Below are positions 1 through 42,386 of a stretch of DNA of 42,386 nt, in pieces. The stretch is taken from IMG/VR virus record IMGVR_UViG_3300037483_000715, positions 1-42,386 of that record; one strand, given 5' to 3'. The translations under genes were made by a program, and so were the position numbers. This stretch comes from a virus. Its lineage: Duplodnaviria; Caudoviricetes. The first letter of the stretch is position 1. Each line of letters begins with the position of its first letter. Below the pieces are notes generated by a model. It was not told where the DNA came from. It saw only the letters and a list, made by a program, of their open reading frames with translations, and ran no database searches.

Positions 1-127
1 TCCTGTTCCGATTCCGATTCTATCAATTTTCACAATAAACTTTGTGTGCGGATTGTATTTTTCTTCAATCTTTAAAATGATTCTTCCGACTATTCCCATT
101 GGATCACTTTTTGGCTCGTCAAATGAA
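1..127. repeat. Terminal direct repeat (assembly overlap), copy 1
   Basis: Bases 1-127 are identical to 42260-42386; 127 bp matches a common assembler k-mer, so the contig is circular or circularly permuted. Confidence 0.95.
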
Positions 128-1176
128 TCTAACATTTGATAATTCATTGCTTTTTTAACTCCTGAATAAATTACTGTATGATCAAGGCCTTGGTCTGCTG
201 GATCACAGCTTATGATCCTTCTGAATACTGAGATGAGTTCTTTTGCACGATTGACTTCTCCTTCTCTGTGTTTGTGTGGATGTGCCAAGATCTCTTCCAA
301 TTCGAGAAGTTCTGTTTCAAAATCAAAATTTCTTTTTTTGGATTCTTCGATTCTCTTTAAATTAAAAATCGAGTCTTCACTTTCTGATGGGAAGTCTGAG
401 TCATATAAAACCTCGAATTCCAATGGAGTCAGTTCTTTTCTTTGTTCATCTACGAATGCTTTTGTTGTTCGACCTTCTTTGAGTGCGAGTTTCCATCCGA
501 TCTTAAAATGTTTGAATGCTGGATCTGTTGAGTGTTCAAATGCTACGTTATCTCTATCCCATGGATTGTAAAGTTCGATTAACATTGAATTTTCAGGATC
601 ATCTCCCAACATACGCATTATTTTTGCATTTGCATCTCTTCCAATTAAACATGCTTCATCTTTGACTACAATATGAGCTCCGAATCCCATTAGTCTGTTT
701 GCGTCACCTTCTGCGGAGAAGACTCTGTATTCTGTTTTGTTTGTGAATGTCTGTCTTTTTCGTGAAGCTTCCTTTCTCATTCTATCGGCACCTTTTGCTT
801 CGATTTGTGCCATCTTCAAAAGTTGAGGACATATGAAGATTAATTCTGTCATGTAATTTCTTAAAATCTGAGCCTGCTCTGCTTGTGGTCCAATTAAAGC
901 AATTCTTAATCCTCCATAAAATAAAATAACAAGTGCAATTGCAACTGCAACACATTGAGTCTTTCCGTATCTTGTCATGGCTGAGACTGTTATTCTTTTG
1001 AATCTCATTAAAAAAATATCCCCTATCAGTTCTTCTTGTTTTCTTGTTGGATAGAATTTAAAATAATAAATGCAGAGTGATCTGATATCGTTATTGTCCA
1101 GTGCTGTTCTCACTTGTTGACTCAATGTCATCTGACTCAGATTCATCTGATTCAACTTCATTTGATTCTTTTGCAT
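1..1176 (-). CDS. terL: Terminase large subunit, 5' part (continues across the junction into 42259..41903; about 510 aa)
   Basis: Missing from the ORF track, translated by hand: GGAGG then ATG at 1176; Walker A SAMTRYGKT, Walker B IVVKDEA, coupling motif LYNP, nuclease motif IISCDPA; frame continues over the junction. Confidence 0.93.
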   Translation of the reverse strand, partial: MQKNQMKLNQMNLSQMTLSQQVRTALDNNDIRSLCIYYFKFYPTRKQEELIGDIFLMRFKRITVSAMTRYGKTQCVAVAIALVILFYGGLRIALIGPQAEQAQILRNYMTELIFICPQLLKMAQIEAKGADRMRKEASRKRQTFTNKTEYRVFSAEGDANRLMGFGAHIVVKDEACLIGRDANAKIMRMLGDDPENSMLIELYNPWDRDNVAFEHSTDPAFKHFKIGWKLALKEGRTTKAFVDEQRKELTPLEFEVLYDSDFPSESEDSIFNLKRIEESKKRNFDFETELLELEEILAHPHKHREGEVNRAKELISVFRRIISCDPADQGLDHTVIYSGVKKAMNYQMLDSFDEPKSDPMGIVGRIILKIEEKYNPHTKFIVKIDRIGIGTG

Positions 1177-1555
1177 TTCTGAACTCCTCCATTATTTTTC
1201 CCAAGTCAGGTCCTCTCTCTGAATTAAGATTTATGTCCTGAGATTCACCGTACCCTCTGTTTTTCCCTCTTTTGTGTTTAAGAAGTAAAATCTCGGCAGC
1301 CTTTAGATCTCTTTCTTGAACTAATCTGCTGAATACGATACTCTCTGCAATGTCAAAAGGCATTTCTGCCTCATCATCAATTATCTCGTCTGCTTTTGGA
1401 TTATCTTCAATAAATTTATAAACTGTATGTCTTGACACTCGAAGTCGTTTTGCGATTGTTGTTATGATTCCACGACTGCTTTCTTTCTCTCTTGGTTGTC
1501 CTTTTGGATTTCCCTTGACAGCCAATTCGAATCTTTTCATTGATATTTTTCCCAT
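1091..1555 (-). CDS. terS: Terminase small subunit
   Basis: N-terminal HTH (IAKRLRVSRHTVYKFI), RGYGE motif, overlaps the terL start. Confidence 0.75.
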   Translation of the reverse strand: MGKISMKRFELAVKGNPKGQPREKESSRGIITTIAKRLRVSRHTVYKFIEDNPKADEIIDDEAEMPFDIAESIVFSRLVQERDLKAAEILLLKHKRGKNRGYGESQDINLNSERGPDLGKIMEEFRNAKESNEVESDESESDDIESTSENSTGQ

Positions 1556-1598
1556 ATTTTGTGAAGTTTGTGCAATTTTATGTGTAAAATTGAAATTT

Positions 1599-2339
1599 TT
1601 AAAGTCTGATTGCCTCCTGTTTTGTTAAAGATTCCCACCTTTCTATGATGATTTGGACGTATTTTGGGTCCAATTCCATCAAATATGCTCTTCTTTCTGT
1701 GTTTTCGCATGCGATTAGTGTGCTTCCTGATCCTCCGAATAAATCCAACACGATGTCTTTCTTATCTGAGCTGTTTTCGATTGCTTTTTGAATCAAGGCC
1801 ACTGGTTTCTGAGTCGGATGGACATACTTGCCTGTTGCTCTTCTTTTGAAAAACCATATATCTGTTTGACCTCGGCTTCCTCTGAATTTCTTTTCTTCAT
1901 AGTAATAGTACATCATTGGCTCGTATGCTGAATGATAATCTCTTGCTAAGATTGAGAATCCGTTTTTTACCCATATGATGTCTGTTGGTCTTATTTTTCT
2001 GTGTTTTTGGACCCATTCGTACATTCCGTTGCTTTGATTTGTTCCGTGGCACATGTAGACTGCTCCTTTGCAGATTCCTGTATCTAATAAGTCCATGACT
2101 TTTGTTATTTCGAAGTTTGTGTCATTCATGATTCGTCCGAGCATTTTCTGACTTCTTCCACCTTTTCTTCTTTCTTCCGGGCAGTAATCAACATTGTAAG
2201 GCGGATCTGTCCAGACCATATCTGCTTTTTGTCCGTCAAGTAATTTTTGAACGTCAATTAAGCTTAGTGAATCTCCACACATTAATCTGTGTTGTCCAAG
2301 AATGAATAAATCTCCCTTTTTTATCTCAGTCTGGTCCAT
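1599..2339 (-). CDS. DNA amino-methyltransferase (N6_N4_Mtase, beta class, likely m6A)
   Basis: HRLMCGDS, DPPY, HPTQKP, DLFGGSGSTL; start moved to MDQTEI after a purine-rich SD-like run. Confidence 0.92.
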   Translation of the reverse strand: MDQTEIKKGDLFILGQHRLMCGDSLSLIDVQKLLDGQKADMVWTDPPYNVDYCPEERRKGGRSQKMLGRIMNDTNFEITKVMDLLDTGICKGAVYMCHGTNQSNGMYEWVQKHRKIRPTDIIWVKNGFSILARDYHSAYEPMMYYYYEEKKFRGSRGQTDIWFFKRRATGKYVHPTQKPVALIQKAIENSSDKKDIVLDLFGGSGSTLIACENTERRAYLMELDPKYVQIIIERWESLTKQEAIRL

Positions 2340-2661
2340 CTTCCCCTCCGAATTCTTCCTGAGGGCTTTCTGGTTGCACTTTTTCTTCTGAGTCGTATGG
2401 AATAACCTTAAAATCAATTTTAGCCCCTGTTTGCTGTTCAATCAATTCTTTTGTCTGAATTACCACTTCTGGCACAATGTACCCTGTGTTAGGTATATCT
2501 TTTACATGCAATGTAGCTTCGATTGTTGGTCTTTGAAATAATTCGTTGGGAATTTCAATATTCAATTGCATTGCGATCTCGTTCCAACTGAGTCCTGGCT
2601 TACTTTTTCTAATCTTAACAATCCCATTCTTATTGATCACTAACCATTGTTTGACTTTCAT
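2326..2661 (-). CDS. Hypothetical protein
   Basis: GGAGG SD, overlaps both neighbours. Confidence 0.65.
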   Translation of the reverse strand: MKVKQWLVINKNGIVKIRKSKPGLSWNEIAMQLNIEIPNELFQRPTIEATLHVKDIPNTGYIVPEVVIQTKELIEQQTGAKIDFKVIPYDSEEKVQPESPQEEFGGEDGPD

Positions 2662-3991
2662 TTTGCACCTCCCTCTTGATTATCTCGAATTTTGCCTCAG
2701 GTTTGTAGATGAGATATCTCTCGATCGCGACATTGATGTAATTTGGATCAAGTTCGATTCCATAGAATTTTCTCTTTAATTGATCTGTTGCGATCATTGT
2801 TGTTCCACTTCCTGTGAATGGATCAAGTATCTTTTCTCCTTCAAAACTAAAAAATCTTATGCAATTGAATGGCAGTTGCACTGGAAAGGGCGCTGGATGA
2901 TCTCCTGAGAGATGTCCCTCTGTGTTGAATTCCCACACATTTCCTGAGTATTTGCTGATCAGGATGTTTGGAATTTGTTCGTCACGTTTCTTTTCAGGTG
3001 ATCCTGATGTTGTGTAAGTCAGCATGTGATCGTAGAATCTTGGATTGTCATCTGTTGAGTATAATTGAATGATCTCTGTTTGGACTTTTGGTTTGTAGTA
3101 TCTTGGAAATGGATTCTTTGTGTTTGTTCCTCTCGCAGCTCCGAGTGGTTTCATCCAATAGATGTTTCTGAAAAAAGTATAATCCAATTCTGCCAATAAG
3201 TTGTGATAGTCTGCTTGCAAGTTCATTGGTCCCCATTCTCTTCCGATATTTACACAGATGAATCTTCCTTCTGTTCCTTTTGGCATGAAGTTTTTGACAT
3301 TCTCGAAAACTGATTTTATCATTTTTAGATAATCTTTATAGTTTTGATTGTCCTGGTACTTTCCGTATTTGATGTCCAAGTTGTAAGGAGGACTTGTCAC
3401 ACATAAATCGATTTGATTGTCCCCGATCAGTTTTTCGAAGTTTTCGACCTTTGATGAATCTCCACAGATTATTCTGTGTCCGTCAATTTCTATTATGTCC
3501 CCTTCATGAATGTCGTATTTGTTTTTGACATCGAATTTGTCTTCTTGTGATTTTGCGAACATTGCATTCTTCTCTTCGTCTTTTAGTCCGAGCAAATAAT
3601 TGATCTCTGTTGTGTCGAATCCTGTTATACTGAGTAAGTCTTCATTATGTTGATCAATCTGTGAAAGCAATTCTATTAATTTGTCTTCTTCGAATTCTCC
3701 TCCGATCTTGTTCATTGCAAGGTTTAATGCTTTTTCTTTTGCTTCGTCAAGATCCACTTCAATGCAAGGGACTTCTTTTTGCCCGAGTTCTTTTGCAGCC
3801 TTGATTCTTTGGTGTCCTGAAATAACAATATTTTTTCTTAATTCATTTGAGTTGATCACAACTGGACTTAACCATCCAAATTCTTTCAGAGATTTCTTTA
3901 AGTTGTTCAGATTTTTTTCGTTGATCTTTCTCGGATTGTAATCTGCAATCTTCAATTCTTCAATTTTTTTTAATGATGTGTTTTGTACCAT
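2630..3991 (-). CDS. ParB-like N-terminal domain fused to DNA amino-methyltransferase (SPPY, possibly m4C)
   Basis: ADYNPRKI...ISGHQRIKAA (ParB-N); TSPPYN, HPAPFP, DPFTGSGTT. Confidence 0.92.
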   Translation of the reverse strand: MVQNTSLKKIEELKIADYNPRKINEKNLNNLKKSLKEFGWLSPVVINSNELRKNIVISGHQRIKAAKELGQKEVPCIEVDLDEAKEKALNLAMNKIGGEFEEDKLIELLSQIDQHNEDLLSITGFDTTEINYLLGLKDEEKNAMFAKSQEDKFDVKNKYDIHEGDIIEIDGHRIICGDSSKVENFEKLIGDNQIDLCVTSPPYNLDIKYGKYQDNQNYKDYLKMIKSVFENVKNFMPKGTEGRFICVNIGREWGPMNLQADYHNLLAELDYTFFRNIYWMKPLGAARGTNTKNPFPRYYKPKVQTEIIQLYSTDDNPRFYDHMLTYTTSGSPEKKRDEQIPNILISKYSGNVWEFNTEGHLSGDHPAPFPVQLPFNCIRFFSFEGEKILDPFTGSGTTMIATDQLKRKFYGIELDPNYINVAIERYLIYKPEAKFEIIKREVQNESQTMVSDQ

Positions 3992-4266
3992 ATTGCTTGT
4001 TCTCGATTTAATAATGCCGTTGAAGTGTTGAAAGCTGTCAACGAGTTAAGATTCCTCGTTCTCGCTTCTGTTTCTTCGATCCTCTTTTCGAGGAGAGTCT
4101 TTTCTTGTTTGAGGAATGGATTTGTCCATATTCCCCATGTTGCAAGTGAAAAAAGTAAAATAAAAATAATTCCTGTTTTAGCCCATCCTCCCATCTCATA
4201 CGTGAATAATGCATACAAGCATCCGAGTATCACGATTGCGTTTGAGATGTTGAGTGGTCTTGTCAT
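3970..4266 (-). CDS. Small membrane protein (two TM helices plus coiled coil)
   Basis: Two hydrophobic segments near the N-terminus. Confidence 0.65.
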   Translation of the reverse strand: MTRPLNISNAIVILGCLYALFTYEMGGWAKTGIIFILLFSLATWGIWTNPFLKQEKTLLEKRIEETEARTRNLNSLTAFNTSTALLNREQAIWYKTHH

Positions 4267-4267
4267 T

Positions 4268-4627
4268 TTACAGTTTTAGTCGACTTCCGATTGCTTCTTT
4301 CAGTCTGTTTATTTCTTGAGTGATGAATCCAACTGATTCTTGATCAGATTTAAGATTCTCTTCAAGTTCTTTTCCTTTTTCTTTCTTTAACTGATATTTC
4401 TGTAACACTTCGAGATCTGCTTTCAGCTTCTCTTGTTCAGGTGTTAGTTCAGGTACATCGAGTATTTCTTGTTTCTTCTTGATTCCGTCCTCAAAACTTT
4501 TCTTCTGTGTTTCGAGTTCAGTCAGAGTCTTTTTGATTTCCTCTTCTCCTTTAATCAGCCAAGTCTTCGACGCTTTCAGTTCTTTTCTTCTCTCGTCATA
4601 AACAAAACTTGATCCTTCGTAATTCAT
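4268..4627 (-). CDS. Coiled-coil hypothetical protein
   Basis: GGAGG SD, K/E-rich heptads. Confidence 0.7.
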   Translation of the reverse strand: MNYEGSSFVYDERRKELKASKTWLIKGEEEIKKTLTELETQKKSFEDGIKKKQEILDVPELTPEQEKLKADLEVLQKYQLKKEKGKELEENLKSDQESVGFITQEINRLKEAIGSRLKL

Positions 4628-4720
4628 TTTTTTAACCTCCTTATTTTAATTGCTTTTTTTCCTTTCCAAATACCAGAGTTTCCCTTAACAAATCTCCCTT
4701 TTTTATCTCGTTCCATAGGG

Positions 4721-5023
4721 TTAATTTGCTTCTTCGTTTTTAAAATCTGCTGAGTCTTGCCCTTCATTTTCTTTTCCACTGAAAAGATTATCAAATTGCC
4801 TAAGCAGGGACACAACTTTCTCTCCTTTCTTTGTGAGTTCCATGTCAACCTCTCTTCCAACCCTTGTTTTTTTAACGATCTCTTCTCTTTCCCATTGGTC
4901 AGTCACGTTTGAGAGATGAGTTGTTGTCATGTCTGCTTCTTTGCTCAATGCGTGAAGGTTTTTGTGCTTCCCGATCATGAACAAAAGATTTGCGTATCTT
5001 CGGCTCATCAAAAATCTATACAT
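4721..5023 (-). CDS. Winged-helix (MarR-like) transcription regulator
   Basis: LHALSKEADMTTTHLSNV...GREVDMELTKKG wHTH pattern. Confidence 0.75.
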   Translation of the reverse strand: MYRFLMSRRYANLLFMIGKHKNLHALSKEADMTTTHLSNVTDQWEREEIVKKTRVGREVDMELTKKGEKVVSLLRQFDNLFSGKENEGQDSADFKNEEAN

Positions 5024-5270
5024 TTTTTCCTCCTTTCTTTTTTAGATAGATTCTCCCCTCTTTGTCATATTTAACAGGGAGCATTTCAAGTGCAACATTC
5101 AAAGAATTATAATTCACTCCGAGCAATCTCACGACTTCTGATTTGTAGATTGGCTCAACTTGTTCTTTTAAAAATGTTTGAACTTTCTTTAATGTCACGA
5201 CGTGAATATTCTTTCTTTTTGTTGGATCAGGTTTATTGACCACCTTGCTTTCTTTATCAATGTTTCTCAT
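5016..5270 (-). CDS. HTH DNA-binding protein
   Basis: KSEVVRLLGVNYNSLNVAL HTH-like; TATA about 25 nt upstream suggests a leaderless mRNA. Confidence 0.6.
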   Translation of the reverse strand: MRNIDKESKVVNKPDPTKRKNIHVVTLKKVQTFLKEQVEPIYKSEVVRLLGVNYNSLNVALEMLPVKYDKEGRIYLKKKGGKNV

Positions 5271-5308
5271 ATGTAATTACATACAAATAATTATTATATA
5301 AATCTTTT
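5270..5308 (-). promoter_or_regulatory. Archaeal-type promoter with a 14-bp palindromic operator over the start site
   Basis: Minus strand AAAAGATTTATATA (BRE/TATA-like); perfect palindrome TATGTAATTACATA at 5270-5283. Confidence 0.65.
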
Positions 5309-5321
5309 GGTCTGTTCCCAG

Positions 5322-5426
5322 GCGAGAGTTCAAAAAGGAGTTTAACCCTCGCATCCTCTCGACTGGGTTTGTTCGCTCTTGCCCATTCACGAACTCGGAC
5401 ACTCCTGCCCTGCAATGTTGATGCGA
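5322..5426 (-). ncRNA. Putative structured RNA immediately 3' of the tRNA
   Basis: GC-rich patch with several complementary segments: UCGCAUC/GAUGCGA, GUUCG/CGAAC, UGGG/CCCA, AGGAGU/ACUCCU, GCGAGGGUU/AACUCUCGC. Confidence 0.4.
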
Positions 5427-5497
5427 TTCCGATAAGTAGAGTTGAACTACTGTTTCAGGATCATGAGTCCTGCGTCCTGCCGTTAGACGATATCGGA
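5427..5497 (-). tRNA. tRNA with CAU anticodon (elongator Met or Ile2), no encoded CCA
   Basis: Cloverleaf: acceptor TCCGATA/TATCGGA, D arm GTCT-AACGGCA-GGAC, anticodon stem CAGGA/TCCTG with loop CTCATGA, T arm AGTAG-TTCAACT-CTACT. Confidence 0.88.
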
Positions 5498-5859
5498 TTA
5501 ATTGTCACAACAGCAAATTCTTGCACACTTTGGACTTTTCGGATTGTCTGTTCGAGTATGAATTTATCATCGATTTCTAATCCTTCAAATACTGAATCAA
5601 TTAAGAATTTCTCTCTGTTTGCAACATCTTTCTTTTTTATTGATCCATCTTTACATCTCCAATTTTCATAAATTTCTGTAATGACTTTTAGTCCTTGCTC
5701 GTATGGTCCGAGATGTCCCAATGGAACTTCTTTGCAGATCTGCACGATCTCTTTTCGAAGTTTCTTCGCTTCTGTCTTCATAATCTTCATATTGCCTTTG
5801 TGCCAATACAAATGATTAATCGTTGGTGTTTTGAAAGGTATTTTTATTTTTGTTTCCAT
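5461..5859 (-). CDS. rusA: RusA-like Holliday junction resolvase
   Basis: PTINHLY...KKDVANREKFLIDSV...IDDKFI, the RusA catalytic pattern. Confidence 0.8.
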   Translation of the reverse strand: METKIKIPFKTPTINHLYWHKGNMKIMKTEAKKLRKEIVQICKEVPLGHLGPYEQGLKVITEIYENWRCKDGSIKKKDVANREKFLIDSVFEGLEIDDKFILEQTIRKVQSVQEFAVVTINPISSNGRTQDS

Positions 5860-5907
5860 GTTTTCCTCCTAAAATCTAAAAAATTAAAAAATAAATACTT
5901 TGTGTTT

Positions 5908-6243
5908 TCACTTTCTCTTTTTCTTCTGTGGTTTTTTTGTTCTGTTTTTATTCCAGCATTTTCGACATACTGGTGAATCTTTCAACTTAACGTTTCCACA
6001 TTTGCAGAGATCATGTTTGTAATCAATCTTTTGAAGTTTGGTTGCATTAATTATTGGCTTCTTTTTTGTTCTTGCTTCCATTGCAAGATCATTTCTTACT
6101 CTCGCAAGTGTGTTGATGCCTGTTTTTAATGCAAGTTTCAATGTTATAATTTCCATTGCTTGTTCTCGAATTAATTGATTTTTTGCATCATCCACAAATT
6201 CTTTCATTTCCTCAAATGATCTTTTAATCTCTTTTTCGTCCAT
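5908..6243 (-). CDS. Hypothetical protein with C-terminal Zn-finger
   Basis: CKCG...CRKC; GGAGG SD. Confidence 0.65.
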   Translation of the reverse strand: MDEKEIKRSFEEMKEFVDDAKNQLIREQAMEIITLKLALKTGINTLARVRNDLAMEARTKKKPIINATKLQKIDYKHDLCKCGNVKLKDSPVCRKCWNKNRTKKPQKKKRK

Positions 6244-6244
6244 T

Positions 6245-6487
6245 TTACACCTCCTGTTTTTTAACCTCTTTATCTTTTATAGAATATTCACAACCATCAA
6301 GAAAAATGCTATCTATTTGTTTAATCTCACATAACTTATTTAAGAATCTTTCCAACTCATCCATTGAGGTAAATTCTTTTGTCAATGTATTATCTCCAAG
6401 ACTATAATTTAACCAAAATTTCATTCTTTTTTCTCCTGTTTTTTTACCATAGAATATTCTCCCAATCTTCAGTATCCTGTTTTTCAT
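6245..6487 (-). CDS. Hypothetical protein (AT-rich block)
   Basis: ORF in an operon-like run; alternative start MKFWLN. Confidence 0.5.
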   Translation of the reverse strand: MKNRILKIGRIFYGKKTGEKRMKFWLNYSLGDNTLTKEFTSMDELERFLNKLCEIKQIDSIFLDGCEYSIKDKEVKKQEV

Positions 6488-6671
6488 TCTCTTTTTTTAG
6501 TGTTTCTTCAACAATTTCTAAAATCCCTTTTGGTAAAGGTTTCTTATTATCTTCATCACTCCAAATTAAAATACACCTATCAAACCATCTTAAATTTAAT
6601 TTATTTCCTTTAATTGTTATATGATTTTCTGTTAGTTTCCCAAACAATTCAATATTACTTCTTCTTTTCAT
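6444..6671 (-). CDS. Hypothetical protein (AT-rich block)
   Basis: ORF in an operon-like run. Confidence 0.5.
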   Translation of the reverse strand: MKRRSNIELFGKLTENHITIKGNKLNLRWFDRCILIWSDEDNKKPLPKGILEIVEETLKKENEKQDTEDWENILW

Positions 6672-6761
6672 TCCCCCATCTCCTGTTTTTTAAAAATCTC
6701 TTTTTTTGATGGTGATAAAAATTTATCTTTCCAATTACATTTTGGACAAAATATTATTAGT

Positions 6762-6953
6762 TTATCTTTTTTCATTTAATAAATCCTCTTCAGAATATTT
6801 TAATTTGTCAAATAATTTCCATTGTTTACATACAATACAATCTTTTTCGTAATCTTTACATTTTGTTCCATAGTTTTTTATGAACCAATTCTGAAGAAAT
6901 TTGTTTTGTTCTTTCATAAAATTTATTAATTCTTTTTGTTTTTTATTTTTCAT
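6762..6953 (-). CDS. Small Cys-containing hypothetical protein
   Basis: C-x6-C-x2-C motif; GGAGG SD. Confidence 0.55.
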   Translation of the reverse strand: MKNKKQKELINFMKEQNKFLQNWFIKNYGTKCKDYEKDCIVCKQWKLFDKLKYSEEDLLNEKR

Positions 6954-7494
6954 TTTTCTCCTCCTTACATTTGTTTGAATCTTCCATCTCCTGTTTTAAT
7001 TTAATTATGTCCTTCGATGAACTCGAAGTTGACTTTGATCCCGGGAACTCATTCCCATGAATTAATTGATGATGGAATTTGCATAAATGTCTGACATTTT
7101 CAAGAGTATATTTTCCTCCGTTGGATCCTCTTACATTTCTGTGAAATTGTGTTGCTTGTGCATCGCAATCTATCCATTCGCAGATTCCGTTTGATCTTTC
7201 GACAACTGCTCTTCTTACTTCTGCAGTCATGTGATCAGGTCCTTCCATCTCTTTTGGTTTTTTGAGAGTGTATCCTTGTTTGATTAATGCGTCTACGATT
7301 GGCTTCAAATGTTTGCATGGCTCTGCGTAATATTTTTTGTCTGAGAAATCTCCCACTTGTTGAATTCTTCTGTTTGAAAAATTCCAGCATGTACAATCAA
7401 TCCAAAAAATTAATTTTTGATTATCCAAAACTTTGACAGTACAATCGTAGAGTTCTCCTTTAGATCCTTTTTTCTTCCATGCGATTGTTCTCAT
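6943..7494 (-). CDS. SWIM zinc finger plus HNH endonuclease
   Basis: CTC...CKH (SWIM); CEW..C...H..RGSNGG....NVRHLCKFHH (HNH). Confidence 0.8.
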   Translation of the reverse strand: MRTIAWKKKGSKGELYDCTVKVLDNQKLIFWIDCTCWNFSNRRIQQVGDFSDKKYYAEPCKHLKPIVDALIKQGYTLKKPKEMEGPDHMTAEVRRAVVERSNGICEWIDCDAQATQFHRNVRGSNGGKYTLENVRHLCKFHHQLIHGNEFPGSKSTSSSSKDIIKLKQEMEDSNKCKEEKNEK

Positions 7495-7796
7495 AGATAC
7501 ATGTCCTCCTCATTATATAAATTCTCAGCAGTTTCAGCACCTTCGGTCTGTGACGTACTGGCTGACTTTGGACGTTCCTGCTGAGTATCTTTGATTGCTT
7601 TTAATTTGTTTATGTAATCGCTGGCTTCTTGTTTTGTCATTTCAGGCCATGGTTTTCCTTTTAGTCCTTTAATAAAATTCAATTGCCCTTCTGTAGCCAT
7701 TCCTGGTCTTGTCTGAGAATTATTTGTATGATTTGTATCATTTATCCCATTAATGTGATTAATCTTATTTTCTAATGCTTCAATTCTCTTGATCAA
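7491..7796 (-). CDS. Hypothetical protein with ATEGQ...MTKQEAS helical motif (start uncertain)
   Basis: Motif typical of small phage proteins; only a TTG start is in frame. Confidence 0.55.
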   Translation of the reverse strand: MIKRIEALENKINHINGINDTNHTNNSQTRPGMATEGQLNFIKGLKGKPWPEMTKQEASDYINKLKAIKDTQQERPKSASTSQTEGAETAENLYNEEDMYL

Positions 7797-7864
7797 TGCA
7801 GTGAATAATTCCTCAGTTATTTTGTCGATTTTAATCCCCTCCCATGCTCTTGTATTCTCTTTTT

Positions 7865-7999
7865 TTATTTTTGTCCATCATCCTCTCCAATAAACTCTCC
7901 AAGTGTTTTTTGTTTCTTTTTTTCTTCTTGTTCTTCTGTCCATGAAGTAAAGTTTGACCTTCCTTCACGTTTTCTTAATTCACGCGCTCTTGTTGCCAT
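7865..7999 (-). CDS. Small hypothetical protein (44 aa)
   Basis: Hand-translated MATRARELRKREG...; GGAGG-like SD; fills the gap. Confidence 0.45.
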   Translation of the reverse strand: MATRARELRKREGRSNFTSWTEEQEEKKKQKTLGEFIGEDDGQK

Positions 8000-8336
8000 T
8001 CTCCTCCTCTCTTGCTATTGCAAGTATGTTATGCGTTCTTGTTGTGATTCTTTTCAAAATTGCTCTTAATTCTTTTTCTTGTTTTTCGAGAGCTACGAGA
8101 TTACTGAATTCTCCTTGTTTCTCAAAATAAATTCCATCATATTCTTCTATTGTTTTTTCAGCGAGGTCTATAATTTTTTGCATTGTTGTTTTTCTTTCGA
8201 GTGGTCTTATTGCAGGAATCACTTTTGGAATTCCAAGTTTTTCTGATGTTTGATTTGTATACCCACAAAATCTGCAATTTCTTGGTCCTCCCTCTTCTCC
8301 ATAGAGTTTGTGATTGCATACTGGACATTTCTTCAT
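7980..8336 (-). CDS. Zn-ribbon protein
   Basis: CPVC...CRFCGY; start at MKKCP after GGAGG. Confidence 0.65.
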   Translation of the reverse strand: MKKCPVCNHKLYGEEGGPRNCRFCGYTNQTSEKLGIPKVIPAIRPLERKTTMQKIIDLAEKTIEEYDGIYFEKQGEFSNLVALEKQEKELRAILKRITTRTHNILAIAREEENGNKSA

Positions 8337-8599
8337 AGTGTATGTTGTACCTCCAAAGTATTGATTATTTTGATGTCGTAGATTTCTTTGTGTCGTTCGA
8401 GTAATTGTTGAACTGTTTCGTCGACTTCTTGTTTGTCTGCACATGGTGATCCTGATCCTTCATTGTGTCCTGAGAAGTCAACATAAAATCCATCAATTTT
8501 TGGGACTGGAATTCCTTCTTCTCTGTATCTTTTCAGATGTTCTTCTGAGTTGTCATCGAATTCCAATTTCCCAATTTCAATAAAACCTTTTTGTTTCAT
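8333..8599 (-). CDS. Hypothetical protein
   Basis: Overlapping start/stop with neighbours. Confidence 0.6.
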   Translation of the reverse strand: MKQKGFIEIGKLEFDDNSEEHLKRYREEGIPVPKIDGFYVDFSGHNEGSGSPCADKQEVDETVQQLLERHKEIYDIKIINTLEVQHTL

Positions 8600-8856
8600 C
8601 GTTTAATAAAATCTCCTCTTTTAAATGCCTCGATTAAGATTTCAGAGATGTTGTTCTCTGCATTTTCGAGTGTTGCTTCTTCGTTGTCATTTAACCAGAC
8701 TTCTTCTCCGTCCAGGTATTTATCTCGAAGTTTTTCCCACTTCTTTGTAAGTCTGAGTGCATTGTTCAAACTCCATGTCATTGAATCTTTCTCTGCACTT
8801 GTCAGCCATAGGCCGAGGAGAACTATCCCCTGTCCTGGATTAGTTCCCTTCGGCAT
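8596..8856 (-). CDS. Hypothetical protein
   Basis: Likely start MPKGTNPG after GGGAG. Confidence 0.55.
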   Translation of the reverse strand: MPKGTNPGQGIVLLGLWLTSAEKDSMTWSLNNALRLTKKWEKLRDKYLDGEEVWLNDNEEATLENAENNISEILIEAFKRGDFIKR

Positions 8857-9040
8857 TTGCTTTCTCCCATAATTTAATTTTTTCCACAATTGCATTGTGT
8901 ACTTTGTTCATTTCTTCCACGTCGGTGCTTAAAATCTTAAATTCAAAATTGTAGCCCTTCGTATTTTTTATGATCTTGATTGATGGATTCTGTTGAATCA
9001 TTCCCTCAAAATCGTTTGTTTCATTTTTGTTTTCTTCCAT
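8840..9040 (-). CDS. Hypothetical protein
   Basis: Start MEENKN directly after the repeated promoter/SD cassette. Confidence 0.65.
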   Translation of the reverse strand: MEENKNETNDFEGMIQQNPSIKIIKNTKGYNFEFKILSTDVEEMNKVHNAIVEKIKLWEKANAEGN

Positions 9041-9093
9041 GTTGTCCTCCTTGTAATTACTTACGTGTATTGCCTTTTTAAAACTTGCTATTG
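9040..9093 (-). promoter_or_regulatory. Repeated early promoter cassette, copy 1
   Basis: TAGCAAGTTTTAAAAAGG (TATA)...GTAATTAC AAGGAGG; 51/54 identical to 11973-12026. Confidence 0.8.
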
Positions 9094-9103
9094 CAGATTT
9101 TTT

Positions 9104-9128
9104 AAAATAAAAAAATAAAAAAATAAAA
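9104..9128 (-). terminator. Archaeal-type oligo-T terminator
   Basis: Several T4-T7 runs on the coding strand just after the stop; similar tracts near 5875, 10420, 12570, 15270, 36340 and 37450. Confidence 0.55.
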
Positions 9129-9131
9129 ATT

Positions 9132-9941
9132 TTAATCTTCTTCAAAGTTCATGAGTTTTGACTTTGGTGTCATTAAAACTCTTTGTGCGATCTGATGAAG
9201 TCCTACTCTCTGTTTTTCAGTTGCAGCTTTGTGTGTTGCGTAATCTGTGATTGCGTTGTACACCGTGTATCTTGTTAAACTTCTTTTCTCGAATAACTCT
9301 TGAAGTTTTTTTACAAACTTCTTTCTTCTAAAAATCCTTAAAAGGATATCTTCTGCTTCGTCATCCAATAAAGTGTCTTTCTCTGCTTCTTTAATCACAT
9401 TCTCCAACTTGATTGCATTGTCGTAGATGCTTCCGATGAATTCCATCATCTTCTTCTGCAAATCTGCAATCTTTGTGTGCTTGCTAAAAACAGTCCCAAC
9501 CACTACCTTTCCGAGGATCATTCCGTTTGTGCAAAAACTTCTGAATCCGAAGACTTCTCCTTTAAAGTATGGTCCACTTTTCGAGTTGTAGTTGTTGGAT
9601 AATCTCACACCCATCTGAATTTTGTTGTCACCGTCACCAATGTACAGATCTTTGAATAAAGCCTCGATGATCACTTCTCCACCATGATTCTTTAATGTTC
9701 CATTAACGTCTGTTCTCTTTTCATTGATTGCCTCTATGAAAGGACTCAGTGCTTCGTCATGTTGAATCAGGTTTGAGTTTCTTCTTTCTACGATTGTTTC
9801 GAGTTGATCTTGGCTTGTATTCCAAACTGCCACATGTGATTGAATGTCGTTAGACAAAACGTTCACTGGTCTTAGTTCCGCGTGATCCAGGTGTCCGATC
9901 ATTCCCTGTAGTTCTCCCAGACTTTCGAATTGTTGATTCAT
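9132..9941 (-). CDS. DUF932-family protein
   Basis: LSNNY...FRSFCTNGM...H...YNAITDYATH pattern. Confidence 0.75.
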   Translation of the reverse strand: MNQQFESLGELQGMIGHLDHAELRPVNVLSNDIQSHVAVWNTSQDQLETIVERRNSNLIQHDEALSPFIEAINEKRTDVNGTLKNHGGEVIIEALFKDLYIGDGDNKIQMGVRLSNNYNSKSGPYFKGEVFGFRSFCTNGMILGKVVVGTVFSKHTKIADLQKKMMEFIGSIYDNAIKLENVIKEAEKDTLLDDEAEDILLRIFRRKKFVKKLQELFEKRSLTRYTVYNAITDYATHKAATEKQRVGLHQIAQRVLMTPKSKLMNFEED

Positions 9942-10239
9942 TTTTAACCTCCTGTAATTTAATTTTTTCCACTGCTTCCTCTCGATCTGCGAGTGTCTGC
10001 AGTAGTTCTTTGATCGTATCGATCAAGAATATGTCCAGTGTATTTTCAATCTTGTTTTTTAGATTAACTGTCCTGTAAACTTTGTTTTGATTCATGAAAA
10101 TCTTAATTTGTTTTTTGTCAAGACTTATGATCAAAATTGGGTCCTCTTCTTTTCCGTTGATTAATAATTTTGGCATTTCGACTTTTTCAAGTACTGCCTC
10201 TTTTCTTACATCCTCTGTTGTTTTCATTTCTTCTTCCAT
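9850..10239 (-). CDS. Hypothetical protein
   Basis: ORF in an operon-like run. Confidence 0.55.
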   Translation of the reverse strand: MEEEMKTTEDVRKEAVLEKVEMPKLLINGKEEDPILIISLDKKQIKIFMNQNKVYRTVNLKNKIENTLDIFLIDTIKELLQTLADREEAVEKIKLQEVKNESTIRKSGRTTGNDRTPGSRGTKTSERFV

Positions 10240-10391
10240 TATAGTTTTGTTTGTTTTTTCTCAAATTCTGAAATCTCTTCTTGAATTTCTTCTTGTTCAC
10301 TTTCAAGAGTATCGATGTCGTTATTGAGACATTTAATTTCATAATCAATCTCTTTGATTCTTTCTCTTTTTTCTTGTATGTTTTTTTCCAT
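10239..10391 (-). CDS. Small coiled-coil protein (50 aa)
   Basis: Hand-translated MEKNIQEKRERIKEIDYEIK... Confidence 0.5.
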   Translation of the reverse strand: MEKNIQEKRERIKEIDYEIKCLNNDIDTLESEQEEIQEEISEFEKKQTKL

Positions 10392-10446
10392 GTTTTTTGT
10401 TTTTGTGTTTTAATTGAAATAAAAAAAATAAAAAATAAAATTTTAT

Positions 10447-11094
10447 TTATGGTTTTGCAAGTTCTGCATCATCTACTTCTTCTGATTCAGGGAGTTCTCC
10501 GTTCTCAGTTTCTTCTTCTGCAGCCTTTGCATTGTTTGTTGCCCATCTCAAAGCTCTTGCGATTGCTCGTGTTTCAGCCATTCTTATGTAATGGATTTTA
10601 ACCATGTCACCACAGTTTTCCTGCGTTGCATCCCCGTAAGCTTCGAATGTCTGTTTAAACATAACTTCTTCATCATCATCTGACACATGTGTAGTTTCAT
10701 TGTTTAAGCATGTTTGAACTGTTGCTTTGAAAATTGCTCTTTTCTTTTCCCAGTCGTTTTCGATCATTTCTGTCTTTATTGACATCCAGTCGAATTTGTC
10801 ATGGGCATCGTTTAGTAAATCTTCGAAGCTTGTCATATCATCTGTGAATGATCCTTTCTCACTTTGCTTTGCTTTTTCTTTTAAAACAAAGTTTACAGCA
10901 TTGAATCCATTCATCTCGAACTCGATTGTGTTTCCTTTCTGAATCACTGTGTCCATTAATCCTTGCAGTGCCTCAGGTTCTCCACTCGTATTGTACCATT
11001 TGTCTGCTTCTTCTGCAGTGATAAATCCGATTTTTCCATCAGCGAGTTTTCCTTTTGAAACAGCTTTGATTGTTCTGATTAATTTATCTGCCAT
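10447..11094 (-). CDS. Rad52/Sak-like single-strand annealing protein
   Basis: FKATV...FEAYGDA...RMAETRAIARALR motif, acidic C-terminal tail. Confidence 0.65.
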   Translation of the reverse strand: MADKLIRTIKAVSKGKLADGKIGFITAEEADKWYNTSGEPEALQGLMDTVIQKGNTIEFEMNGFNAVNFVLKEKAKQSEKGSFTDDMTSFEDLLNDAHDKFDWMSIKTEMIENDWEKKRAIFKATVQTCLNNETTHVSDDDEEVMFKQTFEAYGDATQENCGDMVKIHYIRMAETRAIARALRWATNNAKAAEEETENGELPESEEVDDAELAKP

Positions 11095-11201
11095 GTTTTA
11101 CCTCCTTGTAATTTAATTAAAGAGGGGCAAGGAGGACTCCACATTGTAGAATCCACGTTGTAGAATCCGCCCCTCCCCGCGGTACCCGACTAATGTCGAG
11201 A

Positions 11202-11351
11202 TTATGATTTGTGAACTTTGATTGTATCATCTTTAAATGCCTCCTTAATTGATTGTGTGATTAAAACTCTGATCAGATATGCGATTCCGATTGTGCAGAT
11301 GCACATAAGTATATAAAAAATCTGATCCGGGATGTTTCTTTTAATCTTCAT
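11202..11351 (-). CDS. Small membrane protein (49 aa)
   Basis: Hand-translated MKIKRNIPDQIFYILMCICTIGIAYLIRVLIT...; one TM segment. Confidence 0.5.
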   Translation of the reverse strand: MKIKRNIPDQIFYILMCICTIGIAYLIRVLITQSIKEAFKDDTIKVHKS

Positions 11352-11634
11352 CGATTCTTTTCTCCATTATTTCGAGTTTAGTTTTGAAATCTTTGATCAT
11401 GTTTCTTGCTTTGTCTTTTGCTCTTTCGGCATTTGTTTTTACTTGCTGATTCACATAAAGTAAGTTTATTCTGTGTTCGCATTCTTTGTGTAGATAAGTG
11501 AAAATATTGTATTTTGGATTGAGTTGTTTCGGCAGCAAATGGGCTCTTATTCTGTTTTGCGCGGTGATTGGTTTTCCACAGATCGGACAGACATTCATCT
11601 GCACAAAAATGTTTAAATTCAAATCAGTATCCAT
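11341..11634 (-). CDS. HNH-like Zn-binding protein
   Basis: CPICG...AHLLPK...LHKECEH. Confidence 0.55.
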   Translation of the reverse strand: MDTDLNLNIFVQMNVCPICGKPITAQNRIRAHLLPKQLNPKYNIFTYLHKECEHRINLLYVNQQVKTNAERAKDKARNMIKDFKTKLEIMEKRIDED

Positions 11635-11857
11635 CGTGTTTCTTCAAAATTCTTTCTGATCTTTTGATGATTTCCTCCTTCTTGTTTTTCATTAAGTAGT
11701 CCCAGTCGAGTGTGTTTTTCTGATTTGATTGATGAAGTCCTGTGTGGCAGTAATGACATAATCTTACACAGTTTCCTTTGATTTTTATGCAGTTATGATT
11801 GTAATTTTTGGCGTGTCGTTCTGTGGCTTCTCTCACTTGACAGATTTTGCATTTCAT
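11624..11857 (-). CDS. HNH-like endonuclease
   Basis: CKIC...ERH...NCVRLCHYCH..LH. Confidence 0.65.
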   Translation of the reverse strand: MKCKICQVREATERHAKNYNHNCIKIKGNCVRLCHYCHTGLHQSNQKNTLDWDYLMKNKKEEIIKRSERILKKHDGY

Positions 11858-11866
11858 TTTAAAAAA

Positions 11867-11968
11867 TTAAAAGAGGGGTGTTATTCCCCTCGATTTTAAT
11901 TCGTTGTATCGACTCATGTCGATGTATCTTCTTCCGAAGATTCTTTGTAGTAGTTTTTTTATTGACAT
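11867..11968 (-). CDS. Small basic peptide (33 aa)
   Basis: MSIKKLLQRIFGRRYIDMSRYNELKSRGITPLF, directly behind promoter cassette 2; ends in a GAGGGG/CCCCTC hairpin followed by T runs. Confidence 0.45.
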   Translation of the reverse strand: MSIKKLLQRIFGRRYIDMSRYNELKSRGITPLF

Positions 11969-11972
11969 TTTG

Positions 11973-12026
11973 TGTTGTCCTCCTTGTAATTACACACGAG
12001 TATTGCCTTTTTAAAACTTGCTATTG
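11973..12026 (-). promoter_or_regulatory. Repeated early promoter cassette, copy 2
   Basis: Near-identical to 9040-9093. Confidence 0.8.
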
Positions 12027-12037
12027 TTCCAAAAATC

Positions 12038-12331
12038 TCAAAAATTCCTGTACTCTTCTTTAGGTGCAGCACGTTCAATTTTTTCTCTTCTCTTCATCCG
12101 ACGAACATATCTTTCTTCTTTTTCTCGTTGATCTTTTAGAATTTGATTGTATGCAATTGATTGAGAATGAGTGAGTGGTTTATCTGCTACAAGTTTGCAG
12201 TTTGCTGATTGATTAAGTTCATAGCATTTTCTTGTGTGTCCGAGAAGTATTTTTGGATCTACTGTTTTGACTGACTTTGCTCGTCGAGTCAAATAATCTC
12301 TCTGAATTTCTTTGACATCTTTTTCTACCAT
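12038..12331 (-). CDS. Hypothetical protein
   Basis: ORF in an operon-like run. Confidence 0.6.
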   Translation of the reverse strand: MVEKDVKEIQRDYLTRRAKSVKTVDPKILLGHTRKCYELNQSANCKLVADKPLTHSQSIAYNQILKDQREKEERYVRRMKRREKIERAAPKEEYRNF

Positions 12332-12546
12332 TTATGTTGTTTTCTTTGAATAACTTCGAGGTCTTTCTTTAAAACATTGGTTGGTCCTTCTCCGAAATCA
12401 ACCACCACAAATTCTTTTTGTCCTCTGTCTGCAGCAACAATCTTTCCTTCTTTTCCCGATTGAGCTCTTACTCCAAAACCAAGTTTAAAGTTTTCGTCTT
12501 CCTCAGGTGCTTCATCAAAGATTCTTTTTTTCTTAGGTTTTTCCAT
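12325..12546 (-). CDS. Small SH3/KOW-like hypothetical protein
   Basis: GVRAQSGKEGKIVA...VVVDFG beta-barrel-like pattern; GGAGG SD. Confidence 0.55.
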   Translation of the reverse strand: MEKPKKKRIFDEAPEEDENFKLGFGVRAQSGKEGKIVAADRGQKEFVVVDFGEGPTNVLKKDLEVIQRKQHKW

Positions 12547-12586
12547 GTTTCCTCCAAAATCTGAAATAATAAAAAAATCAAAATAA

Positions 12587-13132
12587 TTAAACTTTGTGGT
12601 TTTCGTTAAATATCACTTCCAACTCTGTGAATCCTTCCAATTTCACATCTCCTTCGAATCCGATTGAGAGTTCATCTCTTGCCCATATTCCGATTTTATC
12701 TTCATTCAATCCATGATAATCTCCAAGACCACGTCCATTTCCAAGTGCAGTCAATAAAGGCAGAGGATTTTGTTTCCATCCATCTTCATCTACTCCTGGT
12801 TGTTTTGAAAAAAGCACGTACTGTTTCTTTGTGTGATTAATCAAAACAGCATTATTCTGCTCTTTCTCTTTCATCTTCTCTGATGGTTTGATTTTGTCTT
12901 TGTCTTTGACTTTATCGTAGTAGTCTTCTTCTCCTTCTTCGTCGAAGTAATCTCCACACCATACGATCTTTTCTTTGTTCCAAGGCCCACCTTTGACCAT
13001 TAATTGCATTACTGCTCCGAGAAAATCGTTTCCTATCCACGAATGTTCTGTGAGTTTCAATCCATTTCCGTAATCATTTGCATTTAACCATTGTCCGTTA
13101 TTCAGATTGATTGGCTTGTAGTATTGTCCCAT
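12587..13132 (-). CDS. Hypothetical phage protein
   Basis: GGAGG SD; MGQYY start; W/G-rich motifs. Confidence 0.7.
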   Translation of the reverse strand: MGQYYKPINLNNGQWLNANDYGNGLKLTEHSWIGNDFLGAVMQLMVKGGPWNKEKIVWCGDYFDEEGEEDYYDKVKDKDKIKPSEKMKEKEQNNAVLINHTKKQYVLFSKQPGVDEDGWKQNPLPLLTALGNGRGLGDYHGLNEDKIGIWARDELSIGFEGDVKLEGFTELEVIFNENHKV

Positions 13133-14063
13133 TTTTAACCTCCTGTTTGGATTTATTTTTTTCCTCTTTAAAAGAGCATGTATGCCAAGTTTCTTCTTCC
13201 TTGGTCCTGAATCTGCATCTTGGGTCTTTTTCGATTCTTTCGAGCAGTGATTTATTTTTCCATCGTTTGATTCTTTCTTTAAAAAAAGAAGGATGTTGAA
13301 TTGTCCCTGGTGTTGCGGCGATATGAAATGATGGTCTTTCTCCCTCGAATTTCATTGCGTCGACTCTGAATCCAATTAAGATCATTCTCACTCTGTGTTG
13401 AGGCACTCCATAATTTGCAGCATCGAGTAAATCCCACGTTATATTGTATCCGAGATTCGCGAAATCTTCACAGATCTGTTGAATTACTTCTCCTTTGCCC
13501 ATAGAGACGATCCCTTGCACATTTTCTCCCATTATGCTTGCTGGTTTAAGGTCATCTGTAATTCTTACAAATTGTTTGTATAATTTGTTTCTTGGGTCAT
13601 CCATCATTCTTCTGCCGGCAAGACTGAAACCTTGACATGGAAATCCTCCTGAAATAATTGAACATTCTCCGATTTTTAGATTTCCTTTTTCCATTATCTC
13701 TTGTGATGTGACTTCGCAGATATCTCTTTCCATGATCACTGGCTCTTCATCGTGGTACCATGTGATTTGTTTCTTCATTTCTTCTTTTGAATTCCAGCAA
13801 AGTTTTCCTTCATGATCTTTCCTCTCTTTCAGATATTTCCATAAAAAATTATGTCTTAATGTTTCGCATGCAGAATGTTCCCATTCGATCATAATTCTTG
13901 TTTGAATTCCTGCCTCTGCAAATCCGAGATCTAATCCTCCACATCCTGAAAATAAAGAAACATGTGTTTTTATTGGTCCTTTGCCGATTCTTTGTTGAAT
14001 GTCTTCGGAATCAAGATCGAGCTTTCCCAAGTATTTTTCTCCGAGATGAATTTGTTTATCCAT
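13098..14063 (-). CDS. C5-cytosine DNA methyltransferase (motifs I-VIII only)
   Basis: SLFSGCGG, GGFPCQGFS, ENV, YGVPQHRVR; no obvious C-terminal motifs IX/X. Confidence 0.88.
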   Translation of the reverse strand: MDKQIHLGEKYLGKLDLDSEDIQQRIGKGPIKTHVSLFSGCGGLDLGFAEAGIQTRIMIEWEHSACETLRHNFLWKYLKERKDHEGKLCWNSKEEMKKQITWYHDEEPVIMERDICEVTSQEIMEKGNLKIGECSIISGGFPCQGFSLAGRRMMDDPRNKLYKQFVRITDDLKPASIMGENVQGIVSMGKGEVIQQICEDFANLGYNITWDLLDAANYGVPQHRVRMILIGFRVDAMKFEGERPSFHIAATPGTIQHPSFFKERIKRWKNKSLLERIEKDPRCRFRTKEEETWHTCSFKEEKNKSKQEVKNGTILQANQSE

Positions 14064-14592
14064 TTATGAACTCCTGTAAATTTTTAAATTCGTGAACTTC
14101 TTCTTGATAAGTTATGTAAACTCCGAGATTTCCTTTTGGTTTCAAATAAGTTCCGTCTTTTCTTTCGATCTTATCTTTGTTAAATCTAAAAACTGCTTTT
14201 TGTTTGAATTCTTCTTTTGTCATCCATCCACAGATGAATCCTCGATTGATTATTTTATTGAAGCTACAGAATAAATAACCTGCATTTGGGTTGTTGTATT
14301 GACTCTCATTAACATTGTGCGCGTAATCTTCCAACACATCACTCACTGATCTCACGACTGTTTTGACATCCCACATTTGACCTCTCCATTTTACATCTCC
14401 TTCATCAGGTTTGTCTGTTTTTGGTCGTGGTTGATTTAATAAATCACAGATCACAGTTTCCATCAAAAGTCCTCCAAACATTCTATCGTATTCTTTTCCG
14501 AAGTCTTCACGTTCAAATCCTAAAACCCATCCTCTTACAATTTTATCTGCATATTTTATCTGTTCTTTTGTTGGAAAAATCTCAATAATCAT
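14056..14592 (-). CDS. PD-(D/E)XK nuclease, restriction endonuclease-like
   Basis: GLLMET...PDEGDV......WDVKT; directly upstream of the C5 MTase. Confidence 0.6.
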   Translation of the reverse strand: MIIEIFPTKEQIKYADKIVRGWVLGFEREDFGKEYDRMFGGLLMETVICDLLNQPRPKTDKPDEGDVKWRGQMWDVKTVVRSVSDVLEDYAHNVNESQYNNPNAGYLFCSFNKIINRGFICGWMTKEEFKQKAVFRFNKDKIERKDGTYLKPKGNLGVYITYQEEVHEFKNLQEFING

Positions 14593-15035
14593 ACTCCTGA
14601 CCTCCTGATTTGCTCTGTGGCTTCTGTGATTAATTCTATAGCTGGGACTCCTGTCATTCTTTGCCATGTTCTTGCGAGTCTTTCTGTGTTTTCAAATTCT
14701 TTGTTTAAAATATTTCTTTTCAGGATGTTGAGTGCCTGGTCTTTCTTTTGTGATTTTAATTTTTTCCATTCTTCAAATTGTTTTATTTGTTTTGTTAAAA
14801 TTCCGACTTGATTATCAATCTCTTCGATTTGTAATGCGAGTTTTTTTCTGTCTGCGAGAAGCATGTTAAGTTTGTTTGCAGGGTTGATTCCTGCATCCCA
14901 ATTCCTGACGAGAAATCCGATCATGTCGCTTTGAGATAATCCCTCGAACTCTGCGATCTCTTTTAATTGATTTGGAACTCCTGTTTCGAGAGAGTAGCTC
15001 TTCATCTCCCAATCCTTTGTTTTTGTTTTCGGCAT
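14589..15035 (-). CDS. Ribbon-helix-helix-like plus coiled-coil protein
   Basis: KSYSLETGVPNQLKEIAEFEGLSQSDMIGFLV is CopG-like; start MPKTK after promoter cassette 3. Confidence 0.6.
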   Translation of the reverse strand: MPKTKTKDWEMKSYSLETGVPNQLKEIAEFEGLSQSDMIGFLVRNWDAGINPANKLNMLLADRKKLALQIEEIDNQVGILTKQIKQFEEWKKLKSQKKDQALNILKRNILNKEFENTERLARTWQRMTGVPAIELITEATEQIRRSGV

Positions 15036-15082
15036 TTGTCCTCCTGAATTACACACGAGTATTCCCTTTTTAAAACTTGCTA
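15036..15082 (-). promoter_or_regulatory. Repeated early promoter cassette, copy 3
   Basis: TAGCAAGTTTTAAAAAGGGAATACTCGTGTGTAATTCAGGAGGACAA. Confidence 0.78.
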
Positions 15083-15098
15083 CAAGTATGTAATTACT

Positions 15099-15233
15099 CA
15101 CACCCCATCATTTCCATTGGACTTTTTTGATTTTTAGATTTCTTTTGTTAAATAATTAAATAATATATTAAATAATTAAATAACAATCAAACAAACACAA
15201 CACAGGAGTTTCCACAGGAAGTCATGGGGTGTG
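15099..15233. other. Putative replication origin: two inverted ORB-like boxes around an AT-rich unwinding element
   Basis: GTCCAATGGAAATGATGGGGT (minus, 15102-15122) and TTCCACAGGAAGTCATGGGGT (plus, 15210-15230); 87-bp spacer containing 36 bp of pure A/T. Confidence 0.7.
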
Positions 15234-15295
15234 TCCCCTTGATTCTTAAATAAAATAAAGAAAAATTAATTAAAAAAATAAAAAAATTTGACAAC

Positions 15296-15916
15296 TTAAT
15301 TAAGAGTTGGGAATTCCCACTCTACATCTTCATCGTCAAAGTCGCCCTCATCGAATAAGACATTTGCGCTCACAAGAAGTGTTTTCTTGTATGCAGTTGC
15401 TTCTCCGTCATTCAAAGTGTATCTCACTTTGATTTCGAATTCAACCACGGCACATTTATCTTCGTCCTCTTCAAGACCGAGCTTCACGATTGTTACATCG
15501 TAATCTTCGACATCAATGTCTTTGAGTTCGTCGAAATCTTCAACATTCCTTTCGAGAAATTTCTCGATCAGTTTGTAGTCGTTTTCTTCAAGCTCTTCAA
15601 CTGCGACGTCGTATGCTTCAGTTTCGAGTTCGTCGATTTCATCAGAATACAAATCTTCCCACAGATCATTGACCTTTTCATTGTCAACGGATTCTGCTTC
15701 TGGAATCTGTATTAACCCTGCGACTTCATTCGCGATTTCAGTCGTGTTCACCTTTTCAGGTGTGGGTATTTTACTGATTACTTGGGCGGTAACTTTGTCT
15801 GCCAATGCCTTCTCATCAACCTTGTTTCCTGCAGCTACGAATATTGAGATCAAACTCAATAAACAAACTAACACAACCAAAGTGATAAATAAACCATTGT
15901 TTTGTTTTTTATCCAT
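15296..15916 (-). CDS. Membrane-anchored acidic protein
   Basis: N-terminal TM (LFITLVVLVCLLSLISIFVAA), D/E-rich ectodomain, own TTTAAA promoter near 15960. Confidence 0.75.
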   Translation of the reverse strand: MDKKQNNGLFITLVVLVCLLSLISIFVAAGNKVDEKALADKVTAQVISKIPTPEKVNTTEIANEVAGLIQIPEAESVDNEKVNDLWEDLYSDEIDELETEAYDVAVEELEENDYKLIEKFLERNVEDFDELKDIDVEDYDVTIVKLGLEEDEDKCAVVEFEIKVRYTLNDGEATAYKKTLLVSANVLFDEGDFDDEDVEWEFPTLN

Positions 15917-16079
15917 TGTTACCTCCGTAATTTACTTGAAATTACAAGGAGATAATCCTTTTTAAAGATTGGTGTTTTATATAATTCTTGCTTTTTACAT
16001 ATGGGGTATTTTAAAACAGATATATGAATGATATATTTTTGTCGTCGTTACTCAAACAACAATTTTTATAAACTCTTTT

Positions 16080-16337
16080 TTAGTAATTACATTGAGGTAT
16101 TGGATCGGTTCTCGCTTCAAAATTTTCAGGGATTACCGATCCATCGGCTTTTTTCTGATCAAAATAAAAACGATAATAGTGTTTGCAATGTCTTCTTTCA
16201 CAGATGTCAGGATATTTTATGATCCCTTGATGCCATCCGTAATCACAAAATGGAACATACCTTCGATTGTCTTCATCTCTCAAAGGTCTGAATTTCAAAA
16301 CCTTCTTCTCAAGTTTTGATTTTCCGTTCCGGGACAT
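16080..16337 (-). CDS. Small Cys/His-containing protein
   Basis: FC...H...CERRHCKH. Confidence 0.55.
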   Translation of the reverse strand: MSRNGKSKLEKKVLKFRPLRDEDNRRYVPFCDYGWHQGIIKYPDICERRHCKHYYRFYFDQKKADGSVIPENFEARTDPIPQCNY

Positions 16338-16338
16338 T

Positions 16339-16548
16339 TTATTGTGATTCGTATTTTGTTAAAAGTTTTCTCAAAAAGTTCACACCGATACTGAATGCTG
16401 AAACAACGATTGGTGTGTACGATCCGAAGTCCACGTTTGCAATGTTGGCTGTTAAGTAAGTTAAACCAGCACCTGCTCCTGCAATTAATGCACCGATTCC
16501 AACTTTCTTCAATCCTGTCCAGTCAAGTTTTCCAATTGGTACTTCCAT
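16339..16548 (-). CDS. Holin-like small membrane protein
   Basis: 69 aa, two hydrophobic segments, basic C-terminus, near the end of the late operon. Confidence 0.55.
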   Translation of the reverse strand: MEVPIGKLDWTGLKKVGIGALIAGAGAGLTYLTANIANVDFGSYTPIVVSAFSIGVNFLRKLLTKYESQ

Positions 16549-16560
16549 GTTATCCTCCGT

Positions 16561-16740
16561 TTATTTTAATTTGGGAATTTTGCCTTCGTGCTTTTTAAGA
16601 GTTCCTTGTCGTATGACTTCTTTATAGTGAAGTTCTGCAGATCCGAATGACATTTTACAAACATCACATTCAAGGCCATAAGCCCATATCGGATATTCTT
16701 TACAAAAAATATTCTTAAAAAATTCTAACAGTTTTGACAT
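16561..16740 (-). CDS. Small Zn-finger-like protein (59 aa)
   Basis: Hand-translated MSKLLEFF...ECDVCKMSF...H; GGAGG SD. Confidence 0.5.
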   Translation of the reverse strand: MSKLLEFFKNIFCKEYPIWAYGLECDVCKMSFGSAELHYKEVIRQGTLKKHEGKIPKLK

Positions 16741-17693
16741 TTTTCTCCTCCATTATTTTGAGGTGTTGCCTCTTTATTTACTTTTCCCTTCAAGTGATCA
16801 ATCAGCTTCTGAACGTGCAGTTCGATTTCTCTTTCAGAGTAGTCAAATTCAAATCCATCTTCTTTCGTCTTGTAAGGGTACATTGCAGAGATATCATGTA
16901 CTGCAAAATAAGGACGTCCATGCATTGCATTTATTGTATGTGCGTGGAATGATCCTTCATGAAAATAACCGAAACTGTCTTTGTGTGTTCCTCCCCAAAA
17001 AGTTAACATTGGTTTTTTGAAACATCCAGCCACGTGCATCCATGAGCTGTCGATTCCAACATGTGCGACTGCATTTTTAACTATTGGAATTATGTTTCTG
17101 AATGGAAGATCCAATTGAAGACATCCAGGAATAATTGGCTCAACTTTGCTTCTTAGCTGTAAAACTTTAAATCCATTTCTTAAAAGCATCTCTGTGACCT
17201 TATAAGCCACCTTCTGAGGCATATCTCTTTGTGAGCTGTCTACTTTCATTCTGTTTGGTGACATGCCGGGAGGAAGCCCTCCCAACGCTTGTAGAGTGAT
17301 TAATGGTCCGTTCTGTTGACAATACATTTGTCCATCCATCTCTTCTCCTTTGGTTAGATAAATCTCACTTTCAGGTTGTTCGTTTAACCGATTAAATAAA
17401 TATGCCTTTGGAAATATCTCCATGAGATGTTTTTTGTTTTTTGCTCGATAGAATTCTTGCAGTTCGTAAGGATTGCCTTTTCTGAAATCTCTCCCTTTGA
17501 TATAATCTTCGAATAAATATGGTTGAGTTATGTGGAGATTTCTGTGTACTCTCGGATTGTATTCAAATATTTCAGGATAAGCTGACACGATTGTGATCTT
17601 TTTTTTAGGATATTTTTCGTTTAACCATTTGATTAAACTCGTCGCCATGACATGCTTGCCGATGCCTCCTGTTATTTCAAGTACGTAATCCAT
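16725..17693 (-). CDS. GT9-like (heptosyltransferase-fold) glycosyltransferase
   Basis: GGIGKHVMAT...EIFEYNPRV...VGIDSSWMHVAGCFKKP...WGGT. Confidence 0.82.
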   Translation of the reverse strand: MDYVLEITGGIGKHVMATSLIKWLNEKYPKKKITIVSAYPEIFEYNPRVHRNLHITQPYLFEDYIKGRDFRKGNPYELQEFYRAKNKKHLMEIFPKAYLFNRLNEQPESEIYLTKGEEMDGQMYCQQNGPLITLQALGGLPPGMSPNRMKVDSSQRDMPQKVAYKVTEMLLRNGFKVLQLRSKVEPIIPGCLQLDLPFRNIIPIVKNAVAHVGIDSSWMHVAGCFKKPMLTFWGGTHKDSFGYFHEGSFHAHTINAMHGRPYFAVHDISAMYPYKTKEDGFEFDYSEREIELHVQKLIDHLKGKVNKEATPQNNGGEKCQNC

Positions 17694-17705
17694 TTTACCT
17701 CTTGG

Positions 17706-18065
17706 TTATGATGATTTTGCTACAGCCTCTTGACCGATATGCTTTTGTGTAATTACAAGTTTGTTATCATTTATATATTTTTGCTTATCAATCCCATCAA
17801 TCTTTTCAAACTGATCAAAGTATTCATCCAACTCTCCTTTTTCTTGTTTTTCTTTTGCGAGATCCTGATGTAAAAATGCCAACTCTTTTTTACCGTTTTT
17901 CTTAACATAATATTTCTCGAGAAAAATTGGTTTTGATCCTTTCTTTTTTTCTTGCTTTGCTGTACACATTGCTCCACAAACTGATTCTCCTGACAAGTCT
18001 TTTCCTTCATCTGTGAGTCCCAATTTCTTTGCTTCTTCAAATTTTATTATTCTTGCTTTGATCAT
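17706..18065 (-). CDS. Hypothetical protein (possible tail-tip chaperone)
   Basis: Lys-rich, lies between the Cys-rich tail protein and GT9. Confidence 0.6.
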   Translation of the reverse strand: MIKARIIKFEEAKKLGLTDEGKDLSGESVCGAMCTAKQEKKKGSKPIFLEKYYVKKNGKKELAFLHQDLAKEKQEKGELDEYFDQFEKIDGIDKQKYINDNKLVITQKHIGQEAVAKSS

Positions 18066-18991
18066 TAAAAACTGTACGGGTAGTGTCCTGCTCCCGCGAG
18101 ATATTTATTTCCGTCGCATCCAATGTATGAGAGATGAGTCCATCCGAATTGATTGTCAACCCACAATGCTCCAGCGTAACCTGCCCCAGGACTCGGGTTT
18201 GCTGGCGCTCCGTTACTGAATGTGGATGCAAATTGACAAATTCTCCAAGGAGCTCGATAATCATTTCCATCTGCTCCAACCCAATGCAAGTAATGAGAAT
18301 TGTCAATCCAAATGCTTCCACAGTTTCCGAATCCTGTTGCGACATATATTCCGACAATTGCATGTTCCCATCTGTTTGCATTAATATAATGAAGATCATT
18401 TCCTTCAACCCAAATATTTCCTGTGTAAGTTGAAGAGCATTGTGTTGTTGAAGGAACTCCTCCCAAATCAAAACTTACAGTACATTCTCCAATTGAGACT
18501 GGATCTCCTGAGACTTGTGTGACCTGCATCACGTTGCAATGTGTTGATGTTGAAGTATCACAAATTTCCCATCCAGCTATTCCTGTGTTGACCATTCCTT
18601 CAACCCAACTCCATGAACACCATCCTGGACAAGAAGTCACACTCACTGCAACCTGAAATTTATTATAATTAATTGCTCCACTTGGTCTGTACCATTGCAT
18701 TTGAAAACATCCGATTCCACATGTGCAAGTCCCTTCATCTGCCCACCAAACAGGCAAATAATCTGCGAATGCGAATTCATATCCTGGGTACCATGTACCT
18801 GTCAATGCATGAGATGTTGATCCAATATTATTGCATCTCGCAGCCATGAATCCACTTGAACAATCTGAGCTTCCATTAAATAAATTTGGTACAGGCATAT
18901 TAAAATTTGAACAATACATATTCATAATATTTCCACTTGTTGAGCAGACTGCTCCAATGATCCACCCTTGTGATGATGTTCCTCTTGCCAT
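18065..18991 (-). CDS. Cys/Trp-rich tail-tip protein (candidate receptor-binding protein)
   Basis: 16 Cys; repeated G.IW.D...LHY/W motifs typical of fibre segments; follows the hub gene. Confidence 0.6.
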   Translation of the reverse strand: MARGTSSQGWIIGAVCSTSGNIMNMYCSNFNMPVPNLFNGSSDCSSGFMAARCNNIGSTSHALTGTWYPGYEFAFADYLPVWWADEGTCTCGIGCFQMQWYRPSGAINYNKFQVAVSVTSCPGWCSWSWVEGMVNTGIAGWEICDTSTSTHCNVMQVTQVSGDPVSIGECTVSFDLGGVPSTTQCSSTYTGNIWVEGNDLHYINANRWEHAIVGIYVATGFGNCGSIWIDNSHYLHWVGADGNDYRAPWRICQFASTFSNGAPANPSPGAGYAGALWVDNQFGWTHLSYIGCDGNKYLAGAGHYPYSF

Positions 18992-18992
18992 G

Positions 18993-20816
18993 TTAATAAC
19001 AGTTTGTTCCGACTGGAAGTTTTAATCTTCTGCAAGCATATGTGCAATCTCCACACACAATGTTTGAGTCGACGCAAGTACCTCCACAGACTGTTCCTCC
19101 ATAAACTTGACCTGTTACATATCCATTTCCTGAAACATAAAGTTGACAGGCAGAAGATCCATTAATGCTCACCGAAGTTGCAGTCATGTTTCCTGAAAAA
19201 TATCCACTTGCCCCACAAACAAAATCTCCAGCGATCACATCGTCTGTTGCACAGACATCTCCTCCACAGACTGCTGTTGTTCCTCTTACGACTGGTCCAC
19301 AGAATTGATTTGTCGCAATGAAGCATTCCCCATGAAATTCTGCGAATGCTCCTGGACTCATGGCGATTCCCATGCAAAGTCCTCCGACTCCTGCACATAC
19401 ATTATTGCAGAGTAAAAGTCCACACGAATTGCAGGGTGTCAAGTAACCTGTAACATCTGCCCAAAAATCTCCTCCTCCTGCTCCTGGTCCACAAAAACAA
19501 GCAGCACATACAAATCCTGTAACATATAAATCTCCATCTATTCTGTTGTAAATTGATGAAGTGTTTATGTTCAAAAGACATGCTTGAATCACTCCTGCCG
19601 GGACTGAGAGATTTCCATTCAAATAAGTCCAATCTCCTGTGCATCCACAAACTCCATTTCCAAGTAATCCTTGCCCTAATAAATTCGCAATTGCATCATC
19701 AAACCATGATCCTCCTCCAATGCATGTCCCGATATTCTGATTTGAGTATTCTGCTCCGTACTGATCATAAGTGTTAATGTCGTTTGCTTGTTTTTGAAGT
19801 TCTGCTATAAATGAATTGATGCTTTTTTTTCTTTTTGAGTATTCTTTGTTTGTTACTTCAAGTGTCATGAATTCTTTGTTGTTTCTGATTCCTCTCTCAA
19901 TTCCAACAACTCTCACTTCTTCGTTTGAGAGTCCTTTTGTCTGTGAATTAAGTGTGATCACATCTCCAGCCACGATTGATTTGTTTGGATTCATAACATC
20001 GAACTCGTAGACCTTTGTTGGATTTTTGTATTGTGCAACAAGTGCATCTGCCAAGACATTTGCCTCTGCTTGTGTAATCACTGATGAATCATTGTAAATG
20101 TACCGAATCGTTCCGTATGTTGATTTTGAAGTCGCGTCTTGCCCGTATGATGTGTGATCTGATACGATCCTTGTTTCTCCCTCACTTTTTCCATAAACTC
20201 TCACATCGTTTCCAATTGGATAAGCATGTCTAACGGTCAAGTCTTGAATTTCCAATCCGTCGTTTAAAGTCATCACACTTGTGCTTGATCCTTTATGATC
20301 TAAAATGTCAACTGTAGAATCTGAATAATCGATTCCAATGTCTTGTGCAGTTCGATTGATCAGACTTGACAATGCATTCCATAAACTCGAAGTTGGCTCC
20401 AATGAAAAATCCAGCGATGTTCCAGCTTCGACTGTCCCGGCAGTGAAATAATTGGACTCTCCTATGACTGCAGATGCAATTGTTGCGCTTGCTGTTGAAC
20501 TCCAAGGCGATCCTGCATAATCTCCATTTTCTTTTCCCAACCAAACTTCATAACCTGTCAAATCTGCAGAGATTCCTCCTGCGTTCAGATTACTCAATGC
20601 GTTTATAATTCCATGAAATTCTAATGATCCGTTTCGATAAATCCAAACCTGACTTCCAATCTCAAAAAGATTTCTTTTGACTTGACCTGTCCCTGTGACT
20701 TTTAATTGTCCCTGATTAACTTCGTTTAAATTATCTGTATAAGAGAATCCAGCGTCTGCTATTATTGTTCCGTTGACTCCTGATGTGTTTTGTAATTTTA
20801 TTATGTAAGTTCCCAT
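18993..20816 (-). CDS. Baseplate hub/Tal-like protein with Cys-rich spike extension
   Basis: Position after Dit; hub-like N-terminal ~350 aa (AGDVITL..VRVVGIER), coiled linker, Gly/Cys-rich beta-repeat C-terminus. Confidence 0.72.
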   Translation of the reverse strand: MGTYIIKLQNTSGVNGTIIADAGFSYTDNLNEVNQGQLKVTGTGQVKRNLFEIGSQVWIYRNGSLEFHGIINALSNLNAGGISADLTGYEVWLGKENGDYAGSPWSSTASATIASAVIGESNYFTAGTVEAGTSLDFSLEPTSSLWNALSSLINRTAQDIGIDYSDSTVDILDHKGSSTSVMTLNDGLEIQDLTVRHAYPIGNDVRVYGKSEGETRIVSDHTSYGQDATSKSTYGTIRYIYNDSSVITQAEANVLADALVAQYKNPTKVYEFDVMNPNKSIVAGDVITLNSQTKGLSNEEVRVVGIERGIRNNKEFMTLEVTNKEYSKRKKSINSFIAELQKQANDINTYDQYGAEYSNQNIGTCIGGGSWFDDAIANLLGQGLLGNGVCGCTGDWTYLNGNLSVPAGVIQACLLNINTSSIYNRIDGDLYVTGFVCAACFCGPGAGGGDFWADVTGYLTPCNSCGLLLCNNVCAGVGGLCMGIAMSPGAFAEFHGECFIATNQFCGPVVRGTTAVCGGDVCATDDVIAGDFVCGASGYFSGNMTATSVSINGSSACQLYVSGNGYVTGQVYGGTVCGGTCVDSNIVCGDCTYACRRLKLPVGTNCY

Positions 20817-21598
20817 TATGCTGTATATCCATCTCTGAACTTTGCAGTCCAGCCAGCGTCGAGGTTTGTTACAGAAAGAGTTGAAGTTGATGCACTTGCA
20901 GCCAATTGAAGCAATCCAAGGCCATCAGTCACAGAAACTGCTTCTGTTTGAGTTCCAGCCACAGTTGTGTAGTTGTATTCTGTGACGTAGATTCCATCTC
21001 CTGAATCAACCATCTCGACGAATTTAACGATGACTTCTTGTCCTGTTGTTAAAGCAGAGTTTGGAATTGTGATCTCATTCCCGAGTCCGTCTGAGATAAC
21101 GACATCACTTGCTCCATCTGTCACATCTCCTGCAATTTCTTCTATGAATGTTGTTGCGTTTCCTGCGTTTGTTGCGTGAGCTCCTCCATTTGTATATGTC
21201 TTTTGAGTATTCGAGAATAAAACACCGATCACTGTTTCGAAGTTTGCAACGTAATCCAAAAAATTTGTTCTTCCTGATTGATGAGTTTTTTTAATATTGT
21301 TTCCAACACCCAAATAAAATTTATCATCTTCCCAATATAATTTTTTTAGTTTCTGAGTTTCTGAGAAATGTTTGCTTAATGCAAGATAAGAAGTATTTTT
21401 TGATGATCCGTGGAAGTGTCCTGTCAAGACAAGCATTTTCGGATTAATTCCTCCTCCTGAAACAAAATAATGGTATCTTTGATAGTCTACATTTGTGACT
21501 GTGTAATTTGGAGTTATCTCGTCGTCGAATGTTTGAGGGTTATTTGGGAATGTGAATGTGTCTGCTGTGCCTGAATAGTTTTCAATTTTCATTGTCAT
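20816..21598 (-). CDS. Distal tail protein (Dit-like)
   Basis: Directly after the tape measure; FTFPNNP...LVLTG...NAGNATT pattern. Confidence 0.6.
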   Translation of the reverse strand: MTMKIENYSGTADTFTFPNNPQTFDDEITPNYTVTNVDYQRYHYFVSGGGINPKMLVLTGHFHGSSKNTSYLALSKHFSETQKLKKLYWEDDKFYLGVGNNIKKTHQSGRTNFLDYVANFETVIGVLFSNTQKTYTNGGAHATNAGNATTFIEEIAGDVTDGASDVVISDGLGNEITIPNSALTTGQEVIVKFVEMVDSGDGIYVTEYNYTTVAGTQTEAVSVTDGLGLLQLAASASTSTLSVTNLDAGWTAKFRDGYTA

Positions 21599-21601
21599 TT
21601 T

Positions 21602-22459
21602 TTATACGAAGTACATTTGTTGTAATTCTGCCTCCCCTCTTGATATTTTATCTAATAAAACTTGTTGTTGATAATTATTGTATTCTTGAAGTTGTTTGTC
21701 CAAAAATCCTGGCTCTCCTGTTATTTCTCTTTGGTAAGTATTAATTAACGGTCCGAGTCCAATTGCTGCGGTTGTCCCTCCGACTCCGAATATTGCTCTT
21801 AGAATGCTTCCTGCAGCTCCTCCTGTCAAAAATCCTCCGATCTTACTTACAATTTTCCCGAGCCATGTCCAAATGGAACCCAACGCTGTTCCGACAACTG
21901 TCGCGGCATTTTTTGCCCATGTTCCCAAAGCTGTAAACCATCCTCCAATTGTAGCCCACCCTGCCCATGTTGCAACTCCTGAAAGTAATCCGAAAAATGT
22001 TGCGAATGCAGAATAAACCCATCCTCCAACTTTAATCACTGTTGCAGCAGCGAAAATTCCTACGAGACTTGTCACAATTCCTCTGAATAAATCCGGGTGT
22101 GCATCAACCCAATCTGCGAGTTTAGCTAACCATCCACTTGCTGTTTCGAATGCTGGTGCGAGTGATTCTCCCATTGCGAATTTTAATTCCATTGCAGCAA
22201 CTTTAATCTTAGCCATTGATCCTGCGACTGCTGGCGCACCTGACGCGAATCCTGCAATTGCTGTGACTCCTGTTAGAGCCATGGCTCCGAAGATTGTGGT
22301 TAGTCTTTTTCCACGTGCAGCGATCCTATCAAAATCTCCCTGGACTGATTTTGCTTTGGAATCGACATCGTCGAATCCTCTTTGGACTCTGCCCATTCCT
22401 CTTTCAATCTCAGCAGTATTGATTGATCCTCCAATTTGAATTGATCCTACTTCTACCAT
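21602..22459 (-). CDS. Tape measure protein (short, 285 aa)
   Basis: EVGSIQI start, MGESLAPAF, Ala/Gly-rich helices with periodic Trp; follows the chaperones. Confidence 0.8.
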   Translation of the reverse strand: MVEVGSIQIGGSINTAEIERGMGRVQRGFDDVDSKAKSVQGDFDRIAARGKRLTTIFGAMALTGVTAIAGFASGAPAVAGSMAKIKVAAMELKFAMGESLAPAFETASGWLAKLADWVDAHPDLFRGIVTSLVGIFAAATVIKVGGWVYSAFATFFGLLSGVATWAGWATIGGWFTALGTWAKNAATVVGTALGSIWTWLGKIVSKIGGFLTGGAAGSILRAIFGVGGTTAAIGLGPLINTYQREITGEPGFLDKQLQEYNNYQQQVLLDKISRGEAELQQMYFV

Positions 22460-22698
22460 TTTGTTTTACCCATCCTTGATAATGCGTCTTGGATTCCTTG
22501 ATTCCTTTGTGACTTTTCTTCAATCGCGTTTTCGATATCCATGATGTCCTTTAAATCACCGATCCTCGTTTTCCGAAATTCCTCAGGGGGAATTCCAGCC
22601 TTCCAAAACTGATATTTCGCCCACAATAAAATTTCCTTTCTTCCTTCAAGGACAAATTGTCCGTTCTTGAAATTCATGTTTGCGATCTTAAAAATCAG
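22453..22698 (-). CDS. Tail assembly chaperone frameshift extension (gpT equivalent)
   Basis: -1 frame open from the slippery site: LIFKIANMNFKNGQ...GIPPEEFRK. Confidence 0.78.
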   Translation of the reverse strand: MIFKIANMNFKNGQFVLEGRKEILLWAKYQFWKAGIPPEEFRKTRIGDLKDIMDIENAIEEKSQRNQGIQDALSRMGKTKW

Positions 22699-23066
22699 TT
22701 TTTTTTTAATTCTTCGTTGGGAGAATCGATCTTATTCATTGAAGTTATGATCTTGTTGAAAGTTTCAGGTTTCAACTTTGACATCAATTTCCATTTCTCT
22801 TCATTGCTTAGATCTTTCCAAGCTTTGCTGATTCCGATTATGTTTGCGATCGTCTTTTCGTCGTACGGAACTTCAACCAAGTTTCGAATCTTACATTCAT
22901 TGACTTTTTTCAGGTTTGGTTTTGCCTTTCCTGATTCGCCAATTTCCATGTATTCATCGATCCATTCGTTCTCATCCCCAGCTGTTGTGGGTTTGTACTT
23001 GAACTTTCGACCTTCAACATCGAATTCTACGATTTCATCTTTTACGAAGTCTTCTTCATATCCCAT
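22695..23066 (-). CDS. Tail assembly chaperone (gpG equivalent)
   Basis: Between tail tube and tape measure; ends ELKKN at the slippery site. Confidence 0.82.
   Translation of the reverse strand: MGYEEDFVKDEIVEFDVEGRKFKYKPTTAGDENEWIDEYMEIGESGKAKPNLKKVNECKIRNLVEVPYDEKTIANIIGISKAWKDLSNEEKWKLMSKLKPETFNKIITSMNKIDSPNEELKKN
22698..22707 (-). promoter_or_regulatory. -1 programmed frameshift slippery site
   Basis: TTA AAA AAA AAC TGA contains A AAA AAC (X XXY YYZ). Confidence 0.82.
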
Positions 23067-23082
23067 TTTAACCTCCTATTGT

Positions 23083-24048
23083 TTAGTAATCGCTTAAGCT
23101 GTCTTTCGCGACAATCGCAACACTCTTGATTGTCCCAACAACATCCACGCTATCAACTCCCTCAAGGTTTGTCGCACCAGCTGGAACTGGTTTTAGATAT
23201 AACCCTGTGAAGGTGAATGTGATATCATCATTTGTGCCTCTTGTCAAAGTCAAGCTGTTTGTGCTTGGTACAACTGCTCTGTCTGCCCAATCATCATAGA
23301 ATGTGTCATTCTTCTCATTGATGTTGAAGTTGCAAGTGTACCTTCTTGTCTTTGGAATTGGCTCTCCGATGTATTTGTCAAGTGTTGAGTTACAGTATCT
23401 TGAATCTTCTTCGTCGACTTCGTTATCACAAGTGAGTTCACCTGAATTAACTTCGACAACTTCTGATCCTGCGTATGTCAATTTTGCCATTCTGAACTGG
23501 AATGCTTTTGCTGTTTCAGCAGAGATTGTTGTTGTGCTTGATCCTGGAACTCCTGACTTTGCAAGACATTCTGCAGTTACTTCAACAAAACCTTCTCCCT
23601 CTCCTGATCCTTTCGCAAAATTAACCGACCAATTGGTGATTATGCATCCTGTCAATGTTATGACATGATCTGTTGCAGCTCTTTTCGACCACTCCAATGT
23701 GAAAGATTTAACTTCGTCTGTCGCTGTGAATGTGTGAGTGTAATATGTGGAATTGTCTGTGTTTGTAACAGTCCCATGCGCGCAATATCTCAACCATTTC
23801 CAATGAGTTGAATTAAAAGTCAGCGTGAATTTATATGATTCTTCGCCTTCCTCCATAGAATCGATATCTCTTGAATCTGCTCCTGCTTGCAGAATTTCTT
23901 TCCAATTCTGTGTGAACGCAGGTGTCAATTTGACATTCTTTCCGACAATGTATCCGTCGTCTGCCATTGTCTTTGTACCAAGAGTCGCCCACGTATCTTC
24001 TGGACACATCGCGATTTGTTCTCTCTTTCCCAAAAAGTACTCAGTCAT
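23083..24048 (-). CDS. Major tail tube protein
   Basis: Thr-rich, YTHTFT, SFTLE, LTGC motifs; position in the tail module; no sheath gene. Confidence 0.85.
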   Translation of the reverse strand: MTEYFLGKREQIAMCPEDTWATLGTKTMADDGYIVGKNVKLTPAFTQNWKEILQAGADSRDIDSMEEGEESYKFTLTFNSTHWKWLRYCAHGTVTNTDNSTYYTHTFTATDEVKSFTLEWSKRAATDHVITLTGCIITNWSVNFAKGSGEGEGFVEVTAECLAKSGVPGSSTTTISAETAKAFQFRMAKLTYAGSEVVEVNSGELTCDNEVDEEDSRYCNSTLDKYIGEPIPKTRRYTCNFNINEKNDTFYDDWADRAVVPSTNSLTLTRGTNDDITFTFTGLYLKPVPAGATNLEGVDSVDVVGTIKSVAIVAKDSLSDY

Positions 24049-24063
24049 TTTTTGCCTCCATAT

Positions 24064-24756
24064 TTAATTGTATCCCTCAGACATATTTATTCCTTTCATC
24101 TCGACTTCCACGACTTTGTGAAATGATTCCATTTCCTGATCAAAGCCAAGATCTCTTGGAATTCCGAGGGGATTATAATTGTACATTGCTGGATGTAGAT
24201 CATCTTCGTATGATCTGAATGCAGCCATAATTTTCCAACCAATATACTCTGCGAGTTTATCTCCTTCATATTTTACAGAGTCAATTGTGAAGTCTTGATT
24301 TTCTTTTGTCCATATGTCAATTTGAAAGTGAGGTTGTGTTTCCACATCAGAATTATATTGTCCGAGTCTTTCTCCTGCTCCTCCGACAATTAAAACGTTT
24401 AATCTTGGAAATGCAGTTTTTGCAAGAGTGTTTTTTGCTTTGTCCGGGAAGATCCAATTTGTTGATCCGTATTTGTATGTTATCTCGACATTGTCTGTTC
24501 CCGACGCTGTGTTTGAATAAAAAATAATTTTTTCGTTTTGCCAATCGATGTAATAATCACGATATTTTGCTTGTGTAACATCATCCACTACAACTGATGT
24601 CACGCATTGCATTGCTCCCGAAGGTGCTGAGATTGAGAACTCTGTAGATCCTCCGTCGAATGTTTCAGTATTTGTTGTTTCTGCTCGGCTTCGTGGATCT
24701 GTTAATCTCACTCTGAGAAATTCTACAAGTATGTTTTTTGGACTTATGAATACCAT
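24064..24756 (-). CDS. Tail terminator/completion protein
   Basis: FPRLNV...FQIDIW motif; precedes the tube gene. Confidence 0.7.
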   Translation of the reverse strand: MVFISPKNILVEFLRVRLTDPRSRAETTNTETFDGGSTEFSISAPSGAMQCVTSVVVDDVTQAKYRDYYIDWQNEKIIFYSNTASGTDNVEITYKYGSTNWIFPDKAKNTLAKTAFPRLNVLIVGGAGERLGQYNSDVETQPHFQIDIWTKENQDFTIDSVKYEGDKLAEYIGWKIMAAFRSYEDDLHPAMYNYNPLGIPRDLGFDQEMESFHKVVEVEMKGINMSEGYN

Positions 24757-24803
24757 CTTTGGTGTTGCCTCCCTCTTGGGATAGTTTTTAATATCAAACG
24801 AAT

Positions 24804-24819
24804 TATTTAAACATTGTTG
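24804..24819 (-). promoter_or_regulatory. Late promoter motif
   Basis: CAACAATGTTTAAATA, shared with 34137, 39560 and 41886. Confidence 0.65.
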
Positions 24820-25247
24820 TTCTTGTTAAATTCTTGATTTGCGAATCTAAACACCCACACTTGTTTGACTTGATCAAGTGCTGGTCTGAAAAATGGTTGA
24901 GCTTCTGTCCCTTTGTGTGCAATTTTCCATGCGACTGCACTTGCAATGTTTTCATCTCCGAGAACTCTTCTTGCCCATCCTTTTAAATTTTCAGATGTCA
25001 AATAATGGGGTTTTGTTCCATACTCCACATCTATTCCATACTCAACTCCATCTGATAAAATATAATTTGTGTATCCTGGAGATGCTGGATCGAGAATTAT
25101 TGAGTTTCTGAGTCTTCCTGTGTCCACTGGACAATTGATTGTTGCAAGTTCATGCATTTTTAACATACTTTTGAATAAAACTGCCTGCATTTGCTTGACA
25201 GTCATTTTCTTGTCCAATTTTGTATTAACGTTTAACTTCATCCTCAT
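24807..25247 (-). CDS. HK97 gp10-like neck/tail component
   Basis: CPVDTGRLRNSI...YGIDVEYGT...AQPFFRPAL. Confidence 0.88.
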   Translation of the reverse strand: MRMKLNVNTKLDKKMTVKQMQAVLFKSMLKMHELATINCPVDTGRLRNSIILDPASPGYTNYILSDGVEYGIDVEYGTKPHYLTSENLKGWARRVLGDENIASAVAWKIAHKGTEAQPFFRPALDQVKQVWVFRFANQEFNKNNNV

Positions 25248-25307
25248 TGTAAGACCTCCGTAGTCTTTGTTCCAGCCTTTCTGGTGCATTTTTATTGTTT
25301 TTTCGTA

Positions 25308-25718
25308 TCATTCCACGTCCAAGTCAATTTTCTTTAAAACACAGCTCTTAAAAATCTCTTTTGTACGTGCTTTTCTCTTTCCAAGTATTTGCTCAATTCT
25401 CCAATAAACTCCGTTTTTATCAATTATGATATCTCCTGCTTGAACTTCCAATGTTCCATTTCCTGTGATTGAATCGGGATATTGCCAATAAAAAAATGCT
25501 TTGACATTTCCTGGAATAGCAAGGCCCATCTCATGAATTTGTCTGTCTTTTTTAGTGATGTCTTGCATCATGAATTGGACTGTCCATCCTTGTTTCGCGA
25601 TGCTTTTTGTGTCACCCATGCTTCCCAATTCTTCTGTTTCTCTGTGAAGAATTCCTTGCTGACCATGTGTTTGAATAATTCCTTCAAAGTCTGTTCTTAA
25701 TTTTATATAAGTTGTCAT
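25308..25718 (-). CDS. Head-closure (stopper)-like protein
   Basis: Size, position and GDIII...YWRIE motif; paralog of the C-terminus of 25715..28003. Confidence 0.68.
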   Translation of the reverse strand: MTTYIKLRTDFEGIIQTHGQQGILHRETEELGSMGDTKSIAKQGWTVQFMMQDITKKDRQIHEMGLAIPGNVKAFFYWQYPDSITGNGTLEVQAGDIIIDKNGVYWRIEQILGKRKARTKEIFKSCVLKKIDLDVE

Positions 25719-28003
25719 TGTGTTAAATCCACTTTTTTAATTAATACACTCTTAAATATTTCAGATCCATTCATTTCGTGTTCTGCAGTGATCTCTTCAA
25801 TTCTCCAATAAATTTCTTCATCGTCTTTGATTAAATCTCCGACTCTTGGAATGAGTGTCCCGTTTCCTGTAATTGAATTTGGATAAGAGTGAAATAAAAA
25901 CACTCTTTCTGTTCCTGGAAGAGCAAGTCCCATGTTATGAATTTGACGATCTGATCTTAAAATACCTTGTGAAACCATATAAATTTCATATTCTTCTTCA
26001 CTCACTGCTGTGACTCCTCCTTGATTGTCTGTTGTTGTAGTTTGCCTGATCAGAGTTGCCTCGACTCCTTCATCTTGAATTATTGCTTGTAAATCTGACC
26101 TTATGCTGTTTGTGTTGATCCAGCTTGTTAAAAATTTTATGAAGTTATCTTCAAGACTGAAACTCTCACTTAAAATTTTATTTATTGTAATTGGCGAATC
26201 TCCGTCGGATAATCCAATGCTGTCGAGCAATTCTCTTGTGATTGATTTGGAGATTGTTCCTGTTAGACTCATTCCTTCTGTCAATTGTTTTGCGATTGAT
26301 AATGTTTTCTCATCTGTTAGACTCATACTTTCCAAAAACATTTTCTCAATTTGTTTCTCGACACTTTCTGAAAATCCGAAGCTCTCTGAAAATAATCTTT
26401 GAATAAGTTTTGCATCTCCATCTGAGAGAGTCATAATTTCACTGATCACTTTGCTTATGTCAAAACTCTTCGAGTCTGTTAATGATAAAATTTCGGACAG
26501 ATTTTTAACTGTTATTTTTTTAGGATCAAGATAATCCAAGAAGCTGTATTGCTCTATGATCGTTCTCTGAATATCTCTTAAAATTTGATCATTAAATAAA
26601 AGATTTTCTGAAAGGACTTTGATCAAACTCACTGATCTGTTTTCGCTCATTGTGATTGATTCTGTGAATTCTCTCTCTGTTTGTTTAATAAAATTCTCGG
26701 ATAATGTTATACTTTCTGCAAATTCCCTCGAAAAACCCATTAATCTTTGTTCATTCAATGTTACTTCTTCTGTGAATAATCTCTGCATTTGTTTTGTGAT
26801 TGTTGCTGAAACTCCAAATAATTCCTCAAAGATTCTTTGAATAAGTTTTACATCACCATCTGATAAGTCCATTATTTCTGTTACTTGTTTTGTGATCTGA
26901 AAACTTTTTGAATCTGAAAGACTTAAACTCTCCAATAAATTTTTGATCACTATCTTGACTGCTTCCAGATCATCTGCAAGACTTAATTCTTCTGCGAATT
27001 CTCTTTCGATTGTTTTAAGAATTGTATCTGTCAAACTGTATGTTTCGTTTAATCCTCTTGAAATATCTTTGTTGATTGAGTCTGTTGTTGAGATACTTAA
27101 ATTTTCTGATATTGATTTTATTGTTGAAAAGTTTATTTGAGGTTGATAATCGTTTTCTGTTCCTCTTCCTGAATTGTAAATTTTATTTATTTGTGATTGT
27201 GTTAATTCTTGGTTATAAATACGAGCATCATCTATAGTTCCATTATAATTATACCATTGTCCTATTGTAACAGAACCAGTACTATTTGTGTTTGAATCCC
27301 AATTATAATTATTTTGGTTTGTGTTTGCTTCAATTCCATCAATGTATAATTTTATCGTTTGCGTTTGCCCATTATAAACTAAAGCATAATGTTTCCAATT
27401 ATTAACATAACCTGTATTTGCAAATTTCCATCTTGTCCATCCAGGAGTAACTGTATCAATAAAATCAAATGTTGATCCGTATTCAACAAGCATCCCAACT
27501 TTTTGCATTTTAAAAATTCCATTTGGACCAGTGTCAGACGCCTTTGACCAAAAAGCAAATGTATAAATTCCCTCTTTATTAAAATTTAAATCTCCTGCTG
27601 AATTTGGAATATTTATATAATCATTACTTCCATCAAACTGAACAGCTTTTCCTATCTTTCCATCAACTCCAGGAACTGCCCCGTTTTGTAAAGTTCCATC
27701 ATTTGTTCCAATCGAATCGTAAGCACCACTTATCTCATTAAGTTTCCAGTGTGCGATAGGTTTTGGTAAATTTGTGAATAAATTTGCTGTTTCAATAAAT
27801 TCTTTTAAAATTGATTTTGTTAATTCTTCATTGAAATTAAATTCTTCATTTATTGTTCTTGCGAGGTCAAACAATTTTGAATCGGATAAACTGAAACTCT
27901 CACTTTTCGCTGTTTGTATTGCCTTTGTCTGTGCATCTGTTAATCCAAAGCTTTCGCTTAATACTCTTGACAGGAATGCACCGGGCGTGAATTGAAATGC
28001 CAT
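25715..28003 (-). CDS. 18-aa repeat protein with LamG domain and C-terminal head-closure-like domain
   Basis: About 22 (L/F)xExxxLxD repeats; AHWKLNE...FDGSNDYI...WKHYALVY...GTIDDARIYN (LamG). Confidence 0.8.
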   Translation of the reverse strand: MAFQFTPGAFLSRVLSESFGLTDAQTKAIQTAKSESFSLSDSKLFDLARTINEEFNFNEELTKSILKEFIETANLFTNLPKPIAHWKLNEISGAYDSIGTNDGTLQNGAVPGVDGKIGKAVQFDGSNDYINIPNSAGDLNFNKEGIYTFAFWSKASDTGPNGIFKMQKVGMLVEYGSTFDFIDTVTPGWTRWKFANTGYVNNWKHYALVYNGQTQTIKLYIDGIEANTNQNNYNWDSNTNSTGSVTIGQWYNYNGTIDDARIYNQELTQSQINKIYNSGRGTENDYQPQINFSTIKSISENLSISTTDSINKDISRGLNETYSLTDTILKTIEREFAEELSLADDLEAVKIVIKNLLESLSLSDSKSFQITKQVTEIMDLSDGDVKLIQRIFEELFGVSATITKQMQRLFTEEVTLNEQRLMGFSREFAESITLSENFIKQTEREFTESITMSENRSVSLIKVLSENLLFNDQILRDIQRTIIEQYSFLDYLDPKKITVKNLSEILSLTDSKSFDISKVISEIMTLSDGDAKLIQRLFSESFGFSESVEKQIEKMFLESMSLTDEKTLSIAKQLTEGMSLTGTISKSITRELLDSIGLSDGDSPITINKILSESFSLEDNFIKFLTSWINTNSIRSDLQAIIQDEGVEATLIRQTTTTDNQGGVTAVSEEEYEIYMVSQGILRSDRQIHNMGLALPGTERVFLFHSYPNSITGNGTLIPRVGDLIKDDEEIYWRIEEITAEHEMNGSEIFKSVLIKKVDLTQ

Positions 28004-28004
28004 T

Positions 28005-31000
28005 TTAACTTGTTACGTCGAAGTCGATGCCCACTCCTGGATTCGCATTCACATACGAGCAGTTCGCGAACATCCAAATCATCTCTTCTTCAGAAGGACT
28101 CAAAGTTATTAAATTTTGGTATGAGTCAGTCAAAACCCAAGCGTCATTCACATTGCTTGTATTTGATATTTTGAGTGTCCATCCTGTGTTTAAACTTCCT
28201 GTGTACTTTGCTTGCACCGTTCCTGTCCCTGTTCCATTATTTGTGACATTAAAAACTCCTTCTCCTTCATTTTGTCCGATTGGAATTGCACTTGCATTTT
28301 CGAAGTCAGGTCCACAAATTCCAATCTGAAAATAAGGCAAATTCAATTCTGCGTCAAGTCCTGGATCTGCAATAAAATAAACTGCATTTGTTTCAGTGTC
28401 TGTTCTTGATTTTTCATTGTAACTCACATTAATGAATAGATCTTGATATTCATAAATTCCCGAAGGAGTTGTCACGTTCACTTGCCATCCTATTCCTTCT
28501 GTGTAAGTCAGACCTCCTCCACCTACTGGTGTGGCTTCTTCTCCTCCAATTAATATTTCATTAATTGAAAGTCCTTCTGTGACTGGCGATCCATCTGCAG
28601 TGAAGTCGAATGTGATTTGCATTTCTTCTCCTCCTGAAACTGTTTCAGGGTCTGCTTGTGTTGGATCTGTTATATTTGCAACCAAGACGATTTCAGTTGT
28701 TGTTAATGTATAAATTGGAGTTACGTTGTAATTTCCGTTATTGTCATATGCGTACCATCGATATCCGATTGTTGATCCAACATCTGATGTCAATGTTTTT
28801 GTAACATTTGCCCATTCAGGTGTTTCTGTGAATGCGACATTTGAATCATTAACCCAACTTCCTGTGTTGTTTGTTGAAAAAATAAAATAACCGTTTGTTT
28901 CCAGTGCAAGATTATCATTCCATAAAATCGAGAATGTACATGATTCTTCTGCAGCAGTTGTTGAATGATTTGCGAGAGAGTAAGTTGGAGGAATTTGTTC
29001 TGCCAACTCCAAGGCCACATTTAAATCAATGTTCTGTGATTCTGTGACGTTCCAAGTTGTTTGATTTGTATCGTATCCAATCTTTGAGATTGTGATTGTA
29101 TAATCTCCCTCGTATGATTTTGCTCCATTTGTATTTTCATATTCGAGTATTGCCCATTGGTCGATTCTTCCGTCTGCTCCTGTCAATTCTGAATGTACCA
29201 AACTCATCCCATCGTCGTAAACACTTACATTTGCATTTTCAAGAGGTGATCCTGAATAAGTTATGTAAGCATCTAACCACCAATATCTTTCATAAGTTCC
29301 GTCTGGAATATTGTCTGATTCATCTGCTCTTGTAATGTTTATTAAATCATGTAGATTAGAATCTTCTAATAAGCTTAATTCATAAGTCGTTGCTCCTGAC
29401 CATTCCATGTTTTTGAATGTGTCGTATTCTGAATCTCCGTAAGTCGAAGCTTCCTGAATTGTAACGAGAGTTCCAGTTGAATCTTCCAAAACTCCTCCTT
29501 CAAATAAATTATTATCTGCAGAATCAATCAACAAACAATAAGTATTACAATCATATGCAAAAGTGTTTGTAAAATTATTATTATCCGATCTTGATAATAA
29601 TATTATTCCTCCAAAAATTTCTGTTAAGTTATAAACATTCCCATTAGATAAAGAATTATAAATTCCAACATCATCGATTGCTCCTCCAAGTTGTCCTATC
29701 GATGTGTTATAAAGATAATTATTTGTTGATCCTGAAAGATCAATCCCAAATCCAACTCTTTCTCCTTTGATCTGATTGTTTGTCACATTATTTCCAGTCG
29801 CGCTTGGAAGGTAAATTCCAGTATACCCCAATTCATTGTAATCCAAATAAATGTAGTTATTGTTAATTCTTGAATTTGTTATGCTTGTCAAATCAAAAGC
29901 TGTGTCAGACCAAACCCAATTATCTTCTATAGTCATATTGTCTCCTCCAGCATTATAAATTCCACTTCCTGAAGTTGAAGAAGTTCTATTAACTGTGTTT
30001 CCTTTAATCATTCCGTCGCTGACTAATGCATAAATTCCATATCCTGCTGAATAATTTATGATGTTATTTTGAATCACTGCACTACTTCCAACAACTCTTA
30101 TCCCATAAGTTTCATCAAGCAATGTTCCCCCTTGAATTTCGTTTGACGTGATATTTATTTGAGAAGATGAATCTGTTTCGATTAAAATTGCTTGCTCTGG
30201 TCCTGAATCAAGATAATCATAAATGTCATTATTAAAAATTGTGATTCCATCTCCAACATATTGTCCAATGTAAATTCCGTATGCTTCTGCATGAATTTCA
30301 TTATTAATCACTGTTTGGTTAGGTCCTGCCAATTCCATTTGAATGGAGTATGCAGAATAAATTGTGTTTCCTTGAATTAAATTATTTGACTCTTCATTCC
30401 CTCCTCCATCTGAAAACATTGTAAGTCCTCTTAAAATGTAACTGTCATCTCCATGGATATAATTATTTTGAATAACATGTCCACTCGAAACTCCCGAGAT
30501 TGTTATTATCTCATAATCTGATTCTTGACCAGTTGTTCCTCTAAAATCTGAATTTTGAATTGTTAAAGAGTCAGTTCCTCCTTCCATCATTATCCCAACA
30601 GCTGTTCCTCCGTAAACTGTGACATCAACATCTTCGATTGTGATTCCATCATACCCATTAGAGTAAATTGCATAAGTATTTGAGTCTGAGTGAATCCAAT
30701 AACCATTCCCATCAAATTCGATGTTATTATTTTCAATTACGATGCAATCACTTCCACTCACAAATAAATCATCAATGTTTGCTGTCTGATAGTATCTTGT
30801 CGACGCTGTGCTTAAAACTCCACATGCCGAAACTCCCACATCATCGATTGCCAAGAAGTCTGACTTTTCGATTTTCTTTAAATTAATCTTGTTGAAATCA
30901 CTCCATTCGTATACTGGTTTGGAAAGATTTGCTATGCATGTTTTGTTTATTTCATGTTTACAAACCAAGTCATTTACCTGGATGTATTCTGTACTGACCA

Positions 31001-32012
31001 CTTCTCCGATTTCGATTTTAAGATTGTTGAATTCGAGCTTTGATTTTGTTGATGTTTTACATGAATTCTTGTCTTTTGAATTTTTGCTTGTAGTCAAACT
31101 TTCCAAGCATTCTTTATTGTAATCTTCCAAAGGTATCAAAGTTATGTCCTCTGGACTTAATTGCCCTTTATTAAAATCGTAGTGGATCTGAAATTTCTCT
31201 GAAACGTAACGGTCACCTGTCCAGGTGAATCTTAAAGAATAATCACTCTCTCCTTTGATTGAAAAGTTTTGGATTATCAGTTCGTATGTATCTTCTCCTG
31301 TTGTGTTCCAATAATGTGTTGCAGTTTTCGGCATTGTGAATGTTACATACTCTGTGTCAATTGTTTGATATCTGTCTGCGTAGTACTCGTAATAATCCAT
31401 GTCATAGATGAATTTGCTCGGGTCGAATAATCTCACGTTCACTTCGAAGTCTGCTGAATCAGGTCTGTACTTAACTGTGAGTTTTCCTTCATCTTTATTT
31501 TTGTATTTGTAAATTTGAGAATAATAATTTCCTGAATCCCATGTGACTTGCATGTTATGTCCGAAAAGTTGAGGAGATCTTATGTCATTCTTTGTTTCTC
31601 CTGTGTATAGTAAATCTTGAATTTCATATTGTAAAATTTTACCTTCTCCGTTTAGAATTCTGATTGTGTGTTCGACTGGATAAGTTGTCACATCGTCAGT
31701 TGATCCATCAAAAACATAATAATCATAAGCGATGATGTTATCTTTGTACGTCGCTGTTCTTGTGACATATGTAATATTTCCTTCAATTTCATATGTTACG
31801 TTTCTGTCTTTCGCTCTCATGAGTGAAGTTCCATCATAAATTTTTGTGTACTCTGTTCCTGCAAGTACCCACGATTCGTTCTCCCACACCTTGAAAACTG
31901 TTTTTGTTTTTTCAACATCAATTCTTACTTGATTTGGAAGCATTACATAAACACTTGCAGTTAAAACTACAAAAATCATAAATCCCAAAAATATTTTCTC
32001 AGATGTGTTCAT
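28005..32012 (-). CDS. Large membrane-anchored or secreted parallel beta-helix glycoprotein
   Basis: N-terminal TM; many I.NN.I / GI beta-helix rungs; Ig-like C-terminal modules; about 34 N-X-S/T sequons by hand count. Confidence 0.8.
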   Translation of the reverse strand: MNTSEKIFLGFMIFVVLTASVYVMLPNQVRIDVEKTKTVFKVWENESWVLAGTEYTKIYDGTSLMRAKDRNVTYEIEGNITYVTRTATYKDNIIAYDYYVFDGSTDDVTTYPVEHTIRILNGEGKILQYEIQDLLYTGETKNDIRSPQLFGHNMQVTWDSGNYYSQIYKYKNKDEGKLTVKYRPDSADFEVNVRLFDPSKFIYDMDYYEYYADRYQTIDTEYVTFTMPKTATHYWNTTGEDTYELIIQNFSIKGESDYSLRFTWTGDRYVSEKFQIHYDFNKGQLSPEDITLIPLEDYNKECLESLTTSKNSKDKNSCKTSTKSKLEFNNLKIEIGEVVSTEYIQVNDLVCKHEINKTCIANLSKPVYEWSDFNKINLKKIEKSDFLAIDDVGVSACGVLSTASTRYYQTANIDDLFVSGSDCIVIENNNIEFDGNGYWIHSDSNTYAIYSNGYDGITIEDVDVTVYGGTAVGIMMEGGTDSLTIQNSDFRGTTGQESDYEIITISGVSSGHVIQNNYIHGDDSYILRGLTMFSDGGGNEESNNLIQGNTIYSAYSIQMELAGPNQTVINNEIHAEAYGIYIGQYVGDGITIFNNDIYDYLDSGPEQAILIETDSSSQINITSNEIQGGTLLDETYGIRVVGSSAVIQNNIINYSAGYGIYALVSDGMIKGNTVNRTSSTSGSGIYNAGGDNMTIEDNWVWSDTAFDLTSITNSRINNNYIYLDYNELGYTGIYLPSATGNNVTNNQIKGERVGFGIDLSGSTNNYLYNTSIGQLGGAIDDVGIYNSLSNGNVYNLTEIFGGIILLSRSDNNNFTNTFAYDCNTYCLLIDSADNNLFEGGVLEDSTGTLVTIQEASTYGDSEYDTFKNMEWSGATTYELSLLEDSNLHDLINITRADESDNIPDGTYERYWWLDAYITYSGSPLENANVSVYDDGMSLVHSELTGADGRIDQWAILEYENTNGAKSYEGDYTITISKIGYDTNQTTWNVTESQNIDLNVALELAEQIPPTYSLANHSTTAAEESCTFSILWNDNLALETNGYFIFSTNNTGSWVNDSNVAFTETPEWANVTKTLTSDVGSTIGYRWYAYDNNGNYNVTPIYTLTTTEIVLVANITDPTQADPETVSGGEEMQITFDFTADGSPVTEGLSINEILIGGEEATPVGGGGLTYTEGIGWQVNVTTPSGIYEYQDLFINVSYNEKSRTDTETNAVYFIADPGLDAELNLPYFQIGICGPDFENASAIPIGQNEGEGVFNVTNNGTGTGTVQAKYTGSLNTGWTLKISNTSNVNDAWVLTDSYQNLITLSPSEEEMIWMFANCSYVNANPGVGIDFDVTS

Positions 32013-33295
32013 TGCATCAACTCCATAATTTTATTTTTCTTCTCTTCGCTCATGTCGAAGTGTCCTGGATGTACATCTTGCGCACCGAATGAAACTGAGC
32101 AAAAAATCTTTCCCTCATTTTTTTTCAGTCTTTTAAGAAGATCGATTGTTTCATCAAACTTCTCATCAGGAATATGTTCCAAAACATCAAAGCATAAAAT
32201 TATGTCAAATTGATTCTTAAATTCAGGATGTATTGGCATTGGAATTCTTTTGAGTTTTACCTTGTGTTCTTGTGATCTGAAACTCATAAACTCGTTTGCT
32301 TTTTTGTTTGGCTCTGCAACTGTGACAATGTATTTCTCTTTTGCAAGCATGTAAGCCATTTGACCTGCATTACTTCCAAAGTCGAGTATTTCTGTTCCTC
32401 TGTTAGGATATGATTGTTTAATCTCTTCGAGAAGTTTCTTGTCAAAGTTTCTTCTTTGTTTGAAGTGCCATTCCAAATGATCATACATCTCCCATTGGTT
32501 TTCTTGATAATATTTGAAATTCTGTTTTGGATCGTTCATGTCATATTTTTTCATTTCTTCCCTTCTGAGATCATGTCTGTGCATGAAATTGCTGAATATC
32601 TTTTCCCGGGAGACTCCTTCGAATTTAATTAAATCTTGAATCATCTCTTCTCGATCTTCTTTGTCGAGTTTGATTTGTGCTTTGTAAGGCTGAAAATGTT
32701 CAGGCCCAACTTCGATTCCGAAATGATTGCAGACAACTCCTGTGTTTAAATGTACTTTAAATCCTGCTTTGATTGCCTCATCACAAAAATAAAGATCTTC
32801 TGCGATTTGATAATCTTTGCCTTCGTGTTTTCTCCATTCAAGTTTAAAATAAGGAAATTCGAGTTTTTTGAAGACTTCTGTTTTGATTAAACAACATCCC
32901 ATTCCAACTCCTTGAACTTCATAAATTTGATTGTATTCAAAATCTTCTAAGAAAAAGTGTCGCTCGCCTTCTTTTATTCTTGCGACTGGTAGATATGGCT
33001 TTCCTTTCGCAAAATAAAGACCTGATGCGATGTCCACATTCATTTTGAGCAATGCGTTCAATGCTCCCTGTGGAATTAATGTATCCGAGTCAATGAAAAA
33101 AACATAATCACAATTATCTTTAAGAGCCATTTTAACGAGATCATTTCTCGCTTTGTCCACGATTGTAGATGCCCTCATATAAATCTGTACAGAGTACTCT
33201 TCCTGGTTATACAGATCGTGAAGCCTGTTGACGAAATTAACGAAAAAACTGGCTGGAACTACGTTATACAAGGGCACGCAAATGCCGATTTTCAT
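32009..33295 (-). CDS. GT2-like glycosyltransferase fused to class I SAM-dependent methyltransferase
   Basis: ARNDLV...FFIDSD...GMGCCLIK...AEDLYFC (GT-A); ILDFGSNAG...FDIILCFDVLEHI (MTase). Confidence 0.88.
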   Translation of the reverse strand: MKIGICVPLYNVVPASFFVNFVNRLHDLYNQEEYSVQIYMRASTIVDKARNDLVKMALKDNCDYVFFIDSDTLIPQGALNALLKMNVDIASGLYFAKGKPYLPVARIKEGERHFFLEDFEYNQIYEVQGVGMGCCLIKTEVFKKLEFPYFKLEWRKHEGKDYQIAEDLYFCDEAIKAGFKVHLNTGVVCNHFGIEVGPEHFQPYKAQIKLDKEDREEMIQDLIKFEGVSREKIFSNFMHRHDLRREEMKKYDMNDPKQNFKYYQENQWEMYDHLEWHFKQRRNFDKKLLEEIKQSYPNRGTEILDFGSNAGQMAYMLAKEKYIVTVAEPNKKANEFMSFRSQEHKVKLKRIPMPIHPEFKNQFDIILCFDVLEHIPDEKFDETIDLLKRLKKNEGKIFCSVSFGAQDVHPGHFDMSEEKKNKIMELMQ

Positions 33296-33308
33296 TTTAG
33301 TTCCGAGT

Positions 33309-33791
33309 TTACGCAACAGTGACCTTCCAAGTGATTTGCAATGTATCTCCGTTTCCAACGTTGATTGCACTGAATGTCTGTCTACATAACATTACCCCTG
33401 CACTTCCATCGTTGAAAACACCAGCTTCTGTTACTGCAACGCTTCCTGTAACGCTGAAAGATTTCACGAATTGCGCTGTGTCGTCAGTTACATTAACTGT
33501 TGCCAATGTTCCTGTACTTGCAGCACGAGTCAATCCATTCTCTGTTTCTTCTGTTTCAAGTTCAGTGTCTGTCGCAGTTGCTCCTGTTGTTCCTGTTCCC
33601 ACAGCGATGTAATCAAACGCTGTGTGAGATCCAGATTGATCTGAACAGAAAAGTCCAGCAACTTCTGTAAAACCTGTGTTTGTCAATGCATTTGGAGTTT
33701 CTACAGTTTCAATCAAATTTCCCTTCGAGTCGAAGTGATCAATGATAATAAAACCGTTTAACTTTGCACTTGGATTCATTTCTTGTTTCAT
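33309..33791 (-). CDS. Collar/fibre-anchor-like structural protein
   Basis: LTNTG...YIAVGTG..ATATDT.L..E...EAGVFN...TLQITW. Confidence 0.65.
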   Translation of the reverse strand: MKQEMNPSAKLNGFIIIDHFDSKGNLIETVETPNALTNTGFTEVAGLFCSDQSGSHTAFDYIAVGTGTTGATATDTELETEETENGLTRAASTGTLATVNVTDDTAQFVKSFSVTGSVAVTEAGVFNDGSAGVMLCRQTFSAINVGNGDTLQITWKVTVA

Positions 33792-33997
33792 TGTTTAGCC
33801 TCCTGTGATTTAATTTGTCCTTTAATGACTTTGACTTCGAGTTGATCTTTTAATCCCATCGTTTCGTTTGTTTTCTGAGGTTGACTCTTTAACATCTCCT
33901 GTGCTTCGTAGAGATGAAGCATCCTGTGAACTGCACGAATCAAATCAAGCAGTTTTTTCGGATCGTTCAGAATCTCCTTCAATTCTTCGTCTTTCAT
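33788..33997 (-). CDS. Hypothetical protein
   Basis: GGAG SD, coupled to the next gene. Confidence 0.5.
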   Translation of the reverse strand: MKDEELKEILNDPKKLLDLIRAVHRMLHLYEAQEMLKSQPQKTNETMGLKDQLEVKVIKGQIKSQEAKQ

Positions 33998-34136
33998 CTT
34001 TCTCCTTTAATTTATTTACTTCGAGTTTTCTTCCTGAATTGTTGTCACGAGAGAGTTCAAAATCTTGTTTAACATTCCCTTTCTTGTCTTTTGCGATTAA
34101 TTGTAGTCCACCCATTTTATTTTTAAGTTTTTGTTT

Positions 34137-34150
34137 TATTTAAATATTGC
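34137..34150 (-). promoter_or_regulatory. Late promoter motif
   Basis: GCAATATTTAAATA about 22 nt before an ATG at 34115. Confidence 0.6.
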
Positions 34151-34151
34151 C

Positions 34152-34982
34152 TTACATAATGCAAGGTCTTGGCTTAATTGCCTCCATGATCCTGTCCCTT
34201 TCTCGAATCAATTGAGTAGCAGTTTCTCTCCATTGAGTGTACGGCTCTCCTTTTTGAACTTGTAATTCTCCCAAAGAGTATCCTGTGTTCTCGTCGTAAG
34301 ATTGACCTACTATTCTTGCGACCATTGTAATTCCTACTACGATCTGCATTAACTCTTTCATTGTTTCATGAACTTCCAATTTTGCAACTACACTTCCTGA
34401 TTCGTGAGTATAAACCAATTTGTCGACGACGATTGTGCTTCCTGATGGTGCTGATGAAATATGTGCAGCTTCTCGATATCCATCCATTCCATAAATTTCA
34501 ACCCAATCTCCTGAGCTGAATCCTGAAATGCTTCCAACAGTCAAAGAGACTGATGTGCCTGCAGTTGTTGCAGAGCTTATTGTTGTTGATGTATCTCCTT
34601 CCTCGACAAATCCATAAACATATTTAACACTCACTTTATTTGTCCCGAGTAAAAATTGAGATGCTGTTGATTCTGTGCTTAATTCGATTTTTCCACTTCC
34701 TCTTTTAACATAAAGATTTGCTGTGTCTTCCTGAACTCCATTAATGTATAAATCTCTAACCGATAAAACAGGATTGTTTTTTAGAACGAGTCTTCCTGTT
34801 CCGTTTCCATCTCTGACTTCAATTACTTCTTTTGGTGTGAAGACTGTGTTGTACATTCTTTGTGTTTTCTTCTCAATTAATTGAATCATTGCTGAGACAT
34901 CATCATCTGAGATTTCATCTGAATCGATTCCACAAATTTGTCTTACTCCTGCAATTGTTATGTATTCTCCGTCGTCTGCCAT
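34152..34982 (-). CDS. Head-tail adaptor with inserted beta domain
   Basis: YITIAGVRQ...DGNGT.RLVL...PVLSV...VSVKYVYGF...YSLGELQV. Confidence 0.75.
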   Translation of the reverse strand: MADDGEYITIAGVRQICGIDSDEISDDDVSAMIQLIEKKTQRMYNTVFTPKEVIEVRDGNGTGRLVLKNNPVLSVRDLYINGVQEDTANLYVKRGSGKIELSTESTASQFLLGTNKVSVKYVYGFVEEGDTSTTISSATTAGTSVSLTVGSISGFSSGDWVEIYGMDGYREAAHISSAPSGSTIVVDKLVYTHESGSVVAKLEVHETMKELMQIVVGITMVARIVGQSYDENTGYSLGELQVQKGEPYTQWRETATQLIRERDRIMEAIKPRPCIM

Positions 34983-35212
34983 TATCCTACCACCAATTTA
35001 ATTACTAATCCCAAGATTGCAATAAAAGTTCCTGAGAGGATCCCTGTTTGGATGTTCATAATTTTTTTAATCCATCGAATGTCTGTTCCCATCTCAATGT
35101 GTTTGCTTGCGATTTTTGTCATGTTGTGATTGAGAATCTCGATTAGCTTTTCCTGATTCTCTTTGAAATCATGAAACGTTTGAGCTTCGATATACCTACA
35201 TGACCTTGCCAT
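34982..35212 (-). CDS. Small protein with C-terminal TM (XhlA-like architecture)
   Basis: Coiled segment, DIRWIKK, hydrophobic C-terminus. Confidence 0.55.
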   Translation of the reverse strand: MARSCRYIEAQTFHDFKENQEKLIEILNHNMTKIASKHIEMGTDIRWIKKIMNIQTGILSGTFIAILGLVIKLVVG

Positions 35213-35582
35213 AGTGTACTCTTAGCTTCTCAACAACATCATCCCTGAACGGAAGCTCAGCATTTAATTGAATTTGCTCGATCAATTTTTCCCGAGTTCC
35301 CCATGTGACAATGTCATCTGCAGTCTTCTTTCCAATCCCTTTGATCTTTGTTAATTCTTTAAAGAATTCGTTATCTGGTGTATACTGCACTTCGAGTTGC
35401 TTTGTTTCCACTTTGGTGTCGGCGATTTTTCCTTCTGTGACTTTCACTCTTTCAAATTTGTTCGCAAGTCCGACATTCTCTGGTAGATCGATTATTTGCC
35501 CTGTTTTAATTGTAGCCCATTGGAAATCTTTAAGATCTCCTATTCGAAGTTTAATGGACTCACCTTTGTTGATGAATTCCAT
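35196..35582 (-). CDS. Helix-hairpin-helix domain protein
   Basis: LTKIKGIGKKTADDI. Confidence 0.75.
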   Translation of the reverse strand: MEFINKGESIKLRIGDLKDFQWATIKTGQIIDLPENVGLANKFERVKVTEGKIADTKVETKQLEVQYTPDNEFFKELTKIKGIGKKTADDIVTWGTREKLIEQIQLNAELPFRDDVVEKLRVHYGKVM

Positions 35583-35583
35583 T

Positions 35584-35955
35584 TTAATCCTCCTCTACAA
35601 TCAAAGTCACAGATACTGTTTCGTCTTCTGTTCCTGATGCTACAGACAATTTAACTCTTCCGAAAACTACGAACGGCTCATAAATTTCATTTGTTCCGTC
35701 GTATGTCACGGCAGTTCCAGTGTTGTCTTCAACTGCCTTTCGAGGATATCTTACGACATCTGTGTTTGCAGCAGATAAATCAATGATTTTCTGCGCGGCA
35801 GCTTCTCCGTCTGAATCCAGGTCCACAGTACATGTATTTGCCGGGTAATCGATCCCCACTGCAAGGATTCTTCCTCGTACAGGTGATGTGTACGCTGAGG
35901 CAGTTCCATCTGCAGCAATCGTTGCCGATACTTTGTATTTCCTGATTGTTGACAT
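35584..35955 (-). CDS. Putative virion structural protein
   Basis: Beta-rich, Ala/Thr-rich, in the head module. Confidence 0.6.
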   Translation of the reverse strand: MSTIRKYKVSATIAADGTASAYTSPVRGRILAVGIDYPANTCTVDLDSDGEAAAQKIIDLSAANTDVVRYPRKAVEDNTGTAVTYDGTNEIYEPFVVFGRVKLSVASGTEDETVSVTLIVEED

Positions 35956-35965
35956 TTTTTGCTCC

Positions 35966-36289
35966 TTAATTTAATTTTGGCGTTTCCAAAAAATCCTCAA
36001 TTGCTCTGGAGATGTTTTTGTTCATTCCCCAAACTGCCGGGATTTCTCCCTCGATTGTTTTTTTAAGGAAACTATAATCACTCTCTTCGAATTCGAGTTC
36101 GCCTGTTTGTTTTGCTCTATCGAATGCGTTTGAGATCCTGTTCATTAATCTGAAATTCTCAAAACCTCTCGGCATATCCTCAGATTTTTTCATTGATAAT
36201 AATATTGATAGAACTTCGATTAAACTTTCTTCAATTTCTTCTCCATTTGGAAGAATTGATTTCCATTTCTCGATCTTGATTTTTCTCAT
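35966..36289 (-). CDS. Hypothetical protein (possible fibre chaperone)
   Basis: Helical; LEFEESDYSFLKK motif; follows the head-fibre-like gene. Confidence 0.55.
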   Translation of the reverse strand: MRKIKIEKWKSILPNGEEIEESLIEVLSILLSMKKSEDMPRGFENFRLMNRISNAFDRAKQTGELEFEESDYSFLKKTIEGEIPAVWGMNKNISRAIEDFLETPKLN

Positions 36290-36368
36290 TTTCTTCTTAA
36301 GTTTTCCTTCTTTTTATGTCTTTCTGAATTTTAAAATAAAAAAATAAAAAAATAAATTAAAAATTTAA

Positions 36369-37085
36369 TTAAGCCATTGTTCCAGCTTGTAAGTATACTG
36401 TATCTCCGTCGACATTCAACTTGATCTTCTTTGTAACAGTCATTGATTCTCCTGTTGCGTCTGCGATCATTCCGTCAACTGTATCGAATGTGACAAAATT
36501 TGTTATCTTGTCCCCTCCGTAGATGTACATTACACTATCCATTGTTGCAGCGGCATTGTTTGTCATGTACAGTAATTCATGATTTCCTGTTACTGCATTT
36601 GCCTGATGTGAATCAAGCCATAATGAAGCGACATGACTTGCTGTTAAGGCTGTGCTTGCTTCAATTAAAAAGTAACCTCCAACCAAAAAACCTGATCCTG
36701 CCAATGTACCGTCGACTCTCGCCTGACCATAAACTCCAACAATTGAACTGCTTGTCAATGTTGATGTAACATCTGCGTCTACGACTGCAACTCCCTGAAC
36801 ACCTCTCAATGTAGCTGTTCCATCTGCAACGATATGTGATTCATGATCAAAACTTGAAATAGCTCCTGATGTGGCTCCAACATTATGCCTTACTTGAAGT
36901 GCATAGCTATTATCCCCTCCACCCGATGGTCTATAATCAAACTTTGTGTATCCTTTGATTGTATTCTGCACATTTTTTGCAGCATCTCCGAATGACACCG
37001 ATTGATCCCAAGTATATGGTCCGTTGCTGTATGGCGGTGATGCAGGTCCTGCTTCGCAAATTAATCCCTTATCTCCCATTTTCAA
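36369..37085 (-). CDS. Putative head fibre/decoration protein
   Basis: Gly/Ala/Thr-rich beta repeats, C-terminal IKLNVDGDTVYL fibre-like motif. Confidence 0.55.
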   Translation of the reverse strand: MKMGDKGLICEAGPASPPYSNGPYTWDQSVSFGDAAKNVQNTIKGYTKFDYRPSGGGDNSYALQVRHNVGATSGAISSFDHESHIVADGTATLRGVQGVAVVDADVTSTLTSSSIVGVYGQARVDGTLAGSGFLVGGYFLIEASTALTASHVASLWLDSHQANAVTGNHELLYMTNNAAATMDSVMYIYGGDKITNFVTFDTVDGMIADATGESMTVTKKIKLNVDGDTVYLQAGTMA

Positions 37086-37094
37086 TTAGAGAGA

Positions 37095-37382
37095 TTACGC
37101 GTCACCTAAGACAAGTAATGCGTATGTGTGATTAGTTGTTCCACCTGCAGCGTCGAGTGTGATAACTCCTGATGATTGAGTTGCAGTCACAATGTCCCCT
37201 GTTGTCTGATCGTAAGCTACGATTAAATCAACACTTGACAAAGTTTCTCCACCAGTCACATCTGAATCTGTCACATCGATAGTGTCTCCACTGTCTGCTG
37301 TTGCAGCTGTTTCAAAGTACAAAGCTTTCTTTCCTGCGTTTGGACTTATTCCTTTTGTTGTTACGCTTGCTAATGCTCCCAT
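37095..37382 (-). CDS. Putative capsid decoration protein
   Basis: Small Thr/Ala-rich protein right after the MCP, strong SD. Confidence 0.55.
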   Translation of the reverse strand: MGALASVTTKGISPNAGKKALYFETAATADSGDTIDVTDSDVTGGETLSSVDLIVAYDQTTGDIVTATQSSGVITLDAAGGTTNHTYALLVLGDA

Positions 37383-37491
37383 TTTTTAACCTCCTGTAAT
37401 TTACTTTATATTTTTTAGAGTTTTGTTCTCTGTTATTTTTTCTTAAAAATCAAAAAATAAATTTTAAAATCTAAAAAATAACAAAAAGGAT

Positions 37492-38619
37492 TTATGCAAT
37501 ATTATCGATGAATGCGTTGAACGCAGGGTTTTTCATGATAAGACACTCGTAGATCTTCAACATGAACTTTGTTGAGTCGTTAGTTTTAGCCAATTCCTCA
37601 TAAGTCATATCTTGCAGAACTCTCATCTCGATCCAATCTGTATCAATGAAGTAGATTTGCTTTGCTCCTGATGTGTCTGACAAGAATCTACTGAAAATAA
37701 CTGGAATGTTTCCAGCTTGTGTTTCAAGTACTATACTTGCAGGTATTCCGAAGGGCAATACTCCTCCTGATGTATCACTTGGACTGTATCTGTACGTGTC
37801 ACGGATTATCTTTCGAATGTCCTTCACAACAGATGGAGAAGCCACACCAAGTTTTGGTCGACCTCCGTCCTGGATAGCATACAAGATTGCAGTTTCAATG
37901 TCATCAAGTGTCAATGCTGTTGCACTCAAGTCGACAACGTTAGTTGTTGCTTGTAACTTAACAATTCCTGAGAATTGTGTTGCGTCAGTGCTTGCATCTC
38001 CATTAATGATTAAGTTCTCTTCGAGTTCTCTCAATTCCCTTGCTTTCATGATTACTTCGAATTGTTTTGCATTTGGTGCAGCGACATTTCCGAATGTGCT
38101 ATTGCCTAATCCACCACCCTGAGGTTGGAACCCCTGGATCATGTAAGACGGCATTGCAGCTTGCATTTGACCTGTTACACGTCCGACTGCATATAAGTAT
38201 TTTATTGCAGTGCTTGCCCTTTCTACTGTGTCGTTTGTTTCACTTAATGCAGCATCTTCTGCAGCTGTGAATCCTCCACCTTTGTCTGTGATTTTGTTGT
38301 AATCAGCAGTCAATCCCATGTTTGACACTCTTGGAATTAATTCCACTAAGGGAGTTTCTTTCCTGGTTGTGTCTACAACTCTTGGGTCTACGTAGATTGG
38401 AATCATTGTTAGATCAGTTGATCCTGATCCCCCTGTTTGTGTGTTCAATGCTTTCACTTGCGCGATCCCTCTGTTCAGAACATCTTTAAGTTCTCCTCTC
38501 ATATCTACGCCTCTGTTTCCATCAACGTATCGAGTTTCGTCACCTAAAAGTCCAAACGATTGACCGTATGCACTCTTGAAATTCACTGGTCCGATTTGCA
38601 TTGTACCTTTTCCTTCCAT
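37492..38619 (-). CDS. Major capsid protein (HK97 fold)
   Basis: ETPLVELIPR...LEENLIINGD...FSGIVK...YEELAKTNDS; follows the protease. Confidence 0.9.
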   Translation of the reverse strand: MEGKGTMQIGPVNFKSAYGQSFGLLGDETRYVDGNRGVDMRGELKDVLNRGIAQVKALNTQTGGSGSTDLTMIPIYVDPRVVDTTRKETPLVELIPRVSNMGLTADYNKITDKGGGFTAAEDAALSETNDTVERASTAIKYLYAVGRVTGQMQAAMPSYMIQGFQPQGGGLGNSTFGNVAAPNAKQFEVIMKARELRELEENLIINGDASTDATQFSGIVKLQATTNVVDLSATALTLDDIETAILYAIQDGGRPKLGVASPSVVKDIRKIIRDTYRYSPSDTSGGVLPFGIPASIVLETQAGNIPVIFSRFLSDTSGAKQIYFIDTDWIEMRVLQDMTYEELAKTNDSTKFMLKIYECLIMKNPAFNAFIDNIA

Positions 38620-38620
38620 T

Positions 38621-39538
38621 CTAAGCGATCATGTCTAAAGGATTTGAAGATTTCTCCTCTACGAAATTGTCCGACTTGTTTTTCTGCTCAACTTTGCTTT
38701 TCATCACTGGTTTCTTCAAAAGAGCTTTCACTTCTGCGATCTCTTTGTTTTGTGCTTCGATTTTCTCATTAAGAGATTTGACCTCAGCTTTCAAAGATTT
38801 CACTTCTGTGTCTTCTTCTTCGGATTCCTCTGATTCCTGCTCGTTTTCAGTCTGCTCTTCATCCTTTTTCTCAGCTTCGGATTTCTCTTCTGCTTCGTTT
38901 TCAGATTCTTGAGTTTCGTCGACTTTCTCGTTTTCCTCTGACATCTTATTTTTAGCCTCCTGTAATTTAATTTTGTCATTAATTGACTGTGATTCTGCAT
39001 CTTCAAGTGATGCAAGTGATTTGGTGAATACATTAACCATCCGTGCCTCAGTGTTCACAGGATTTCCTGTAAAAGCGACATTTAATAAATTGAGTTTGTC
39101 AAGCATTCGAACTTTCTGTCCGTTTTTTGTCACCATTGTTGCCTTCATTGGCACGTATGCGATTGAGAATGCATCCAAGAATCCGTCTTCGATTGATCCT
39201 TTGACTTCATCAAATCTTGGAGAGTGTGAATTAAGTTTTGCTCGAACTTTAATTCCTTTCGAGTCCATTAAAAAGTCATCAACCTTAGCCACAGGGATTT
39301 TTGTTTTGTTTATCTCTCTTTCAATATTTGATTTCCCTCTGAATGCTTCATGTTCGACATCGAATTTTATAACTCTTTGTCGCATCTGATCAGCCATATC
39401 CATTAAACATGATTTTGTGACGATGTCATTAACGAGATCAAGGTCAGAAGTAGATATGTAACCCTCGACAAAAAAATCATTTCCCACCGATTTTACTTGA
39501 ATCGGCTCTGATGTGAATATGAACTGTGTTTCCTCCAT
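38621..39538 (-). CDS. Prohead protease with C-terminal acidic/coiled-coil scaffold region
   Basis: VEGYIST...DLVNDIV...EH...AFSIAY...NVAFTGNPVN (HK97-type protease). Confidence 0.88.
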   Translation of the reverse strand: MEETQFIFTSEPIQVKSVGNDFFVEGYISTSDLDLVNDIVTKSCLMDMADQMRQRVIKFDVEHEAFRGKSNIEREINKTKIPVAKVDDFLMDSKGIKVRAKLNSHSPRFDEVKGSIEDGFLDAFSIAYVPMKATMVTKNGQKVRMLDKLNLLNVAFTGNPVNTEARMVNVFTKSLASLEDAESQSINDKIKLQEAKNKMSEENEKVDETQESENEAEEKSEAEKKDEEQTENEQESEESEEEDTEVKSLKAEVKSLNEKIEAQNKEIAEVKALLKKPVMKSKVEQKNKSDNFVEEKSSNPLDMIA

Positions 39539-39559
39539 GTAATTTTTAAGAAAAATTAT

Positions 39560-39575
39560 TATTTAAATATTGTTG
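39560..39575 (-). promoter_or_regulatory. Late promoter motif
   Basis: CAACAATATTTAAATA about 22 nt before the protease ATG, implying a leaderless mRNA. Confidence 0.65.
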
Positions 39576-39598
39576 TTCAGGCGATGAGTGGCACTTTT

Positions 39599-41800
39599 TT
39601 AATCTTCTTCAAAATACACCAGTGTAGATCTGCAATTTACATGTGAAGGAGGGCATGGTCCTTCCCATCCACTCTTTTCATCAACAAAATTTTCATTAAT
39701 TCCAACTGTTTTTCCGTCGAGTCTTTGACATATTGGTGATGTTCGATCGTCTTCTGTTGCAACCCACTTCTTTTTTAGTTTTTCTCCTGATGTTTTGAAT
39801 GCTTGAAGTTTTCCATAGTTCTCTGCACGAGTTGTTTCTGTCCTTGCAATTGCTTCACTTCTTGTTTCACTTGAATCAAAAACAGATTTAACTCTCTCTT
39901 TTATTTTTTCAATTCCTTCCCCAGCCATGATTCCACGTTCAAGTTCTTGTCTTAGATCTGTTGTCAATTCATCGGTCATTGCTTTGATATTATTGAATGT
40001 GTATTCTTGAATAAAACTCACTGCGTCTTTGTTTGGAATAAAATTCCTGTTTAATTGTCTTTCAGCAGAGTCCCATCCTTTTGCGAATGTTTGTCCAATC
40101 ACTGCATCTGAGATTGTTTTCAATCCTCCGAATCCTAAAATTGATTTTATTGCTTTTGCAAGTGAGTCAAGTGATTTTATTTCGTTAATCTTATTTTGTC
40201 CGATCTCTTTTGTGACGAGTTCTGTAATCTGTTTCTCGTTCTGTTTTAAAACATAAAGAATTGATTTCTTTAATCTTGATTCGTCCATTGTTTCTCCTGG
40301 TTGCATGATTAAAGGATTTTCTGTTTGAAGTGCTTTCTCTCCAGTCATTCTTTTTTTGTCATCACCTCTTTTTTTGTTTTCGTCTGCCTCTTCTTTCCCA
40401 GCCGATCCATTCTCTCCATTAGAATATTTACTTTGCAATTCCATCATCTCTTCCTGAGATTTCTTTTCTCCCCATTCAACCTCGTCCATTCCTTCTTCGA
40501 CTCTCACTTCATTGATTGATTTGTATCCTGCTTGAATTTGTGTTTGATAAAGTTGTGCCTTCTTCATTTCTTCATCAACATCGAATAATAAAAACTTAAA
40601 TTCAATATCATCAAATTCGAACTCACTTATTACTTCCATGTTGTGACGATATTCTTCTAATCTTAAAAGTGGATATAAACATCTCTTCTTGAAGACATTG
40701 CTTTGTACGATCTGATTTGCAAGTCCTTTCGCGTCTTCTGTGTATCCGAGTTCAACTGACGTTACTCCGAAAACTGCCCACACCAATTTTGCCCACCATT
40801 TCTGACCTTCTAATAATTCGAGTTCTGCATTTGAGAATTGTATTCTTGTAAAGACAGGAGTTTTTCCGACTACTGGTACATTATGGAATTGTTTCTTCCA
40901 ATTTCCTGCTGTGTCTTTCTTTCTTTGTTGTTCAATCCATTGATCTTTAAATGCTTCGATTTCTTCTGAGTCAGATCCTTCCAATCCTATGATTCCTTTT
41001 GGAATTGAGTTGTCATTGAAATATTCCAAGTTGTGTTCTACTGCATAAATTAAAGTTTGAATTGTTTCTGCGAGAACTTCAATTGCTGATCTTCCGTATA
41101 ATGTGTCTGTTCGTCCGTTTCTTTCAAACCAAACAATTTCTCTTCTTCCGAATGGGACTGGTCTTGCTCCTGTGATCCAACCATATTGAAAAAATGCAGC
41201 ACGTTCTCTTGCATCTGCAGAAGTCATAAATCCTGGATCTGCAATTGTTCCATTTCTTTTTTCAGGGAGAATTTCTCCATCAAGAATTAAATCATCTCTG
41301 TCTGTGTACTTTCCATAGATGTCAGGGTTTTTTGTGAATGTTGCTCCATCCCTTGCAACCATCTCAACCATTTGTCCTGCCTGATTGAATACTTTGTTTA
41401 AAACTCCTGAATCAATTTCCAAAACATCTCTTAAATATTTTCTTCTTAATTCCTCGAAGCTTTCTTTATTTGTGTTTGGATTATTGTAAAAAGCCAATAC
41501 TTGATCTCTGTGTTCTTTGAATGTTTTAGAATCTTCTTTTCCTGGTTTTGCGACAATGTCCCAATTAATTGAACATGCCTCATCGATGATTGTGTTTATG
41601 CACATTTCTACATAAGGCATTGCAGCAAGTCTTCTGACGGTTACCAAGTCAGTGTATCTTGGATAACCGAACGGAGGTTTGTATAAGAATTCTGGAATGT
41701 ATGCTTTTTCAATTCCGTGTCTGGTCTGCTCACTTATTGTTGAGACAGCTGGCACTGCTTTCTTCTCTCTTTTAAAAAAATCGAACATTCCCATGAGCAT
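39599..41800 (-). CDS. Portal protein fused to MuF/SPP1 gp7-like minor head domain
   Basis: NPN...YGRSAIE...PKGII...VFGV..VELG...SINEVR (portal); IARTET...KKWVATEDDRT..IC...PPSHVNCRS (MuF). Confidence 0.92.
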   Translation of the reverse strand: MLMGMFDFFKREKKAVPAVSTISEQTRHGIEKAYIPEFLYKPPFGYPRYTDLVTVRRLAAMPYVEMCINTIIDEACSINWDIVAKPGKEDSKTFKEHRDQVLAFYNNPNTNKESFEELRRKYLRDVLEIDSGVLNKVFNQAGQMVEMVARDGATFTKNPDIYGKYTDRDDLILDGEILPEKRNGTIADPGFMTSADARERAAFFQYGWITGARPVPFGRREIVWFERNGRTDTLYGRSAIEVLAETIQTLIYAVEHNLEYFNDNSIPKGIIGLEGSDSEEIEAFKDQWIEQQRKKDTAGNWKKQFHNVPVVGKTPVFTRIQFSNAELELLEGQKWWAKLVWAVFGVTSVELGYTEDAKGLANQIVQSNVFKKRCLYPLLRLEEYRHNMEVISEFEFDDIEFKFLLFDVDEEMKKAQLYQTQIQAGYKSINEVRVEEGMDEVEWGEKKSQEEMMELQSKYSNGENGSAGKEEADENKKRGDDKKRMTGEKALQTENPLIMQPGETMDESRLKKSILYVLKQNEKQITELVTKEIGQNKINEIKSLDSLAKAIKSILGFGGLKTISDAVIGQTFAKGWDSAERQLNRNFIPNKDAVSFIQEYTFNNIKAMTDELTTDLRQELERGIMAGEGIEKIKERVKSVFDSSETRSEAIARTETTRAENYGKLQAFKTSGEKLKKKWVATEDDRTSPICQRLDGKTVGINENFVDEKSGWEGPCPPSHVNCRSTLVYFEED

Positions 41801-41885
41801 GAAGGTGAATGGCTTTTTCGTCGGAGAGAGCCCTCCACAGGATCATCCGACTAGCCTTAAGGTTGTTTTTATTAATGAAACTGAT

Positions 41886-41901
41886 TATTTAAATTTTGTT
41901 G
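41886..41901 (-). promoter_or_regulatory. Late promoter motif
   Basis: CAACAAAATTTAAATA upstream of portal. Confidence 0.62.
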
Positions 41902-41902
41902 T

Positions 41903-42259
41903 TTATTTGACATTTGTCGGAATGAATCCAAATGCCATTTCTGATTGATCATCCCATGTAAAATAAACCAATGAATCTGCAAAGTCAGGAGATTTGTCCG
42001 GGTCTACAACCTCTCGTTTTCCTGTGCTGGATAGTTTCCATTTCATTTGTAGGAGTTGAGTTGTTAATTCTTTTTTGTCAATGATCTTAATCATTCCTTC
42101 ATTGAATAATGCTTGCAGTCTGAAATAATTTTGACCTTTCTTATTTCTGTAGTGTGCTTTGAATTCTTCTCTTTCAGGTGATTCTCCGAAGTGACATCCG
42201 ACTATTCTTACATTCTTCCATTCTCTCTCTTTTATTATTTCTTTTAATCGACTGAGTGG
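41903..42259 (-). CDS. terL: Terminase large subunit, 3' part (RNase H-like nuclease end)
   Basis: IDRIGIG...NKKGQNYFRL...SPDFADSL motifs; in frame with 1..1176; directly upstream of portal. Confidence 0.93.
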   Translation of the reverse strand, partial: PLSRLKEIIKEREWKNVRIVGCHFGESPEREEFKAHYRNKKGQNYFRLQALFNEGMIKIIDKKELTTQLLQMKWKLSSTGKREVVDPDKSPDFADSLVYFTWDDQSEMAFGFIPTNVK

Positions 42260-42386
42260 TCCTGTTCCGATTCCGATTCTATCAATTTTCACAATAAACT
42301 TTGTGTGCGGATTGTATTTTTCTTCAATCTTTAAAATGATTCTTCCGACTATTCCCATTGGATCACTTTTTGGCTCGTCAAATGAA
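42260..42386. repeat. Terminal direct repeat (assembly overlap), copy 2
   Basis: Identical to 1-127. Confidence 0.95.

What the first reader, a model, noticed from the sequence alone, without database searches (positions are those of the whole stretch)
15099..15233. Archaeal oriC mimic: inverted ORB boxes around a DUE in a virus with no replication genes
Seen: two 21-bp elements sharing TCCAnnGGAA-n5-GGGGT (15102-15122 minus, 15210-15230 plus) in inverted orientation, G-strings pointing outward. They flank an 87-bp spacer with 36 consecutive A/T bases and two TTAAATAATTAAATAA repeats 20 bp apart. Known: archaeal origins are inverted ORBs (TCCA..GGAAA..G-string) bound by Orc1/Cdc6 around an AT-rich unwinding element. 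From memory, the Aeropyrum ORB CTCCACAGGAAACGGAGGGGT has the same spacing. I find no Orc1/Cdc6, MCM, primase or polymerase gene in this complete genome. Inference: the virus copies the host origin in cis and uses the host initiator and replisome.
Basis: partly seen in the sequence, partly recalled or inferred. Interest (0 to 1): 0.88.

Follow-up and report, generated by a model that had tools for sequence, protein, structure and literature searches.

The report
Host-type replication origin in archaeal virus
A complete 42-kb tailed virus with no recognisable initiator, helicase or polymerase gene carries a compact copy of the box-spacer-box layout found beside the initiator gene in Pacearchaeota chromosomes, kept at nearly fixed spacing in many relatives, so it likely borrows the host's own Orc1/Cdc6 to start copying its DNA.

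Summary
The two boxes share 19 of 23 bases, rank first and second in the genome under matrices built from cellular cdc6-adjacent boxes, and enclose the genome's least stable duplex. Fifteen of 16 related loci keep at least one box. Nine keep the outward-facing pair at 104-108 bp. In the order of a Pacearchaeota-titled genome, 77 of 81 genomes encode Cdc6, and 30 of 30 inverted box pairs upstream of cdc6 have the same polarity (130-423 bp). The virus has one P-loop (terminase) and no Orc1, MCM, primase or polymerase hit. The AT core is two 16-bp pseudo-palindromes absent from 40 host loci, a likely operator for that protein. Unrelated small viruses also carry such pairs. Best reading (0.72): a host-Orc1-dependent viral origin, likely gated by the viral protein. 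Binding, firing and the host are inferred, not shown. Ten literature searches found no described case; the nearest was weak Ori-Finder hits in HHPV4.

The parts
15099..15122 (-). Promoter-proximal ORB-like box (GTCCAATGGAAATGATGGGGT plus GTG), G-run pointing away from the spacer
   Evidence: rank 2 in the genome under both matrices; 19 of 20 identical to a box in G040
15210..15233 (+). Promoter-distal ORB-like box (TTCCACAGGAAGTCATGGGGT plus GTG), inverted, G-run pointing outward
   Evidence: rank 1 in the genome; best-conserved block in the ten-row alignment
15123..15209 (.). 87-bp AT-rich spacer, predicted DNA unwinding element
   Evidence: 84% AT; least stable duplex in this genome and in relative G001
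15148..15183 (.). Two 16-bp pseudo-palindromes 20 bp apart (15148-15163, 15168-15183); candidate operator of the viral RHH protein (inferred)
   Evidence: motif found in L005, L006, L007, L008, L010, L011, L012, L022 and in 0 of 40 host cdc6-upstream loci
15067..15082 (-). Archaeal-type BRE plus TATA box (TAGCAAG-TTTTAAAAA) of the downstream gene; same promoter block repeated at 9040-9093 and 11973-12026
   Evidence: sequence, repeat family D4, conserved TTTWWAAA in all ten aligned rows; BRE/TATA naming is from established knowledge
14589..15035 (-). 148-aa ribbon-helix-helix (CopG-like) plus long coiled-coil protein; first early gene, in the position that cdc6 holds in host origins
   Evidence: 33 proteins, 82 clusters; RHH_1 in 12 of 32 members, best E 4e-4; model pLDDT 81, top fold hits CopG, E 0.34, prob 1.0
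15296..15916 (-). 206-aa acidic protein with an N-terminal hydrophobic stretch; last gene before the element, followed by a T-rich tract
   Evidence: same neighbour in L001, L004, L006
10447..11094 (-). Context: predicted Rad52-like single-strand annealing protein, shared by most relatives; bears on the recombination rival
   Evidence: model; top fold hits Rad52, E 1.2e-3, prob 0.99; 281 homologs
5461..5859 (-). Context: RusA-like Holliday junction resolvase
   Evidence: Pfam RusA above cut-off, PHROG 34

Best explanation
The 135-bp element is an inverted pair of ORB-type boxes around the genome's least stable duplex, and it likely works as the virus's replication origin: host Orc1/Cdc6 would bind both boxes and load the host MCM helicase between them, and the host replisome would copy the circular genome. 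The virus supplies no recognisable initiator, helicase, primase or polymerase. The layout copies the host cassette (box, AT spacer, box, promoter, cdc6) in compact form, with a viral CopG-like RHH/coiled-coil gene in the place of cdc6. That protein likely binds the two 16-bp pseudo-palindromes inside the spacer and gates firing (copy-number or timing control) and its own promoter. Shown: sequence, conservation, geometry, match to host cdc6-adjacent boxes, gene content. Inferred: host identity (Pacearchaeota first, Woesearchaeota second), Orc1 binding, MCM loading, firing, the RHH target.
For: (1) The boxes rank 1 and 2 genome-wide and score 25.7 and 23.0 against a host median of 24.7 under the Pacearchaeota-order matrix. 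(2) A pattern made from viral boxes plus the recalled consensus hit 125 loci in a partial scan of the 185,579-species collection (13 of 64 parts); 121 of the 125 are in archaeal-titled records. Of the 80 loci with 2.5-kb flanks, 35 hold a cdc6 (6 of 6 tested confirmed by Pfam). (4) 77 of 81 of these genomes encode Cdc6. Upstream of cdc6 in 40 of them, 30 of 30 inverted pairs are G-out around 74-96% AT spacers. (5) Of 16 distinct related loci with upstream DNA, 15 keep a box and 9 keep the G-out pair at 104-108 bp (8 by script; L010 by coordinates), at 54-73% protein identity. Spindle-virus-like L187 has it at 105 bp. (6) No replication genes here; no Cdc6_C or MCM match in complete relative G001. 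(7) L186 has the same RHH gene two genes before an MCM, which places it in a replication module. (8) Inverted DUE-flanking ORBs orient Orc1 for MCM loading (PMC6742236, section 6 read).
Against: No binding or replication data. The third-codon skew test for bidirectional replication from this point gave nothing (p 0.70 and 0.36). The viral spacing (104-108) is shorter than all 30 host pairs (130-423). The promoter-proximal box is degenerate in many relatives (TGGA for TCCA). L005, L007, L021 and L025 show one box only (L019 is cut off), L013 has another layout and L022 has none. Hosts also carry a strong ORB inside a coding gene some kb from cdc6, so ORBs can exist without an adjacent DUE. The host rests on binned viral contigs, and a 57%-identical homolog of the DUF932 gene is labelled Patescibacteria. 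The virus encodes a Rad52-like protein and RusA, which allow recombination-driven replication. About 25 small ORFs remain unannotated.
Confidence: 0.72

Rival explanations
1. The boxes bind host Orc1 but do not fire. They act as a decoy that titrates the single host initiator, or as an Orc1-sensitive switch on the first early promoter that couples viral gene expression to the host cell cycle.
For: The element lies 20 bp from the BRE of the first early gene. Several relatives have a third box overlapping the BRE, as hosts do upstream of cdc6. Lone ORBs sit inside host genes and inside ORFs of other viruses (L041, L042, L044, L046). ORB-cluster titration has been proposed in Haloarcula (PMC4010727 passages) and Orc1 proteins affect transcription (PMC3607249 passages).
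Against: A decoy needs neither inverted G-out polarity, nor a 104-108 bp spacing, nor the genome's least stable duplex between the boxes. It leaves the virus with no way to start replication.
Confidence: 0.1
2. The viral RHH/coiled-coil protein is the true initiator or an obligatory tether: it binds the 16-bp repeats, opens the spacer or recruits host MCM, and the ORBs are helpers (like DnaA boxes in iteron plasmids; recalled).
For: The repeats are virus-specific (0 of 40 host loci) and stay with the RHH gene even where ORBs are lost (L022) or the element lies on the gene's other side (L012). The gene holds the cdc6 position. Its C-terminal 100 residues are strongly conserved.
Against: The model shows only RHH plus helices, with no ATPase, winged helix or nuclease. 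The regex motif is missing in L001, L004, L013, L016, L020, L021, L025 and L187 while boxes stay. Tiny L043/L047 have box pairs without this gene.
Confidence: 0.09
3. Replication is mainly recombination-dependent (Rad52-like annealing protein plus RusA, host RadA and replisome). The element is a vestige of a captured oriC or serves only the first round.
For: Rad52-like fold, RusA. Origin-independent replication is reported in Thermococcales (PMC11005403 and PMC5663688, abstracts in listings only).
Against: Boxes and spacing are conserved while flanks diverge and genes are inserted next to them, which argues for continued selection.
Confidence: 0.06
4. The boxes are an operator pair for a viral repressor and resemble ORBs by chance.
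For: They lie upstream of a CopG-like gene.
Against: Box variants in relatives track the cellular consensus at positions where the window deviates; the L021 box scores 34.6 bits. The pattern occurs in 107 of 121 host-order genomes with control 0.
Confidence: 0.03

Closest known systems
Archaeal chromosomal oriC1-type origin (ORB-DUE-ORB beside orc1/cdc6; Sulfolobus oriC1, Pyrococcus oriC, haloarchaeal oriC1)
   Same: TTCC/GAA core named as perfectly conserved in Pyrococcus (PMC1904270 passages; one viral box has GTCC); G-run; opposite polarity around an AT-rich spacer (PMC6742236 section 6); position just upstream of a promoter.
   Different: On a virus; no adjacent or encoded orc1/cdc6; an RHH gene in its place; shorter spacing than all 30 Pacearchaeota-order pairs; virus-specific 16-bp repeats in the spacer.
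Archaeal plasmids, integrated elements and viruses with their own Orc1/Cdc6 or MCM (Haloquadratum PL100; NitGar-E3, NitAQ6f-E1; DHTV-4, DHTV-7)
   Same: Mobile elements that use the Orc1/MCM route and recruit the host replisome (PMC3119063, PMC6563490, bioRxiv 2025.02.15.638363; passages).
   Different: Those encode the initiator or helicase; this virus carries only the cis site.
HHPV4 'ORB sequences' (pleolipovirus)
   Same: The only statement I found of ORBs in an archaeal virus (PMC5867852 passages).
   Different: Four scattered FIMO hits at p 4e-5 to 4e-4, all on one strand, so no inverted pair, and no mechanism proposed in the passages seen (Table S2).
AGV1 and APBV1 putative origins
   Same: Rep-less archaeal viruses with an inverted repeat around a 68-93 bp spacer in the main intergenic gap.
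   Different: Their repeats are not ORBs; the AGV1 authors looked for ORBs and found none. Thermococcales viruses also lack classical ORBs (PMC12934983 passages).
CopG-type RHH copy-number regulators
   Same: RHH N-terminus, gene beside a predicted origin and its own promoter.
   Different: CopG represses a rep gene (recalled); here there is no rep gene, and the protein has 100 extra helical residues.

Membership tests
Archaeal ORB-type oriC | Boxes matching the ORB consensus (dyad core plus G-run) | tested here: met
Archaeal ORB-type oriC | Boxes in opposite polarity flanking the unwinding element, same polarity as cellular origins | tested here: met
   G-out in the virus; 30 of 30 G-out in the Pacearchaeota order; 9 G-out against 4 G-in in mixed archaea after dropping 2 self-overlaps
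Archaeal ORB-type oriC | AT-rich, easily unwound spacer | tested here: met
   least stable duplex of the genome by nearest-neighbour energy; computed, not measured
Archaeal ORB-type oriC | Adjacent cognate orc1/cdc6 (or whiP) gene | tested here: not met
   no AAA+ ORF or Cdc6 hit; the adjacent gene is an RHH protein. It works like an oriC but is not a replicator-initiator pair.
Archaeal ORB-type oriC | Spacing within the host range | tested here: inconclusive
   108 bp against 130-423 bp in 30 host-order pairs; one cdc6-adjacent G-out pair elsewhere has a 74-bp spacer (L063); true host unknown
Archaeal ORB-type oriC | Binding by Orc1/Cdc6, MCM loading, initiation at the site | not testable with these tools
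   needs EMSA, loading assay or origin mapping; the codon-skew proxy was uninformative
Virus of Nanoarchaeia (Pacearchaeota/Woesearchaeota) | Host link | tested here: inconclusive
   RHH homologs in 3 of 351 Pacearchaeota-order and 0 of 351 Woesearchaeota-order genomes; a related tailed virus (capsid 52%) in Woesearchaeota-order G399; all are binned viral contigs; one Patescibacteria label; no CRISPR search done
Ribbon-helix-helix (CopG/Arc/MetJ) proteins | N-terminal strand-helix-helix fold | tested here: inconclusive
   weak Pfam RHH_1 matches in 12 of 32 members, best E 4e-4, curated cut-off not shown; fold hits to CopG at rmsd 1.1-1.5 A over about 40 residues but E 0.34
Tailed dsDNA viruses (Caudoviricetes) | Major head protein, portal, head protease, terminase, tail tube | tested here: met

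The most novel reading that the evidence does not exclude
Nanoarchaeia viruses of several unrelated morphotypes (tailed, spindle-like, tiny circular) replicate as minichromosomes with no replication enzyme of their own. In this family a portable 'RHH gene plus mini-oriC' cassette does it: host Orc1 licenses the origin and a viral RHH protein bound inside the unwinding element frees it from once-per-cycle host control. This would be a third archaeal viral replication strategy beside encoding an initiator or a helicase, and the box sequence would serve as a host-prediction mark.
Probability: 0.4. Interest if true: 0.9.

Novelty: new variant of a known kind. Interest (0 to 1): 0.76.

Why it matters
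[quoted passage not shown] A cis-only, host-Orc1 origin gives a concrete answer that can be tested in vitro with two purified proteins and a 135-bp fragment. It supplies a natural minimal origin with tightly conserved spacing for studying MCM loading. It also outlines the predicted oriC of Pacearchaeota and offers a sequence clue to the hosts of uncultured viruses.

Tried and rejected
Paired-box scans of viral contigs: 0 hits and one chance hit inside a coding region (L258), so exact paired patterns are too strict for this family. Third-codon strand skew on either side of the element: no difference; inconclusive in a 42-kb one-strand genome. Capsid protein against 50,697 GenBank phage records: no match. 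PDB sequence searches for ORFs 14056-14586 and 10447-11094: nothing useful. Atlas search for the RHH protein: leads under 0.9 only. DUF932 as hidden initiator: unlikely, since G001 showed no BLAST hit to it. Cluster look-ups for host names on 28 RHH homologs: no organism names. Order search around G005 held only that genome. Sequencing runs: no RNA holder listed; three small-share runs cover only short pieces. No complex prediction was obtained. Dropped before counting relatives: L026 and L027 (34-35% over about 45 aa), L023 and L024 (no upstream DNA), duplicates L009, L014, L015, L017, L028, L029; L012 is treated apart because its element lies downstream. Literature: 10 searches. PMC11529989 and bioRxiv 2025.08.23.671958 had no ORB or Orc1 mention in the main text. 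Subscription papers, including a 2024 DPANN-virus survey that I recall but could not find, and bioRxiv supplements were not seen and may bear on novelty.

Full report
The window is a complete circular tailed-virus genome: a 127-nt end repeat, direct terminal repeats and 100% completeness, with terminase, portal, head protease, major head protein and tail genes. The annotated genes are on the minus strand. The finding lies in a 259-bp gap between the last gene of the structural block (15296-15916) and the first early gene.

Observation. Both boxes, the 87-bp spacer, the 36-nt A/T run and the two 16-bp repeats are as described. The boxes share 19 of 23 positions. The spacer is the least stable duplex at three window sizes here and in complete relative G001.

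Are they ORBs? I scanned the prokaryotic genome collection with a 21-nt pattern drawn from viral boxes and the recalled consensus. The scan stopped after 13 of 64 parts with 125 loci, 121 of them in archaeal-titled records. Of the 80 loci with 2.5-kb flanks, 35 hold a cdc6 gene (Pfam on 6 of them). A matrix from 34 secondary boxes in such loci ranks the window's boxes first and second (28.3 and 24.4 bits; third 20.9; simulated maximum 21.1). This matrix inherits my seed consensus. In the order of G007, whose record is titled Pacearchaeota, 77 of 81 genomes have Cdc6. Upstream of cdc6 in 40 of them I found 85 boxes and 30 inverted pairs, all G-out around 74-96% AT DNA, 130-423 bp apart. The host cassette reads box, AT spacer, box, often a third box, TATA, cdc6. 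In mixed archaea the polarity was 9 G-out to 4 G-in after removing two self-overlaps. Published features agree: TTCC and GAA cores (PMC1904270, passages) and opposite polarity around the DUE for MCM loading (PMC6742236, section 6).

Conservation. The downstream gene has 33 close proteins and 82 clusters. Searches gave 27 loci. After dropping 6 duplicates, 2 spurious hits, 2 without upstream DNA and L012, 16 remain. Fifteen keep at least one box. Nine keep the G-out pair at 104-108 bp start to start: L001, L004, L006, L008, L011, L016, L018, L020 and L010. L016 and L018 are nearly identical, and L010 and L020 share their left half, so independent cases are fewer. L005, L007, L021 and L025 show one box, L019 is cut off, L013 has another layout and L022 has none. 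The promoter-proximal box is often degenerate in its first half, a variant also seen in two host loci (L231, L234). Several relatives add extra boxes. Genes have been inserted between the element and the RHH gene in some relatives, and the element stays intact. In L012 it lies directly downstream of the gene.

Replication genes. Pfam and PHROGs on 63 ORFs and NCBIfam on 30 show methyltransferases, HNH, RusA, DUF932 and HTH proteins only. The only P-loop in a long ORF is the terminase's. A six-frame MCM search is empty for the window, G001 and G003; Cdc6_C was searched in G001-G003 and was empty. The conserved 215-aa early protein folds like Rad52. About 25 small ORFs remain unexplained, but none has the size or motif of a helicase.

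The RHH gene. The 148-aa protein has weak RHH_1 matches in 12 of 32 members, and its model's best matches are CopG (E 0.34, so a lead). It stands where cdc6 stands in the host cassette. The two 16-bp AT repeats are pseudo-palindromes two helical turns apart. My regex finds them in the window and in 8 of 16 RHH-bearing loci tested, in 0 of 4 unrelated viral loci, and in 0 of 40 host loci; the ten-row alignment shows their TAATT cores broadly kept. L022 keeps the motif without ORBs. In L186 the gene precedes an MCM. I infer that the protein binds inside the spacer and gates the origin. This is untested.

Host. The promoters look like BRE-TATA. RHH homologs occur in 3 of 351 Pacearchaeota-order genomes and 0 of 351 Woesearchaeota-order genomes. 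The Rad52-like family matches strongly in 2 of 351 Woesearchaeota-order genomes (3 matches in all) and weakly in 2 of 351 Pacearchaeota-order genomes; G399 holds a related tailed virus. All are binned viral contigs, not proviruses with shown host flanks. Against an archaeal host, a DUF932 homolog is labelled Patescibacteria. Nanoarchaeia is the likely host class; the order is open.

Generality. Two single-box scans of viral contigs gave 28 loci. Five have a strong inverted G-out partner (L032, L043, L047, L276, L278), four more have a box beside an AT-rich tract, and many of the rest are inside ORFs and may be chance. Four earlier notes of this scan report the same idea in other viruses; they are unchecked and are not independent evidence.

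Literature. Ten searches found no described virus using a host ORB origin without its own initiator. AGV1 and Thermococcales viruses lack ORBs (passages). APBV1 has a non-ORB inverted repeat (whole profile read). HHPV4 has four weak scattered hits (passages and Table S2). Elements with their own Orc1 or MCM are known (passages). Subscription papers and bioRxiv supplements were not seen.

Verdict. The feature is real, conserved and built like the predicted host origin, minus the initiator gene. The most likely reading is a host-Orc1-dependent viral origin (0.72), likely regulated by the adjacent RHH protein. Rivals are a decoy or switch (0.10), a viral co-initiator (0.09), recombination-led replication (0.06) and chance (0.03). 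The skew test gave no support, the spacing is shorter than in sampled hosts, and nothing is shown biochemically. New variant of a known kind; interest 0.76.

Noticed in passing
L049, L054, L057, L079, L083, L086, L090, L109, L117, L118, L120, L123, L126: In 13 of 15 translated Pacearchaeota/Woesearchaeota loci the near-perfect ORB lies inside a conserved 189-259 aa coiled-coil plus winged-helix gene (reading S-T/S-G-N-E/D-G-V) and is followed by 4-nt tandem repeats. Many such boxes lie 1-15 kb from cdc6. It recalls WhiP, which binds repeats in its own ORF; homology to WhiP was not tested.
   Followed up: partly
L032, L043, L047 (3.7-kb contigs; L043 has a 144-nt end repeat): Tiny viruses with a strong G-out ORB pair 185 bp apart (about 30 bits each) and no Pfam replication hit in six L047 proteins tested.
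   Followed up: partly
L034, L038 (G003), L269, L272, L276, L278: Other unrelated viral contigs with an ORB beside an AT-rich tract; L276 and L278 have inverted partners at 154 and 246 bp. Of 28 loci from two single-box scans, 5 have a partner of 18 bits or more. Several have a small RHH-looking neighbour gene (by eye only). Complete 19-kb G003 has no Cdc6_C or MCM match.
   Followed up: partly
L041, L042, L044, L046: The exact host-type 20-mer ORB inside open reading frames of four low-GC viral contigs; possible decoy sites.
   Followed up: no
L186:3-2102 (G244:C109): RHH homolog (42%) two genes before an MCM helicase; too little upstream DNA to see whether boxes are lost when MCM is present.
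   Followed up: partly
L022; L187; L188: The RHH gene also occurs in contigs that look like spindle-shaped viruses (by eye). L022 keeps the 16-bp AT motif but has other repeats in place of ORBs.
   Followed up: partly
window 9040-9093, 11973-12026, 15032-15085: One promoter block in three copies, the first two 94% alike; GTAATTAC-like motifs stand before several ribosome-binding sites.
   Followed up: no
window 5427-5497 (minus): tRNA with CAT anticodon overlapping the end of the RusA gene.
   Followed up: no
window 1599-2441, 2630-3991, 13098-14063, 14056-14667: Three DNA methyltransferases (one fused to a ParB-like domain) and a neighbour that looks by eye like a PD-(D/E)xK nuclease without database support.
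   Followed up: no
L187:2712-3761 and L267:10112-11161: Two similar reverse transcriptase genes (RVT_1 shown for the first) in one spindle-like viral contig, each followed by a similar small ORF; possible diversity-generating retroelements.
   Followed up: no
L265:773-815 (G399): A related tailed virus has two ORB-like boxes side by side without a spacer, a different layout.
   Followed up: no
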